Shown: positions 1-64,000, numbered from the stretch's first letter. The stretch is DNA of 64,000 bases from Candidatus Hydrogenedentota bacterium (GCA_034669905.1 JAXMOL010000036.1:1-64000), one strand, 5' to 3'. Numbers and translations: made by a program. The notes: generated by a model from the sequence alone, not told the origin.

Positions 1-105
1 CTCGTTTCTGTGGGTGGGGCTGCGTATCCTTGCGAATGCGGCGGGGCTGAACATACCCATCGACATGGGGCGCGGCAGTCCCTACAAAAACTCAGCGGCC
101 GGACG
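1..105. repeat. Structured direct repeat, copy 1 (may extend beyond the window's 5' edge)
   Basis: 98/105 nt identical to 274-378 by manual alignment. Confidence 0.85.
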
Positions 106-273
106 GAAGACACCAGGGACAGGCTCGCCCCCACGACAACGGGTTCGGCTGAACTCTTGGGATTCAATGCGTATTGCGAATGTTCACCCTAATCGTTTCG
201 GGCGTGAATGTCCCGTCGTTTGCGAGATAGACTCCAAGTCATCTTCACCAATGACAGGACAGCCACCGCCGTC

Positions 274-378
274 CTCGTTTCTGTGGGTGGGGCAGCGTAT
301 CCTTGCGAATACAGCGGGGCTAAACATACCCATCGACATGGGGCGCGGCTGTCCCTACAAAAACTCGGCGGCCCGACG
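274..378. repeat. Structured direct repeat, copy 2
   Basis: 98/105 nt identical to 1-105, offset 273 bp. Confidence 0.85.
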
Positions 379-403
379 CCCCATAGATAGCCATCTCGCG
401 GGT

Positions 404-432
404 TTGCAAAAGTCCCCCTCTCCCGCTAGACT
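404..432 (+). promoter_or_regulatory. Putative sigma70 promoter for the first operon
   Basis: TTGCAA (404-409) - 17 bp - TAGACT (427-432), upstream of GGAGG and ATG 509. Confidence 0.4.
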
Positions 433-508
433 GATTTTCATTGGGCGCGATTCCGGGCGCGTTATCCCGGGACTACACCAGCGTTCTACCCGGAGGTTGT
501 CCTGTATC

Positions 509-3500
509 ATGTCGTCCGTACCGTCTGTCCTGTCTCTTCCCTGCGTCCGCGCGCTGACTTGTTTGGGCCTCCTGCTCTTCGGAATCCCCCACGCCCTGGG
601 ACAGGGCTATCCGCCCGAAGAGGCGGCGTCCAGGATGACACCCGCCGAAGGCCTGGAAGTCCAACTCGTGGCCAGCGAGCCCGCCGTGCGCCAGCCGGTG
701 GCTATCGAGTTTGATGACCGGGGTCGACTCTGGGTCGTCCAGTACATCCAATATCCCAATCCCGAAGACCTGCAGCGGGTGGCCGTCGATCGCTACTCAC
801 GAACGAAATACGACCGCCTTCCAATGCCCCCGCCCCATGGCCCGAAGGGTGCCGACAAACTCACCATCCTCATCGATGAGGATAAGGACGGCTACGCAGA
901 GACCTCTAAGGACTTTGTGACGGGACTCAACCTCGCGTCGGGTCTGGCCTTTGGCTATGACGGGGTCTTCGTGCTCCAGACCCCCTACCTGCTCTACTAC
1001 GCGGACAAAGACCACGACGACGTGCCCGATGGGGACCCCGAGGTCTGCCTCACGGGCTTTGGCATGGAAGACGCCCACTCGGTGGCAAACTCCCTCATGT
1101 GGGGTCCCGATGGCTGGCTCTATGGCCTTCAGGGGAGCACGGTGACCGCCAACATCCGGGGCATCGAGTTTCAGCAGGGCGTCTGGCGCTATCACCCCCG
1201 CACCAAGGCCTTTGAGCTCTTCTCCGAAGGCGGCGGCAACATGTGGGGCCTCGACTATGACCGCGATGGCCAACTGCTCGCCTGCACCAACTATGGTCCC
1301 TACATCATGATCCACGCCATGCAGGGGGCCTACTACTGGAAGAGCTTCGGGAAGCATGGGGATCTGCACAACCCCTATACCTACGGCTATTTTGAGCATG
1401 TAACCCACCACGAGGCGAAGGGCGGTCACGTGGCGACGGGTGGCCAGTTGTATCAGGGTGGCGCCCTGCCGGCGCAATACGACGGCGCCTTCATTCACGC
1501 CAATCTCCTTTCTCATCTGGTGCAATGGAGCACCGTGGAACGCACCGGCTCGACGTTCGAAAGCACCCTTCAGGGCACCCTGGCTGACAGCAACGACACC
1601 TGGTTCGCGCCCAGTGATATGACGACCGGACCCGACGGCGCCATCTATGTCTGTGATTGGCACGATGCGCGGATGGCCCACCCCGACCCCGATGCCACGT
1701 GGGACCGCAGCAATGGGCGCATCTATCGTATCGCGCCCCCCTCCCATCCGGTAGAGCCAGCCTTCGACCTTCGCACAAAGAGCAATGCGGAGCTGGTGGA
1801 CCTCATGGGCCATAAGAATGCCTGGTTCGCCCGACGCGCCCGGGTCCTCCTCGCCTCGCGGGAAACCGCGGACGTGCAAGAAACCCTTGCCCACAACATC
1901 GCCCAAACCGATAATCGCACCCTCGCTATGGAAAGTCTCTGGACGCAATTTGCCAGCGGCAACTATCCCCCGGAATCCCTCACGACATTGCTGCGCCACG
2001 AAGACCCCATGTTCCGCTTCTGGGGGGTGCGCCTCCTCGGTGATCAGGGCGAGGTGTCCGGCGAAAGCGTCAGCGCACTGGCCGAACTCGCCAAGCGGGA
2101 AAGCGACGTACGGGTCCAGGCCCAGCTTGCGGCCACCGCAAAACGACTGGCACCGGAGCAGACTGTTCAGCTGGTGGATGCGCTTCTCCGCAACGCGAGC
2201 GATGACACCGACACCTTTCTCCCCCTCCTGATCTGGTGGGCCATTGAACCCAACAGTGAACGTGCCGCGGCTGGCGAGGGCCCGCTCCTCCACGCCGACA
2301 CCCCGCTCGTCCGGGAAGCATTGCGCCCCCGGCTCTTGCGTCGTCTCGTCGCGCAGGGCGATACGGCATGGGATGACGCCGGAGCGCGGATTCTTGCGGG
2401 TGCCTACGAGACGGCCCATCTGGATGCCCTCCTCGAACACCTGAATCTTGGCCTGGATGACCGCGCAGGACGGCAGGGCAGCACCATGAAGGGCGCGCTC
2501 TATGACACCTACTCGGAGGCGGGCAGCGATCAACCGACCGACGCGGTGCGGGAAGTCCCCCTCTCCCCGGCATTGCGCCAACGGATTATCTCCCTCTGGG
2601 ATATCGCCCCGGACAACGCGGTGCGTCTCGCGTTGGCCACCCGCCTCGAACATGCCCCGGCCCTTTCCCTCGCGAAGTTAACCATCGCCAATGCCAAGGC
2701 AAACGATGCGCTCCGCATGGCCCTCATTGGACCCTATTCCAAGGCGGTGGGTGAAGAGACCGTCCCCGACCTTTTGGACCTGGCCATTGGAGAGGAAAGC
2801 GATAGCTTGCGCCAGGCCGCCCTCAGCGCCTTGCGGCGATTCGACGACCCGAGTATCGGCACCACACTGGCCCGCCACTACCCCGACCTGCCACCATCGC
2901 TTCTGGTCAATACCCGCCAGTTGCTGTTCAGCCGCGCCCCCTGGACCCGCGCCTTACTGGAGCTGGTGGAAGCAGGTACTATCGCGGCCGATGCCATTCC
3001 CGTGTTCGAGCTGCGTCGTGTTGCCCAACATGAGGACGAAGGGCTCAATGCCCTGGTCCAGCGACACTGGGGCAACGTGGGCGGCGGCACCCCCGAGGCC
3101 CTCCTCGCGGAGATGCGGCGGCTCAACAACGACCTCCGTGCCAAACCCGGCGACCCCGATGCCGGGGCACTATTGTTTACGGCCAACTGCGCCCAATGCC
3201 ATCAGCTTTTCGGCGAAGGACACGCGGTCGCACCCGACCTGACACAGAGCAATCGCATGGACACCGACTATCTGCTCGTAAGCCTGGTCAATCCCAATCT
3301 GGTGGTACGCAAAGAGTACGTGCAGTATGCGGTCGAGACGAAGGATGGCGGGTTCTATAACGGTATCGTTACCGCGCGGAGTCCCGGCAGTGTAACCCTC
3401 TTGAATGCCAACGAAGAGAAAACTACCATCGCGACCAGCGACATTGCCGAGATTCGGGAAGCGGGGCTCTCCCTGATGCCCGAAGGCCTGCTGGCGCCCC

Positions 3501-3559
3501 TGACCCCCGATGAGTTGCGCAATCTTTTCGCCTATTTGCAGTTGAAGGAAGCCCCGTGA
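509..3559 (+). CDS. PVC-type heme-binding CxxCH protein (glucose/sorbosone-dehydrogenase-like propeller, HEAT-like repeats, C-terminal cytochrome c)
   Basis: Start moved to ATG 509 (GGAGG at 492-496; the upstream part of the ORF runs through the repeat). Signal peptide; FDDRGRLWV and WGPDGWLY propeller motifs; CAQCH heme site; SLMPEGL...ELRNLFAYL ending. Confidence 0.85.
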   Translation: MSSVPSVLSLPCVRALTCLGLLLFGIPHALGQGYPPEEAASRMTPAEGLEVQLVASEPAVRQPVAIEFDDRGRLWVVQYIQYPNPEDLQRVAVDRYSRTKYDRLPMPPPHGPKGADKLTILIDEDKDGYAETSKDFVTGLNLASGLAFGYDGVFVLQTPYLLYYADKDHDDVPDGDPEVCLTGFGMEDAHSVANSLMWGPDGWLYGLQGSTVTANIRGIEFQQGVWRYHPRTKAFELFSEGGGNMWGLDYDRDGQLLACTNYGPYIMIHAMQGAYYWKSFGKHGDLHNPYTYGYFEHVTHHEAKGGHVATGGQLYQGGALPAQYDGAFIHANLLSHLVQWSTVERTGSTFESTLQGTLADSNDTWFAPSDMTTGPDGAIYVCDWHDARMAHPDPDATWDRSNGRIYRIAPPSHPVEPAFDLRTKSNAELVDLMGHKNAWFARRARVLLASRETADVQETLAHNIAQTDNRTLAMESLWTQFASGNYPPESLTTLLRHEDPMFRFWGVRLLGDQGEVSGESVSALAELAKRESDVRVQAQLAATAKRLAPEQTVQLVDALLRNASDDTDTFLPLLIWWAIEPNSERAAAGEGPLLHADTPLVREALRPRLLRRLVAQGDTAWDDAGARILAGAYETAHLDALLEHLNLGLDDRAGRQGSTMKGALYDTYSEAGSDQPTDAVREVPLSPALRQRIISLWDIAPDNAVRLALATRLEHAPALSLAKLTIANAKANDALRMALIGPYSKAVGEETVPDLLDLAIGEESDSLRQAALSALRRFDDPSIGTTLARHYPDLPPSLLVNTRQLLFSRAPWTRALLELVEAGTIAADAIPVFELRRVAQHEDEGLNALVQRHWGNVGGGTPEALLAEMRRLNNDLRAKPGDPDAGALLFTANCAQCHQLFGEGHAVAPDLTQSNRMDTDYLLVSLVNPNLVVRKEYVQYAVETKDGGFYNGIVTARSPGSVTLLNANEEKTTIATSDIAEIREAGLSLMPEGLLAPLTPDELRNLFAYLQLKEAP

Positions 3560-5319
3560 ATCGAGTGCTCGCGATACTCTTAGTGGCCGCGCTACTGTTC
3601 CAGGTTTCCGAATCTGCGCTGGCGGCACTCTCGGATTCCCATCCCCGTCTCTACTTCACGGAGTCGGAACAGACGGCACTGCGGGCGCTTCGGGAGGACG
3701 GCGTGCACGCCCGTATCTGGGCAAACATCACCGAATCGGCAGACTGGTGTCTGACGAAGACGCCGCGTACGGACTGGATTGCACCCATCGCCGACGACCC
3801 GGTCTATGAAAACCTCTACGACCGCTTTTACGCCATGATGATGGATATGGCCATCACAGAGCACCTCGCCTTTGCCTACGCGCTGAGCGGCGACGAACGC
3901 TACGGTGAAGCGACCAAGGCGTGGGCCCTCGCGTGCTGCCGGGCGTGGCGTCCCGATGCCGCAGCAACGCCAGACGGGGGCAAGGCCTATGCCGTCTCCC
4001 GGCTCCTCAAAGGCATCGCGGTGGCCTACGACATGGCCTATGACCAGTTCTCGGAGACGGAGCGGGCAGAAATAGTGGCCATGCTTTCAGAGACGGCGGG
4101 CAATTACTATAGCGACTATTTCAACACGCCCGAGAAGATGGGGTCCGCATTCCACACCCACCATGCAGTGGTCGAGTTTTCCTCCCTGGGTGTCGTGGCC
4201 CTGGCCCTGTTGGATGAGGTTCCGGAGGCCGCCGATTGGCTCGCCCTGACTACGAAAAAGTTTGAGGAGCACCTGCTGCCCACGGGACTTGCCCAGGATG
4301 GCGCTCAGGTGGAAGGCGCGACCTTCTGGGCCTCCACCATGCACTACCGCCTGTTCTTCATGGATGCCTTGCGCCGCGTGACCGGGAAAGACCTCTACGA
4401 ACCCTTCAGCGCACGTATGAAATCCGACCTCGCGCTGGCCTCCGTGGCCACCCGGAAACAACCCGGTTGGAACGAGCCCAATCAGTCCGTCCTCTTCTCG
4501 CCGCCCTACGGCCAACTCGACTACTACGCCCCCGTCTTACTCGCCCTTGCCCGTGAATACCGCAACCGTACCGCCCAGACCCTGGCCCTGTGGGACCGGT
4601 CCCTCGGCCAGATTCAGAAGACCCGTTACATCACGCCAACCCGCAAGGAGCAATTGCTTTTCGAGCTCGGTGGCTACGCCTATGTCTGGTACGACGCCAC
4701 CGTGGCACCCGAACCCGACGACGCCCCCCTCTCCTATCACTTCCCCGCTGTGGGTGAGGCCTATGCCCGCGCGGACTGGGAGCCCGACGGACTACTGGTC
4801 GCCCTGAAAAATACCGGGGAGTTACTGATCCATGCCGGGGGGAACCTGGTATTTCAAGGGAGTAATCCGGGGTCGGCGGACGGCGAAGAAAAACTCGATA
4901 TTGCCCTGGCAAACACCGGCTCCACGTCCGTTTTCACCGGTGCCAATACCGAATCCACCCTTATCGAAGCACGACTCGAGCGGCCCGGCCGGGTGCACGG
5001 GCGCCTTTCGGTGTCCTCAGATTCCTGGTCGTTTCTCAGCCACGACATTCCAGCCGTAGCCGATAACATGCTCACGTGGAACTCCGGGGTCACGCTTCGC
5101 CTGTTGAAAGGTGCGGTCCTACGCGTGGAGCCCACGGGCTATCGACCGCCCCATGTCGTGGGCATGGGAAAACTGTTTTTGGTCGACCCCCAACCTATCG
5201 AGTATCCTGTCATTCATGTTACGCCCGATTCTGGCGTCGTGGCGTTTGAACTAATGCTGCCCGTCACCCGTATGACTCCCGGGCAAACAGAAAACATCGC
5301 AGGAGAACAGCGCCCATGA
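3556..5319 (+). CDS. Secreted DUF4962/heparinase II-III/alginate-lyase-like protein
   Basis: Signal peptide; HPRLYFT; LAFAYALSGDERY; AVAYDMAY; DGAQVEGATFW; 4-bp overlap with the upstream gene. Confidence 0.65.
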   Translation: MNRVLAILLVAALLFQVSESALAALSDSHPRLYFTESEQTALRALREDGVHARIWANITESADWCLTKTPRTDWIAPIADDPVYENLYDRFYAMMMDMAITEHLAFAYALSGDERYGEATKAWALACCRAWRPDAAATPDGGKAYAVSRLLKGIAVAYDMAYDQFSETERAEIVAMLSETAGNYYSDYFNTPEKMGSAFHTHHAVVEFSSLGVVALALLDEVPEAADWLALTTKKFEEHLLPTGLAQDGAQVEGATFWASTMHYRLFFMDALRRVTGKDLYEPFSARMKSDLALASVATRKQPGWNEPNQSVLFSPPYGQLDYYAPVLLALAREYRNRTAQTLALWDRSLGQIQKTRYITPTRKEQLLFELGGYAYVWYDATVAPEPDDAPLSYHFPAVGEAYARADWEPDGLLVALKNTGELLIHAGGNLVFQGSNPGSADGEEKLDIALANTGSTSVFTGANTESTLIEARLERPGRVHGRLSVSSDSWSFLSHDIPAVADNMLTWNSGVTLRLLKGAVLRVEPTGYRPPHVVGMGKLFLVDPQPIEYPVIHVTPDSGVVAFELMLPVTRMTPGQTENIAGEQRP

Positions 5320-6404
5320 AACGCCTTAAGCATCTTTTCTTGCTCGTGGCAGTGACGACATCGCTCTGCACGCACGCCGAACTCCGAAATGTCGACGTCG
5401 GCAATGGGCAAACGGCATCCACCTACAACAACACGCTGACAACGCTGGAGAACCCGCCCCCGCTGCTGGCGGACTACCCCCAATACTTCCAGCCCGTGGA
5501 AGAAGAAACCCGCTATGAGGCCTCGGCCCTGGTGCGCGACAAGGACGCGGACCTCGACGTTCGGGCGTGGCGCTTTTCCTACAATGCCCGGGGCATCATC
5601 GAGATGCCCAACCATCTCCGTGCGTCGGAAACGGCCATCATCGTGGTCCACCCCTGGGCCATCGACGACAACCAGGGCTGGCGTTCCCCCGAACCCGCGG
5701 GCGTGGCCGACTTTTGCACGCCCACCAAAAACCATATTTCCCACCTCCACATCAAGGAAGTACTCAATCCCTTCCTGAAACGGATGCGGGAGCACGTCGG
5801 CATGGTGGTCTACAGCCAACGGGACAAAGAGCGCCCGCCGCTGGACAAGATCTACCGGACCATTCGCAAGAACCCCTCCGCCGAAGAGCGCGCAGAAGGT
5901 AAAAAGGAACTCGCGAAAATCCTGAACAGCTTCGACTACCATGCAAACAACATTCCCGAGCACTTGACGCTGAACGACGAAAACACCGTCGCGGACTACT
6001 TCCATAAGTTTCCCGGGCTCGACTCGGGTGACCACTACAACGGCAAGGGATTCTGGGAGCTGCCGGTGCCCGTAGTCGACACCATCGAGGTGGCGCACAA
6101 CGACGTGGTTCATTACGATGCCGACGGCTACGAACCCATCCGCGACTTCCTTAAGGAACACGGTATCCGCCACGTATTGATGACGGGCTATGCCACGGAT
6201 ATGTGCTACATCAGCACCACCTGCGGCTACAATAATTTTTCAAAAGACTTCAATGTCTTCCTCGTAGGCGATGCGACGATGGCCACCTTTCCTGCCAACA
6301 GCAGCCCGGCCTATGCCACGAATGCGGCGATTTCCTTTGCCTCGTTAAATCACCTGATCACCCAGGTTTCGTGGGTAAAATTGGCGGGCGAAGCGGACGA
6401 ATAA
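5316..6404 (+). CDS. Secreted isochorismatase/cysteine-hydrolase-like protein
   Basis: Signal peptide; GIRHVLMTGYATDMC...LVGDAT motif. Confidence 0.6.
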   Translation: MKRLKHLFLLVAVTTSLCTHAELRNVDVGNGQTASTYNNTLTTLENPPPLLADYPQYFQPVEEETRYEASALVRDKDADLDVRAWRFSYNARGIIEMPNHLRASETAIIVVHPWAIDDNQGWRSPEPAGVADFCTPTKNHISHLHIKEVLNPFLKRMREHVGMVVYSQRDKERPPLDKIYRTIRKNPSAEERAEGKKELAKILNSFDYHANNIPEHLTLNDENTVADYFHKFPGLDSGDHYNGKGFWELPVPVVDTIEVAHNDVVHYDADGYEPIRDFLKEHGIRHVLMTGYATDMCYISTTCGYNNFSKDFNVFLVGDATMATFPANSSPAYATNAAISFASLNHLITQVSWVKLAGEADE

Positions 6405-6429
6405 AGAGCCATTGTGCACCAGAACAATT

Positions 6430-6501
6430 ATGGGACGTATGAGTCCAATGGGTCGTATGAAATCGGTTTCCCATGAGTCTCATAGCTCCCATATGACCCA
6501 T
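6430..6501. repeat. Inverted array of degenerate 9-bp repeats (REP-like hairpin)
   Basis: atgggacgt-atgagtcca-atgggtcgt-atgaaat followed by inverted cccatgagt-ctcatagct-cccatatga-cccat. Confidence 0.55.
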
Positions 6502-6546
6502 CAAATAAGATACAACCCAACACGCTAACAGTCCGGAGAAACCACC

Positions 6547-7455
6547 ATGGATCGCCGAAGCTTCTTGACACTGACCGGGGCCGCCACCGGCACCGCCCTG
6601 TCCGCAACGCCCTCTCACGCAGCGGCCCAGGCAGGCCCCTGGAAAGACGGTAAGAAATGGGTCTACTCCATCACCTATGATGAAGGGTGTGAAGACCTGC
6701 TGAAACATGCTGTGCCCATTCATCGTGAGTTTGGTATTCCGGGCCACGTCGCCTTTGTTTCCGCCCAGCTGGGGATTCCCCGCAATGTGCCGGGGAGCAG
6801 CTATCACGACCTCATGACCCTGAGCCCGGACCAGATGAAAGGGCTCATGAAGGAGGGCTGGGGCGCTTCGTGTCACTCCATGACCCACGTGGGCGTCACC
6901 GCCGAGAACGCCGAAGTGGAAGTGGTGGAAGCGGGTAAGGTCCTGGCCGATAAACTGGGCGTTGACATCCCAATTTTTACCGTACCCGGCAGTAATCATG
7001 GCCACCCTCCGGCAATCGCCGCCGCGGACGCGGGTGGCTACAAGGCCATCTTCACCATCTATGACAAGGTGAATACCTTTGACACGGACCTGTTATGGCT
7101 CGGACGTACGCCCCTCCACACCGAATACCCCGGCCCCTTTTATTCCCAGTTCGACCCGTGGAAGCGTCTCCAGCAGGCCCAGTCTACCGCGGGGTGGGTC
7201 GTCGACTATTGTCACCTCCCCCTTCCTGACACCCCCGTGCACCCGGCCAAGGATTGCACCTCCCAGGAGTTGCGCGCGCGCTTTGAAGCCGTCAAGCAGT
7301 TTGGGGGCGACGATGTCTGGTTGGCCGAGCCGAATGAGGTTATCGACTTCCTTCTCAATGACCCAGCGGCCCGGCAGCGGCGCACTGCCCATGCGGAAGG
7401 TCTGAACACCCTGCACGATACGTCCATGCGCGCCCTCTACGAGCCCAACACGTAA
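6547..7455 (+). CDS. Tat-exported polysaccharide deacetylase (CE4/NodB-like)
   Basis: MDRRSFL Tat signal; SITYDEG; HSMTH metal motif. Confidence 0.8.
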   Translation: MDRRSFLTLTGAATGTALSATPSHAAAQAGPWKDGKKWVYSITYDEGCEDLLKHAVPIHREFGIPGHVAFVSAQLGIPRNVPGSSYHDLMTLSPDQMKGLMKEGWGASCHSMTHVGVTAENAEVEVVEAGKVLADKLGVDIPIFTVPGSNHGHPPAIAAADAGGYKAIFTIYDKVNTFDTDLLWLGRTPLHTEYPGPFYSQFDPWKRLQQAQSTAGWVVDYCHLPLPDTPVHPAKDCTSQELRARFEAVKQFGGDDVWLAEPNEVIDFLLNDPAARQRRTAHAEGLNTLHDTSMRALYEPNT

Positions 7456-7480
7456 CCCACTGGATTGGATCTGACCCACA

Positions 7481-8896
7481 ATGACCCTGGGATTCTTCCT
7501 CCTGCTACTGGCACTCCACTGGGGCCTCGCGGCCTTTTTGATTGCACGCCTGCTCCGCTACCGATTCGAGCCCAGTGCCATGCTGGTCTGGCTTCTGCTC
7601 ATCCTCTTTGTGCCCTTTCTGGGCGCGCTCCTCTATGCCCGGCTGGGCGAGAATCAGGTGCTCATTCGCGCACAACGAAAACGGGGACGCAGTTGCCTTC
7701 CAGACTTCAGCGAGGACGACTACACGGTAGATACGGCCACGCTTGGTTCCTTTTGTACGGCCGCAGCGGTCGGGGTAAAGTTGACCGGCGCTCGGGTAAC
7801 GAGCGGAAACAGGGTCGAAATTATAGCGCGTTCCGAATCCATTCATGACGCCTGGAAAGACGCCATCTCCCGTGCCACAACCAGCATTCACATGGAATAC
7901 TACATCTGGTGGCCGGACGAAACCGGCACAGAAATGCGTGACCTGCTCATCGCCCGGGCGCAAGAGGGCGTTCGCTGTCGGGTACTTATCGATGCGGTGG
8001 GCTCCATCCACATTAACAGTGCCTTTCTGCAACCCTTCCAAGACGCAGGCATCGCGGTCGCCTTCTTTCTTCCGCTGGCCACCTGGAAACGTCGCTGGAG
8101 TCCCCACTTGCGCAACCATCGTAAGATCATGGTGATCGATGGCACGGTGGGTTTTGTCGGGAGTCAGAACGTCAGCGACGATGACCGGGGTAAGAATCCC
8201 GCATTTCCCATCTGGCACAATGTCCACCTCAAACTTACCGGGCCGGCTGTCCATCATCTTCAAGCCATATTCCTGGATGACTGGAACTTCGCCGCGGAGG
8301 AACCGATCAGGGAAGCCCCCTCTGCGCCCCCTCAAATGGCGGACGCCGGGCACGCCGTCCAGATTTTAGCGACGGGGCCCGACTGCAAGGCCCATGTGCC
8401 CGAACGCATGCTGCTGGAGGCCTTTAACAACGCCAAGGATACGATCGATGTGGCCACGCCGTATTTCGTTCCGTCTCCCGTGTTGCGCATGGGCCTGCTC
8501 CAGGCAGCCCTCCGTGGGGTGCGGGTCCGCATCGTGGTACCGGCCAAGACGGATCAGATGGTCGCCCTCTACGCGGGCCGCAGCTTTTATCAGGAGCTAC
8601 TCAGTGAATCGGTGGAGATCTATGAATACCACGAGGGCATGTTGCACTCGAAGATCATCGCCGTCGATGGGGCATGGGCCATGGTGGGGTCGGTCAATAT
8701 GGACTACCGTAGCCTTCGATTGAATTTTGAAATCTCCGCCCTGCTCTACGACCCCGAGCCCGTGCAGGAACTAATCCAGGCCGTCGACTCCTACCGCAGC
8801 GACTCGGTCGCTATCACTCCGGAGGCGCTGGCTGAGAAGTCGGGTCGGCAGATTGTGCTGGAAGGTGCCGCCCGGGTGCTCTCTCCCCAGTTGTGA
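7481..8896 (+). CDS. cls: Cardiolipin synthase
   Basis: Two N-terminal TM helices; two PLD motifs (NHRKIMVID, LHSKIIAVD); SLRLNFE. Confidence 0.88.
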   Translation: MTLGFFLLLLALHWGLAAFLIARLLRYRFEPSAMLVWLLLILFVPFLGALLYARLGENQVLIRAQRKRGRSCLPDFSEDDYTVDTATLGSFCTAAAVGVKLTGARVTSGNRVEIIARSESIHDAWKDAISRATTSIHMEYYIWWPDETGTEMRDLLIARAQEGVRCRVLIDAVGSIHINSAFLQPFQDAGIAVAFFLPLATWKRRWSPHLRNHRKIMVIDGTVGFVGSQNVSDDDRGKNPAFPIWHNVHLKLTGPAVHHLQAIFLDDWNFAAEEPIREAPSAPPQMADAGHAVQILATGPDCKAHVPERMLLEAFNNAKDTIDVATPYFVPSPVLRMGLLQAALRGVRVRIVVPAKTDQMVALYAGRSFYQELLSESVEIYEYHEGMLHSKIIAVDGAWAMVGSVNMDYRSLRLNFEISALLYDPEPVQELIQAVDSYRSDSVAITPEALAEKSGRQIVLEGAARVLSPQL

Positions 8897-8943
8897 GACG
8901 GATACCGGGGCGATTGCCTCCGGCCCCGCACAACCGGTTGTCC

Positions 8944-9579
8944 CTACTCCGACGTAATATTGAAGTGCTTCTGGAGACAGTCGGGACAGATGCCGTGGGT
9001 AAACCGGGTTCCCACATACTCGGAAAAGTAGTTTTCGACCTGTTGCCAATAGCCGTCGTCTTTTCGGATGCTCTTGCAGTGTGCACAAATTGGCAGGAGT
9101 CCACTGAGGCGTTTTACCTCTTCCAGGGCTATCCGCAGTTCCTCGATAACCCGGTCTTTTTCCTGCTGTTCCCGCGCGACATTGCGCCGCAGCTCGAAAC
9201 GTTCGTGGGCGGAGTGCACGGCCTGTGCCAGGGTGTCCCTGTCTACGAGCCGCTTGGGCAGGTAGTCTGTGGCCCCGCCACTGAGTGCCTGCGCCGCGAT
9301 AGTTTCGCTCCCCTGCCCCGTCAGCATGATCGTAAAAAAAGTATATCCATCCTCACCACTGGGAAGCTCGTCGAAAAAGGTGACCCCTTCCCCATCCGGC
9401 AAAAAGTTGTCTAACAATACGCCGTCGAAGGTCGACTCCCGACATGCGGCGATGCCCTCCGCCAGGGTGCCCGCTTCCGTGAAACGAAATTCGTAGATGG
9501 TACTCTCTCTCAAAAACCGCTGGTAAGAACTCCGATCTTCGGGACTATCTTCGATTATCAAGATGGAAAGAGGTATCAC
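8944..9579 (-). CDS. Response regulator with C-terminal Cys-rich (CxxC...CxxC) domain
   Basis: Receiver motifs IIEDS, LLDNFLPDG, DYLPK; coiled coil; GLLPICAHCKSIR...THGICPDC. Confidence 0.88.
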   Translation of the reverse strand: MIPLSILIIEDSPEDRSSYQRFLRESTIYEFRFTEAGTLAEGIAACRESTFDGVLLDNFLPDGEGVTFFDELPSGEDGYTFFTIMLTGQGSETIAAQALSGGATDYLPKRLVDRDTLAQAVHSAHERFELRRNVAREQQEKDRVIEELRIALEEVKRLSGLLPICAHCKSIRKDDGYWQQVENYFSEYVGTRFTHGICPDCLQKHFNITSE

Positions 9580-9588
9580 CAGACGTTC

Positions 9589-10047
9589 TCAAGGTTCAGA
9601 GGCATCATCGGGCAACAACGCGGTATCAAACCAAAAATCCGACAACCGCTTCAGCGCCAGCACCAGCCCCTTCAGGTCGATAGGCTTCTGAATGTAACTA
9701 TTGGCCCCATCGCTATAGCACTTGGCGATGTCATCCTCGGCATCCGACGTGGTCAGTACCACGACTGGAATGGTACGCAAAATCTCGTCGGCCTTAATGG
9801 TCCGCAGCACCTCACGGCCATCCATACCCGGCAAATTCAGGTCGAGCAACAGCAGCGCAGGACGCGGAGAACTGGCCGGATCCTGAAATCGTCCTTTGCG
9901 GAAGAGATACTCGAGCGCTTCGTCACCATCCTCACAATGAATGAGGGGATTGGTAATTCCGGCTTTACTGAAAGCACGAATCAATGCCTCGTAGTCTTCT
10001 GGAGAATCCTCTACCGTCATAATGATACGGTCTTCATGCACCGCCAT
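9589..10047 (-). CDS. Single-domain response regulator (Rcp1/RcpA-like)
   Basis: VEDSPED, LLLDLNLP, VVVLTTS, GANSYIQKP, DFWF tail. Confidence 0.9.
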   Translation of the reverse strand: MAVHEDRIIMTVEDSPEDYEALIRAFSKAGITNPLIHCEDGDEALEYLFRKGRFQDPASSPRPALLLLDLNLPGMDGREVLRTIKADEILRTIPVVVLTTSDAEDDIAKCYSDGANSYIQKPIDLKGLVLALKRLSDFWFDTALLPDDASEP

Positions 10048-10060
10048 AGAATATTCAGCC

Positions 10061-11860
10061 TTAGTTTTCTGCGGTTAGTGTGAAATAAAAGGTGGTCCCA
10101 TTGTTCACACCTTTCCCGATACAGATGCTGCCATTATGGCGCTCCACAATTTTTTTTGCAACTGTCAGCCCGGCACCCGAACCGCCACCGTACTTGTCTC
10201 GCCCATGCAGGCGCTTGAAAATACGGAACACGCTCTCGTGGTGCCTGTCCTGGATTCCGATACCATTGTCTTCCACAGAAAACACAACTTGTCCCCCCTC
10301 ATTGACTGTCCACCCGACGCGAATATGCTTTTCCTCGCTGTCATTGTATTTCACGCCATTGGTGATCAAGTTGCGAAATACCTGCCCCGCGTAAATCCCG
10401 TGGCATTCAACCGTCGGCATATCCTTGGCCACTTCCACCGTCGCGCCCTGTTCATCCAGCCAGGGCCGCAGGACTTCAACAATTTCCTGAACCAACTCCC
10501 CGGTGTCACAGGTACCCCGCTCCATCCGCTCCCGTCCGACCCGGGAAATCTGATGCAGGTCGTCGATGAACATGGTCAAACGCTGGGCCAGGTTGCCCAA
10601 GGTGTGCAGTTTGGCCTTGCCGTCTTCGCCGAGGGCTTCCTCATAGTCTTCCAGCAGGAAGGCCGAGTAATTCTTAATCCCGCGAAGCGGCTCCTTCAAA
10701 TCATGGGATGCGATGTGGGCGAAATCATCCAATTCCCGGTTGCTTCGGGCCAGTTCTTCATTCAACACCTCCAACTGCGCTGCCCGTCGCTCTACTTCTT
10801 CGTTCATGTTATCCGCATAACGCAGCGCGGTGCGGGCGGATCGGGTCAACATAAGGAAAAGGCCAAGGAGCAATACGTCAATAATGATACCCCCTATCAA
10901 GATGGTAACGGGCTGACTGCTATCATAGACCTCTCGAAACGAACTGGCGCTCCGCACATGAAAAAGCCACTCGCGGCCGTAGAGAGGAATGGTGATTTCC
11001 TGTTGAAATAGCGGCTTGTCATCATAGAAAGGCTCGCCCGGTCGATTCTCGTCATAAAGCACCTCGCCGAGGTCAGAGATGGTGATACCCACTTCCCGGC
11101 GTTCCTGCGCCAATACGCCCTCCAGGAGTTTACGCATGACAAAGGGCGCGTAGACCAATCCGACGAACTCACGCTGCCGCGCTTCCACGGTGTCGGGCGT
11201 GTCCTGACGGTAGTACGGCGCATAGAACAGGAAGCCCGGCGTTTTCCCGGTATCCTGAACCAGCACGATCGGCCCGGTAATCTGCGCAACGCCCGTATCG
11301 CGCGCCTGCTTGGCGGCCGTGAAACGATTTGTTTCGTGGGCCATGTCCAGCCCCACCGCCTGTTCATTGCCCGCAACTGGAATAATGTACGTGATGGGAT
11401 AGCTCACCGGTTGATCGTGTTCAGGGTGAATCTTGAAATCTGGTCTGAGAACCCGCTGGGCCTCGAGATGGGCTTGGACCTCGTCCTTTTCCAAGGCATG
11501 AATCACGCCGATGCCATTGATACCGGGATAGCGTGTTTCCAGTTGGATGCTACTGGCGTAACGCTCCCACTCGGGATAGGAAACCTCTCCGTCGAGGGTA
11601 CGGATCATCGCCACGCCGCCCCAGAGCGCCTCTTCATATTTACGCATGCGCTCCTTGATCAGATCCGTCACCTGACGGGCCTGTACCTCGAAGCGCTGCT
11701 CAATCCGCTTTTCATGTTCCTGGGTGGAATAGCGCCAGGCGAAAATTGTGAGACAACCCGAAAGAATCAGTACGAGCCAGTGTATCCAGTGAATCCGGCC
11801 AGCTCGCTCCAGCTGGGAACGATTCGCTAGCACGCCTGCAGGGGCTTCTGTTGCGCTCAT
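10061..11860 (-). CDS. CHASE-domain sensor histidine kinase (bacteriophytochrome-type kinase core)
   Basis: TM-CHASE (GNEQAVGLDM, ITGPIVLVQ)-TM; H-box FAHIASHDLKEPLR; N, G1 and G2 boxes; start set at MSATE. Confidence 0.9.
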   Translation of the reverse strand: MSATEAPAGVLANRSQLERAGRIHWIHWLVLILSGCLTIFAWRYSTQEHEKRIEQRFEVQARQVTDLIKERMRKYEEALWGGVAMIRTLDGEVSYPEWERYASSIQLETRYPGINGIGVIHALEKDEVQAHLEAQRVLRPDFKIHPEHDQPVSYPITYIIPVAGNEQAVGLDMAHETNRFTAAKQARDTGVAQITGPIVLVQDTGKTPGFLFYAPYYRQDTPDTVEARQREFVGLVYAPFVMRKLLEGVLAQERREVGITISDLGEVLYDENRPGEPFYDDKPLFQQEITIPLYGREWLFHVRSASSFREVYDSSQPVTILIGGIIIDVLLLGLFLMLTRSARTALRYADNMNEEVERRAAQLEVLNEELARSNRELDDFAHIASHDLKEPLRGIKNYSAFLLEDYEEALGEDGKAKLHTLGNLAQRLTMFIDDLHQISRVGRERMERGTCDTGELVQEIVEVLRPWLDEQGATVEVAKDMPTVECHGIYAGQVFRNLITNGVKYNDSEEKHIRVGWTVNEGGQVVFSVEDNGIGIQDRHHESVFRIFKRLHGRDKYGGGSGAGLTVAKKIVERHNGSICIGKGVNNGTTFYFTLTAEN

Positions 11861-12070
11861 CCATTTCCCCTGTCGCTGACCGAAATCCCGGGCATTGAAC
11901 GAACCTCTTCGCAACGCCCCGACGGATAGTGAAAAAATCGGCGTCCGAATCTGAAAAAGATAACACGCATGTCACATCTCCTTCGGCATCTTCCCGGGCT
12001 TACTCCGTAGGGTCGCGCCGTTGGTACCCACGCCTCACCAACCTGATTCCCAGTGTGATCGATTGGCCCC

Positions 12071-12101
12071 AAAAAAGCAAGCCCCCTGAACAGGGGGCTG
12101 C
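12071..12101 (-). terminator. Intrinsic terminator after araB
   Basis: Inverted repeat AGCCCCCTG/CAGGGGGCT next to A6 (U-tract on the minus strand). Confidence 0.65.
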
Positions 12102-12158
12102 AAAACATCCAGCTGTTAAATGGGCCATTTCCGCCCCCAATCGACGGCCCTTACGCAA

Positions 12159-13838
12159 TTATGCGTTTTGACGCTCCTTGAGATTGATCAGGGCCTTCAT
12201 GACACCCGACAGGTCCACGGCCCCCTTCACACCACCAAAGGCATCGTGAACTTGCATGTAGAGCGTATAGAGTTCGTCATAGGCCGCTTGATGAACCACG
12301 TCGGGTGTGTACTCCACGTCTTTCACCCCCGTCATGTGCTCCTGGGCCTCGACGAAACTGGCATACCCCCCTTTTTCCGGCCCCGCGATTACCGCTGCAC
12401 TGAGGGCCGAGCCCAAGGCACAGGTCTGGTCCGACGCCGACACCTGCATCTTACAGCCCGTCACATCGGCATAGATCTGCATCAGCATGGGGTTCTTTTC
12501 CGCGATTCCGCCGCAGCAGATGATACGGTCTACTGGAACGCCATATTCCTTGTAGCGTTCGATAATGGCGCGGGCACCAAAGGCGGTCGCCTCAATAAGG
12601 GCACGATAGATCTCCGCCTGGGTCGTATAGAGCGTCTGGCCCAACAAAAGCCCGGTCAATTTGGGGTCGACGAGGAGGCTGCGGTTACCATTATTCCAGT
12701 CGAGTGCCAGCAATCCGGACTGGCCGGGCTTCTGTTTCGCCGCCTCGTTGGTCAGGGCCATATGGAGGGCATCATCGCCCTGGCAGACCGTCTCCACAAA
12801 CCACTTGAAGATATCGCCCACGGCCGACTGGCCCGCTTCCAGACCGAAATGGCCGGGTAGAATGGAGCCATCCACAATCCCGCAGATGCCTGGTATGTCT
12901 TTCAGGGTCTCGGAATTGGGCGCCACCGTGCAGTCACAGGTGGAGGTACCCATAATCTTCACGAGAACACCCGGTTGCACACCGGCACCGACGGCACCCA
13001 GATGGGCATCAATGGCACCCACCGTGATAGGAATTCCTTCACTGAGGCCAAGTTTCGTCGCCCACTCCGCGCAGAGCCCGCCGGCAGGCGTGGCACCGTC
13101 ATAGGCTTTGTCGAAGAGTCGGTCGCGCAGGTCGGCCAGGGCCGGATCAAGCATGGCCAGAAATTCTTTGTCGGGCAGCCCCCCCCATTCGTCGCAATAG
13201 AGGGCCTTGTGTCCTGCGGCGCAGACGCCCCGCACCACGTCCGCGGGGTTTGTGATACCTGCGAGCACGGCCGGCACATAGTCTGCACATTCGAGCCAAC
13301 TGTGGGCCGCGTCGAATACGCCCTTGTCCACATTCAGGCAGTGCCAGATCTTGGACCAGAACCACTCGGAAGAATAGGTTTCTCCACACTTGGCGAGGAA
13401 GTGGGGCCGGTGCTCGAACCCGAGTTTCGTAATGGTGTTGGCTTCGTCGGCGGCGGTGTGGTCTTTCCAGAGCCAGGCTTGGGCATTCAGATTGTCCTTG
13501 AAGGCGTCGGTCATACCGAGGGGAATGCACGCTTCATTGACCGGTATGGGGGTAGAGCCCGTGGTGTCGACGCCGATACCGATGACGGCATCGCGCTTGA
13601 AATCACCGGTTGCTTCGGCGGCGGCCAATGCCCCCACCACGGTTTCTTCCAGGCCCTGCACATAATCGGCAGGATTCTGGCGGGCCAGATTGTGGTCAGA
13701 AGGGTCCAGCAAGATACCCTGATGGCCGGAAGGATAGCTGAAGACATGGGCCCCGACTTCCCGGCCATCGGCACAATCGATAACCACCGCACGCACCGAG
13801 TTGGTGCCATAATCCACGCCAATTGTAAATGCTTTCAT
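12159..13838 (-). CDS. araB: Ribulokinase
   Basis: IGVDYGTNSVRA, GIGVDTTGST, WKDHTA, YSSEWFWSK, LDWNNGNR. Confidence 0.9.
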   Translation of the reverse strand: MKAFTIGVDYGTNSVRAVVIDCADGREVGAHVFSYPSGHQGILLDPSDHNLARQNPADYVQGLEETVVGALAAAEATGDFKRDAVIGIGVDTTGSTPIPVNEACIPLGMTDAFKDNLNAQAWLWKDHTAADEANTITKLGFEHRPHFLAKCGETYSSEWFWSKIWHCLNVDKGVFDAAHSWLECADYVPAVLAGITNPADVVRGVCAAGHKALYCDEWGGLPDKEFLAMLDPALADLRDRLFDKAYDGATPAGGLCAEWATKLGLSEGIPITVGAIDAHLGAVGAGVQPGVLVKIMGTSTCDCTVAPNSETLKDIPGICGIVDGSILPGHFGLEAGQSAVGDIFKWFVETVCQGDDALHMALTNEAAKQKPGQSGLLALDWNNGNRSLLVDPKLTGLLLGQTLYTTQAEIYRALIEATAFGARAIIERYKEYGVPVDRIICCGGIAEKNPMLMQIYADVTGCKMQVSASDQTCALGSALSAAVIAGPEKGGYASFVEAQEHMTGVKDVEYTPDVVHQAAYDELYTLYMQVHDAFGGVKGAVDLSGVMKALINLKERQNA

Positions 13839-13983
13839 GGGACGCTCTCTCCTTCCAAATCAACCAAAGACATGAGGCCTTACTTTAGCATATCGTCGCC
13901 GTCAGGAAACACCGTATGGTGGCAACGGACCGGCCGGATGGGTAGAATGTGGGTCAACCACTACCGCAGGCAGGTTGTCTTTC

Positions 13984-15618
13984 ATGCAAACAGATGCTCA
14001 TCCCCCACTCCCCCTTTCGCGCGCCCAGGAACGGGCGCTTTGTGCCCATGCTGCCAACTCGGGAGACTGGACCCGACTGGCTTACTTTTACTGGGGCCGG
14101 GGCGCACACGCTTCCCTCGATGCCCTCCGGGAAACGCTGGGCACGAGCGACGGAAACCTGCGGGGTCTCTTTCAAGTGGCCCTTGCGCATGTAGCCCCCG
14201 TTGAGTCCCCCGTGCCCCCCTCCGCTATCAACAAACCCTGGATTCTGTATTACCTGGCCGCACAGGCCTTGCGCCAGGGAGACACGGTGTACGCCCTGCG
14301 CTGTGCGAAACGGTGTCTCGAGCTCACACCCAACTGCAACCCGCTGTTCATGCTGCTGATTCGTCATGACCGCTCGCAGGGAGACGGCCAGCTTGCCCAC
14401 TCCCTTGGCAAGCGCCTCCTCGCCCTCAGTGACGCCCAGGACGATATCCGTTTCGCCATCGAGCAGCCCTTCGATACGCCCCAGGCCCCCCATCAGGGCG
14501 GCCCCGCGCCCATTACCATCGGGTACTATGTGCCTGTATACAACGCTGCACGCTCCATCGCCCCCGTGTTGGAAGGCATCCTCTCCCAGGGCTATCCCCT
14601 GGCCGATCTGGTCGTGGTGGACGATGGCTCGACCGATGACTCGGCCGCCCTTGCCGCCTCCTACCCGGTGCGGCTGCTTTCCCATGCCGGCAACAAGGGC
14701 CTGGCCACGGCGCGCAACACCGCCCTCGAGGCCATGGACACGGAATTCGTGGGGTCCTGCGACAGCGACGCCGTGCTCGACCCGGACTACCTCATCTACG
14801 CAGCGATTGAATGGGAATCGGCCCTGTCGCCGCTGACGTCCATCGGAGGCCGCATGATGGAGCAGCATACGGGTAGCCTGGCGGACTCCTGGCGAGACAT
14901 GCACATGACGCAAGACACCGGCCCACTGCGCAAATGCTCGGTGGCGCAAAGTGCAGCGCCCGTGTATCTGCCAGGATGCAACACGGTCCTCCATCGGAAG
15001 ACGGCCCTCACGTTGGGGGGCTACGACACGCGTCATGTGGCGGTGGGTGAAGACGGGTATATGAACCGACTGCTCCATCAACATGGGCACGGGATGGCCA
15101 CGACGCCCCTGGCACGGTGCCGTCACCTTCGCCGAGACACGCCGGCGAGTGTCCTGCGGACACGATGGAACTACGAATGGGAACTTCGAAACCGCAAACG
15201 GAGCTTTGCCACGATGCACCGACTCAGCCAACTCCTGAAGGAGTTACTGCGGGCAGCACAGGCGATGAGTACCCAGGATCTCCGCAACAAGCACTACCAC
15301 CTGCTGCCCATGGAAGTGCTCTATATTTGCCATATGTATTTGCATAGTCTCCAACATGGATGGGAGCAAGGGGCCCTTACACGGGGCCAATGGCATTGGT
15401 ATGAACGGGCTTTCTGGGGCGGCGCTTTTCCCGAGGCGACCTTGCGCGCCTGGTGCCTGGAACGGTCTGCAGCGCTGGGGCTGTCGGCCGACACGCCCTA
15501 TGAACCCCCGTCGCCCTACCTGATAGGGTTGAACCAGCAGACGTTGCGCGAGATTTCCGAATGGCTGGAAACCCTGCTGCCGTACATGGGGCAGGACCGA
15601 CTCAGCGCCACTCAATAA
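13984..15618 (+). CDS. Glycosyltransferase family 2 with TPR-like N-terminus
   Basis: VPVYNAA, VVDDGSTD, GLATARN, DSD, GED motifs. Confidence 0.82.
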   Translation: MQTDAHPPLPLSRAQERALCAHAANSGDWTRLAYFYWGRGAHASLDALRETLGTSDGNLRGLFQVALAHVAPVESPVPPSAINKPWILYYLAAQALRQGDTVYALRCAKRCLELTPNCNPLFMLLIRHDRSQGDGQLAHSLGKRLLALSDAQDDIRFAIEQPFDTPQAPHQGGPAPITIGYYVPVYNAARSIAPVLEGILSQGYPLADLVVVDDGSTDDSAALAASYPVRLLSHAGNKGLATARNTALEAMDTEFVGSCDSDAVLDPDYLIYAAIEWESALSPLTSIGGRMMEQHTGSLADSWRDMHMTQDTGPLRKCSVAQSAAPVYLPGCNTVLHRKTALTLGGYDTRHVAVGEDGYMNRLLHQHGHGMATTPLARCRHLRRDTPASVLRTRWNYEWELRNRKRSFATMHRLSQLLKELLRAAQAMSTQDLRNKHYHLLPMEVLYICHMYLHSLQHGWEQGALTRGQWHWYERAFWGGAFPEATLRAWCLERSAALGLSADTPYEPPSPYLIGLNQQTLREISEWLETLLPYMGQDRLSATQ

Positions 15619-16315
15619 GGGCGTTGTTCAGGGCCACTTCGACACGGCGGCGGGGCTTGTGAAAATAGATCATGCCATGGCCGGGCAGCATAAGGTCTGT
15701 GTCCACTTTGGCAAAGCGAATGAGAGACTTGAGGTAGATTTCTTTGTCGAAATCAAAAGAGCCGCTCCAGCCGAAATGCCCGTCAAGCAGTGTGCCAATC
15801 ACATCACCACTGACGCAGACCCGGCGATCTTCCCAATCGAAGAGGTACGCCGTGCAGCCCATGCTGTGACCGGGGAGATGCATTACTTCCAGCGTCACGC
15901 CCAACACGTTGATCCTATCTCCATCGCCCACCACGTCATCGACGGTACAGGGCGTGAAGGTCTTGTGATACAGGTATCCACAACACCGCTCGTCTCCGGC
16001 AGCTACAGACGCCGCGGTTTCTTCCTGGGCGATGAGCCGGATTCCCCGTTTCTTTAGCGTATGGGCACCGCCCGCATGGTCGAAGTGCGCGTGGGTCAAC
16101 ACGCACGCACCAATCGCCTCTGGCTCAAGGCCCCAATAGCGCATATTGGCGAAAATCTGGTCGAGGGTGTCGCCACAGCCGCAGTCGAAGAGCACCAGGC
16201 CGTCCGGTGCTTCCAAGACATACGCATTACCGTCACGATAGCCGGCATCCTGGCCATCGAAGGTAATCCCATTCATATCCCCGCCCACCTGATACAGACC
16301 ACGTACTATCTGCAC
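15602..16315 (-). CDS. MBL-fold metallo-hydrolase
   Basis: THAHFDH, PGHS, SGD, PGHG; GTG start with GGAG 8 nt upstream. Confidence 0.85.
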   Translation of the reverse strand: MQIVRGLYQVGGDMNGITFDGQDAGYRDGNAYVLEAPDGLVLFDCGCGDTLDQIFANMRYWGLEPEAIGACVLTHAHFDHAGGAHTLKKRGIRLIAQEETAASVAAGDERCCGYLYHKTFTPCTVDDVVGDGDRINVLGVTLEVMHLPGHSMGCTAYLFDWEDRRVCVSGDVIGTLLDGHFGWSGSFDFDKEIYLKSLIRFAKVDTDLMLPGHGMIYFHKPRRRVEVALNNALIEWR

Positions 16316-16430
16316 GCCACACACTCCGATTCCAATTGTAACTTGCCTTGCCCCGACGCCCTTTACCTGCGGCGAAACCCATTGACCCTAGTCTAACACG
16401 CCATTTGGGACAGAATCCCAATCCCGGCAC

Positions 16431-17537
16431 CTACCGGATATCATCCCTGTAGCTTCCGCCTGCAGACGGACGGCCGCCGCGCCAGAGCAACAGCACTCCC
16501 AGTGAGAGGCCCAACAGCATCAAGTCGGCCAGGACTTCCCGTAGTTTTTCTGCGGTCAGTGGCGCCAAACAACCCTGGCCTTCTCCCTCACCTTCTCCCT
16601 CGCCCTCGCCTTCGCCTTCGCCTTCCCCCTCACCTTCACCCCCATCAGTCACCGTAATCAGATTAGTCCGGGTGAGTACATCACTAAGGTCGCTTTGCGT
16701 CACGATGCTGAGAGACACCGAATAACTCCCGACTTCGGAATAGGTATGGGAGGGATTCTGGAGATTGCTGAAGGTGCCATCGCCGAAGGTCCAGAACCAC
16801 GTCTTGACCGTGGTGTCTGAAACCGTCGATTCGTCGCTGAACTGTACGGTCAGCGGTGCCACTCCGGTCGTCTGGTTTGCGGTAAAGCCCACCTCAAGTT
16901 CTCCTTCTCCTTCTCCTTCTCCTTCTCCTTCACCCTCGCCTTCGCCTTCGCCTTCGCCTTCACCTTCACCTTCACCTTCACCTTCGCCTTCACCTTCGCC
17001 TTCACCTTCACCTTCACCTTCACCTTCACCTTCGCCTTCACCTTCACCTTCACCTTCACCACCTCCAACGAGGCAAACCGTCAGGGTATCGGTAGCACTG
17101 AGAAGGGCACCGGCGGTCTGTCGATACTCCACCATGCCCGAGAGGGACTGCCGACTCAGCTCCCCGACAGGAACCAAGACTTCGTAGGTGAAGGAGGTCG
17201 GAAATTCGGGCACATCTATCCAGGCAAACTCAACAACACCTGCTGTGCCACTCTCCGGCACAACGTCGGGTGCAGTCGCTCCCGTGACCTGCTGAAAGGT
17301 CCAACCGTCGGGCAGGGTCTCACGAAGGCCCATCGCCTGCACGCCGGGCTCACAATCACCTGAAATGGTCACCCCGATGGTCACCACCGCACCGGGTGTG
17401 GCACAGCCTTGTGCCAGGGCGTGGGAGACCGCAACACAGGGTGCGACGTCGCCTTTCGCCACGACGAACTCCTGAGCAACTGCCCAAGGGGTTACTGCCA
17501 GGAGCGACAGCAGCATGAGGGGCTGGATGAAATGCAC
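16431..17537 (-). CDS. Secreted/surface PKD-domain protein with poly-(Gly-Glu) linkers and a C-terminal membrane anchor
   Basis: Signal peptide; cohesin/Ig-like N-domain; PKD motifs GVAPLTVQFSD, WTFGDG, QNPSHTY; GE tracts; GC...hydrophobic helix...R tail. Confidence 0.8.
   Translation of the reverse strand: MHFIQPLMLLSLLAVTPWAVAQEFVVAKGDVAPCVAVSHALAQGCATPGAVVTIGVTISGDCEPGVQAMGLRETLPDGWTFQQVTGATAPDVVPESGTAGVVEFAWIDVPEFPTSFTYEVLVPVGELSRQSLSGMVEYRQTAGALLSATDTLTVCLVGGGEGEGEGEGEGEGEGEGEGEGEGEGEGEGEGEGEGEGEGEGEGEGEGEGEGEGELEVGFTANQTTGVAPLTVQFSDESTVSDTTVKTWFWTFGDGTFSNLQNPSHTYSEVGSYSVSLSIVTQSDLSDVLTRTNLITVTDGGEGEGEGEGEGEGEGEGEGEGQGCLAPLTAEKLREVLADLMLLGLSLGVLLLWRGGRPSAGGSYRDDIR
16581..16640 (-). repeat. 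Hexanucleotide coding repeat (GE)10
   Basis: GGNGAR x10. Confidence 0.9.
16899..17060 (-). repeat. Hexanucleotide coding repeat (GE)27
   Basis: GGNGAR x27 with synonymous codon variation. Confidence 0.9.
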
Positions 17538-17658
17538 AATCTATCCTCCGAACACCCACCTGGGGTGCAACACGTTTGAGCGGGTCACGTCAGCCGAGCC
17601 GGCCTGCCCACGTCTGGTATTGTACCTGATGGGACGCTGGCGTGGTTGCTCTGTCGGG

Positions 17659-18429
17659 TCAGTCCGCCGTCATCGCCTCGGTCAATTGCGCGATGGCACC
17701 GGGCACATCGGGGAATTCCCAGACATTGCGGCCCACCGTCGCCCCGGCGGCACCGGTCCGTGCGACCGACCGCATCATGTGCGCGGCCTCTTCGAGGGTC
17801 TTGCATTTTGGACCACCCGCAGCAACGACGGGTACGGGCGTCACACTGACGATATCGCGAAAGGACGCCTCGTCCCCCGTATACGGCACCTTGATCACAT
17901 CGGCCCCGAGTTCCAAGCCCATGCGCACAGCGTAGAAAATGTCTTCTGGATCGTGGGTCATCGAGGATTTCTCATCGCCACTGCTCAGCGTATAGATGTG
18001 GGGAATGACCGGCAAGCCGTATTGTTCCGACTCCCGGACAACCCGCGCAAGGTGATCGATATAGCGTATCTCGCTCTTCCCTTTCAGGAACATGGCCACG
18101 GCTATGGCGTCCGCGCCAAGGGCCGCCACTTCTTCGACATGGGCGGTCCACGCAAACTCGGACCACTCGGGCCGAAGGGCCATGGATTGAATAATGAAGG
18201 GGACCTTCCCCGCGTGGGGCTCCATAAAACGCATGGCGGTGCCCTTGTTCATCGTGATGGCATGGGGCTTTCCTGCGACAATCTGTTCGAGTGTCTGGCC
18301 CATGGTGCGGAGTCCCTGGGGCAGGCCGATCGGGTAGTTGATAAGATGGTCCACCGCTACGCTGAGTATGCGCCCCGAAGGGTGACTGAAGATGCGGTTG
18401 AGTCGGGTCTGTTTACCAAGGCGAGACAT
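17659..18429 (-). CDS. DhnA/LsrF-type class I aldolase
   Basis: VAVDH, ELGADVIKVPY Schiff-base Lys, VVAAGGPK, VGRNVW. Confidence 0.85.
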   Translation of the reverse strand: MSRLGKQTRLNRIFSHPSGRILSVAVDHLINYPIGLPQGLRTMGQTLEQIVAGKPHAITMNKGTAMRFMEPHAGKVPFIIQSMALRPEWSEFAWTAHVEEVAALGADAIAVAMFLKGKSEIRYIDHLARVVRESEQYGLPVIPHIYTLSSGDEKSSMTHDPEDIFYAVRMGLELGADVIKVPYTGDEASFRDIVSVTPVPVVAAGGPKCKTLEEAAHMMRSVARTGAAGATVGRNVWEFPDVPGAIAQLTEAMTAD

Positions 18430-18521
18430 GGGGGTACTCCTGAAGCCATTTGATGGGTCACCGGAAGCCCTGAAAATGGGCAGGTGTCCAGCCTAGCGAA
18501 GGACGGGCCTTTGATGCAAGC

Positions 18522-19787
18522 TCATTCCCCGCCGGACAGGTTAAATTGGAACCCATCGTCCTTCCGGTACTCCCCGCGGTTGTCCACCCCATCACGCCCA
18601 TAGCTATAGACCCAAAAGCTGCGTCCCTCAACGCGATAGGCCATAGGGCCGTCATGCCAGAAATCCTGCGGAATACTATCGCGATAGGTGGGCACGAGTG
18701 CATCCAAGGTCTCGGGCAATTTTCCCTCGGCCAACTCGAAACGTACGACATCCAGTGCCAGGGCGGCCGTGAGCAAGTCGGTAGACGCGGCGTAACGCCA
18801 CAGATAGGGCTCCAACGGAGTGCCCTGATGACGGTCTATCAGTTCCTGCTGCTCCGCCAGGGATTTCCCAATCATTTCATAGCGCACCATGCCCGCCCGG
18901 ATCTCCAGGGCCTGGTAGGTCTCAAAAAAACCCGTCAGCACGTTGAACACGTCGACCGGTGGGCCAAAGTCATCAATTACGGTATGGCTCAACTGCATCA
19001 TTTGCCGCCGCTGCTGTTGGGCGATCCAATCACCCGACATCAGATGGCCCTGCAATCGCTGTACCTGCTCATCGCTGAGTTTCACCCGACACAGGGCACT
19101 GCGAAGTGCCGTCAGAATATGGTCTGCCTGGTCTGTCTGCCGTATTGGTGTGGCATCGGGGCCCACGTCTCGGTCGCCATCACGAAGCATCGTCAGCGCA
19201 TCATCCAGGGCCTGAAACGCGCCATCACCGTCCCCGACCTCCGCCCGCACACAGGCGGCAACACAGAGTAGCTCAAGCAACAGTTCATCATTCGTAAAAT
19301 CTGCGGGTTCAACCCGGCCCGACTGGGCGGCGTCATGCACGATCGCCAGACATTGGGCGTTTGCCGCCACGTGGGTTTTCATGGCATCGCCCATGGCGTC
19401 TGCGTAAGGCACCTCCGTCAAAGCCCTCTCTTCCGACCGCTGCTTGAAGCGGGGAATCTGCATCAAAATATCCTGCCCGGGAAGGACGTAGGCCTCCAGG
19501 GCCGCCAGGTAGGGTGATTCGGGACTCAATGTACGGTTATGGTGCCAAAAGGCATCATAGGCCTCCCCATACGTCGCCTCGTAGTCCGCCACGGTCATGG
19601 CCACGCCCATTTCTCGGGCATCGTGAAATGCACGGTTCAGTTCCGTCTTCTTGCCCAGACGCCAGACCAGCCAGCACCCCAGCAAGAGGGAAAACACCAT
19701 GACCACGGCCACAGCACGGCGTCGCCGACGTTGCCAGGGAGCCAGCTTTTTCTTCCTCAGATGTCCGCGTCGTTCCCCGTCTGCCAT
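18522..19787 (-). CDS. Membrane-anchored hypothetical protein with GspG/pseudopilin-like C-terminus (start uncertain: 19787 or 19820)
   Basis: Basic stretch plus TM helix; GKLPETLDALVPTY..IPQD...YSYGRDGVDN. Confidence 0.6.
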   Translation of the reverse strand: MADGERRGHLRKKKLAPWQRRRRRAVAVVMVFSLLLGCWLVWRLGKKTELNRAFHDAREMGVAMTVADYEATYGEAYDAFWHHNRTLSPESPYLAALEAYVLPGQDILMQIPRFKQRSEERALTEVPYADAMGDAMKTHVAANAQCLAIVHDAAQSGRVEPADFTNDELLLELLCVAACVRAEVGDGDGAFQALDDALTMLRDGDRDVGPDATPIRQTDQADHILTALRSALCRVKLSDEQVQRLQGHLMSGDWIAQQQRRQMMQLSHTVIDDFGPPVDVFNVLTGFFETYQALEIRAGMVRYEMIGKSLAEQQELIDRHQGTPLEPYLWRYAASTDLLTAALALDVVRFELAEGKLPETLDALVPTYRDSIPQDFWHDGPMAYRVEGRSFWVYSYGRDGVDNRGEYRKDDGFQFNLSGGE

Positions 19788-19874
19788 GTGCCCTCCGTTT
19801 CCTGCTTTCCCATTGACCATTGTGCCCCCTGAAACTATGGCAGACCGCACCGAAATCGATCACCCGGCACCGGA

Positions 19875-20660
19875 TTATTTCTCGAAGTGAATCTCGGAAA
19901 AGAATTCCGGCTGGTGGAAATCGAGGCGCCCCGTAATCTTGGACCAGGAAGCCCAATGGGGGTGGGAATTATTCTCGGCGCATTTGTAAAAGTTGGCGCG
20001 CCAGGTCTGTCCCGCCACATCGCCCAGATCACCAAGGTAGGCTTCGAAAATTTCAAAGGGAATAAAATACTCCACCTGCCACTGGGTGGGCTCGGTAAGC
20101 TCGGGATCTACGGACTTGGGCAGGCTGTGATAAATCTTCACCTTCTGTGCCAGTTCCCAGGGTACCGCGCCGGTCTTTCCCAGTGTTTCGCCCTGCCAAT
20201 CCGCTGCTTCTTTATAGGACAAAAGCATGGTCCCGCCGCCGTTGATTTCAAAATTGAAGTAGCCGCGCTCCGTCCGTGGCTGGACGAAGAACTCGACGCA
20301 GGCGTCTTCCCAGACTTTGCCGTGGTATTCCGTCTCAATGACGCGCACATATTGATCATCCACCCGAAAGTGGATATAGATACCCTTATCCCCATAGAGC
20401 ACCTTGGCTTCCGTTTTGGGCTTATGGGTGTATTTCTCGGTGCCGTAAAAATGGGACACCTTCAAAGGGGATACGCCTTTCCACGCCGCACTCTCCCAGT
20501 CGCCTGTGAGTGCGGGCGTCGCTTCCGCACGCTGAATCACATAGCGGGGCGACAGCGCGGTGGACTTCTCTTTGGCAAAGGCCGACTTCACGGTCATTCC
20601 CAAGGCCGCGATGAGTAGGGTTACCGCAACTATCACCATGGTCGTTTTCTCTCTTTTCAT
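19875..20660 (-). CDS. Secreted carbohydrate-binding family 9-like protein
   Basis: Signal peptide; VWEDACVEFF, YFNFEIN, WQVEYFIPF, WRANFYKC, DFHQPEFF. Confidence 0.8.
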   Translation of the reverse strand: MKREKTTMVIVAVTLLIAALGMTVKSAFAKEKSTALSPRYVIQRAEATPALTGDWESAAWKGVSPLKVSHFYGTEKYTHKPKTEAKVLYGDKGIYIHFRVDDQYVRVIETEYHGKVWEDACVEFFVQPRTERGYFNFEINGGGTMLLSYKEAADWQGETLGKTGAVPWELAQKVKIYHSLPKSVDPELTEPTQWQVEYFIPFEIFEAYLGDLGDVAGQTWRANFYKCAENNSHPHWASWSKITGRLDFHQPEFFSEIHFEK

Positions 20661-20778
20661 TGACGTCAATCTCCCGTATACCGCTCGGTGTGACGGCTTG
20701 ATCTATTGGTTAATGCGGTCGCTGGCAGACCAGCCACCGCGCATATACTACCCATTGGCAGAGCACTACTCAACTCCC

Positions 20779-22089
20779 CTATTCCTCCGAGGTTACCGAA
20801 CCGACGCTCCAGCGACTTTCCAGGGCACCGTTTTTTCCCCGGATCGTCAGTTCACAGGTAGTCTGTGTCCCTTGGTAGTGCAGCTCGCCTGCGCGGAACA
20901 CGCCATCCTCCTCGGCCTTTTCGCTCACCCACCCTTCCTCGGGGTAGCTGCCGTGGGCCATCCGATATGCCTCCACCGCGAAGGCCACCTCAGCCAACAC
21001 GATCTCGGCCCAGGCCTGGCGCATCACCTCCCAGTCGGCAGGTTGATGGCGCCGCTGTACGGTGGCGTAGAGTAGGCTATGCTCTCGAATGTCCGCTTGA
21101 AGCTCATGGTACGCCTTTTCATAGGGCATTTGCTCCATCCGGCTGAGGCCATAGCCCGCCCCCATGGGTTCATGGAGTGCAAAGGCCGCTTTCAGGTTCA
21201 GGTCCCCCACCCCGGCCGCCAACAGGAGCCCCTGAAACAGCCCCCGATGCTCACCCTGGCGCATCCGTGCGATGAAGACCGATAGTTCCACGTCGCACGC
21301 CCGCTGCCATTGGGCCGTGCGCCGCTCCCGTGTAAAGTACGTCGCGAAATCGGTCAGGGCTTCGGTGCCGGGAGGTGTCTCGCCCAGTACCCGTTGAACG
21401 GCATGGAGCAACGGGGTTTCCAGCGTCCATTGGCGGTAAAGACTGTCCAGCGATTCATCGGACCCGAGGGAACGGATGACCGCCAACGCCGTATGGAGCG
21501 CGCGCCAAGCCGAAGCCGTGTCCTCGGACTCTGCTTCCAGGACGGCATCACTACACAGTAACACCACGAGGGCGCTTAGGGTGCCCACGTGGGGCGTCGG
21601 TCCCATACCATCGCTCACCAGGTAGTCTTCGGGATAGCGAATGTATGGTTTTTCGGCCCCAGCATGCAGGTGTTCTAAGACGTCGAGGTTGGCCGCGACG
21701 AGCGCGGCCATGGCGTCCAACTGGTCATCGGCGAAGCTGTCTGCCAGAGGACGTTGTTGGCCGGGTAGAAAGGGCAACTGCGCCATTTGCTGTTGGGAAA
21801 AGAGCTGAAACCCGTTTACTGCTGCCAGGATGTCCCCTGCGCCATTTTCCTCCCCAGAGAGTGCGTCCGCCCCGCCATGGAGTTCCTCACTATTCAGCGG
21901 ACGCCCCTGATCACGATGGGTCGCCACCAGCTGATTGACCTCCCGCGCCAGGCGAAGGCGCCAGATCAGGGCCGGTGACAGCAAGACGACCAGCACCAGA
22001 AACATTATGAACACACGTTTACGTTTGCGCGCCCAGGGGGGCGAAACGCCGGGCTTCCTTGAACTCCGCTTTGATATCGCCTGGCTCAT
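20779..22089 (-). CDS. Membrane-anchored hypothetical protein, paralog of 18522-19787
   Basis: PW-basic-TM-WRL N-terminus; AVEAYRMAHGSYPE. Confidence 0.6.
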   Translation of the reverse strand: MSQAISKRSSRKPGVSPPWARKRKRVFIMFLVLVVLLSPALIWRLRLAREVNQLVATHRDQGRPLNSEELHGGADALSGEENGAGDILAAVNGFQLFSQQQMAQLPFLPGQQRPLADSFADDQLDAMAALVAANLDVLEHLHAGAEKPYIRYPEDYLVSDGMGPTPHVGTLSALVVLLCSDAVLEAESEDTASAWRALHTALAVIRSLGSDESLDSLYRQWTLETPLLHAVQRVLGETPPGTEALTDFATYFTRERRTAQWQRACDVELSVFIARMRQGEHRGLFQGLLLAAGVGDLNLKAAFALHEPMGAGYGLSRMEQMPYEKAYHELQADIREHSLLYATVQRRHQPADWEVMRQAWAEIVLAEVAFAVEAYRMAHGSYPEEGWVSEKAEEDGVFRAGELHYQGTQTTCELTIRGKNGALESRWSVGSVTSEE

Positions 22090-23096
22090 ACGACCTGATA
22101 CTGAAGTACGGGATTAACCGCGTGTTCGATCGCCTCATGATTCACCACTTCGAGGAGACCCCGCTCGTAGAGGTATTCCACGTGGGCACCGGCCTCCAGA
22201 ATGGCGAGTAGCACATGATAGGACTCCCGAACGCCGAAGAGCTCGAGGGAAATTTCGGCCAGGGTCTTCGGCTCCTGACAAATCAGACGGGTCTTTTCCA
22301 GACGGGCCTCATGGAAGGCCAGGGTCTCGTCGATGCGTTTCGCCACATCGGGGATATCGCCCATGTGTCCACCGAGGCCGAGCCGTACCCCTTCGACGGC
22401 GCGCACCTGTTTCAGTGCGGAGAAATAGTGTCCCAGCCCCATATTCCGGGTAATAAACTCGGGAGACTGATGGGGCGTGATCTTGTCGAGGACATGGTCT
22501 GCCGTAAAGAGGATGTCGTCGAGCTTCAGACAGACCTGCCCCGGGCAATGTCCGGGCGCGTGGAAGACTTCGAAAGGACTGTCATCGAGGGGGCCTTCGC
22601 GTAACACGGTGTCTACCTGTACCGAGCGAAAAATCCCTTTGGACCACCGGTTCATCTCCAGCATGGCCTCGACACGCTCCTCGCTCAGTCCGGAGCGTTG
22701 TAGAAAGACCTGAAGATCTTTGGCCACTACAATGCGCCGCTCTTCAAAATTCTGAATGGACGACACGTCCAACGCATGGATGGCCACCGTCGCACCCGAC
22801 TTTTCAACAACGTGGTTGGCCCCCCCGAAGTGGTCAATATGGCCATGGGTGAGAATAAGCCGGCCCACATCCTCCAGCCCCACGGAAAGACCGAATTCCG
22901 AACGGAGGTTTTCGAAGCACCGATCGAGGGAGTCGGTCGCGCCATCCACTGCGGAGGAACAATCGATAAGGGTCAGGGCCTCATCCATCACCAGATAGCA
23001 ATTGGTGATGTGGTTGGTAAAGGCCCAGACAGGCAATTTGTAAATGTCGGTACCGCCGCTCGAGGTATAGCGCGCGACGACTTCTTGACCATTCAT
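22086..23096 (-). CDS. MBL-fold metallo-hydrolase
   Basis: THGHIDH, PGHC, TADH, GGH; start set at MNGQE. Confidence 0.85.
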   Translation of the reverse strand: MNGQEVVARYTSSGGTDIYKLPVWAFTNHITNCYLVMDEALTLIDCSSAVDGATDSLDRCFENLRSEFGLSVGLEDVGRLILTHGHIDHFGGANHVVEKSGATVAIHALDVSSIQNFEERRIVVAKDLQVFLQRSGLSEERVEAMLEMNRWSKGIFRSVQVDTVLREGPLDDSPFEVFHAPGHCPGQVCLKLDDILFTADHVLDKITPHQSPEFITRNMGLGHYFSALKQVRAVEGVRLGLGGHMGDIPDVAKRIDETLAFHEARLEKTRLICQEPKTLAEISLELFGVRESYHVLLAILEAGAHVEYLYERGLLEVVNHEAIEHAVNPVLQYQVV

Positions 23097-23217
23097 GGCG
23101 TGATTGCTTTCATTGTGGCGTGTCGACGGGCGACCGCGTCTCCATTCAACCGGGCCTGGTTGCGGGCAAGTGCTGCGTGCCGGGCGCACAGACAGAGCTT
23201 CACGCGGTCACCGCTCG

Positions 23218-25896
23218 TTAAAACAACTCGTGGCGCGTGAGCAATCGGGTCACCAACGCGGTCCACCCGGTCTGGTGGCTGGCCCCCAGGCCCTTGCCAG
23301 AGTCCCCATGGAAATACTCATAGAATAGCACGAGCTCTTTCCAGTGGGGGTCTTCCGCATAGTAGGGATTCTCACCATGAGCGGGCCGCTTTCCGGTTTC
23401 ATCGGGTTTGAAGAGTCGTACCAGACGTTGGGCGATTTCGCGGGCGACCTCCTGCAGGTTCATCATGTTGCCCGAGCCCGTGGGGCACTCCACCTTAAGG
23501 TCATCGCCGTAAAAATAGTGGTACCGTTCGAGGGCCTCGATGAGCAGGTAGTTCAAGGGAAACCACACGGGGCCGCGCCAGTTCGAGTTGCCGCCAAACA
23601 TGCCCGATTCGGACTCGCCCGGCACGTACGAAACGCTCCACGTATCTTCCGACTGATCGTCTTTGTAGGTGAAGGGTTCCTTCGCATGGGCACGGGAAAG
23701 GGAACGTATCCCATAGGGGGATAGAAACTCTTCTTCGTCCAACATGTATTTCAGCACCCGCTCGAGACGCTCCCGCGTTGGAATGGCGAGCAACTCCCAC
23801 GTCGACCCGTCGGGCTGTTCCTTCCGCGCCAGATAGGTCGTCGTCCGTGAGAGGTCTTTCCGGTGCTTCTTGAACCAGTCCAGCCGCTTTCGGAAGCCCG
23901 GCAGACGGTCGATAACATCGCTCTTCAGCACTTCAACGGCCAGGAGAGGTACGAGCCCGACGAGGGAACGTACCCGGATCGGCGTGGCCTCGCCATGGGC
24001 AAAGACCTGGTCGTAATAGAACCCGTCTTCTTCGTGCCAGAGACCATTTTCACCGAGGTGATTCATGGCATCGACGATATGCACAAAGTGCTCGAAAAAC
24101 TTGGAGGCAATATCTTCGTAGGCCGGATTCTTCCAGGCGAGCTCCAGCGAAATGGCGAGCATGGTAGTGCAATAAAAGGCCATCCAGGCGGTGCCATCGG
24201 CCTGCTCCAACTCACCGCCCATGGGCACGGGCTTGGAGCGGTCAAAGACCCCGATATTATCGAGGCCCAGGAAGCCGCCCGTAAACAGGTTGTTCCCATG
24301 GGGGTCTTTTCGGTTGACCCACCAGGTAAAATTCATCAGGAGCTTATGAAAAACCCGTTCCAGGAAAGCCCTGTCCCGATTGCCACGGGTTCCGGTCATC
24401 TTGAAGACCCGCCAGCAGGCCCAGGCATGAACCGGCGGATTTACGTCGCTGAAGTTAAATTCATAGGCGGCCATCTGCCCGTTGGGATGGAGATACCACT
24501 CTCGCAGCAGGACCTCCAACTGCTCTTTGGAAAACTCCGCATCCAACTCCGCACAGGGTAACATGTGGAAGGCCAAATCCCACGCGGCAAACCACGGGTA
24601 TTCCCAGGTGTCGGGCATGGAAAGCACATCGCGGGCATAGAGGTGGCGCCATTCGCTGTTGCGACCGTGCTTTCGGGACTCTGGCGGTCGCACGAAATTG
24701 GGGTCGCCGGCAATCCACTTGGTCAGGACGTAGTGGTAAAACTGCTTGCTCCACATGAGTCCAGCCCAGGCCTGACGCAACAAGCGCTCACATTCCGCAT
24801 TGGCCTGGCTGGGCATAAGGGCGGCGTAGAAGGCATCACACTCTGCCTTACGGGCCCGCAGAATTTCTTCAAAGGATTCGCCAAAGACCTCGGCCGGGGC
24901 CTGTGCCTTATCCGTCAGGCGCAACTGGATCACCCACTCCTCGCCCGCGGCCAGTTCCCGTGTAAAGTGGGCGGCCGCTTTGGTGCCCTCTTCTTCGGGG
25001 TTCACGGCCTCCGCGTCGCCACGAATCACGAAATCGTGAAAGGCGTCTTTCCGATAGGGCGTTACGTTGGGCACCCCAAACAGACGGGCACGATTGGAGT
25101 CATTGTCGGTAAAGAGCAGCGGTGCAACACCGGTTTTGTCATCGGGCGCCACATTGAAAACGAACTGTCCCAACGTATCGTGCTCGGTCGCAATACAGCC
25201 CGGCCCGACCTTGGCGAGATGGGGTTTGTTCTGCCCACTCTCGTGATGCCCTCCCCAACGCCAGATATTCCGGAACCACAGGGTGGGCAACACATGCAGG
25301 CTCGCGGCGACGGCGGCCCGGTTGTGCACCGTGATGCGGATAAGGATATCGTTGTCATCCCCTTTGGCATATTCCACAAACACGTCGAAGTACCGGTTAT
25401 CTTCGAAAGCACCCGTTTCTTCGAGCTCGTATTCGGGTTCCAGACGGCTACGGCGCGCATTCTCCTGCACGAGGTCGGCGTAGGGAAATTCACACTGGGG
25501 ATACTTGTAGAGGGCCTTCATGTAAGAATGGGTCGGTGTGGACTCCAGGAAATAGTAGCACTCCTTCACGTCTTCGCCATGATTGCCTTCGCCGTTGGTC
25601 AGGCCGAAGAGCCGCTCCTTGAGGATACGGTCTTTCCCATTCCAGAGGGCGAGCCCAAAACACAGGCGGCACTGGCGGTCGGTGATTCCCAACAAGCCAT
25701 CTTCGCCCCACCGGTAAGCGCGGCTGGGCGCATGGTCATGAATAAAGTGATTCCAGACGTCGCCCTGGGAGGAGTAATCTTCTCGTACAGTTCCCCACTG
25801 TCGGTCGGCCAGATAGGGTCCCCATCGTTTCCAGTTTTTGACCCGTTCTGCGTCTTCCTGCAAGCGGGTACGCTCTGCTCCTGATTCCGTAGACAT
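23218..25896 (-). CDS. GH63-like glucosidase (MGH1-like)
   Basis: WGPYLADRQWGTVREDYS, WEYPWFAAWDLAFH, GGNSNWRGPVWFP, GASHQTGWT. Confidence 0.88.
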   Translation of the reverse strand: MSTESGAERTRLQEDAERVKNWKRWGPYLADRQWGTVREDYSSQGDVWNHFIHDHAPSRAYRWGEDGLLGITDRQCRLCFGLALWNGKDRILKERLFGLTNGEGNHGEDVKECYYFLESTPTHSYMKALYKYPQCEFPYADLVQENARRSRLEPEYELEETGAFEDNRYFDVFVEYAKGDDNDILIRITVHNRAAVAASLHVLPTLWFRNIWRWGGHHESGQNKPHLAKVGPGCIATEHDTLGQFVFNVAPDDKTGVAPLLFTDNDSNRARLFGVPNVTPYRKDAFHDFVIRGDAEAVNPEEEGTKAAAHFTRELAAGEEWVIQLRLTDKAQAPAEVFGESFEEILRARKAECDAFYAALMPSQANAECERLLRQAWAGLMWSKQFYHYVLTKWIAGDPNFVRPPESRKHGRNSEWRHLYARDVLSMPDTWEYPWFAAWDLAFHMLPCAELDAEFSKEQLEVLLREWYLHPNGQMAAYEFNFSDVNPPVHAWACWRVFKMTGTRGNRDRAFLERVFHKLLMNFTWWVNRKDPHGNNLFTGGFLGLDNIGVFDRSKPVPMGGELEQADGTAWMAFYCTTMLAISLELAWKNPAYEDIASKFFEHFVHIVDAMNHLGENGLWHEEDGFYYDQVFAHGEATPIRVRSLVGLVPLLAVEVLKSDVIDRLPGFRKRLDWFKKHRKDLSRTTTYLARKEQPDGSTWELLAIPTRERLERVLKYMLDEEEFLSPYGIRSLSRAHAKEPFTYKDDQSEDTWSVSYVPGESESGMFGGNSNWRGPVWFPLNYLLIEALERYHYFYGDDLKVECPTGSGNMMNLQEVAREIAQRLVRLFKPDETGKRPAHGENPYYAEDPHWKELVLFYEYFHGDSGKGLGASHQTGWTALVTRLLTRHELF

Positions 25897-26047
25897 GGTA
25901 TGGTAACGCTTTCTCTAATCATGCATTCGGACTGCCGATCCCTCGTGGACGGCCACTACGTGACGCGAATGCCCGGAACAAACTTGGTATTCCCGATTGG
26001 GGCTGGCAGTCCAGAAGGCGCCAGCGGGTTAACCGGAAAGGAGTTCG

Positions 26048-26452
26048 ATGAAATTAACAAAGATCGTTGAAACTTGTTTATATGTCTCCGACCTGGATAC
26101 AGCGTGCGCCTTCTATGAAGACTTACTCGGGATTTCTCCCTTGTCCCGGGTGGAAGACCGGCACGTGTTTTTCCGACTCGAATCGGCCATGCTGCTCTTG
26201 TTCAATCCTGTGGCGACCCGCCTGCCCGACGGGGAGCTGCCACCCCATGGGGCCCAGGGCCCGGGACATGTGGCCTTTCAGGTGCCTGCCCGAGCACTAC
26301 CTGCATGGCGGCAACGCCTTGCTGAGCTCGGTATTCCGATTGAGTCCGACTGGACCTGGCCCAGTGGTGCCCAATCGTTGTATTTCCGTGACCCCGACGA
26401 TAACTCTATTGAGATAACCGTTGGCGCGACGTGGATGCTGCCCGACGCCTAG
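26048..26452 (+). CDS. VOC/glyoxalase family protein
   Basis: ETCLYVSDL, GHVAF, SLYFRDPDDNSIE. Confidence 0.85.
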   Translation: MKLTKIVETCLYVSDLDTACAFYEDLLGISPLSRVEDRHVFFRLESAMLLLFNPVATRLPDGELPPHGAQGPGHVAFQVPARALPAWRQRLAELGIPIESDWTWPSGAQSLYFRDPDDNSIEITVGATWMLPDA

Positions 26453-27267
26453 ACGACCACCATGCTGTCGCCCTGTTCCGGGTCGCTTTCTTCTCCCAGG
26501 GCTTCCCTGAAGACGCCCAGATCCTGTCGGAGGGCATCCCGCACCAGGAAATAGTCGGTGCTGTGCACGATGAAATTCGCGCCGGCTTTCGCCCAGCTCA
26601 CCGCATCCTGAATGCCAAAGGAATAGTGAAAGCCCACGCCAACCCCGGCAGCCCGCCCCTTGTCGATGATGGTCGTCATTGCCTTGGTAAAGGTCGGGTG
26701 TTGATATTGCTCGGGAATTCCCAAGCTGATGGACAGGTCATGGGGCCCTACCAGCAAGGCGTCAATGTCCGGTACGGACAGGATTTCATCCAAGCGCTCG
26801 ATGGCCGGCGTACTTTCCACGTTGACTATCATGAGTTTATCGGAGGCGTAGTTGCCAAGGTATTCCGCCAGCGCGCTGTCCAACACTTCCTCGCCGGACA
26901 GCACCTGCTGAAGACGCTGGCCTTTCAGGGGGCGGTATTTTACGGCACCGCGAAGCTGCTGGATATCACTGATTTCCTCCAGGTAGGGGGCCACCACGCC
27001 CGAGGCGCCGCCGTCGAGTACCTTACAGGCCTCATAGGGGTCCGGCAGGGGAATTCGGACGATTGGAGCGACGTTTTTGGCGGCAAAGGCCTGACACATC
27101 CAGGCGACTTCAGCACGTTCGAGGGGAATGTGTTCCGTATCGATGAAGGCGAAATCCAAGCCGGTGCTGGCAATCATGGCAGGCCACAGGGGCGACGGCG
27201 AAACCACGCAGGTTCCATAGACCCGTTTGCCCGCCCGCATGGCCGATTTGAGTTCGAGGCCGTTCAC
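26449..27267 (-). CDS. HpcH/HpaI aldolase family protein
   Basis: DFAFIDTEH, LDGGASGVVAP, VES, GPHDLS. Confidence 0.85.
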   Translation of the reverse strand: MNGLELKSAMRAGKRVYGTCVVSPSPLWPAMIASTGLDFAFIDTEHIPLERAEVAWMCQAFAAKNVAPIVRIPLPDPYEACKVLDGGASGVVAPYLEEISDIQQLRGAVKYRPLKGQRLQQVLSGEEVLDSALAEYLGNYASDKLMIVNVESTPAIERLDEILSVPDIDALLVGPHDLSISLGIPEQYQHPTFTKAMTTIIDKGRAAGVGVGFHYSFGIQDAVSWAKAGANFIVHSTDYFLVRDALRQDLGVFREALGEESDPEQGDSMVVV

Positions 27268-27450
27268 GACACGCTCGCTTTCTGAATAGTACCACCGTGT
27301 AGGGTAACCATGGACTCTCGGACGTTTTCCGGAGTCCCCACAGGCCCTATCCTACCTGACGGTGGCTGAGAAAGTCGAATTTTGAGGTATCTGAACGGCG
27401 TGGTCCCCCGGGCTGCCTCGGGTGGCATTGACCCTCGTATTCCCCTGGAA

Positions 27451-27903
27451 TCAAGGACGCCAATCGGCTAAATCGCAGACGTTCTGATAGAAATCGTCCC
27501 GCGATTGGCCCACCAGCATGGCGCCGAAGTGCTCACAGAGGTCGCTGTCCGCGGCATCGGCGTAATTGATGACCGCCGCCATGTAGGCCACCAGGTGTGG
27601 GAGCGCGGTCGGGTGGAACTGATAACGTGGGTGCACATGGAGCACACACAACATGGCGCTACCATCCCCCTGAAAAACGGGCTGGGCGAAGAGGTCGCCT
27701 TCCAGGGCTTCCTCCGTAAACTTCACCGATGTCGGATAGCGAAGACAGGCGCCATCATTCAACAGGGTGGCCAGATTTCGGCCATCAAGGGGACCGCCGA
27801 GACGCTCCAGGATGCGCTCGGCGGTCGTGTCGGCATGTGCCCAGAGGAGTTGCCGCAGCTCCTCCTCATCGGGCAGTGCCTCATTCTCTGGGGTGGTATT
27901 CAC
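27451..27903 (-). CDS. Hypothetical cytoplasmic protein, last gene of the cytochrome operon
   Basis: 150-aa ORF starting 11 bp after the octaheme gene stop; no recognised motif. Confidence 0.6.
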   Translation of the reverse strand: MNTTPENEALPDEEELRQLLWAHADTTAERILERLGGPLDGRNLATLLNDGACLRYPTSVKFTEEALEGDLFAQPVFQGDGSAMLCVLHVHPRYQFHPTALPHLVAYMAAVINYADAADSDLCEHFGAMLVGQSRDDFYQNVCDLADWRP

Positions 27904-27914
27904 GAAGTCAGGTC

Positions 27915-29360
27915 CTATTCGTAACGTTGCTTAAATTCTTCCATTCGCTGTTGGCGCTTGGCCTTTTCTTCTGGGTCCATGTCGCCATTGAACCAGCGGT
28001 GGTTATTGCTGCTGAGGACTTCTTCGATCTTCGCTTCCAGCACGTCGGCCGCATTGATTTTTTCCGGATCCTCGGAAGCCCGGCCTTTTTCAATCAGCTC
28101 TTCCAATTCGGGAATGAGCTTGGAGTAAAAGTGCTTGGCCACTTCATAGGTACCGTGCCAGTGGGTAATGTCCGGTCCCATCATGGAAGCGCCGTGGCGG
28201 GCACGGCGACCTTCGTGGTGCCAGAGCTCAAACCAGGTCCAATCGATCTTGTTACCGAAAGCCACCTGCTTCATGAGCGGCTTGGCGGCCGCCATCAGTT
28301 CCAGTCCCGGCTTGGCAAATTTGTCTTCATAGAGCTTAATCAACCCATCATACTGGGTGTAGAAGGCATCCACATAATTCTGATTGTGGCAATTGGTGCA
28401 GACATTCTGCATATTGGCACGGCGCACTTCCCAACTGACGTCTTTTCCGGGCAGCCCCATCTTGGCATCCGACACTTCGGGGCGAATCGATACGGGCGGC
28501 CGGTTGTTCCAACTGATCCGCATACCCACATCGTGGGTCACGGGTTGGTCCTTGGTGGCGCTCATGTGGCAGGTGGCACAGGTGGGTGCGGCGCTATAGT
28601 CTTCGCCCACGATCCACTTGGGACTGTCCATGTTCATTTTGTCTATATTGGCGCGGAAGGCCACGCCGTGTTTGGATTCGTTGTAAATCTCAATCTGGGG
28701 ATGGTCGGGGCCCATGTGGCACTTACCACAGTTTTCCGGATTCCGCACCTGCTCCACCGAAAACGCGTGGCGCGAGTGACAGGCCGAGCAAGAACCCTCC
28801 GAGCCATCGGGGTTTATACGGCCGATACCCGTGTTGGGCCAGGTGGCCGGGTCAAGACGCCCATCGTCCATGACCTTCACTTCGGAGCCGTGGCACTGCC
28901 AACAACCATTTACCGCCGCCGCCGAGATTCCCATGGGGAACATGGGCGTCACAAAATCGTTGTTGCCCTCCACGACTTCCGCCAGCACGTTGTCGAGGGA
29001 CCCGAGGATGCGACCGGCCTTGGCGTGGTGGGAAGCGACGAACTGCTCTACTTCTTTTTCATGACAGCGGGCACAGTCTTTGGGACTTACGATGGTGGCG
29101 ATCACTTCACCGTAGTGGTCGAAGGCATCGATGTCCTCTTTCTCGGCCTTGTGGCACTCGAAGCAGCCGATATTTCCCCGGAAGTGTTTGCTATCTCCCC
29201 ATTGCTCGTAGATAACCGGGCTCTGCATTTTGTGACACTCAATACAGGCCGCCGATTCTCCCGAAATCTCGGTCAACATATAACCTGCCGATGCGGGTAC
29301 GACAAGTAAGACCAGGGCGCTCCCGAGCAGCGCGCCTCGTATTCCGTATCGATGTTTCAT
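27915..29360 (-). CDS. Octaheme cytochrome c, hydroxylamine oxidoreductase (HAO) family, probably reductive epsilon-Hao-like type
   Basis: Signal peptide; 8 CxxCH (CIECH, CFECH, CARCH, CWQCH, CSACH, CGKCH, CATCH, CTNCH); CHSRHAF, GPDHPQIEIYNESKHG, GPDITHWHG. Confidence 0.85.
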   Translation of the reverse strand: MKHRYGIRGALLGSALVLLVVPASAGYMLTEISGESAACIECHKMQSPVIYEQWGDSKHFRGNIGCFECHKAEKEDIDAFDHYGEVIATIVSPKDCARCHEKEVEQFVASHHAKAGRILGSLDNVLAEVVEGNNDFVTPMFPMGISAAAVNGCWQCHGSEVKVMDDGRLDPATWPNTGIGRINPDGSEGSCSACHSRHAFSVEQVRNPENCGKCHMGPDHPQIEIYNESKHGVAFRANIDKMNMDSPKWIVGEDYSAAPTCATCHMSATKDQPVTHDVGMRISWNNRPPVSIRPEVSDAKMGLPGKDVSWEVRRANMQNVCTNCHNQNYVDAFYTQYDGLIKLYEDKFAKPGLELMAAAKPLMKQVAFGNKIDWTWFELWHHEGRRARHGASMMGPDITHWHGTYEVAKHFYSKLIPELEELIEKGRASEDPEKINAADVLEAKIEEVLSSNNHRWFNGDMDPEEKAKRQQRMEEFKQRYE

Positions 29361-30622
29361 TGCACCTCTCCTTCCCGTGCCACGGGCGTCGACAGTGCGA
29401 TGCCTTTTTCGTGACTGAATTGACCCGACATGATTGGAATAGCCACCCGCAGCATCCAGGAATACAGGAGTATTCCGAAGGCCCAGGCGCCCATACAGAT
29501 AAGCAATTCGTTGGTGGTGGGCAAATACTCCACCACATTTCCCAGGGGGGTCGGGATAAATCCCGGCACGATAAGCCCCATCCCCTTCTCGATCCAGACC
29601 CCTACAATGCAGAAGAAACAGGCCACATCAAGGTAACCCAGTTTTTTCCCCAAGGGGGTAATCAGAATGATCGCTGCGATGGCTTCCAAGGTGAGGGCGG
29701 ACCATATCCAGGGCACGAGGGCGTTGTAGGTATGCCCATGGTGCTCCAGGCCCTGCAAGAGATAGGTCATGGAAGCGCTGTGCAATGCTCCGGAGTAGTA
29801 CTCCTTGAACACTTCGCAGGAAAAGAGGAAAAGATTGATGAGCAGGGCCGTCGTAACGATATTCCGAAGCAGGTGGAGGCCCTTGTCGGGGATTTCGTAG
29901 GTAGAAACCCGACGGATAACCTGAAAGGCGAGGATCAGTATCGCCGGACCGGCCACAAAGGCCGAGCAGAGAAAGCGGGGTGCAATGATGGCCGCATTCC
30001 AGAAGGGACGTCCCACGAGGCCCACATAGAGAAAGGCGGTCACGGTATGAATGCTCACGGCCCATACGATCGCGATAAAGACAAAGGGAATATAGAAGAC
30101 CCAGGTGGGCTTGCGGTCATGGTATTTACAATAGAGCAAATAGCCACAGATGTGGAGGTTGAGCACGAGGTAGCCGTTGAGCACGATTACGTCCCATGAC
30201 AACAACGAGATGGGAAAATTGAACTTTCCGATGACCGGTATCAGGTGCCAGAACCGGTCCGGCCGCCCCAGGTCCACCGTGACAAAGATCAGGCACATGA
30301 CGATAGCAGAAATGGCGAGCAGTTCTCCGAAGAGCACCACGTCGTGCATTTCCTTGTTGCGGTAAACATAGGCCGGAATCACCAGCATCACGGCCGCGGC
30401 CGCCACGCCCACCAGGAAGGTGAAATTGGCAATGTAGGCCCCCCAGCTCACCTGGTCGGTCATGCCCGTGGTTCCGAGGCCGTTCACAAACTGATGCATG
30501 TAGGCATTGCCCCCGATGCCACACAGCACGGTGAGAAATATCATCCAGGCATAAAAGGCCGGCCCGCCCATGAAACTGAGCTTGCATGCCCGGGCCAGAA
30601 ATAGCAGATAATCTCTTAGCAT
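29357..30622 (-). CDS. NrfD/PsrC/DsrP-family quinol-interacting membrane subunit
   Basis: About 10 TM helices; VSWGAYIANFTFLVG, DLGRPDRFW, SIHTVTAF. Confidence 0.88.
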   Translation of the reverse strand: MLRDYLLFLARACKLSFMGGPAFYAWMIFLTVLCGIGGNAYMHQFVNGLGTTGMTDQVSWGAYIANFTFLVGVAAAAVMLVIPAYVYRNKEMHDVVLFGELLAISAIVMCLIFVTVDLGRPDRFWHLIPVIGKFNFPISLLSWDVIVLNGYLVLNLHICGYLLYCKYHDRKPTWVFYIPFVFIAIVWAVSIHTVTAFLYVGLVGRPFWNAAIIAPRFLCSAFVAGPAILILAFQVIRRVSTYEIPDKGLHLLRNIVTTALLINLFLFSCEVFKEYYSGALHSASMTYLLQGLEHHGHTYNALVPWIWSALTLEAIAAIILITPLGKKLGYLDVACFFCIVGVWIEKGMGLIVPGFIPTPLGNVVEYLPTTNELLICMGAWAFGILLYSWMLRVAIPIMSGQFSHEKGIALSTPVAREGEVQ

Positions 30623-30634
30623 GTGCCGTCGCCC

Positions 30635-31552
30635 TTATACATCAAAGTAATAGAAGAAGGCGGGAATAGTACCCGCTTCTTCCTTCAAGACATAGGTTCG
30701 CTTGTTCTGCACGATGTAGCGAATCTCACTTTCCGGGTCGTTAAGATCCCCGAATACCCGCGCGCCCGTGGGGCATACTTCCAGACAAGCGGGATTCTTC
30801 CCCTCCCGGGTGCGGTGCAGGCAAAAGTGGCACTTTTCCACCACGCCCGCAGGCCGAATCCGGTTGCTCAGATAGCCCATATTGGGGTTGATATCTTCTT
30901 TGGGAATCTCCGGTTTGGTGAAGTTAAAACGCCGGGCTTCGTAGGGACAGGCCGCCATGCAATAACGGCAGCCAATGCACCAGTTGTAGTCGATGACTGT
31001 CACGCCATCCGGCTCTTTCCAGGTGGCCTCCACGGGGCACACTTTGGTGCACGGTGGATTCTCACATTGCTGGCATTGGACCGGCAGATAGAATTTCCCC
31101 TCCTGGGGTACCTGCTCGTGGTCGTAGTTGTGGTCCGACTTTTCCAGATCAAAGGTACCGCTGGGCATCTCCAGTACCTTGATATACTGAATGGCCGGGT
31201 CACGGGACTGATTGTTTTCTTTCACGCAGGCCGTCACGCATCGACGCGAACCGTTGCAGCGACTGAGATTCAGGGCATAGGCAAAACGTACGCCCTTCTT
31301 CGGCTTCGGGTCTTTGATAGTAACTTTCGCGCCATAGTCCCGCCCGATTTCGCCCTCAAGGCGCGTGATGATACCCGCGATGTCCTCTTCGGAAAGTCGC
31401 TTATAGTGCTGCTGAAAGAATCCGTCCAGCGCGCCAGCCTTCATGTCGCGCAAGGGCGCCAGGGTGGCACCAATAGCGCCCGCAATAGCAACACCGGCCC
31501 CGGCTTTCAGGAAACTTCGACGTTTTACTGTCTGACGTTCTTCGTCTGCCAT
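30635..31552 (-). CDS. Tat-exported 4Fe-4S dicluster protein (NrfC/DsrO-like)
   Basis: KRRSFLK; CNGSRRCVTAC, CQQCENPPCTKVCP, CIGCRYCMAACP, CHFC...PACLEVCP. Confidence 0.88.
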   Translation of the reverse strand: MADEERQTVKRRSFLKAGAGVAIAGAIGATLAPLRDMKAGALDGFFQQHYKRLSEEDIAGIITRLEGEIGRDYGAKVTIKDPKPKKGVRFAYALNLSRCNGSRRCVTACVKENNQSRDPAIQYIKVLEMPSGTFDLEKSDHNYDHEQVPQEGKFYLPVQCQQCENPPCTKVCPVEATWKEPDGVTVIDYNWCIGCRYCMAACPYEARRFNFTKPEIPKEDINPNMGYLSNRIRPAGVVEKCHFCLHRTREGKNPACLEVCPTGARVFGDLNDPESEIRYIVQNKRTYVLKEEAGTIPAFFYYFDV

Positions 31553-31564
31553 CGAAAAAGTCCT

Positions 31565-32191
31565 TTAGTGGGGTGGATTCGCGCCCGCGGGCGCATGGGC
31601 TTCGGCTTCATCGAATCGGGTCGCAATGGTCGGTGGATCGGGGGCCATGGGCGCAAAAGCCGGCTGATGGGGATCATGGCATTGGATACACAACAGCTTG
31701 GTCCGGTTAGGATTGCCCCGCTCCCAGCTTCCATTCTGGCGACCATGGACACCCAACTGCCATTCCCGATAGGTGGGACCGTGACACTTGGCGCACAACT
31801 GGGCCGGTTGGTCCGAAGGAATGGGACTCCCATCGTGGGCGACGTAGGCGTTGCGGTCAGTCTGGTGGTGACAGTTGACACAGTAGGTGTTCATGCCATG
31901 GTCAAAGCGGGCGTCGATATCCGCGTGCTCGCCCTTGAGCTCGTTCTGACGGCGAGGACTATCGAAGTCGTTGTGACACTCCGTGCACTTGTATTCGAAG
32001 GAACCCCGACGTTGGCGCAAGGGACGCAAGGGCCCGCGGACCGGGGTGGTATCAAAGACCTCGCCGACCACCTCCCGCTCATACAGGGTAGACGGGTCCG
32101 GCACTTCGGTCGAACAGCCGGAAAGGACCACCAGCTCTCCCACGAGCAGGGTTACCCACGTAATGTTGCATACCCGGTTACGCCGACTCAT
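31565..32191 (-). CDS. Tetraheme cytochrome c lipoprotein
   Basis: Lipobox LSGC; CTECH, CVNCH, CAKCH, CIQCH. Confidence 0.82.
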   Translation of the reverse strand: MSRRNRVCNITWVTLLVGELVVLSGCSTEVPDPSTLYEREVVGEVFDTTPVRGPLRPLRQRRGSFEYKCTECHNDFDSPRRQNELKGEHADIDARFDHGMNTYCVNCHHQTDRNAYVAHDGSPIPSDQPAQLCAKCHGPTYREWQLGVHGRQNGSWERGNPNRTKLLCIQCHDPHQPAFAPMAPDPPTIATRFDEAEAHAPAGANPPH

Positions 32192-32205
32192 CGCGCACCT
32201 GGACC

Positions 32206-32220
32206 TTGATAAATCTCACA
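32206..32220. promoter_or_regulatory. Possible CRP/FNR-family binding site
   Basis: TTGA-TAAATC-TCACA (minus strand TGTGA-N6-TCAA), ending 14 bp upstream of the operon start codon. Confidence 0.35.
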
Positions 32221-32411
32221 CATGCCCAACAATCTCCATAGCCGCTATGAGCAACTACCGTTCCAAAAAAGCAGGGGCCCTGTTCAGGGTGTAAAAACCA
32301 ACGAAAATAAGGCATTTTACATACACCTTTTAGGCAGAAAAAACACCTTTGCGCACTGATGCGTTGCACACTACTGTCCAATGTGCGCAACCATCCCTTG
32401 ACGTGCTTCGA

Positions 32412-34559
32412 CTACCGATACTCATCTTCGATGGCTTCCCAGAATCCCGCTTTGAACTCCGACCAGGCCGACGGCTCTTCCTGCCACGATTGGTAAAGGG
32501 CGTCAAAGAACTCCTCGGTCATGGGGAATTTCGCGTTCCGTTCCACATATTCAACATGGCCGTCGAGGTAAAGCACATGGCCCCCCGAAGGCTGGTGGTA
32601 CCCCCACCATTCTATCAGTACCGGAACCTTTTCGGGGTTAGAAAGTCCGCTGTGGAGTCGGGGCACGTTGCCCGTTGCCGTGGGAATGCTTTCCTGGGCA
32701 ACAAAAGCTGCCCAATCCTCCTCTGCTGCTTCGCGGGATTCCATAAAGGCCGTCATTTCCGCCCGGTTTCGCACGGCGTAACCCAGATAGAGGTAATCGG
32801 CATCGTCAATAATATCTTCGTCCGTTTCCCCTTCGTAGCCGCCTTCCGGGCAGCGCAGTAGTTTTGGGTCAATCGACGACACCAGCCCCCCACCGGGCAG
32901 GAAGGTGTCCGGCGTCTCGGTAAGGGGCGGAAATTTACCCTCCGAACGGGCGCTGTAGGCCGCGAATGCCTTGGCGAGTTCATGGAGGTTGTGCTCACAC
33001 ATTGGACGACTTACCGCATCCGTCGCCCGGCGGACTCCCTCGAAAAACCGGTCGGTCATCGGAAATCTGCTGTCGTGTTCCAGGAATTCCACGTGGCCAT
33101 CCAGATAATACACATGGCCTCCGGACTCGTTGTGCAGTCCGCTCCATTCAATCAGCACCGGCACGCGTTCAGGCTCCGCAAGTCCTATGACGAGGGGCGC
33201 AAGAGGACCCTGGGGGCCCGGAATGGACCCGAGCGCCTGAAAGCGCGCCACATCGCCTGCTACACCCACATAGGCGTCCACGTATGCATCCATTTCCACG
33301 GCATTTCGGACGGCGTAGCCCAGATAAATGTAGTCACTGTCCTCCAGTATGTCCGCCGCAGTTTCGCCCTCATAGGCCATCGCCGGGCAACGCAGTCGCG
33401 TGCGGTCCACCGCCACTGCCGACGGCCCACCAAACAGAAAAGACCCGCCCTCGAGCGCCAGGGCAGGAAAATATCCCTGGTTCTGTTGCGCCGTATCCAA
33501 CAGTTGAGCACCCAGTGCGGCTATATTCTCGCGACAGGATTTCAGGTTACCCGCGCCCCACGCACGACCGGCGGACTCATAGAAGGCTTCGGTCACCGGG
33601 AACTGGCTGTTCAGCGCCAGGTATTCGGTGTGGCCATCGAGATAAAGCACATGGGCCCCATCGGGCTCGTGATAGAGGTTCCATTCCACCAATACCGGGA
33701 TAGTCTCCGCGTCGGGAAGATCGTTACGTAGCAAGGGGATTGGACCGGACGAGATGTTAATCTCGGCTCCGTCCATTCGCGGACTCAAATCCCCGCCTTC
33801 TTCGACATAGCTATCCATGAACTCATCCATCTCCTGCTGGGTGCGGATGGCGGCCCCCAGATAGATGTAGTCCGGATCCTGTCGAATGAAGTCTTCCGTC
33901 TCCTCTTCGTAGGCCAGGGACGGACAACGCAGCCAATGAATATTCAGGTTATCTACGAAATCTCCATGGAACAGCAGGGGGACTTCCGCGTCCGAACCGA
34001 GCCGTGGATAGTTTCCACCGTGCTGTCCGCTATACCCCACCAAGGCTCCGTGGAGGGCCGTCATATTCTCGGCGCAGGCATTCTTTTCCCCCGTTTCCTG
34101 CAACTGGATGATACCGGGGAGGATGGAAAGAAATGCCACGCCCAGCACTATGGGGACACAGATAAGGCTCACGACAATCATGGCACCCTTGCGGCTCGGC
34201 TTGGCCTTCGGGGCAACCGTTGGAATGGGGCGCGCGACGTGGGCCGCCAGACCGGGTGCTGGCTTCGGGCGGGTCGGAAGGGGAGGCGGCACGGGTTGGG
34301 CGCCAGTGGGCGGGAGCGGCGGTGGCGCGGTGACCTGGCCTTGCGCCACGATAGCCGCTGGACTCCCAAGGGACGCGAGCACCTCACGGGCAAGGGCCTG
34401 GGTAACCTGTTCTACCCCTGCCTGGGAAAGACGGGCCTGCACTTCCTTCTCCACCTCCGAAACCATTCCGTCGGCCCATACGCCTTGTGCCCTGCAGCGG
34501 GACCGGATCTCATCCAGGTAGCTTTGAAAGAGATGGCGCGCTTCGTTGGACCACTGCAT
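32412..34559 (-). CDS. Membrane protein: HAAS-like N-domain, Pro-rich linker, TM helix, three tandem DUF1559/H-X9-DG-like domains
   Basis: YLDEIR...LGSPAAI N-terminus; three ~180-aa repeats, each C..N(L/M/I)...LRCP...DY(I/L)YLG...PVL(V/I)EW..H....HV.YLDGH; GGAG upstream of ATG 34559. Confidence 0.75.
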   Translation of the reverse strand: MQWSNEARHLFQSYLDEIRSRCRAQGVWADGMVSEVEKEVQARLSQAGVEQVTQALAREVLASLGSPAAIVAQGQVTAPPPLPPTGAQPVPPPLPTRPKPAPGLAAHVARPIPTVAPKAKPSRKGAMIVVSLICVPIVLGVAFLSILPGIIQLQETGEKNACAENMTALHGALVGYSGQHGGNYPRLGSDAEVPLLFHGDFVDNLNIHWLRCPSLAYEEETEDFIRQDPDYIYLGAAIRTQQEMDEFMDSYVEEGGDLSPRMDGAEINISSGPIPLLRNDLPDAETIPVLVEWNLYHEPDGAHVLYLDGHTEYLALNSQFPVTEAFYESAGRAWGAGNLKSCRENIAALGAQLLDTAQQNQGYFPALALEGGSFLFGGPSAVAVDRTRLRCPAMAYEGETAADILEDSDYIYLGYAVRNAVEMDAYVDAYVGVAGDVARFQALGSIPGPQGPLAPLVIGLAEPERVPVLIEWSGLHNESGGHVYYLDGHVEFLEHDSRFPMTDRFFEGVRRATDAVSRPMCEHNLHELAKAFAAYSARSEGKFPPLTETPDTFLPGGGLVSSIDPKLLRCPEGGYEGETDEDIIDDADYLYLGYAVRNRAEMTAFMESREAAEEDWAAFVAQESIPTATGNVPRLHSGLSNPEKVPVLIEWWGYHQPSGGHVLYLDGHVEYVERNAKFPMTEEFFDALYQSWQEEPSAWSEFKAGFWEAIEDEYR

Positions 34560-34711
34560 CGATTCACTCCCCACGTTATCTGGATTGAGCGAGCGCGTGA
34601 TACGCCGAAACAGGCCGTGATGCACCGCACCCCCCATGTATGGTGGTGCCACTCCCTCCCCTATACTCCTGTGGAAATCCTACCGAATTCTGGCCCGAGA
34701 GACAAGCCCGC

Positions 34712-36160
34712 CTACTCCACCTCCGCAATGGCGACGGCGAGGGTCCGCGTTACGCCCGAGGCAGGCCGGGCGGCGGCCCAGTACCAACTGGCGGCGTCGG
34801 GCCAGGAGCGCACCCCGTCGGTCCAGTCGGAAAGGTCTCCCCCCTGGGCAATTACCACCGGGTCGACGCTAAAAAAACACTGCCGAACGGTAAATACACG
34901 GCCGTCGGGATGCACCGCGCGGAAACGGCTCCAGAGGTGGCCCTGCGGGTCTTTCCAGGCCGACAAGTTGCTGCAGTGATAGCCAAAGGCCCGGTAGCAT
35001 TCTTCCGTGGTATGGAGTGTCAACGTTGGCTCGCCGCACTGGCGCAACAAAATATTCCGACCACTTTCTTCCAGCACGCCCCGACTCCAATCGCCCAGAT
35101 AGCTTGCGCGAAAACGTTCCATGGCGGCATCAGGTGGGGTCTCCCGCCAGCGCTCCCCGTCCACCCGGATGGGCCACACCGCCTCCCCCACGCCCACGTG
35201 CCGCTGCTCCCGGGCGCTCAGCGGAATGGTGGCCGCCAACAGCCCCGCGACGAGCAGCATGCTATAGGTCCAGGGGCCGACCTTGACCGAATCAGACCCC
35301 GCGGGCCCAACCTTGGCGCGACGTTGGAGCCACAGGGCGGCCATGACGAGTAAGACGGCCGTGCCGCCGAATCCCGCGACGCCGATGCCGCTGTGCAATC
35401 CATCGGATACGTCGCCCTGACGGGAAAGGACAAACAACATGCTGACGCGGGCTGTATTCCCCACGAAGGCGAGCACGATTCCCAGGCACGCAAGCGCGAA
35501 GGTCGCCCCGCACCGCAGTTGGGTCAGCACCGACACGACGCCCACCAACAAGACCGCTATCCGCAGCATGCGCACCCCACTGCAGGGCGCGTCGATAAAC
35601 ACGGTGTGGGTACCGTCGGTCAGGCCGGCACCAAGGGGTTCAATGGTGCCACCGAGCACCCAGGAGGCCCCATGCCCCACGATTATCCGTAGGGGATAAC
35701 CGAAATAGGTGTTGAAGGCAATACCCAGGGGCAGGGACGCCCACATCCACAACAGCAGGCCCGCACTCTGCCTGCGGCGCGCGGGCGTCAGGGTCCCCAA
35801 CAGGCCAAAGGCCAGGGCGGACATGGCAAAAAACGAGGAGACCAGGCGGGGCAAGGGGCCGTAGCTTGCCGCGTAGCACAGGAGACACAGCGCGCAGGCC
35901 TGAAGAAGGGACCGGGATGGCGTCCGAGTATGGACGCGGTCCCCATAGACCAGACTGGCCCAGGTCCCCACTGCCGCGAGCATGCTCCAGAGTCCCGTCG
36001 TCGGATAGTCCGGGGCAAGCCATTGTCCCCAAAAGCGGTACAAAACGGCCCAGCAGGCCAGAAAAAGACCGAGCACCAGCGCGACGTTTCGGAGCGTCTG
36101 TATGGGCCATTCCGAAGGCGCTGCGCGGTCTTCTCCAGACCAGGTCGCGACGTTGCTCAT
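34712..36160 (-). CDS. Dedicated exosortase/archaeosortase-family protein with C-terminal periplasmic domain
   Basis: Multi-TM; Cys in IDAPCSG, Arg in GNTAR, His in LHSGIG; ATGA overlap with the upstream VIT gene. Confidence 0.85.
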   Translation of the reverse strand: MSNVATWSGEDRAAPSEWPIQTLRNVALVLGLFLACWAVLYRFWGQWLAPDYPTTGLWSMLAAVGTWASLVYGDRVHTRTPSRSLLQACALCLLCYAASYGPLPRLVSSFFAMSALAFGLLGTLTPARRRQSAGLLLWMWASLPLGIAFNTYFGYPLRIIVGHGASWVLGGTIEPLGAGLTDGTHTVFIDAPCSGVRMLRIAVLLVGVVSVLTQLRCGATFALACLGIVLAFVGNTARVSMLFVLSRQGDVSDGLHSGIGVAGFGGTAVLLVMAALWLQRRAKVGPAGSDSVKVGPWTYSMLLVAGLLAATIPLSAREQRHVGVGEAVWPIRVDGERWRETPPDAAMERFRASYLGDWSRGVLEESGRNILLRQCGEPTLTLHTTEECYRAFGYHCSNLSAWKDPQGHLWSRFRAVHPDGRVFTVRQCFFSVDPVVIAQGGDLSDWTDGVRSWPDAASWYWAAARPASGVTRTLAVAIAEVE

Positions 36161-38862
36161 GGCAGAGCCATCCGCTCCCGACGGGGCGCGATACGGGTGC
36201 GATAGACCACGAAACACACCGCAGCAAGCGCGACAATAATCAGGAGCCACTCCTCGGGTTCCGGCACGGCGGGCACGGCATTGAGGTCGGCCTCGTCGTC
36301 GAGTCCATGACGCTCGTATTGGGCCTTGGTTTCCAGGACTATCGCCCCACTCACCGGGGTTACAAGACGGCAACGTCGGGCAATCGTACTCGCAGCGTTG
36401 GCCTCCAGGGGCGAATGGGATTGCAGTAAGCCCATCACCTGGTCCAGTGCGGCGAGACGCACCAGATGAGAATTGGTACCGTGCTTGCCAGCCGCGCTAT
36501 CCGACTCCGTTTCGGCGAAGGTAAAGCGCGGCGTTCCCTCGGTGGCTGCCCCGGTCTGGACAATTCGAGCCACCGTGGCCTCCACAGAGTCCGTTACAAG
36601 GACCGGCACCACTTCCGTATAGGCGTCGAGGTTCTCCATAAACTGAACGACGCCCGGAGCCGCAGCAACAAGGTGGATACGCACGGACTGTCCGTTCCGC
36701 TTGCCCGATTCCAGGGCCTGGGTGAGCCGGTCTACGTTGCCGTCTTTCATGGGTTGGGGACCGTGGATGACGATGACTTCTCGTTCCTTCCCGTCGGTCA
36801 CTTCTCCGAGCGCCATGACCACACCACCCAACACGGGCTGTCCAAATTCGTAACGCTGCGCACCCAGCCATGCGGCGAGCCCATCACGTCCGCCCGCGCC
36901 ATCCCACACGGCCCCTTCTCCCCCCGCAAACACGGCGTGAAGTTCGACGCCATCAGGGATTGCCTGCAACAGGGCATGCCAGTCTATGCGGGCCTTCCCC
37001 ACGCCCGCGGAGCCATCGACGACCAGGCAGACCTCGCGCTTCTCGGCCAGGGACTGGATTCCGTCGCGTTGCATGGTGGCCACATAGCGACCGAGGGCCC
37101 CCTGGTGGGGCGCGGTATCGAAGACACGAGGCAGAGACAAGAGCGCGCCTGCACCGTTGCCGAAGAGTTCTCGCTGGCGGATGGTGCCGAGTTGATTCAC
37201 CGTACCTGATTCATTGCCCGGCGTGTTGAGCGAGGCATTCGTGAGGATTACGGCTCCCGGACTGGTGATATTGATCCCATGGGGCAGTCGGTCGGACAGG
37301 GTAAAGTTTTCCGAAGCGATGAAGGGCAGGCGGTAATAGGCGCGATCCCCCTGGCCATGGAGCGGCGCGGTGATGCCGATTTTTACTTTCATCTGGCCAA
37401 AGGCGGGCACAGGAAAGCATTGGAGGAAAACCTGGTCACGTCCGGCGGAAGTGAGGAGGGCCGGGTCGCGCCGTTGGACGATGGCCACTTCTTTATAGGC
37501 AGCCTTCACCTGGCTGCGCCCACCAAAGGCGGCTTCCCGCTCTTCGCCATTTATCCATAGGGTCAGCCTACTCGCGACGCCGCCAGGAGGCAGGGCAATA
37601 AGGCAGCGGGCTTCATTGGCGATGGGGTTATTGTTGTCGAATTCGAGTATCCACTCCGTATAGCTTAACCCCTGGGCCGCCATGTCTTCGCCGGAGAAAT
37701 CCACATTCATGGCACTCTGAATCAGTGACAGATTGGGAATCATGCTGCCTACCCGGTCACCGCCCTGCTCCCAGCGAAGGCGCAGTTGGGAGCCGAAGTG
37801 GTTGTCCAGGTAGAACCACGACGTGAGGTCCTCTTGCGTGGGGACTTCGCCATAGACGCGAAAGTAGGCCTCTTGCAGATCGGGCGCACGCGTTGCTCTC
37901 AGAAAGCTTCCCCCCATCCAAATATCCGCTATACCATCCGAACGACCGTAATAACGGGACATGTCGGGCATCCCCAGCCACCGCAACGCGGCCATGGATT
38001 CGGCCTGTTCCGCGGGCTCTCCGCGGAGGAGTTGCTCGAGGTGGTGATCACGTGAAAACTGAAGGCCTACATACCCGCCAAGCAAGACCATCACGAAAAA
38101 TCCCCCCGCCCAAACCCAACGAAAATACGTACGGGAATGAACGCCGTCGTACTGACCGCCAGCCTCTAATCGTAAGGTCGCATGACAGGCCAGGACCAGC
38201 GTAATCGCCGGCGACAAACCAATCAACCCGATGCCAAACCAAATGATGGCTATCAGGGAAATCGGCATCAGGGGTAGAAGCAAGATGCTGTAAAAGAAGG
38301 ACATTCCAAAGAGGTAACCCAGCCCGAAGGCCACCGCCCGCCGTGTGCTGAGTTCCTGTTCCGCCGCCGGAGTCGAAGACTTTATCAAGAGATAAAGAAA
38401 CCACGCGGGCACCCCGAGCAACAAGATAACATGGAGAAAGGTGGGCATGACGCCCACGCCGCCGCCCCACGTGCCATTCATCAAACTAAACTCGGTCCCC
38501 ACGGCGACAAGAGGGAGCAAGACCCCAAAGATAATCGTCAGTGGAGCGTTCATTGCAATAGGCGGCGCCTTCGCATCAACGGGATTCGTCCCGTGCGCGC
38601 CGTTGCCGTTGCTTGGGGCCGTTGCCGCCACGGGCGTATCGACGCCGACGACGTCATAGGGCGTTCCGGCGGCGGCGAGGGCACGCTCCAGGTTCTGGGG
38701 AGTAACCACGCCGCCCGCACTCTCCTCCGCATCGCTCCGGATGTGGGCCCGCAGGTCTTCCAGGAAGTCTTCCGCGCCATCGTCCTGCGTCTGGGCGACG
38801 GCGAGCACTTCGTCGAGGTAGGCCGCCAGCCGCTCCTCCGCTTCAGGTGTCCAGTGTTTCAC
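36157..38862 (-). CDS. HAAS-TM-VIT-vWA protein with PEP-CTERM-like sorting signal
   Basis: YLDEV...LEDLRAHI...AGTP N-terminus; ~5 TM; VIT (EARCLIALPPGGVASRLTLWING.EREA, RRDPALL); vWA VVDGS; VPEPEEW-hydrophobic-RTR C-terminus. Confidence 0.85.
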   Translation of the reverse strand: MKHWTPEAEERLAAYLDEVLAVAQTQDDGAEDFLEDLRAHIRSDAEESAGGVVTPQNLERALAAAGTPYDVVGVDTPVAATAPSNGNGAHGTNPVDAKAPPIAMNAPLTIIFGVLLPLVAVGTEFSLMNGTWGGGVGVMPTFLHVILLLGVPAWFLYLLIKSSTPAAEQELSTRRAVAFGLGYLFGMSFFYSILLLPLMPISLIAIIWFGIGLIGLSPAITLVLACHATLRLEAGGQYDGVHSRTYFRWVWAGGFFVMVLLGGYVGLQFSRDHHLEQLLRGEPAEQAESMAALRWLGMPDMSRYYGRSDGIADIWMGGSFLRATRAPDLQEAYFRVYGEVPTQEDLTSWFYLDNHFGSQLRLRWEQGGDRVGSMIPNLSLIQSAMNVDFSGEDMAAQGLSYTEWILEFDNNNPIANEARCLIALPPGGVASRLTLWINGEEREAAFGGRSQVKAAYKEVAIVQRRDPALLTSAGRDQVFLQCFPVPAFGQMKVKIGITAPLHGQGDRAYYRLPFIASENFTLSDRLPHGINITSPGAVILTNASLNTPGNESGTVNQLGTIRQRELFGNGAGALLSLPRVFDTAPHQGALGRYVATMQRDGIQSLAEKREVCLVVDGSAGVGKARIDWHALLQAIPDGVELHAVFAGGEGAVWDGAGGRDGLAAWLGAQRYEFGQPVLGGVVMALGEVTDGKEREVIVIHGPQPMKDGNVDRLTQALESGKRNGQSVRIHLVAAAPGVVQFMENLDAYTEVVPVLVTDSVEATVARIVQTGAATEGTPRFTFAETESDSAAGKHGTNSHLVRLAALDQVMGLLQSHSPLEANAASTIARRCRLVTPVSGAIVLETKAQYERHGLDDEADLNAVPAVPEPEEWLLIIVALAAVCFVVYRTRIAPRRERMALP

Positions 38863-39220
38863 CGGCAGGTCCCCTTTCGATCAGGCCGTTTACGCCTGCT
38901 TCAATATCTTTCCAACAGCGGTTCATCATTTCCCGTGCCCGCTCCCCTGCGGGACTCAGCCGGTAATACTTCCGCACCGGACCGCTCGGTGACTCTTCGA
39001 TGCGGGTTTCCAGGAGGCCACTTTTTCGGAGACGGGATAAGAGTGGGTAGATGGTCCCTTCGGTGACGACCACCCCCCGGATGGCAGTGACCCGTTTGAC
39101 CAGGTCATAGCCATAGAGTTCCCCCTCGGCGAGCAGATTGACGATACACAGCTCCAGCAGGCCCTTGCGCAACTGGGTCGTCCAGTTGCTCAGATTCAGC
39201 TCGTTGTCGGAGGTCGCCAT
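38843..39220 (-). CDS. PadR family transcriptional regulator
   Basis: QLRKGLLELC, YGYDL, EGTIYPLLSRL, GPVRKYYRLS. Confidence 0.92.
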   Translation of the reverse strand: MATSDNELNLSNWTTQLRKGLLELCIVNLLAEGELYGYDLVKRVTAIRGVVVTEGTIYPLLSRLRKSGLLETRIEESPSGPVRKYYRLSPAGERAREMMNRCWKDIEAGVNGLIERGPAGETLDT

Positions 39221-39255
39221 GAATTTCGTCCGTGTTAGGGGGCATCGCTATGCGG

Positions 39256-39305
39256 TTACACCAAGTACCTTGCATTACACTATAGCAAAACTTCGTGGGT
39301 GTCAA
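39256..39305 (-). promoter_or_regulatory. Putative sigma70 promoter of the padR operon with overlapping repeat operator
   Basis: Minus strand TTGACA (39305-39300) - 17 bp - TAGTGT (or extended TGcTATAGT); GTGTAA repeated 19 bp apart across -10/+1. Confidence 0.55.
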
Positions 39306-39429
39306 GAAGTGATCTTACGCTTCTATCAGGCTTCCGTCATTTATGCTTTGTGTTTTAAAGTTCTTTTGTAATATTACAACAAGATTGTGACCCTGTCAAG
39401 GGCGTGGGAGGAATGGGCCGATCCGGCGG

Positions 39430-39638
39430 GTGCCACCCGATCCCGTCCTACGGGTTCGGGTGCCTTGACCCTCGATTACTGAATTCGCAATAGATGGCTG
39501 CACCGTAGCCGCGCAGGGGTAAGAAAGTGTACGAGCCTACCGCAATAGGCACGATGCGGAAGAAACATTCCCTCCGGCTCAAGGCACCCAAATCCACCAC
39601 GGCGCAGCTTGGACGTGTGTTACACGATCGGGTGGCAC
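39430..39638. other. Structured intergenic element (REP doublet or 6S-like ncRNA)
   Basis: Perfect 13-bp inverted repeat 39430-39442/39626-39638 and perfect 11-bp inverted repeat 39458-39468/39579-39589. Confidence 0.55.
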
Positions 39639-39694
39639 GGGGGGCAAAGGGTAGCAATCCCCTCTCGCTTCATCACCACAAGGTGGCTCCCCCC

Positions 39695-42600
39695 CTAGTC
39701 CCTCATCACCACCACGCCGGCGACGCCCTGGGGTGGCAGGGAGCCCAACAAGACGGTTGCATCGTCGAGGGAATCCAAGGTCAGGGGCACTCCGTCCACG
39801 AGGGATGTGACGGACTTTCCGTCGGCATCGGGCAGGGCGAGCAAGGGCCCGGCAACGCTGCGGTCATTGGCGTTGTAGAGGGTGTAAAGGACGTTCCCGT
39901 CGTGGGGGAAGGCGTTGGCATAGACCCCCTCGGCCAGGGTGTCGATATGAGGCGTGGCATCGGCACTCCGGAAATACCGTCCAAATTTCTGGTAGATAGG
40001 GTAAAAGTCCCCCGCCTTTTCGCGGAAGCTTTCGCTGTACCACGAAGCTCCCCGCCCTTTGAGCCAGAGGCCCATGCCGTGGAAGAAGGCCAGCTTGAGG
40101 TCATCCTCTTCGGCGGGGATGGGCCGAATTCCGTGGGCCACCATTTCGAAGACGGGAATACTCGGCTGGAGATAGCGGTGCAGCGGGAGTTTGGTCGGTC
40201 CCATGGGATGCATGGTGTGTTTCATCCCCAGGCTAAAGGCACCATCGATGTAGGGCGTCATGGCGTCGCAGGGGATGTGCTCGATATAGATGGCGCACTC
40301 GGGCCGCACCTTGTCGAGTTCCGTGCGAATGCGCTTCAGCAGCGCGATTTCGGTTTGAATGGGGTTGGAGGGCACGGGATGGTCGTGGTTCGCCGACCAG
40401 CATTCCTTGCTCACGTCACAGATACCCAGTTGGTCCACGTAGACCGCATCCGCCTTGGAAACCCGGGCCACTTCGGCGATATCGGCGGCGAGGGCGTCCT
40501 GCCAGCCTTCGGCACCGGGACAGCAGAAGAACTCCATGTCACCCGGCCACCACGCCGGCTTGTTTCCGCCGCGAATGAGCTGCCATTCGGCAAGCCCCTG
40601 GGCGGCGTTTCGTGCCCGTTTGTCGAGGAGGTAGCCTTCAAAGTACAGGCCCACCTGCACCCCCTTGGCGTGGGAAGCACGGATGCCTTTGCCCAGCGCG
40701 TCGAGCCCGCCGAGATCGTTGGTCGTGTAGGTGCCTACCCGGCCCACGGCTTCATTGTAGGCCCAGCCCGAAATATCGACCATGTCCACCCCACCAAAGG
40801 CCCAGCGCGACTCGGCAATGAGCTTTTCAAAGGAGTAGGCCGGTTTCGCCACATCAAACAAATAGCTCGTGCCGCCCAGGGGATAGTCCCGACGACAGTA
40901 GAAGAGGTCGTCCATGGTATTGGGACGGCTCCGCGGAAAAGAACGGCGCACCCAGTCGCGATAGACTTCGAAGGGGCCATGCCAGTCGCCCTCATGGGGC
41001 AGCAGCACCGTCGTGGGCAGGGTATGGTGGGCACCGGGTACCAGTTCCAGCCGCCGGTAGGTGACCGCCATTTCGCTTTCACCCGACGCATCGTGGTTAA
41101 AAGAAAACCACTTTCGCTCGAGGCTGTCATCTTCCACGATACAGGCGAGGCCACCACCTGCGGTGCCATCATAGACATCCATCAGCTGATTGGGATAGCG
41201 CCCGCCGTAGACTTCCGACAGGGTCACGGGCCGGGTATCCATCATGGTGCTTCGGCCACCGAGCACATAGGCCGGAGCGCCTTCGTTGCCCACACGGAGG
41301 GAACGCAATTGGGGGAAGACGACATCGGGCTTCCAGGTCGTTTCTCCACGATTCGTCAGGGTGGCGGCACATTCCAGTCCCCCGTCTTTTCGAAGGCGGA
41401 GGGACACTTCACAGTGGAGGTCCCCTTCGCCCACTTGCCAGAGGACCACTAATTTGTCTTTCGTGGGCACCCGGAGGGCATCCAGGAAGGTGAGGGGCAG
41501 GACCGCATCTTCGTCCCCCATGATCTGAATAAGGGGCGTGCGGGCCTCGTGGATAATCTCCTGTCGGGCCTCACCCAGTTGCAGCCGGTGTACTACGCCC
41601 TGCCGGTCCATCACCAGGCGCAGGGAAGGCCCCTCGATAATCAGGGCATCCTCGGGTATGGTGCCAGTCGGCGCTGCTTTGACGAAGGCAGGCATGGGCG
41701 TTTCCTCTTCGACGGTAGCGTTGTTGTGGTCCACCCGGGAGGCCGCCAGCAGGACCACCTGGCCAAAGGACATCCCTTCGGTCAGCCGAATGGACGCTAA
41801 CTCGGCTCCCGGCCTTACCGGAACGGTATAGGCCCCTAAACCAGGTTGCAGTCCGGTTTTTCCGCTGTCCGCGTGACGGGGGAGCACTTCTTCCTTTTGA
41901 CCATCCGCATATACCAGGGTGACTTTAAACTGGTGGGCCAGGGGCGCATGACGCCGGGCCACGAAAGAGCCCTTGGAATACCAGGCCTGGCCACTTCCCC
42001 AGAGTCGGGTGGCACACAGGAATGCCAGGGTGTTGCCCGTGCCTGCAGCCTCCAAGGTCCATTCCCCCGAAGCATCGAGGGGCGATGGGACGGCGTGATT
42101 GCCCAACAGGAAGGGGTGCCCCCCCACCATGACCGCCCCGTGAAGCGCCGGGTCCAGCCCGTAAAATCGACGGACCGCCTCCTGTCCCACTTCGCCTTCC
42201 TGGGGCAAGGCCAAGGGCGTATAGGCCAGGGCTTCCTCAACGGGCACAATTACCGGAAGCGTCACGACCTCCGACTGGGGCTGGGCCAGAAAGGCCAGCT
42301 GATTCAGACGCAGCACGACCGGTTCATCGCCGCTCTGCACGGTAATGGTGATTTCCCCGACCCGTTCCAGGTTGTCTACGCCAGCCAGGTCGATGGTATC
42401 GATGTGCAGCCCCGCGGTGAACGTGCCACAGTCGTAGCGACCACCACTGGCCAGGGGATTCTCGGTATTGGTCGCACCCGGCGTTATGGGGCCCGTGGAG
42501 CCATCGAAGAGGCCAAAAGGCGGTGGCGCGTCGGCAGGCACCCCACCTTCGACGAAATAGGAGGCCGCCAGGGTGGCGAAGGGGTCCATCCAAAGGGGTT

Positions 42601-42835
42601 CGGTGGTCAGGGTCCATGCCATGGCGCGGTGGGGCTCAGTGATAACGAAGGCCAGCACCCCATCGACCTCGACAATCATCGCGTCGGGATCCGGGCTCTC
42701 CACCCGCCAGCCTTCCATCGCCCAACGGGCCTTGTCGACCCGGGCGAAATCGGTGCTGTGGCTGAGGAGCCGGTCGTCTGCCCAGCCGGGCAAGGTCAGG
42801 AGACAAAGCAAGAGAAAGGATAGTAAAGCGCGCAT
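39695..42835 (-). CDS. Large secreted putative glycoside hydrolase (DUF6259-like TIM barrel)
   Basis: Signal peptide; HEGDWH..FEVYRDW, GVQVGLYFEG, ADAVYVDQLG, HDHP. Confidence 0.6.
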   Translation of the reverse strand: MRALLSFLLLCLLTLPGWADDRLLSHSTDFARVDKARWAMEGWRVESPDPDAMIVEVDGVLAFVITEPHRAMAWTLTTEPLWMDPFATLAASYFVEGGVPADAPPPFGLFDGSTGPITPGATNTENPLASGGRYDCGTFTAGLHIDTIDLAGVDNLERVGEITITVQSGDEPVVLRLNQLAFLAQPQSEVVTLPVIVPVEEALAYTPLALPQEGEVGQEAVRRFYGLDPALHGAVMVGGHPFLLGNHAVPSPLDASGEWTLEAAGTGNTLAFLCATRLWGSGQAWYSKGSFVARRHAPLAHQFKVTLVYADGQKEEVLPRHADSGKTGLQPGLGAYTVPVRPGAELASIRLTEGMSFGQVVLLAASRVDHNNATVEEETPMPAFVKAAPTGTIPEDALIIEGPSLRLVMDRQGVVHRLQLGEARQEIIHEARTPLIQIMGDEDAVLPLTFLDALRVPTKDKLVVLWQVGEGDLHCEVSLRLRKDGGLECAATLTNRGETTWKPDVVFPQLRSLRVGNEGAPAYVLGGRSTMMDTRPVTLSEVYGGRYPNQLMDVYDGTAGGGLACIVEDDSLERKWFSFNHDASGESEMAVTYRRLELVPGAHHTLPTTVLLPHEGDWHGPFEVYRDWVRRSFPRSRPNTMDDLFYCRRDYPLGGTSYLFDVAKPAYSFEKLIAESRWAFGGVDMVDISGWAYNEAVGRVGTYTTNDLGGLDALGKGIRASHAKGVQVGLYFEGYLLDKRARNAAQGLAEWQLIRGGNKPAWWPGDMEFFCCPGAEGWQDALAADIAEVARVSKADAVYVDQLGICDVSKECWSANHDHPVPSNPIQTEIALLKRIRTELDKVRPECAIYIEHIPCDAMTPYIDGAFSLGMKHTMHPMGPTKLPLHRYLQPSIPVFEMVAHGIRPIPAEEDDLKLAFFHGMGLWLKGRGASWYSESFREKAGDFYPIYQKFGRYFRSADATPHIDTLAEGVYANAFPHDGNVLYTLYNANDRSVAGPLLALPDADGKSVTSLVDGVPLTLDSLDDATVLLGSLPPQGVAGVVVMRD

Positions 42836-42928
42836 GGATTATCCCGGTAAGGCCGCCATCAGTAGAACAATTGAGGGCCTCAGTCTACGGCATCCATCGC
42901 CTTGTTTTAAATGGGCAGCCTTGCCTGA

Positions 42929-43267
42929 TCAGGAATGCCTGCCCAGACGCTCCTGCTCGGCTTTCAAGGCCTCCTGGGCCGTGCGGTGATACACGATAGC
43001 ACTGGGCACAAAGAGTGCCCCCGCCAGCCAGCCCACGAAGAACGCCGGTCCCCACCAATAAATCCCGACGAACCAGCAGAAGAAGTTGGCAAAAAGACCC
43101 AGCGGCGTCGCCACCCAGGAAAACACCGCCCGATACCACCACGGCCCCTTGGGGGGACTGAGCAAGTGCATAGCCGCACGAAACTGGCGCTTCCACGTCC
43201 GCGCGAGGGGGCCGGGCCGATATTGCATGGCCGACGTATCGGCTATATAAATGGTATTGGTTTTCAT
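42929..43267 (-). CDS. Small hypothetical membrane protein
   Basis: Two hydrophobic helices; GGAG RBS; own promoter. Confidence 0.55.
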   Translation of the reverse strand: MKTNTIYIADTSAMQYRPGPLARTWKRQFRAAMHLLSPPKGPWWYRAVFSWVATPLGLFANFFCWFVGIYWWGPAFFVGWLAGALFVPSAIVYHRTAQEALKAEQERLGRHS

Positions 43268-43303
43268 GTTCACAACTCCGACAAATTACCAACCCATTGC
43301 CCA

Positions 43304-43338
43304 CATTCATTATGAATGGGGCACAAGAGATCTGTCAA
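43304..43338 (-). promoter_or_regulatory. Putative promoter with palindromic operator over -10
   Basis: Minus strand TTGACA (43338-43333) - 18 bp - CATAAT; palindrome CATTCAT-T-ATGAATG at 43304-43318. Confidence 0.45.
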
Positions 43339-43445
43339 CCGCTGACCCTATCCGGGGTGTAAATTCTTGCGCCGCAGGGTCGATGTAGCGTATATCATGC
43401 TCCACAGGTCCGTGATTCAACCATCACGACCGGAGCAATCACACG

Positions 43446-45185
43446 ATGATACGAATCCGCGCGGTCCAGGGGGGCTCCTTCCTCCTTTCGCAAGACCGCA
43501 TCGCCCAGGTGCAGGAGATTTTCCGGCACGCCTTCCCCGTTCCCGACATGGCGGGCTACGAAACCCGCATCCCCGAACTCCTCCGCGACCCCATAGAGCA
43601 GGGCTATCACTCCGCCCTCCTGATAGCGGAACGGGCCTTTGGTCGGGTCGAGGGCTTCGCCCTGGTCATCCAGTTTCCCCAGGCCGCCTGCGCCTTTCTG
43701 GACTTCATCGCCGTCCGCCCGGATGTACACGGCAGCGGTATTGGCGGCGCACTCTATGAAGCGACCCGGGAACATTGTCAGCAGATGGGCGCCAAGGGCC
43801 TCTATCTCGAGATTGACCCCGACGACCCTGCGGACAGTGTGGACCCCGAAAACCTGGACCAGGCCCGAAAGCGGGTCCGCTTTTACGAGCAATATGGCGT
43901 GCGCGTCATCAGTGGCACCGACTACGCCGTGCCGGTGGGTGACCCGCCCACCACGGCCTATCTTCTTTTTGATGGGCTGGGAGAATCGCAGCCCCTCTCC
44001 CGGGCTACCGCGCGGAAAGCGGTGGAAATGATTCTGACCCGTCGCTTTGGGCACATTGCCGACCCCAGCTACCGAAAGCGTATTGTAAACTCCTTCCGCG
44101 ACGACCCGGTGCAATTTCGACCGCGCCTGCGGGCCCGTCAGGAAGCGCCCCGCCAGGCGGTGGCCACGAAACGATTGGGCCAGCGCTTTGTCATGGTGGT
44201 CAGTCCGAAACATGAAATCCACCATGTGCGGGAGCGGGGTTACTTTGAACGGCCCGCACGGGTGAAAGCCATTGACGAGGTCTTAGGGGAAAGTGGCCTC
44301 TTCGAACGCCTCCGTCCCCGCGAGCACGGCGACAAAGCCATCCTGGCGGTCCACGACAACGATTTTGTCCAATTCCTGCGCACGGTGACTTCCAGGCTGA
44401 AGGATGGGCGCCCCTTCTATCCCGATACCTTTCCCATCCGTCGGCCCGACAAGAAACCCAAGCGCATCCCGGATCAGGCGGGCTATTACTGCATCGACAC
44501 CGGGACGCCCCTCCACCGCAATGCCTTCATCGCGGCGCGGGCCGCTTCGGATGCGGCGGTAACCGCCGCCGAAGAGATTCTGGCGGGGCGACGTCTGGCC
44601 TACGCGGCCTGTCGTCCCCCCGGTCACCACGCGGGGGCCAATTACTTCGGCGGTTTCTGCTACTTCAACAATGCGGCGATTGCTGCCCAGTTTCTCAGTC
44701 CCCATGGCCGTATTGCCATCCTGGATATCGATTTTCATCACGGCAATGGCACGCAAGACATCTTCTACGAGCGCAACGATGTATTGACCCTATCCGTTCA
44801 TGGCGACCCGGACTATGAATATCCTTTCTTCAGTGGCTTTGCCAACGAAACGGGGGCAGGCGCGGGAACCGGCTTCAATGTAAACTTTCCCCTGCCCCCC
44901 CAGACCGACGACGCGCGCTATCTCCGTACGTTTCGCCGGGCCTTGGAAAGTGTACGCGCTTTCAAGCCGGACATTCTCGTGGTCAGCCTCGGATTCGACA
45001 TCCTCCGCGGGGACCCCACAGGCTCCTTTGTCCTTACCCCGGGTATCTTCCGCACCCTGGGCGAGCAGCTCATGCAGACCCGCCTGCCGGTACTGGTAAT
45101 CCAGGAGGGCGGCTACAACGTGCGCAACATCAAGCGTGGCAGCCTGGAGTTCTTCCACGGCTGTGCCAAGGGCCTGAACGGATAA
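43446..45185 (+). CDS. GNAT acetyltransferase - histone deacetylase/acetylpolyamine amidohydrolase fusion
   Basis: GNAT motif A IAVRPDVHGSGIGGALY and RFYEQYG; HDAC motifs RPPGHHA, GFCYFNN, DIDFHHGNGT, SLGFD, QEGGY. Confidence 0.88.
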   Translation: MIRIRAVQGGSFLLSQDRIAQVQEIFRHAFPVPDMAGYETRIPELLRDPIEQGYHSALLIAERAFGRVEGFALVIQFPQAACAFLDFIAVRPDVHGSGIGGALYEATREHCQQMGAKGLYLEIDPDDPADSVDPENLDQARKRVRFYEQYGVRVISGTDYAVPVGDPPTTAYLLFDGLGESQPLSRATARKAVEMILTRRFGHIADPSYRKRIVNSFRDDPVQFRPRLRARQEAPRQAVATKRLGQRFVMVVSPKHEIHHVRERGYFERPARVKAIDEVLGESGLFERLRPREHGDKAILAVHDNDFVQFLRTVTSRLKDGRPFYPDTFPIRRPDKKPKRIPDQAGYYCIDTGTPLHRNAFIAARAASDAAVTAAEEILAGRRLAYAACRPPGHHAGANYFGGFCYFNNAAIAAQFLSPHGRIAILDIDFHHGNGTQDIFYERNDVLTLSVHGDPDYEYPFFSGFANETGAGAGTGFNVNFPLPPQTDDARYLRTFRRALESVRAFKPDILVVSLGFDILRGDPTGSFVLTPGIFRTLGEQLMQTRLPVLVIQEGGYNVRNIKRGSLEFFHGCAKGLNG

Positions 45186-45205
45186 GAGAATTCCAACAGC
45201 AACGA

Positions 45206-45233
45206 CCCTGTCACGACGGTTGTCGTGGCAGGG
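45206..45233. terminator. Hairpin between convergent genes
   Basis: CCCTGTCACGAC-GGTT-GTCGTGGCAGGG 12-bp stem; no clear U-tract. Confidence 0.4.
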
Positions 45234-45292
45234 CCGTATATTCATGCGCTCATGTCAACGAAAGTGGCTGGATAGCCGCCTTTCGGTCTGAC

Positions 45293-45976
45293 TCAGTCGA
45301 GTTCTTTCACCTTGATGTTCCGAAACCAGATCGGTGCACCGGCGTGCTTGCCCTGGAAGCCGATGCGTCCTTTGGTAGGCAGTTCCGCGGCGGGCTTGGA
45401 AAGCCACGGTGGAACGTCGGAGCCGTCGGGGTTCTTCTTGGCGGAGGTATACTTGCGCATATCCATGGACGCCACGTGCTCCCCATTCAGGACCACATCA
45501 ATCTGGCTGTCCTTACAGGTGATGGTGTAGCGGTTCCATTCACCCGCGGCCTTCCCGGCCTGTTTCGTCGGGGCCAGGTGACCAAAGATACCGCCGCAGC
45601 GCCAGTTGGGGGCGCCATCTTTCCACTTGTCGGCCTGGTCATCCTGAATCTGCACTTCGAGGGAGTTGGGGATCCAATTCTCGATGTCGCTGCAGTAAAT
45701 CGCCACACCACTGTTGGCCCCCGCCCCCATCTTAAACTCCAGGTCGAGGATGAAATTGTCATAGTCTCTCGCGCTCCAGATGGCTTGGTCTTCGCTCGCC
45801 GTGAAAACACCCTCCTCGGCCGTCCATACCCCATCGGGTTTTACCGCATCGGACAGATCGTCTTTAAAGAGGGGTGCCCAATCGCTTGTGTCCGGGTGGG
45901 CGTGTTTTTCGTGGTCATCTGCACTGGCCAGGCCACCGACGAGCAGCATGGTCATGAGGGCGGATAGAATCTTCAT
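45293..45976 (-). CDS. DUF1080 (3-keto-disaccharide hydrolase) family secreted protein
   Basis: Signal peptide; NFILDLEFK, ANSGV, EVQIQD, GEWN, GRIGFQ, WFRNIKVK. Confidence 0.85.
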   Translation of the reverse strand: MKILSALMTMLLVGGLASADDHEKHAHPDTSDWAPLFKDDLSDAVKPDGVWTAEEGVFTASEDQAIWSARDYDNFILDLEFKMGAGANSGVAIYCSDIENWIPNSLEVQIQDDQADKWKDGAPNWRCGGIFGHLAPTKQAGKAAGEWNRYTITCKDSQIDVVLNGEHVASMDMRKYTSAKKNPDGSDVPPWLSKPAAELPTKGRIGFQGKHAGAPIWFRNIKVKELD

Positions 45977-46073
45977 GGGAATTCTCCAATCACCGTTGGT
46001 CGTGAAGCGCCTTACGCGCAATCGCAAAATCGTAGCATAGCCCAATCATTTGGCGGGCGCAAGCACGCCAAAC

Positions 46074-46111
46074 AAAAAACGGCGTGGGTCGTACAAAGAC
46101 AACCCACGCCG
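46074..46111 (-). terminator. Intrinsic terminator after acetolactate synthase
   Basis: CGGCGTGGGT/ACCCACGCCG stem with A6 (U-tract on the minus strand). Confidence 0.65.
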
Positions 46112-46133
46112 AAGCATTCCTTCGACCGGTGGC

Positions 46134-47774
46134 TTAGATAAGAGCCGCCTTGTCGCGTAGTTCGTTGTTGAGAATGCGATCATTCTCCGTGTAGTCCACG
46201 GGGGCGTCGATGAGATGGACACCGGGACTGTTGAGACACTTCTCCAACAAGGGGACCAACTCGGCGGCGGCCGCGATACGGTGTCCATGGGCACCGTAGC
46301 TCTCGGCATATTTCACGAAGTCGGGATTCCCGTAGTCGAGACCATAGTTGGGGAATTCCATGTTGGCCTGTTTCCATTTGATCATGCCGTAGGCATCATC
46401 GCGAAGAATCAGCACTACCAGGTCCATGTTCAGGCGCACGGCCGTCTCGAGTTCCTGGGAGTTCATCATGAAGCCACCATCGCCACACACCGCGAGCACC
46501 TTCTTTTCAGGGAAGACCAGTCTCGCCGCCATGGCCGACGGGAGGCCGGCACCCATAGAGGCCAGGGCATTGTCTAACAAGACGGTATTGGGCTTGTGGG
46601 CCTTGTAGTTTCGTGCAAACCAAATCTTGTAGACCCCGTTGTCCAGGGCCACAATCCCGTCGGAAGGCATAACCTTACGTACATCGGCCACGAGGCGCTG
46701 TGGGTAAACCGGAAAGCGATCGTCGTCAGAACCTTCAAGGATACTCGCTTCCACATGCTCGCGCACGGTGGCAAAGCGGCTGAAGTCCCAGGTCGATTGG
46801 ACCTCGAGACCTTCCTTGATCTGCCAGATGCTGTTGGCAATATCGCCCACGACTTCCAACTGCGGAAAGTAGACCGGGTCCACCTTGGCAGAAATGAAGT
46901 TGATGTGGATTACTTTCCGGCCATCGTCCCCCATGAAGAACGGGGGTTTTTCCACCACATCGTGGCCCACGTTGATAATGAGGTCGGCGGCATCAATTGC
47001 ACGGTGCACAAAGTCGTTGGCCGAAAGGGCGGCGTTCCCCATGAAGAGGGGGTCGGTCTCATCAACCACGCCCTTGCCCATCTGGGTGGTAAAGAAGGGG
47101 ATGCCCGTCTTGTCGATAAACTCACGCAACATTTTGGACGTCAGCTTGCGGTTGGCCGCCGCACCGATGAGCAGCAAGGGACTCTTCGCTTCTTCAATCA
47201 TCTCGATGGCAAAACGAATGGCCTTGTCTTCTGCAGTTGGTCGGCGCACCCGGCTGATGGCCAGCAATGGCAGATCCGTATCTTCTGCGGCGACGTCTTC
47301 CGGCAATTCCAGGTGGGTGGCACCCGGACGTTCCTCTTCCGCCGTTCGAAAGGCTTCACGTACACGGGCAGGAATGTTGTTGCCGCTTACGAGTTGCTTG
47401 GTGAACTTCGTGATGGGACGCATCATATCGACGGCGTCAATAATCTGGAAGTGTCCCTGCTTACTTTTCTTAACGGGCTTCTGCCCCGTAATCATAACGA
47501 TTGGCATGGCACCCAGTTGGGCATACGCTGCCGAAGTCACGAGATTGGTCGCGCCCGGTCCGAGGGTACTCATGCAGACCCCGGCCTTTCCGGTAAGACG
47601 GCCATACGTAGCCGCCATAAAACCTGCTGCCTGCTCGTGACGGGTCAGGATAAGCTCGATACTCGAGTTCCGCAGCGAATCCAGCAGGTCAAGGTTTTCC
47701 TCACCCGGAATACCAAAGACGTACTCAACGCCTTCCGCTTCCAGCGCTCTAACAAACAGATCCGATGCTTTCAT
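46134..47774 (-). CDS. Acetolactate synthase large subunit-like ThDP enzyme
   Basis: FGIPGEEN, TRHEQ, GPGATN, GDGGFMMN; no adjacent small subunit. Confidence 0.9.
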   Translation of the reverse strand: MKASDLFVRALEAEGVEYVFGIPGEENLDLLDSLRNSSIELILTRHEQAAGFMAATYGRLTGKAGVCMSTLGPGATNLVTSAAYAQLGAMPIVMITGQKPVKKSKQGHFQIIDAVDMMRPITKFTKQLVSGNNIPARVREAFRTAEEERPGATHLELPEDVAAEDTDLPLLAISRVRRPTAEDKAIRFAIEMIEEAKSPLLLIGAAANRKLTSKMLREFIDKTGIPFFTTQMGKGVVDETDPLFMGNAALSANDFVHRAIDAADLIINVGHDVVEKPPFFMGDDGRKVIHINFISAKVDPVYFPQLEVVGDIANSIWQIKEGLEVQSTWDFSRFATVREHVEASILEGSDDDRFPVYPQRLVADVRKVMPSDGIVALDNGVYKIWFARNYKAHKPNTVLLDNALASMGAGLPSAMAARLVFPEKKVLAVCGDGGFMMNSQELETAVRLNMDLVVLILRDDAYGMIKWKQANMEFPNYGLDYGNPDFVKYAESYGAHGHRIAAAAELVPLLEKCLNSPGVHLIDAPVDYTENDRILNNELRDKAALI

Positions 47775-47995
47775 GATGGCTTCTCCTCCAGGCCATTGAG
47801 GTGGCGTCTAATATCACCATGTGACCACGCCATGCTTCTACACGTAACGGGAATGCAAACCACGGGCCGCGCCCGTATCACTCCCTTATCGCTCGACTCA
47901 GTGCGATGCCCGCCCACCATAGCAAAATGGACAGGCACGGGCAACCTATTGCGGGTGTTATTTGGATTTGTCTGCCAGCACCCGTTCAGATATAG

Positions 47996-48032
47996 AAAAC
48001 GCGCCAGCGACTTGTTACAGTCACTGGCGCGT
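47996..48032 (-). terminator. Intrinsic terminator after tRNA-Asp
   Basis: ACGCGCCAGTGACT/AGTCGCTGGCGCGT stem followed by a T-run on the minus strand. Confidence 0.75.
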
Positions 48033-48041
48033 GATTTCTAA

Positions 48042-48118
<77 letters not shown>

Positions 48119-48160
48119 GCATTTAAGAGGGCTGTGCGCTCCCCCCGTCAAGGGAGCCAT

Positions 48161-48231
48161 AATATAGCATTTTATTTTGGCCCCGTTCAAGCACTTTCTG
48201 AATTTTTTTTTATAAATCGGTAATTTTTTTT
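48161..48231 (-). promoter_or_regulatory. Putative tRNA promoter with UP element
   Basis: TTGAAC - 18 bp - TATATT with extended TG; A/T tracts upstream. Confidence 0.5.
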
Positions 48232-48240
48232 CGTACGGCC

Positions 48241-49677
48241 TTAAACACGCACCGCACCATCGGCATCAATGACCAAATCATCGGCAACGGGCCACGTCTT
48301 CCCCGCACTCTTGGCCACGAACTCCTCTTTCGTCAGGGCAAACAAGGGACTGATTTCAATGGCAATAGCGCTCTTACCCTCGGCGTTTCTTGGAACTGGC
48401 GAACCCGCCGCGTCGAGCCAGGCCGCCCAATAGTTGGTCATACTTTCACGGGCGGCTGTTACGGAGTTATCCCCTTCAAATTGTTTGGTGGGGGTGTATT
48501 CTCCAGGTGGGTCGATTTCGAGTGCTACGGGGTCATGATTGGCCATGCGCAGCGAATCAAACACGAAGGTCTCGAATTTGTAGCCGTTGGGATTTTCGGG
48601 AGAGACGGTCTTCCCCGACGTATCCAGGAACGGTATCTTTTTGTGGGCCAGGTGCCAGGGGAAGCTATCGAAGTTGTCATAGACGCGCTGCACAAAATCC
48701 ACCGAAAAAATGTGGATTGCCGGATTGCCCGCGTAATACACCACGTTGCCATCGGCGTCCGTCTCAAGCAACTGGGGATAGATGTCCAACTCGCTATACT
48801 CGATAACGTGGTACACCCCATCGCAAAGACAATGAACGCCCACCGCTTCCCGCGGCTTGTGTTTGCGGTGGTTCTTCGACGAAATCTCTGCATTGGCCTG
48901 AATGTGATAGCCAATGAAATAGGGGTCTGCTACCTTTACCGCCCAGTTGTCGACCTGAAAAAAGCACAGGGTATCAACGCCCCGCTTCCGCGCATCCGAC
49001 AGCACGTCGTGTTCGACCATGGCCTGAATACACCCGCCGTGTCCGTTGGGATTCATGGCGAGGTGGTCTTTTTCTTCCAGCATGAACTTGCCGTCGTCAT
49101 CCACGCAGGGCACCATGTGCTGCACGATAAAGTACACGTCTTCCGGCTTGAGGCCAAAGTAGTTGTTAGCAAGGAAAAAGGCTTCGGTGGCCGGACCGTT
49201 GGACTGGCTGACCATGATGTACCACGGCAACACGCAATCATAACGGCGCTGGAGATTCAGAATTTTCTCCGCGTGGTATTGAAACAGCGTTTTCTTCGTG
49301 AGCCCGCCAATCGGATAGGACCCCTTGGGCCCATCAAAACCGAGTCGGGTACCCTGGCCACCGGCTACGAGGAAAAGGCCCACGCGCCCGGCACGAAGTG
49401 CCTCCTCCCCCACGGCCAGCGCGGCCTGGGCATCGGGACGGTCCGGGTCAACAACAGGAATCACGGGCACGGGCTCAATTTTCTTGAACGATTCCGCGAC
49501 GGGAGTCTGCTTTACCCACGTTTCGACGAGTCGCTCCATAAGTGGAAAATCCACTTGGGCCAAATCTCCGAGGAGACGCTCTCTCCCGGCCGCGTCCAGT
49601 TCATCCCAGAAGCGGAAGACGTGTTCCTGCCCGAACTTGCTGGCGGTTTCACGAAGTGCTTGTTCATTGAGCTCCAT
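48241..49677 (-). CDS. UDP-N-acetylhexosamine pyrophosphorylase, eukaryotic UAP1/UDPGP type
   Basis: AGGQGTRLG..GPKG, PNGHGG, QVDN, IEYSEL, KFETFVFD. Confidence 0.88.
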   Translation of the reverse strand: MELNEQALRETASKFGQEHVFRFWDELDAAGRERLLGDLAQVDFPLMERLVETWVKQTPVAESFKKIEPVPVIPVVDPDRPDAQAALAVGEEALRAGRVGLFLVAGGQGTRLGFDGPKGSYPIGGLTKKTLFQYHAEKILNLQRRYDCVLPWYIMVSQSNGPATEAFFLANNYFGLKPEDVYFIVQHMVPCVDDDGKFMLEEKDHLAMNPNGHGGCIQAMVEHDVLSDARKRGVDTLCFFQVDNWAVKVADPYFIGYHIQANAEISSKNHRKHKPREAVGVHCLCDGVYHVIEYSELDIYPQLLETDADGNVVYYAGNPAIHIFSVDFVQRVYDNFDSFPWHLAHKKIPFLDTSGKTVSPENPNGYKFETFVFDSLRMANHDPVALEIDPPGEYTPTKQFEGDNSVTAARESMTNYWAAWLDAAGSPVPRNAEGKSAIAIEISPLFALTKEEFVAKSAGKTWPVADDLVIDADGAVRV

Positions 49678-49758
49678 ACGAATGCATACCCTTTCGTTCG
49701 TACTGCAATTCCAGTGTATTGACGATAAAACTAATGGGCCCCGTCCCACGACTGAATT

Positions 49759-50964
49759 CTAGTGATTGTGCCCGTCGTGGTTTACCGCTGCTGCCGCCGC
49801 GGCGCCGGGCAGGTAGACCACCAGATCTTCGGTGTAGGTCTTTCCATTGACCTCCAACATGACCGCTACGTTGCCACTGAAGGGGATTCCCCGCTGAAGC
49901 TTGCCATCGTAGGTTACGACGACTTTCACTTCGTTTTCTGATGGGCCAGGCGTCACCACAACTCCCAACCGCTCCGAGCTCGGCGTCGTTTCTTTGACGA
50001 CAAGCGGCGTGGCCGCACTAAAGCTAAACACGACCTCCGAGGTGGCGCCACCTTCCACCCGTTTCAACTGTCCTCCCGGCGGGAAGGCCGGATCGACCGC
50101 GTAGGGTGCAATGACGGTGCCGGAGAAGCTCAAGCGCAACGGAAAACCACGCTTTGTATCGGCCACGAGCCGCGCATAGCGGGCGAAGGGCCCTACGGGC
50201 AGGTTGGGACCAAAGCTGAATACCAGGTCAAACTCCTGCTTGCCCGCGGCCTTCCACTCCGACTCGGGCACGTCAACAATCTCTGCTTCGAGGCCGAGGT
50301 CCACGTTGTCTGGAAGCCCTAAGCGCAGCACCTCGAGTTGCTTGATGTCCACCTTCTCGTCAATCAGCTGGCGGAATCGGATGCGGTGCTCAAAAGCCTC
50401 GCCTTTCTGGATATCCCCCAACTCGATTTCCTCGGGGCCGACCTCATATTCCGGGTCTACGTCGGCGAAGACATCCACTTCGGTAAACATCTGTTCGGGG
50501 TCGCTGGACGTAATGGTCAAGACTTTGTGCGAATGAAAGCCCGGAATCCGACGGGGATCGATAACGACGTCAATCCAGCTTTCCTGCCCTCCTTGGATGA
50601 GGGCATTTTCCGGCGTGATGGACCCCTGTGTGCAGGCACACGTGGTGTCGATCTTCGTAATCTTCAGGGGCATCTCGCCGTCGTTATACACTTTGAGTTG
50701 GCGGCGGGTGAAGTCGTCGTTTGCAATGACGCCCAACTCCATTTTCTGCGTTTCCAGCCGTATTTTGGCCACCTTATCCATCGATTCACCCTGGGGCGGC
50801 ATGGTGGCCAAATCTTTTTCGCCGGGCTGTTTCTCCAGCGAAAGCTCGCTGAGAAATTCATCGGTCGACTCAAACTCGGAATCACCGCACCCGGTCATCA
50901 GCCCACCCAAACACACCATGAGCATCCAACCCGTGACTACCTTCAGTACCTTGTGCTTCTGCAT
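49759..50964 (-). CDS. DUF1573-domain lipoprotein
   Basis: Lipobox MTGC; N.G..PLKI....TTCACT motif. Confidence 0.75.
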   Translation of the reverse strand: MQKHKVLKVVTGWMLMVCLGGLMTGCGDSEFESTDEFLSELSLEKQPGEKDLATMPPQGESMDKVAKIRLETQKMELGVIANDDFTRRQLKVYNDGEMPLKITKIDTTCACTQGSITPENALIQGGQESWIDVVIDPRRIPGFHSHKVLTITSSDPEQMFTEVDVFADVDPEYEVGPEEIELGDIQKGEAFEHRIRFRQLIDEKVDIKQLEVLRLGLPDNVDLGLEAEIVDVPESEWKAAGKQEFDLVFSFGPNLPVGPFARYARLVADTKRGFPLRLSFSGTVIAPYAVDPAFPPGGQLKRVEGGATSEVVFSFSAATPLVVKETTPSSERLGVVVTPGPSENEVKVVVTYDGKLQRGIPFSGNVAVMLEVNGKTYTEDLVVYLPGAAAAAAVNHDGHNH

Positions 50965-50967
50965 TGT

Positions 50968-51978
50968 TTACTCCGTCTTGAACCGTACGTCATACGCGGC
51001 TTCGGCAGCGACCAAGGAGTTGGAAAGCTGCGCGTACACCGTGTCGGTCACCGTACATTTCAGTTCCATGCCCAATAACAACGCACCTACAACGGGCTCA
51101 TAGATGGGCATCACGAGACGCGCCCCCGGGCACTCCCGGTGAACCACGGTAGTCAGCGCATCCACGAGGACCGGGCTCCGGCCTTTGAACACGCTGCCCG
51201 CCATGACCACATCGAAGACGTCCCGCTCCATGCCCAATTGGCGAATGGCCGCATTGACCATTTCACCCAGGTAACGGCCACCCCATTCGAGAATGTCGCA
51301 GGCAATGGAATCACCTTCCCACGCGGCATCAAAGACCAACTTGGCCATGGGCTGCAGGTCGCTGTAGGTTATCCTACCATAGTACATTTCGAGGAAAAGC
51401 GCCTCAATGTCAGCGCACCCCGATCGGGTCACAAATTTTTCGGTGAGCAGGGTGGGGCCGGTCACGCCATCACGGGCCCGCCATACGGCTTTCAGCCCGT
51501 GAATCCCGATGGAAGAGCCGCTGACCCGATCCCCATAGTCTTCACTGATGCCACCGATGCGCACTTCCTTGCCGGCGCTGTTTACACCAGCGCAGACACA
51601 CCCCGTTCCACAGGCAATCACCACACCGAAGGGGTCTCGGGTACCGCCACGCAGGCCCCCCATGGAATCATTGCGGAGCAACCGTGGAATATCTCCGAAG
51701 ATGGGCCCGAAGATCTCCCGCTCCAGCATGTCGTAATCGTCGGGGATATCGGCACCGGCGACGCCCATACCGACGGCATCAATCTCTTCCAGCCGAATTC
51801 CGGCACTTTCGAGGGCCCCTTCCACAGCACGACGTATTTCCTGGTGGGCCGCTTCTACCCCATAGCCCTCATAGTTTCCCGTGCCACCGCGACCAAAGCC
51901 CTTGATCTCACCGTTTCCATCTCCAATCAGACAGAACGTCTTGGTCCCACCTGCATCCAGTCCCAGGTAGTAGGCCAT
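50968..51978 (-). CDS. BadF/BadG/BcrA/BcrD family kinase (N-acetylglucosamine kinase-like)
   Basis: LGLDAGGTKT, GVAGAD, ND, IACGTG, GSVF. Confidence 0.85.
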   Translation of the reverse strand: MAYYLGLDAGGTKTFCLIGDGNGEIKGFGRGGTGNYEGYGVEAAHQEIRRAVEGALESAGIRLEEIDAVGMGVAGADIPDDYDMLEREIFGPIFGDIPRLLRNDSMGGLRGGTRDPFGVVIACGTGCVCAGVNSAGKEVRIGGISEDYGDRVSGSSIGIHGLKAVWRARDGVTGPTLLTEKFVTRSGCADIEALFLEMYYGRITYSDLQPMAKLVFDAAWEGDSIACDILEWGGRYLGEMVNAAIRQLGMERDVFDVVMAGSVFKGRSPVLVDALTTVVHRECPGARLVMPIYEPVVGALLLGMELKCTVTDTVYAQLSNSLVAAEAAYDVRFKTE

Positions 51979-52021
51979 GCATTCGTTCCTTTTCTTATTT
52001 GTATACGGCGCGCCGTATGCT

Positions 52022-52056
52022 AAAAGAAACGCGGGAACATACATTCCCGCGTTTCT
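52022..52056 (-). terminator. Intrinsic terminator after the pal-cpoB cluster
   Basis: 13-bp stem AGAAACGCGGGAA/TTCCCGCGTTTCT plus A-tract. Confidence 0.7.
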
Positions 52057-52116
52057 GCCAATGGATTCGTGTCGGTGTCCACCCGAGGCGGATGGTTATC
52101 TGACGCCCCCGCGTGC

Positions 52117-52959
52117 TTAGTTTCCGCTCAGTTTGGCCAGATCGGCCTCGGCCTGGCGGGCCGCACTGGAGGTCGGATACTTGGCGATAACTTCGCGCAA
52201 CAGGGCCTCGGCCTCGTCATTCCGTCCCAAACGGGAAAGTGCCACGGCCTGCGATTGCATGGCCTGAGATACCTTGGAATGATTGTCCGGGTAACCGGAG
52301 CGCACCTTGTCAAAGGCGCTGACCGCCTCATTGTACTGCTCCAGCCGGAGGTAACACCGCCCCTGCCAGTACTGGGCGTTACCGGCCAGTTCCGTACCGG
52401 GGTAGCGGGCCAGAAAATCGCTGAACAGGGCCAGGGCCCCATCGTAATCGTCGTTCAACCAGACTTCCTGGGCTTTCCGATACACCGCTGCGGAATCATC
52501 GCTCGTAATGACGGGCGTCGCGATAGGCGTGTCTGTCACGTCTTCTTCCGGCTCGGTCGAAGCGGGCGGTTCGATGGCGATAGAATCCGTGCCCGTGCCC
52601 GTGCTTGCGGGTGCGGACACCGGAGAAAAACCGGACCCGGATGTGGTGAGATTGAACTGCTGGTAGATCGTCGCCGTCAGTTCACCCAATTGCTCTTCGA
52701 GCGAATCGAGCTTGACCTGATTCTCTTCGACCATGCTCCGCAGTTTGCGGGTCTGTTCTTCACTCGCATCCACGCGGCTGACCAAATCGGAGGTCGTCTG
52801 ATTCAGCTTCTTTATGGTGCCGTCGAGACTGTTATTAAGATTGGTCACCTTGCGGTGGGTATCGTAGAGCAGGGTCTCCACCTGGTTAGAAGCGGCGCTC
52901 ACATCCAACGCGACGCTTGCGATGGCGAGTACGCCCGCACACCATGCGTTCCGTCCCAT
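52117..52959 (-). CDS. cpoB: Tol-Pal protein CpoB/YbgF paralog 2
   Basis: Signal peptide, coiled coil, TPRs (FLARYP...NAQYWQG, YPTSSAA). Confidence 0.72.
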   Translation of the reverse strand: MGRNAWCAGVLAIASVALDVSAASNQVETLLYDTHRKVTNLNNSLDGTIKKLNQTTSDLVSRVDASEEQTRKLRSMVEENQVKLDSLEEQLGELTATIYQQFNLTTSGSGFSPVSAPASTGTGTDSIAIEPPASTEPEEDVTDTPIATPVITSDDSAAVYRKAQEVWLNDDYDGALALFSDFLARYPGTELAGNAQYWQGRCYLRLEQYNEAVSAFDKVRSGYPDNHSKVSQAMQSQAVALSRLGRNDEAEALLREVIAKYPTSSAARQAEADLAKLSGN

Positions 52960-53023
52960 AACTAATGCTCCTTATTGTATTGTTCAGCCCAGGCCAATAA
53001 CCCGGGTCAATTCAACGGCTGAT

Positions 53024-53857
53024 TTACTCGCGACCCCGCAACTGTTTCAAGTCACGCTCCGCATGCGACGCTGCGGTGGAGGTGGGATAGTTGGCCACGA
53101 CCTCCTCCATCAGGGCAACCGCTTCGTCCCGTTCCCCCAATCGAAAATGACCCACCGCCTGGTTGTGCAGGGCAAAGGCCATGTAGCTGCTCTCGGGATA
53201 GTCCCGACGCAGCACTTCGAAGGCACGAATGGCGCGGGAATACTCGCTTTGGTTCAAGAGCGTTTTGCCGAGCCAGAACTGGGCCTTATGCCGCTGAGCC
53301 GAGCGGGGATAGTCTTCGAGAAAGGCAGAGAAGGCCGCTTCAGCAGCGGCATAGTCTTCCTGGTCGTACTGCGTTTTCGCCTGGTTGTAGGCGTCCTGAT
53401 CGCCAGCCGAAGCCGAAGGAGCCACCACCGGTGGTGCGGCCGCCGCGGAATCTCCCCCCTCCGAATTGCTGCGGGTGGGCGGCACGATTTCAATTCCCGT
53501 GCCATTGGTGCTTCCACGTGCAGGACGTGCAGACTCCGATATCCCCCAGTGGCGATACAGGGTCGACTTCAGGTCGGCAAGCATCTTCAGCAGGTTGTCG
53601 ATTTTGTGCTGATTCTCTTCAATGAGCGAAGTCAGCAAACGCATCTGGCGTTCGTTTTCATTCACCCGCTGAATGAGGGCGGCGGCGTTCTCGTTGAGCT
53701 CAGCCAACGACGGTTCAAGCCCCTCATCCAGCAGGGTAACCCGCTGGTGCATGTCCGTCACGACGGTTTCCATGTTGCGACCGCCTGTGCTGACACAGCC
53801 GGGCATCAAGGTCACCGCCCCGAGGGCGAGCAAGAGTATGGTGTATTGAATACGCAC
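53024..53857 (-). CDS. cpoB: Tol-Pal protein CpoB/YbgF paralog 1 (lipoprotein)
   Basis: Lipobox MPGC, coiled coil, TPRs (FLEDYP...AQFWLG); directly after pal. Confidence 0.75.
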   Translation of the reverse strand: MRIQYTILLLALGAVTLMPGCVSTGGRNMETVVTDMHQRVTLLDEGLEPSLAELNENAAALIQRVNENERQMRLLTSLIEENQHKIDNLLKMLADLKSTLYRHWGISESARPARGSTNGTGIEIVPPTRSNSEGGDSAAAAPPVVAPSASAGDQDAYNQAKTQYDQEDYAAAEAAFSAFLEDYPRSAQRHKAQFWLGKTLLNQSEYSRAIRAFEVLRRDYPESSYMAFALHNQAVGHFRLGERDEAVALMEEVVANYPTSTAASHAERDLKQLRGRE

Positions 53858-53877
53858 GCTAGAACCGCTTCCAACCG

Positions 53878-54438
53878 TTACATGGACCGGGCTTGGAGGA
53901 ACTCACAACGACGGTTGCGTGACCAGGCAGCTTCGTTGCTGCCGATGGCTTCGGGCGCTTCTTCACCGAAGCTGATGGTAATCAGCCGGTCGCCGGAGAC
54001 ACCCAACTGACGCAGGTGTTCGCGCACGCTCTGGGCACGGCGTTCGCCGAGGGCAAGGTTGTATTCCTGCGTGCCGCGCTCATCACAGTGACCCGCCACC
54101 TGGATGATGACATTGGGCACTTCTTTGATGCGCTCCGCGTTTTCGCGCAGGATTTCGAGGGCGCGCGCGTTGAGCGAGGAGGAATCATAGTCGAAGTAGA
54201 CCGTCTTCAGCCCCTTGTCAGGCGAAAAGAGCAACTGCTCCAGATTCAGGTCCTGGTTCATGCCGGGATCGCCATCGTCGGCTTCCACGTCCGAAGCATT
54301 GGCGCTATCGTCGGTCATCGTGTCGTCCAGGATGGGTCCCTTATCGCCCTTCTTGCAGCCTGCCATGCTGAAAGCAGCCAGGCCGAGGCAAAGAGAAAGA
54401 GTGAGGAGATAACGGAGAGTCGAGAATTGGGTTGGCAT
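53878..54438 (-). CDS. pal: Peptidoglycan-associated lipoprotein
   Basis: Lipobox MAGC; VYFDYDSS, GHCDERGTQEYNLALGERRA, NRR. Confidence 0.92.
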   Translation of the reverse strand: MPTQFSTLRYLLTLSLCLGLAAFSMAGCKKGDKGPILDDTMTDDSANASDVEADDGDPGMNQDLNLEQLLFSPDKGLKTVYFDYDSSSLNARALEILRENAERIKEVPNVIIQVAGHCDERGTQEYNLALGERRAQSVREHLRQLGVSGDRLITISFGEEAPEAIGSNEAAWSRNRRCEFLQARSM

Positions 54439-54780
54439 AGTCAGTACCCTTGGTATTTTGGTTAAATTACACGCACATCCACAAAATGGGTGGCCAGACG
54501 GAAGCCCGTTTTTTATTGCAGATTCATCCCGTTTTGGAGCAACCCAACGCCGCAAACGCCGAAGCATTTTCCAGCGTGAGGCTATTCTACCTGCACACCC
54601 CTTCGGAACACAACACATATCGTGGAAATCCTTTCGGAGATTTCCAAAAACCTTCTACTTCTCTAATGTCCGTTCGGTGCTAAAAGTTCCGAACCGGCCT
54701 GACCACCCGCCATTACCGCCTTTTTGGCGACCTCGGCACACACGGACATGGTGGAAGGCACCGAGTTTCCAGGAGTATTC

Positions 54781-55932
54781 CTAGACCCGCTCTATAATGG
54801 TCGCCGTGGCCATACCGTGCCCAATACACATGGTCTGGAGTCCGTAACGCTTTCCGGTCCGTTCCAATTCGTGCACCATTTTGGTCATGAGAACCCCACC
54901 CGTCGCGCCGAGGGGGTGCCCCGTGGCAATGGCCCCACCATTGGGGTTTACCTTACTCATATCCGGCTGCAGCTCTTTCGCCCAGGCCAAGACCACACAG
55001 GCGAAGGCTTCGTTAATCTCGATCAAATCCATGTCGGCCAGGGTCAGTCCGGCTTTTTCGAGCACCTTCCGGGTGGCTGGGATTGGTCCGGTCAGGGTCA
55101 GGCGCGGGTCACTGCCCACGACGACCCGGGCGACGATTCGGGCTTTTTTCTTCAGGCCAAACTTCTTGACGGCCGCTTCGCTGGCCAACAGGACGGCCGC
55201 AGCGCCATCAGAGATCTGGCTCGCGTTGCCGGCCGTGATCCGACCATCTTCCTTAAAGATCGTCTTCAGGGTGCCCATCTTTTCCACATCGATACTCTTG
55301 CGGAAACCCTCATCCACATCAAGGACCCGGGTCTCGCCATCCACGGTGACGGTCATTGGCATGATCTGACTCTTGAATGCGCCTGCTTCCGTCGCGGCAG
55401 CAGCACGACGGTGGCTCTGGGCCGAATACTCGTCCAGCTCGTGGCGGCTCAGGTCCCATTCGGTGGCAATGTCTTCCGCACAGATCCCCATGGGGCGCAG
55501 CGGAAACGGGAAGTCGGCAAGGAAGTCTTCGGTGAGCCCCCCCCAGTCGCTGCCCATAGGCACCCGACTCATCATCTCAATACCGGAAGCAATCACCAGA
55601 TCCATGTCCCCACTGGCAATGGCCTGGCTTCCAAAGTGGACCGCCTGTTGACTGGAGCCACACATGCGGTTGAGCTGTACGCCCGGCACTTCGACAGGAA
55701 ATCCGGCTTTCAGAAGGGCAAGGCGGGCGATGTTGGCCCCCTGCTCGCCGATGGGCGATACACACCCCGCGATAATATCATCCACGTGGGCTTTGTCCAC
55801 GCCCGCGCGCGTACAGAGTTCCTCCAGCACGCCCGCCAACAACGCGACGGGGTGAATGGCATGAAGGCCCCCGTTTTCTTTGCCACGGGCCACGGGGGTA
55901 CGTACGGCTTCCACGATATAAACGTCGGACAT
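54781..55932 (-). CDS. Thiolase (acetyl-CoA C-acyltransferase)
   Basis: NRMCGSS, NEAFA, GHPLGATG, TMCIGHG. Confidence 0.92.
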   Translation of the reverse strand: MSDVYIVEAVRTPVARGKENGGLHAIHPVALLAGVLEELCTRAGVDKAHVDDIIAGCVSPIGEQGANIARLALLKAGFPVEVPGVQLNRMCGSSQQAVHFGSQAIASGDMDLVIASGIEMMSRVPMGSDWGGLTEDFLADFPFPLRPMGICAEDIATEWDLSRHELDEYSAQSHRRAAAATEAGAFKSQIMPMTVTVDGETRVLDVDEGFRKSIDVEKMGTLKTIFKEDGRITAGNASQISDGAAAVLLASEAAVKKFGLKKKARIVARVVVGSDPRLTLTGPIPATRKVLEKAGLTLADMDLIEINEAFACVVLAWAKELQPDMSKVNPNGGAIATGHPLGATGGVLMTKMVHELERTGKRYGLQTMCIGHGMATATIIERV

Positions 55933-56059
55933 GATTGCTCTCCTTAGCTACGCACGGGGGTCGATTTCATTGACTTGGGGAACGTGGTGCTGCCCGCACC
56001 CGGTCCTAACGGTAAGTATAGACCAGTCCATTCCCCAATGCCACCCGACCGGCGCCGTC

Positions 56060-56854
56060 TCAGTGCTTCAGGGCGAGGGTTACCAGGTAGGCACAATGGT
56101 CCGACGCCACCGCATCCTGGCGCACTTCGGTCGCGATGACGCGCCATCGGGCGGCCGGAGCATACATGACATAGTCTATTTTTATCTTGGGATCGTCGGA
56201 AGGGAAGGTCGGCGGCGGGTTGTCGTCGTGGGCGGCGGTCCAGTGACGTCCCAGGATCTCCAGCGTCGAACTGTCGGGCGTGGCGTTAAAGTCACCGGCG
56301 AGCAGGGAGGGCAGCTTCGTGTCCGCCACCGCAGCCCGAAGCGCTTCTGCCTGGGCGTCCCGCTCCGAGGCGGACCCCTGATCGAGGTGGGTGCCCACCA
56401 GCTGGATGGTCGGCCCTTCGGGAAGGGTCAAGGTTGCCGCGATGGCCGCCCGGGGCTCTTTGCCCTCGCTATGGGGCAAGGCAATGCGGCGGGTGGTATC
56501 GAAGGAAAAGCGGGACAGCAAGGCCAGTCCATATTCACCCCCATCATAGGCCATGGCCCTTGCGAAGACCGAAGTCATCCCCGTGCGCTGGCCCAACTCC
56601 GTCGCAAGATCGTAGCCCCTGGCGCGGCGGGTCTTGAAGTCCACTTCCTGTAAGGCCACCAGGTCGGGACTGGCATCCAGAATTACCTTTGCGACACGGT
56701 CCAGATCAAAGGTTCCTTCGGTCGTTTCACCGTGGAGGATGTTGAACGAGAGTATCTTGAGGGTCGTTTCTTTCATAGTCTCCGCCTGAATTCCGACGTT
56801 TATGCCCATAACGAGCCATATAACGATTACGAGGGTACGGTGTCTACATTTCAA
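56060..56854 (-). CDS. Endonuclease/exonuclease/phosphatase family protein, probably secreted (start uncertain)
   Basis: SFNILHG, LVALQEVD, THL, GDFN, IDY, SDH. Confidence 0.85.
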   Translation of the reverse strand: MKCRHRTLVIVIWLVMGINVGIQAETMKETTLKILSFNILHGETTEGTFDLDRVAKVILDASPDLVALQEVDFKTRRARGYDLATELGQRTGMTSVFARAMAYDGGEYGLALLSRFSFDTTRRIALPHSEGKEPRAAIAATLTLPEGPTIQLVGTHLDQGSASERDAQAEALRAAVADTKLPSLLAGDFNATPDSSTLEILGRHWTAAHDDNPPPTFPSDDPKIKIDYVMYAPAARWRVIATEVRQDAVASDHCAYLVTLALKH

Positions 56855-56878
56855 GACGCCAATCCTTCCGCTGTGGGG

Positions 56879-57214
56879 TTACTCCGCCGTTTCTACCGTG
56901 TAGAGCCACCAGCGCCGTTGCACCTTCCCCCCCGATCGGGGGCGCCGCTCAACGTAGACGCGCATCACCAATGCTTCCGTCGTCTCAAAACGGTACCAGT
57001 GTTTTCGCACATACTGCTCACCGCTACCATGGGTACAGGGCCCGAGTCCTCTGCCGGAAGCGAGCAGCTTCAACACCGGATAGGTGTTGCCTCGCCACAC
57101 AACCGCCTGGGGCACCAGCGGTTCCCCAGCGACATAGGGAGCGCCGTCCCCCGCTGCTTGGAACAGGGGTTTCACGTGCTCGCTGACCAGTCGTTCTCGG
57201 GTGGAAATTGCCAT
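56879..57214 (-). CDS. Small hypothetical protein (DUF6504-like)
   Basis: GEP..P...WRG, YVRKHWY, WWLY pattern. Confidence 0.55.
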   Translation of the reverse strand: MAISTRERLVSEHVKPLFQAAGDGAPYVAGEPLVPQAVVWRGNTYPVLKLLASGRGLGPCTHGSGEQYVRKHWYRFETTEALVMRVYVERRPRSGGKVQRRWWLYTVETAE

Positions 57215-57362
57215 GGTGATTACCGGAAGGATAGATTCCAAACATCATTGTCATCGATTGATTGGGCTGGCCACGGCCGCAAGAACACGCCCCAGAACCA
57301 ACGAACTCCACTATAGCAGACGCACGCGTCGTGGCCCAAGCGGCCCGGACTACCGGCAAGTA

Positions 57363-58013
57363 TCACGCCCGGGCTTTTGCCACCAACTCACCGACTTGCT
57401 TGCAGCGCTCTGTAATGGCCTGCCAGTTTCCGGCCGCGAGGTCCTCTTTCTTGGCAATCCACGTGCCGCCCACCGCAGCGACAACGTCCAGGGAAAGGAA
57501 GTCGGAAAGATTGTCGGCGGTCACCCCGCCGGTAGGCACAAAGCGCACCCCCGTATGGGCATAGGGACCGGAAAGGGCCTTCAGCATGGCAGGTCCGCCC
57601 AGGGCGCCAGCGGGGAAAAATTTCAGCACGCGGCACCCCGCCGCCATGGCCCCTTCGATATCGCTGGGAGTCGCCACCCCTGGAACAAAGGGCAAACCCA
57701 GCGCTTGGGCCTGGGACACGATGGCGGGATTAAAGCCTGGCGCAAGGGCAAATTGAGCCCCGCAATCCCGGGCGGCGTGCAGGTTCTCGGCCGTCAACAC
57801 GGTGCCGGCACCGAGAATCAGGGAGGGGCGTTCTGTCGCAAGCCGGGCGATCACGTCGGCTGCCGCGGCGGTGCGAAACGTGATCTCGGCAACCGGAAGC
57901 CCCCCTTCGAGTAGTGCGTCCGCAAGGGGCAAGGCATCCTCCACGGAATCAATGGCAATAACAGGAACTACACCGTATTGAGACAGGCGGTCCACGACGG
58001 ATTCTTGAGACAT
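57363..58013 (-). CDS. eda: KDPG/KHG aldolase
   Basis: EITFRT, GAGTV, PGVATPSD, LKFFPA, FVPTGG. Confidence 0.92.
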   Translation of the reverse strand: MSQESVVDRLSQYGVVPVIAIDSVEDALPLADALLEGGLPVAEITFRTAAAADVIARLATERPSLILGAGTVLTAENLHAARDCGAQFALAPGFNPAIVSQAQALGLPFVPGVATPSDIEGAMAAGCRVLKFFPAGALGGPAMLKALSGPYAHTGVRFVPTGGVTADNLSDFLSLDVVAAVGGTWIAKKEDLAAGNWQAITERCKQVGELVAKARA

Positions 58014-58420
58014 GATGAGATTCTCCACCAACTTTAATGGGGGTACGAATTAAGGGATTGGGTCAAAACGAAGGTTTAAAACATGTGTAGGGGTCAGGCG
58101 CCTGCGACTGCCGCGTTGGCCATCGTATTGCGGTGCCACGCGATGCCGGGCTGCGCGGGCTTTCCTGTGCATAGCGCCCGATTCGCGAGGGGCCAGGGCG
58201 GATGATTCCGTTCGGGCATCCGACGCAATACCATGGAGTATACCGGTCGGGAGAACAGGTCGCAACGAAGAAACCCAGACCCATGAAAGGTTCACGTCTT
58301 AATGCACCTTGGCCCCAAGCCGCTGCGCCTTGCCCCACATCGCCGCGCCACTTGCCTGGCACGTTGCCCGATGTTAAGGTATCCCATTACGACACCCCAA
58401 ACCGCTCGGAGAAGTCATCA

Positions 58421-59410
58421 ATGATTCGTACTACTTTCGTCGCCCTGACCATCGCCCTGGGGGCCCTTGCACCGGCAAAGGACATCCCCAAGATAATTTT
58501 TGATACCGACATGACGGGCGATTGTGACGATTGCGGGGCGCTGGCCATGTTGCACGCCCTGGCCGACAAGGGCGAAGTGGAAATCCTGGGATGTATCGCC
58601 AGTTACGGCGGCACCCCCTGGGTACCGGGCTGCATCGACGCTATTAATACATACTATGGGCGGGGCGACCTGCCCATTGGGGCGATCCACGAGGAATACG
58701 GCCGTATCGAGAGCCGTTACCTCGAAGCCATCGCCACCGACACCGAACGTTACGGACACGATATCGTGACCAAAGACCAGGCACCGGACCATGTCAGCGT
58801 GTACCGCAGCCTGCTCGCTGCTCAGCCCGACGGCAGCGTAACCATCGTCACGGTAGGCCGCCTCAAAGCCCTGGTCGACCTGTTGAACTCAACAGGAGAT
58901 GAACACAGTGACCTGGATGGCACAGCCCTGGTGAAGCAGAAGGTCAAAACCTGGGTCTGCATGGGGGGCCGCTATCCCAACCCCGAAGAAACTGGCGAAG
59001 CCAATTTTCAGACCTGGGGCGGCGCAGGCTATAGCAAAGCCGCCGTCGAAGGCTGGCCCCTCGACGTCACGTTCTCCGGGTGGGAAATCGGCCGTAACAT
59101 CATGACGGGCCACCAGCTCATGACCCAATCGGACGACAATCCGGCGGCGCGGGCCTATCGCCTCTTTCTCCGTGACAAAAAGAATCGGGAGAGCTGGGAC
59201 CAGACGGCTGTCCTGGTAGCCGTGCGGGGCGCGGCACCATGGTGGGACGTGGAATCTCAGGGACATAACGCCGTCCGGGAAGATGGCGTCAACGTATGGA
59301 AATCCGAGCCCGATGCCAACCACCACTACCTCATCCCGAAGGTACCACCGCGAGAGGTCGCGGAACTGATCGAGTCCCTCATGTGCGCGCCCCCGCTGAA
59401 CTCTAAATAG
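58421..59410 (+). CDS. Secreted nucleoside hydrolase family protein
   Basis: Signal peptide; IIFDTDMTGDCDD; MGG; SWD; GGAG upstream of ATG 58421. Confidence 0.8.
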   Translation: MIRTTFVALTIALGALAPAKDIPKIIFDTDMTGDCDDCGALAMLHALADKGEVEILGCIASYGGTPWVPGCIDAINTYYGRGDLPIGAIHEEYGRIESRYLEAIATDTERYGHDIVTKDQAPDHVSVYRSLLAAQPDGSVTIVTVGRLKALVDLLNSTGDEHSDLDGTALVKQKVKTWVCMGGRYPNPEETGEANFQTWGGAGYSKAAVEGWPLDVTFSGWEIGRNIMTGHQLMTQSDDNPAARAYRLFLRDKKNRESWDQTAVLVAVRGAAPWWDVESQGHNAVREDGVNVWKSEPDANHHYLIPKVPPREVAELIESLMCAPPLNSK

Positions 59411-59429
59411 TAACCAGGGGAACGCGCCT

Positions 59430-60404
59430 TCAGAAGAAGCGCATGCGGCGAAAGAGCCAGACGCCGAGCACGGCCAACAAGATGAGCAAGGCACACACCA
59501 CCGCGAAGGCAACGTTGCTGTCCGTTCCGGGCATCCCCCCCACGTTGATACCCAACAGCCCCGTCAGCAACCCCAGGGGGAGAAAAACGGCGGCCACCAG
59601 GGAAAGCACATACATGGTCCGGTTCATTTGCTCGGCCAGGCGGCCTGCAAGCTCCTCCTGGGTGACAGCCGCCCGTTCGCGGGAAGCGTCCAGATCTTCC
59701 ACATGGCGGGTCAGGCGGTCCGCCGCTTCTCGCAGTTGGGCCTTGTCAAGATCAGACAGCCAGGCGACACGCTCTGATTGGAGGCGGGCAATAACGTCGC
59801 GCTGGGGAGCGAGATAGCGCCGCAATGCGATAGCCTGTCGTCGGACTTCCGCCAGGCGGGTGCGTAGTTCAAAGGTCTGAGCCGAAACCACCAGATCCTC
59901 CAGCTCATCCACTTCGTCGTCCAGCGCCACCATCACGGGCCCCATGCGTTCGATCAACTGCAGCACAAGGGATGGCAGAAAGGCCCCCGGACCAACGGGG
60001 CCCTCGCCTCTTTCAAGTCGCTCATGAATATCCTGCACCGCCATCACCCGCTGACCACGCAGGGTAATCACCCGTTCGGCGTCAAACCACGCCCGAATGG
60101 ACGTCATATTCTCCGGATTCTCTCCCTCATTGAGATTGACCCCGCGAAGTGTCGCGACCATGCCGCCTGCAATTACCAGGCTCCGTGGTCGTATTTCTCT
60201 GGCAAGCAGGGCCTCACAGGCTACGGCATCCAGACCCGAGCGTTCCCGCAACCAGTCGACCGCTTCCTCATGGCGACAATCGAGGTGTAGCCAACGGCTG
60301 TGCCCCGGGGGCAACGGACGGTCAAAGTCGTCCATCAAGAATGGCCGTGCGCCCCCCGTACCGTCCATTTCGCACGCCCAGATTAGTCCCGCGTTCTCCG
60401 TCAT
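59430..60404 (-). CDS. zntB: ZntB/CorA family divalent metal transporter
   Basis: LRGVNLN, LRRYLAPQR, FLPLGLLTGLLGINVGG, two C-terminal TM helices. Confidence 0.85.
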   Translation of the reverse strand: MTENAGLIWACEMDGTGGARPFLMDDFDRPLPPGHSRWLHLDCRHEEAVDWLRERSGLDAVACEALLAREIRPRSLVIAGGMVATLRGVNLNEGENPENMTSIRAWFDAERVITLRGQRVMAVQDIHERLERGEGPVGPGAFLPSLVLQLIERMGPVMVALDDEVDELEDLVVSAQTFELRTRLAEVRRQAIALRRYLAPQRDVIARLQSERVAWLSDLDKAQLREAADRLTRHVEDLDASRERAAVTQEELAGRLAEQMNRTMYVLSLVAAVFLPLGLLTGLLGINVGGMPGTDSNVAFAVVCALLILLAVLGVWLFRRMRFF

Positions 60405-60605
60405 AGTGCTCTCCTGACTCACGTGACAGGCGTGCCGCGAGACACATCCACGAAATGCGCGACAGCACCTTCCTGAGCCTCAGTATGAATCACCTGTACC
60501 CAGAAACGCCACCACTCCCCGCGATGGTGGGAAGTGATGGCGTCTCTGAAATGGCGTTTTGATGGTGAGCCGCTCCCGAGGTGCGGCACGTTGGGACTCA
60601 TGGAA

Positions 60606-61598
60606 CTACACTTTCGCGCCTCCCAGACGTTTCTTCGCGAGCCGCTCATAGTAGCCCAGGGTGGACGACCACATTTCTACAACCTGAAGATGGCGCAGCA
60701 TCGTGTATCTGTCTATATCCATCCGGTAGTAGTCTGGCTGGAACCCTTCGGAGAATACCAGCCCATAGTCCTCTTTAAACTCGTTGCAAAGTATGCCAAC
60801 TTCCTTGGCGACCACGCTGCGATCATGCAACTCGATGTTACGGTATTTTGTCAGATAGCCAAAAAAAGAGGCCAGGTAGGGACTCGGTTCGTCCAGGTTA
60901 ATCTCGACCTCCTGTACCTCCATCAACAGACCGGGCTCCAGCGCACGAATGCTCCGAAATACGTCGTAGGACACATCCACCGATTCCACATAGGGCACCA
61001 CCTCCCCATCCACGAACACCATGGGAACGACCCCATTGCTCACAACGACTTCCGCATAGGTCGAAAGCAGCTGAGCCCGGTGATCCCCTTCGGAGGGCCC
61101 TCCCCCAAAGGGATGATAGTGCCCCATGGCCACCACGCGGTTACCACGAACCCACAGATCCACCGTATCGCCCAGATAGGGCAATTCCTTTCGGTCCAGC
61201 CAGGCACTCAACCCGTTGGGCAGGGTTTCCGGCAAGAAGGAGTTCCATGTGCGGATTGGCTCGTGACGTAGCGTGCCATCCGTGCCCCGTACGATGGCAA
61301 AGAGGTGGCCACCGCGCATGTCGGCCAAATCATCCCGCAGTGCGGTTTGATAGCGGAGCACCTGTACCTGACTGACGAGAAAACGGGCCAACTCGCCGTT
61401 ATCTTTCGCCGGGTCGGGAAAGAGCAGCCCGGGCACATAGGTAGCCATCAGGTAACCATAGACCGCAATGGGCCGGGTAGGCGAGAGCACCATGGGCAAG
61501 ACCAGTATAAAGGCCATCAAATAGAGCAGGCTTCGGTATCGTTTGGCGCGCCGGGTCCAGGTCTGGACCGCGTGTGGGGTGTCATGACGTACTTCCAT
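60606..61598 (-). CDS. Membrane-anchored hypothetical protein with JAB/MPN-like motif
   Basis: N-terminal TM helix; GHYHPFGGGPSEGD. Confidence 0.55.
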   Translation of the reverse strand: MEVRHDTPHAVQTWTRRAKRYRSLLYLMAFILVLPMVLSPTRPIAVYGYLMATYVPGLLFPDPAKDNGELARFLVSQVQVLRYQTALRDDLADMRGGHLFAIVRGTDGTLRHEPIRTWNSFLPETLPNGLSAWLDRKELPYLGDTVDLWVRGNRVVAMGHYHPFGGGPSEGDHRAQLLSTYAEVVVSNGVVPMVFVDGEVVPYVESVDVSYDVFRSIRALEPGLLMEVQEVEINLDEPSPYLASFFGYLTKYRNIELHDRSVVAKEVGILCNEFKEDYGLVFSEGFQPDYYRMDIDRYTMLRHLQVVEMWSSTLGYYERLAKKRLGGAKV

Positions 61599-62321
61599 GT
61601 TACACCTTCATTCCTTTTTTGTTGGAACAACTTTTTTGCATTGTTTTTAGTCACTCATACCATATGGTATGTAAATGGCAAAATCCGGGCCCAGAAAACC
61701 GTTGTCTGAATACAGGGCTGGCCCTTCGTAATGATTGTCATACGGCTGGGTAAGCAGGCTGAAATGAATCGGAGCGAGCTCCAATCCATTGCGGGGACTT
61801 GCCCTGGTGAATCCCTTGGGAACAAACCCACCGTTTGCGTGTGCTCCGCAGTCACTTCCTACCGTTCGGTAGCTTGCCTACGGCCTTTCAACCGAGAACA
61901 TCCGAGAAATCCTGTGAGTCTAACACGCTGCTAACACATATCTTATGCACACTATAGGTGTCGAAACGCGCAACATCACTCAGCGGTACGGATGTTTCTA
62001 TACCCACCTTATATGCACATATCGTGCCAGAGTTTCGATGAGACCGCGAAGACGAAAAACGGAACGCGTACGTTCTGCACGGAAGTCATGGAAGGGTGTG
62101 GGCAGCTTCCCACCGAAGCCAGGCAGCGGCGGCGTCACGAAGCGCGTGACGTTCGGGGAAGAAATTGAATTTGGCGCGTTCGTACCCCAGGGTGCGAATG
62201 CCCTTCAGGGTCCAGCCCGATAAGTATAGCATAACGAACATGCGTCATACCTCCTCCCACCGGCCATACTCGGGAGATTCCAATGGTGGCCTTAGCAAGC
62301 TGCCCATGGAAACCCGTTGAC

Positions 62322-63437
62322 CTACTCCGTTGCCACGAGCCAGGACAAGGGAAACTTGGCGAAGGTGACTTTCTGGTAGGGGGTCTCGTCCCCCCGCTCA
62401 TAGAGGATACCGATTTGTTCGTCGGGCAGGATGGCCAGACAGGAATAGGCGGCAGGCCCTTCGTGGAGCACGCGGGAAACGGGCCAGGTCACCCCTTCAT
62501 CGCGACTGAGCCGTATGGTCAGGCGCTCCCGCTTGGTGCTTGCCGGATTGGAGAAAAGCAATTGCTCTTTCGATTCATCGTTGTACCAAAGCAGGCTGGC
62601 CTGGCAGATAGGCTCTATCAGCCCTTCGTGAGGTCGGGCGGTCTCCCAGGTCTTCCCCCGGTCGTTGGATACCGCCACGTAGCGGTGGTTTTCCTGACGA
62701 TTGTTGCGCATATTGGCAAGCAGGTCACCATTCTTCCGCTGGACCAGCATCCACTCCTCGGTGTACTCCCCTGCCGGACCGCCCATGTGCCACGTTTTGC
62801 CCCCATCGTCACTAAAGATAAAGTGGCTGTAAAGCGCGTCGCCCGACTTGCGGCTCAGCGGAAAATAGAGACGGCCCTCCCGGTCCTGATAGCCCCGACC
62901 GGGTGACGTCCAGGCAGCCTCCCACGCAGGATCTTTCACGTCGGCGTTAATATTCCGGGGCTTGCTCCAGGTGACCCCGTCATCGTCGCTATGAATCAGC
63001 ATCAGCTGAAAAGTATCGCCATCAACACCCGGCTGGCTCGTCTTCACCCCCACACCATCGGGCGCGTAGACAAAGAAACACCAGAGCCGCCCCGTGTTCC
63101 GGTCCACCAGCAACGACGGGTCCCCCCCACCCTGGGCACCGAAATCGGAAATAACCTGGACGTCGCTCCATGTTTCACCGGAATCGAAGCTACGGCGCAT
63201 GACAAGGTCGATGTCATTGGGCAGGTCTTGCCCCCGGTCCGCCCGGGCATCACACACCGCCACGACCACTCCCGATTTCGTCACGACGAGCGCCGGAATG
63301 CGATACACCGGGACATCATTCATCCCCTGATAAAAGAGGTCGGTCTGTTGCACTTCTGCGGCGACTCGGGACGCGGTGCAGAGCAGTGCGATGCCGACTA
63401 CGGAAAGGATCATAAGAGGGCGAAGGCGATACATCAT
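62322..63437 (-). CDS. Secreted sialidase (GH33)
   Basis: YRIP; Asp-boxes SFDSGETW, SDDDGVTW, SDDGGKTW, SNDRGKTW, SRDEGVTW; AYS. Confidence 0.88.
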   Translation of the reverse strand: MMYRLRPLMILSVVGIALLCTASRVAAEVQQTDLFYQGMNDVPVYRIPALVVTKSGVVVAVCDARADRGQDLPNDIDLVMRRSFDSGETWSDVQVISDFGAQGGGDPSLLVDRNTGRLWCFFVYAPDGVGVKTSQPGVDGDTFQLMLIHSDDDGVTWSKPRNINADVKDPAWEAAWTSPGRGYQDREGRLYFPLSRKSGDALYSHFIFSDDGGKTWHMGGPAGEYTEEWMLVQRKNGDLLANMRNNRQENHRYVAVSNDRGKTWETARPHEGLIEPICQASLLWYNDESKEQLLFSNPASTKRERLTIRLSRDEGVTWPVSRVLHEGPAAYSCLAILPDEQIGILYERGDETPYQKVTFAKFPLSWLVATE

Positions 63438-63801
63438 GTTCTCCTGGTTGGGCTATCAGATACATTGTAGTACACGCGTGTACGCGAGTGGAACGGGCAG
63501 TGCCAGTCACTTCTCCGCACCTGCCGCACGAATTGCCGATTGGCCGTCGGCCCTCCAGAGTTCCATGCAAGGGACGGTATCGCGCCCGAATACCCAACCC
63601 ATCCCAAGGCCACGCCGGACCAGCCCCCCACGCTGCCAGCACCCCCACCACGCTGAAGCGCGTTCCTGTCCCGGTGGCAGAAGGCTCAGCCCCTCCGCAA
63701 CGACGAAAAAAAGAGACATTGAGGCACCAACATGCTCCCTTGACCCCATTATAGCGTCACGCAGCGACACACCCCGGTGCCATCGCGACCCCATCGCGCA
63801 C

Positions 63802-63836
63802 TTGCCAGATAGTTACAAATGCGCTACAATTGTAAC
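63802..63836 (+). promoter_or_regulatory. Sigma70 promoter with inverted-repeat operator for the TA operon
   Basis: TTGCCA (63802-63807) - 17 bp - TACAAT (63825-63830); inverted repeat GTTACAA (63812-63818)/TTGTAAC (63830-63836). Confidence 0.65.
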
Positions 63837-63853
63837 CAAAGGAGAAAACCGCC

Positions 63854-64000
63854 ATGAGTACCGAACCCACCAACCTGAGACTTGATGCCGACGCCAAGAA
63901 AGCGGCCTACGCCGTATTTAAAAAAGTTGGCTTGAAGCCCGCCCAGGCCGTGAATTTGTTCCTTCGCCAGGTGGCGTTGCACAAGGGGCTTCCCTTCCCC
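63854..64000 (+). CDS. RelB/DinJ family antitoxin (partial, truncated by window end; absent from the ORF track)
   Basis: AGGAG RBS; manual translation MSTEPTNLRLDADAKKAAYAVFKKVGLKPAQAVNLFLRQVALHKGLPFP, matching a ribbon-helix-helix with GLPF. Confidence 0.85.
   Translation, partial: MSTEPTNLRLDADAKKAAYAVFKKVGLKPAQAVNLFLRQVALHKGLPFP

Follow-up and report, generated by a model that had tools for sequence, protein, structure and literature searches.

The window, a 64,000-nt stretch from a Candidatus Hydrogenedentota bacterium (GCA_034669905.1, JAXMOL010000036.1:1-64000), contains four genes that the first-pass annotation had described as co-oriented: padR, the gene for a 901-aa VIT protein, an exosortase gene, and a fourth gene (gene 4). 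ORF coordinates confirm that all four are real and lie on the minus strand. The genes and their features are:

39279..39305, minus strand: promoter-like element (TTGACA, 15 nt, TG-n-TATAGT), from sequence; short spacer
39264..39286, no strand assigned: palindrome gnTAcnTTGnantnCAangTAnc, predicted as the PadR operator; it overlaps the -10-like element, and the motif occurs upstream of related padR genes
39247..39269, no strand assigned: weak second operator copy in tandem, 8.0 bits here
38843..39220, minus strand: padR, small (subfamily-2-like) winged-helix regulator of 125 aa (PF03551, E 2.3e-19)
36157..38862, minus strand: gene for the 901-aa HAAS-5TM-VIT-vWA-PEP-CTERM receptor (whole ORF)
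38644..38862, minus strand: HAAS head of the VIT protein (residues 1-73), with three helices, a GTP kink, and predicted PadR contacts F33, D36, L37, and H40
38059..38547, minus strand: membrane bundle (residues 106-268), for which the model helices predict five crossings and a short re-entrant helix
36271..37740, minus strand: inter-alpha-inhibitor-like ectodomain (VIT, vWA, and helical tail), residues 375-864, from a structure match
36160..36267, minus strand: PEP-CTERM variant tail, VPEPEEW followed by a membrane helix and basic end (sequence, family matches)
34712..36160, minus strand: dedicated exosortase (C193/R238/H256) fused to a C-terminal domain with a distant likeness to EpsI/DUF3485; its subfamily is unnamed and closest to XrtQ/XrtT
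32412..34559, minus strand: gene 4 (715 aa), with a HAAS-fold head that has diverged, a linker rich in Pro, a membrane helix of pilin-like type, and three H-X9-DG repeats

The VIT protein starts with GTG and its gene overlaps padR by 20 nt; across relatives, the padR-receptor junction ranges from -20 to +7 nt in 38 of 41 loci. The ATGA overlap coupling the VIT gene to the exosortase, also claimed in the first-pass annotation, is seen at 36157-36160, and gene 4 begins 152 nt beyond the exosortase stop. The four-gene layout was rejected as a conserved unit, with direct adjacency found only in the window and in one other genome (G007).

PadR matches PF03551 at 69.6 bits (cut-off 27), and its closest relatives of solved structure belong to the small PadR proteins. 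A standalone PadR-like wHTH gene here adjoins a HAAS gene, as in the HAAS-PadR-like wHTH dyads of Ravi et al. (2024, PMC11237479), where the sections available describe a standalone small padR directly upstream of a HAAS membrane protein. Among relatives of the VIT protein, padR was present at 40 of 42 loci with a head and at 0 of 29 without one (71 of 80 loci; nine were dropped for short flanks), and at L008 and L070 a head is present with no padR found. Tree-based tests were non-significant because too few independent pairs lie on well-supported branches (three for head and padR, two for tail and exosortase).

The operator matrix was built from 21 sites, with the window and its close kin left out. 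The site at 39264-39286 scored 26.1 bits and was the top match in the genome; the next site scored 19.3 bits, and 24 genome sites scored >13 bits. The genome's four PadR genes may share similar operator sites. At the place equivalent to the second tandem copy, G003 and G004 have sites of 20.0 and 22.1 bits. The layout of the promoter-like element recurs at L001, L002, and L007; a consensus promoter scan did not call the element beside the operator and called a site at 39399-39370 instead. The conserved operator before padR was absent from the first-pass annotation.

In the structure model, the head of the VIT protein forms helices at residues 6-23, 30-48, and 55-65, followed by GTP, and across homologous heads the kink position is G in 37 of 42 and P in 30 of 42. 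The same three-helix head with a GxP kink, together with probable autorepression, is described for HAAS-PadR dyads and for LltR-Lmo0600 of Listeria in the available parts of those reports. The isolated window head scores 15.4 bits against PF22564, under the cut-off of 27, whereas 34 of 42 isolated homologous heads match HAAS at E ≤ 0.1 (best 2.4e-9), and several phylum homologues exceed the PF22564 cut-off. The proposed HAAS-like N-terminus is thus upheld by its fold and by profile matches at the level of the family. The head profile had no match under E 0.1 among PDB sequences.

Co-folding of PadR with this N-terminus, suggested with the original claim, predicted a complex scoring 0.64 (best control 0.01), from custom alignments and a PadR dimer that place the run outside the tool's calibration; the mark applied to this score is attained by 116 of 157 solved pairs and 2 of 215 mismatched pairs. 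Repeated runs share at least 94% of contacts, with partner pLDDT of at least 84. In the model, head residues 33, 36, 37, 40, 64-67, and 70-73 contact the YGY motif, the EGTxYPxL recognition helix, and the wing of PadR; the interface includes the GxP region to which the available text of PMC11237479 points. These PadR motifs form the DNA-binding surface named in PMC3506622 (as far as that source was available), and head and DNA would therefore bind PadR in a mutually exclusive manner. Since the model places the head on the DNA-recognition helix, the head may be an anti-repressor that acts by masking. An acidic head helix might, however, be attracted to any basic DNA-binding face, and conservation of the PadR face gives no separate support because that face is conserved for DNA binding anyway. 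On the head side, H40 is kept in 41 of 42 VIT heads and, in the phylum set, in all 52 heads directly after padR, whatever the body type; the padR-adjacent head of L042 has Arg at position 40.

The remainder of the VIT protein is recognized more readily by structure than by profiles. Alone, the 901-aa protein scores 22.3 for VIT, under the cut-off of 26.5, and a profile search with the whole protein gave no HAAS, vWA, or PEP-CTERM match; among 49 relatives at E ≤ 0.05, VIT was matched in 49, PEP-CTERM in 24, and HAAS in 18. The structure model (pLDDT 84.5) matches human inter-alpha-inhibitor heavy chain 1 (PDB 6fpy; Foldseek E 1.3e-17), aligning over residues 375-864 with Z 15.3, rmsd 7.5, and 417 aligned residues, such that the whole VIT and vWA architecture is shared at 10% identity, with the vWA fold at about 600-774. 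The human chain is secreted, whereas the window protein is membrane-bound with an altered metal site. The HAAS, ~5 TM, VIT, vWA, and PEP-tail architecture proposed earlier is borne out by these family-level matches and the structure, the domain calls on the window protein itself being weak.

The canonical MIDAS motif is DxSxS with a later T and D, and the metal site of human heavy chain 1 is canonical. The motif of the family is non-canonical (D616-G-S-x-G, with H700 invariant): it reads D-G-S-A-G in the window protein, and its last position is mostly G (28 of 49 relatives). The site is more degenerate still in the window protein, which has P676 where the family has D. Family Lys/Arg bias of the loops places the N-terminus of the membrane bundle inside and the ectodomain outside, and plain hydropathy detects four of the five predicted crossings. 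The complex model, the loci, and the membrane helices together support the proposal that the sortase target is itself the HAAS-bearing PadR partner, anchored at both ends.

The exosortase exceeds the family cut-offs (PF09721, 53.9 bits against 25.7; TIGR04178, 44 against 23), and C193, R238, and H256 are conserved in 34, 34, and 33 of 35 aligned rows, in agreement with the Cys/Arg/His residues first reported for it. For its C-terminal domain, one of eight proteins matched PF11984, under the cut-off, and the window enzyme had no match; PF11984 occurs in 16-17% of the members of atlas neighbours at 0.95. The genome encodes another, general exosortase (196.6 bits). By pattern search, the VIT protein has the sole PEPE-type tail among the genome's 24 PEP-CTERM-like ORFs, the other 23 being ordinary. 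Across relatives, a PEPE tail has an adjacent exosortase at 32 of 34 loci (L061 and L071 lack one), and other tails at 2 of 38, both PEPH (72 loci; eight were dropped); L031, whose tail is PEPG, lacks the exosortase, and its sisters have PEPE and the enzyme. The locus search profile was built from relatives of the window enzyme, and nearby exosortases unrelated to it may have escaped detection. An enzyme adjacent to a single target with a distinct tail corresponds to a dedicated sorting system as defined from the available parts of PMC3237569 and 10.1101/2023.06.07.544157, and the adjacent exosortase likely cleaves and matures the VIT-protein tail.

Assignment to XrtN, XrtQ, or XrtT was rejected, as the window enzyme scores under every cut-off (XrtT 71.4 against 250, XrtQ 60.5 against 270, XrtN 28 against 200), as does its best relative (XrtQ 176.8 against 270). 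The VIT protein likewise scores 153.7 against TIGR04477 (cut-off 250). The XrtN-system VIT protein (TIGR04477) and MSEP-CTERM (TIGR04286) resemble it in being polytopic VIT proteins with a PEP-type tail and their own adjacent exosortase, and exosortases Q, T, and N (NF012182, NF033770, TIGR04476) also have an EpsI-like partner domain, fused or split. Judged by sequence scores, the window pair is a sister subfamily to XrtN/Q/T that in this locus is combined with a HAAS head and padR. Bacterial VIT/vWA proteins with PEP-CTERM, GlyGly-CTERM, or LPXTG tails, some adjoining dedicated sortases, were reported by Haft and Varghese (2011; PMC3237569); for these homologues the text available describes neither a membrane bundle at the N-terminus nor a HAAS head or a regulator.

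The first-pass annotation held that exosortase processing could control PadR. In one form of this reading, cleavage or transpeptidation would be the regulated step, and a change of the C-terminal anchor would alter the pose of the ectodomain and hence PadR capture. Translational coupling of target and enzyme, the private pairing of tail and enzyme, and the retention of the tail in every complete padR-coupled VIT relative are in keeping with such a step; because all keep the tail, all may be processed, by a general exosortase where no dedicated one is adjacent. However, the tail is universal among the 79 complete relatives, with or without a head, and only 7 of 36 padR loci have an adjacent exosortase (29 lack one of this family). 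Headless relatives keep tail and exosortase without padR at 23 of 64 loci, which suggests that processing serves the ectodomain without the switch, and the tree shows no joint head-exosortase change (three pairs only). Bodies with no relation to the VIT protein, among them pilin-like and ankyrin types, also carry the padR-following head. In G003, the gene after padR couples a VIT-type head to a gene-4-type body, and the stretch contains neither VIT nor exosortase. Head, VIT body, and exosortase are separable modules, as in G003. From the scarcity of exosortases at padR loci and the occurrence of the head on unrelated bodies, processing looks like maturation rather than a signal, and regulated cleavage is unlikely.

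The reading that we prefer, with a probability of roughly 0.6, is a self-repressed operon in which the head caps PadR as an anti-repressor, the exosortase matures the tail, and gene 4 stands outside the switch. PadR is predicted to bind the palindrome over its own promoter and repress the operon, and the acidic HAAS head, according to the folding prediction, would cover the PadR recognition helix and keep PadR off DNA. We infer that a signal at the VIT/vWA ectodomain would pass through the five-helix bundle and expose the head, which would capture PadR and induce the operon. The exosortase would read the PEPE-x-W tail and remove or replace the last helix as a standing maturation step; because the N-terminal bundle keeps the protein in the membrane, this step would free or re-tether only the end of the ectodomain.

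The direction of this switch, from signal to induction, is inferred as well. The head might instead hold PadR at rest and release it on signal, turning off the operon or other genes. PMC11237479 (section 28) and PMC12419801 phrase the class in this way in the parts available, and translation of padR and receptor coupled 1:1 would permit standing capture. On the other hand, the related Listeria repressor LltR is active at rest, repressing its own HAAS operon 100-150-fold as judged by derepression in a mutant (PMC6624303, as available), and the window genome shows no strong second target (next site 19.3 bits against 26.1); we give this direction a small chance. The masking model bears on switch direction, on which the published release-on-signal wording and the repressed-at-rest genetics of Listeria are not obviously in agreement. 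It is very unlikely that PadR only limits harmful excess of a membrane protein, with the head counting copies and no outside signal: over-expression of the HAAS membrane protein Lmo0600 does harm Listeria in the cold (PMC6624303, as available) and the vWA metal site is degenerate, but a head that masks its repressor gives positive, not limiting, feedback, and one head type carries diverse ectodomains, as for sensors. A more far-reaching and doubtful extension of the preferred reading is that HAAS heads would be membrane-tethered DNA mimics, with the acidic helix (E32/D36/H40/E44) plugging the PadR recognition helix as the missing mechanism of the HAAS-PadR class, and that the inter-alpha-inhibitor-like sensor would have its C-terminus covalently re-tethered to lipid or envelope glycan by the private PEPE-x-W-reading exosortase, the tether state being reported to transcription.

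The locus is a variant of the HAAS-PadR dyad joined to a VIT/exosortase pair. The HAAS bodies named in the available text of PMC11237479 are PspC, Toastrack, FtsX/MacB, FtsW/RodA, VanZ, and unnamed 2/4/6-TM proteins; that text contains no 'VIT', 'vWA', or 'sortase', and one supplement no 'VIT', 'VWA', or 'exosortase'. No paper on the padR-HAAS-VIT core was found in the searchable literature, most subscription papers being outside reach, and within that scope the claim of no prior description of the combined architecture holds. The literature searched also gave nothing on an exosortase with a VIT domain (the survey of Haft, Payne, and Selengut, 2012, may describe the headless pair), on PEP-CTERM with inter-alpha-trypsin in bacteria, or, by title and abstract, on HAAS as an anti-repressor or DNA mimic; searches on PadR with DUF1700 membrane sequestration and on H-X9-DG with prepilin returned only unrelated papers. 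For PadR together with HAAS, PMC11237479 was the sole relevant work among the 20 listed of 781. It has been suggested that HAAS-PadR pairs offer a widespread alternative to two-component signalling, with no binding mode given in the literature examined, including the available text of PMC11237479. The locus offers a cheap and specific test, comprising a 73-residue soluble head, a 125-residue repressor, a 23-bp site, and the residues H40 and D36, with the gene-4 head as a natural negative control and G003 as a natural domain swap. The locus also defines an exosortase subfamily, as yet unnamed, whose targets are marked by a single tail residue, which is useful for studies of substrate choice.

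The product of gene 4 is pilin-like, spans the membrane once, and has three H-X9-DG repeats (TIGR04294, 37.6 bits; cut-off 19), and the similarity of its N-terminus to that of the VIT protein, noticed at first pass, is beyond chance (hhalign probability 97.5, E 7.7e-12), the two heads being homologous with matching predicted folds. It was accordingly proposed as a second HAAS receptor feeding the same PadR; it might also tune the first receptor by head pairing. The 152-nt gap, with no terminator called, would allow this, and in G035, G107, and G108 padR operons are followed by second H-X9-DG-type receptors whose heads are intact. Elsewhere in the phylum there are genuine padR operons with several receptors: all six second or third tandem heads keep the histidine, and the proposal does fit those genomes. 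It does not fit the window: H40, D36, and L37 (a surface criterion derived in this analysis, not from literature) are retained in 0 of 12 gene-4 heads, the window head having E at 40, E at 36, V at 37, and R for E44. Arg at position 40 occurs in 7 of 12 gene-4 heads, as it does in L042. Of the 14 phylum heads whose fetched stretch contains no padR, 9 also lack H40. A matrix scan found no operator before gene 4 in the window or relatives. In G001, G004, G006, and G008, a distance of 1.0-5.0 kb separates gene 4 from the exosortase, and in two of these four an ORF on the opposite strand intervenes. On these sequence grounds gene 4 likely does not signal to the adjacent PadR, and a working second input here is improbable; gene 4 probably served once as a second receptor, its head having since switched to another partner. 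Plain decay was rejected, because identity among close orthologues is 81-86% in the head and 67-81% in the ectodomain, and a head so well conserved presumably still does something.

The pilin-like, H-X9-DG nature of gene 4 was absent from the first-pass annotation. Foldseek returned nothing for its model at E ≤ 0.001, and a wide search reached no Z ≥ 8 but gave weak pilin fold matches at Z 5.5 and 5.2. Gene 4 shares the repeats and preceding helix of prepilin-type H-X9-DG/DUF1559 (SBP_bac_10) proteins but differs from them in that profile searches find no prepilin cleavage/methylation motif, the HAAS-fold head and Pro-rich linker occupying its place. The genome has 63 H-X9-DG ORFs, 47 of them with a prepilin-type motif.

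The sequence bears out the four minus-strand genes at the positions where the first-pass annotation had placed them:

39220-38843, minus strand: padR (PF03551), overlapping the gene for the 901-aa protein by 20 nt
38862-36157, minus strand: 901-aa VIT protein, its gene joined to the next by an ATGA overlap
36160-34712, minus strand: exosortase
34559-32412, minus strand: gene 4, starting 152 nt after the exosortase stop

The nearest named relatives are from Candidatus Hydrogenedentota. Taken on its own, the 901-aa protein gives weak domain matches. Family scans together with a structure model establish its predicted architecture as an N-terminal HAAS domain (the "head", residues 1-73), a membrane bundle, an inter-alpha-inhibitor-like VIT/vWA ectodomain and a PEP-type tail. 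Five membrane crossings, with the head inside and the ectodomain outside, are indicated by the mean Lys/Arg counts of the loops across the family, which are 1.8 before TM1, 3.3 after TM2 and 3.1 before TM5 (inside), and 0.14 in the loop after TM1 and 0.12 in the segment that precedes the PEP helix (outside). Throughout the family the metal-site motif of the vWA domain departs from the canonical form, and the window's protein carries further changes in it.

The complex of PadR in two copies (42-row alignment) with the 73-aa head (42 rows) was predicted with a score of 0.64 versus 0.01 for the best control; the runs share at least 94% of contacts, with a partner pLDDT of 84 or more. Of 157 solved pairs, 116 attained the tool's mark, as did 2 of 215 mismatched ones; both counts are only roughly valid for the PadR-head job. 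In the model, F33, D36, L37 and H40 of the head and its GxP region lie on the YGY motif, the EGTxYPxL helix and the wing of PadR. In PMC3506622 these motifs are described as the PadR DNA-binding surface, with helix 3 as the recognition helix. Since the head is predicted to touch the DNA-binding motifs, PadR probably cannot bind head and DNA together, and its capture by the head would lift repression. The predicted complex agrees with the GxP groove proposed for HAAS-PadR in PMC11237479 and adds the binding face.

Head and padR also occur together. Species-representative genomes were scanned for relatives of the 901-aa protein, and at least 677 were confirmed. Among the 71 loci with enough upstream DNA from the best 80 of these, padR precedes 40 of 42 proteins with a head (the exceptions being loci L008 and L070) and none of 29 headless ones, although kin are not independent and well-supported branches hold only three independent pairs, all in the same direction, which cannot reach significance. 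A 23-bp palindrome recurs upstream of padR genes. With a matrix built from 21 sites, excluding the window and its close kin, the best site in the 7.4 Mb genome is at 39264-39286 of the window (26.1 bits; runner-up 19.3), and this predicted operator overlaps a -10-like element. As the homologous Listeria LltR represses its own operon 100-150-fold (PMC6624303), the window's PadR likely represses its own operon as well. Elsewhere in the window's genome (G000:C67:1925-5208), another padR stands ahead of two genes for HAAS proteins that exceed the Pfam cut-off.

The head appears to be a modular unit. Of 135 genomes searched across the phylum, 43 contain it, and the stretches fetched for most of the listed matches yielded 76 distinct heads. 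Forty-nine were first counted directly after padR, on VIT bodies (15), H-X9-DG bodies (10) or other or truncated bodies (24, ankyrin repeats among them); another three come after padR but overlap it by 83 nt, and H40 is present in all 52. At the genomic position of the window's operon, genome G003 has padR with a tandem operator upstream, then a single fusion gene (L103:3803-5197, G003:C1), whose head clusters with those of the VIT proteins (95/99) and whose body clusters with gene-4 pilin-like bodies (96/95). Neither a VIT gene nor an exosortase was found in this 16-kb stretch, and the standing of padR, operator and fusion gene without them argues that the switch does not require a sorted substrate. 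In one further locus (L110:4681-7413, G010:C30), the head is a short ORF of its own, closed by a single in-frame TAG ahead of the VIT body, whether because the gene is genuinely split or because of a mistake in the assembly.

Several loci carry padR with two or three tandem HAAS receptors: L146 (G094:C6), L135/L147 (G108), L136/L149 (G035), L139/L148 (G107) and L177 (G084). The second and third receptors lie within 2 kb after padR, keep H40 in six of six cases, and have an H-X9-DG body in three. These appear to be real operons with multiple receptors and a single repressor. Seven other HAAS-fold heads (L172, L174-L176 and L178-L180) have R, T or Q instead of H40, and the stretches fetched around them contain no padR; PspC is the fusion partner of three, and the seven may represent an orphan-head class with another partner.

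Gene 4 encodes a single-span protein with a HAAS-fold head homologous to that of the 901-aa protein, a Pro-rich linker, a pilin-like helix, which is evident in the one-repeat orthologues, and three H-X9-DG repeats. The H-X9-DG pilin-like domain occurs in 63 paralogous ORFs of the window's genome, 47 with a prepilin-type motif, and a search with the whole protein matched it to no solved fold clearly. The first-pass annotation suggested that gene 4 may be a second receptor of the same PadR; it now looks separable from the switch, as D36, L37 and H40 are kept in 0 of 12 gene-4 heads, no operator was found before the gene, and in four congeners it stands 1-5 kb downstream. W4, A8, V53 and L62 are kept in all 12 orthologues and G66 in 11. 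Close orthologues nevertheless conserve the head better than the ectodomain, which points to selection on it for something. The simplest history, on an unrooted tree, would make gene 4 a former second receptor whose partner has since changed. Members of the genus have one to three repeats, and in one locus (L109:704-3475, G005:C587) the orthologue is followed by two more H-X9-DG ORFs with Pro-rich linkers.

The exosortase has the Cys-Arg-His triad and a fused C-terminal domain, distantly DUF3485/EpsI-like, for which many relatives have a gene of its own. It belongs to none of the named subfamilies; XrtQ, XrtT and XrtN were ruled out because the enzyme and its relatives score below all three cut-offs. 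The residue that follows PEP goes with the enzyme: among the best 80 of the at least 677 relatives, an exosortase of this family adjoins 32 of 34 PEPE tails versus 2 of 38 other tails (both PEPH), although only two independent pairs fall on supported branches. The 901-aa protein has the only PEPE tail among 24 pattern-found tails of its genome, and a general exosortase is encoded elsewhere; together with the tracking of PEPE with the enzyme, this makes the pair a dedicated one, in which the enzyme would cleave the tail.

Exosortase processing had been proposed to control PadR sequestration. The enzyme instead looks separable from the switch, being absent from the 16-kb stretch of G003 and accompanying padR in only 7 of 64 scorable loci from the same 80 relatives (padR alone 29, enzyme alone 23, neither 5). 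The PEP tail is kept in all 79 complete relatives of this set, and together these counts suggest that tail processing is the business of the ectodomain, whether the regulator is present or not. Because the N-terminal bundle holds the protein, cleavage could not release it from the membrane but would set the far end of the ectodomain free or tether it anew. In several Acidobacteriota loci (L017, L023, L031, L063 and L069), the headless VIT gene has a second VIT/vWA gene, divergently placed, some 3 kb upstream.

In the features tested, the window's system works like a HAAS-PadR dyad and its pair like a dedicated exosortase system. No paper joining the two was found in literature searches, whose coverage excluded a 2012 exosortase survey. 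The head-padR model offers a sharp, testable mechanism.

Upstream of padR, the window encodes a 1046-aa protein with a DUF6259 domain (39695-42835), and G003 has a similar ORF in the region preceding its padR. Directly downstream of the operon (27915-32191, minus strand) are genes for multiheme cytochromes c, an iron-sulfur protein and a polytopic membrane protein, a cluster that may resemble an NrfD/Act-type complex. Homologues of this cluster also follow the operon in genomes G001, G004, G006 and G008.
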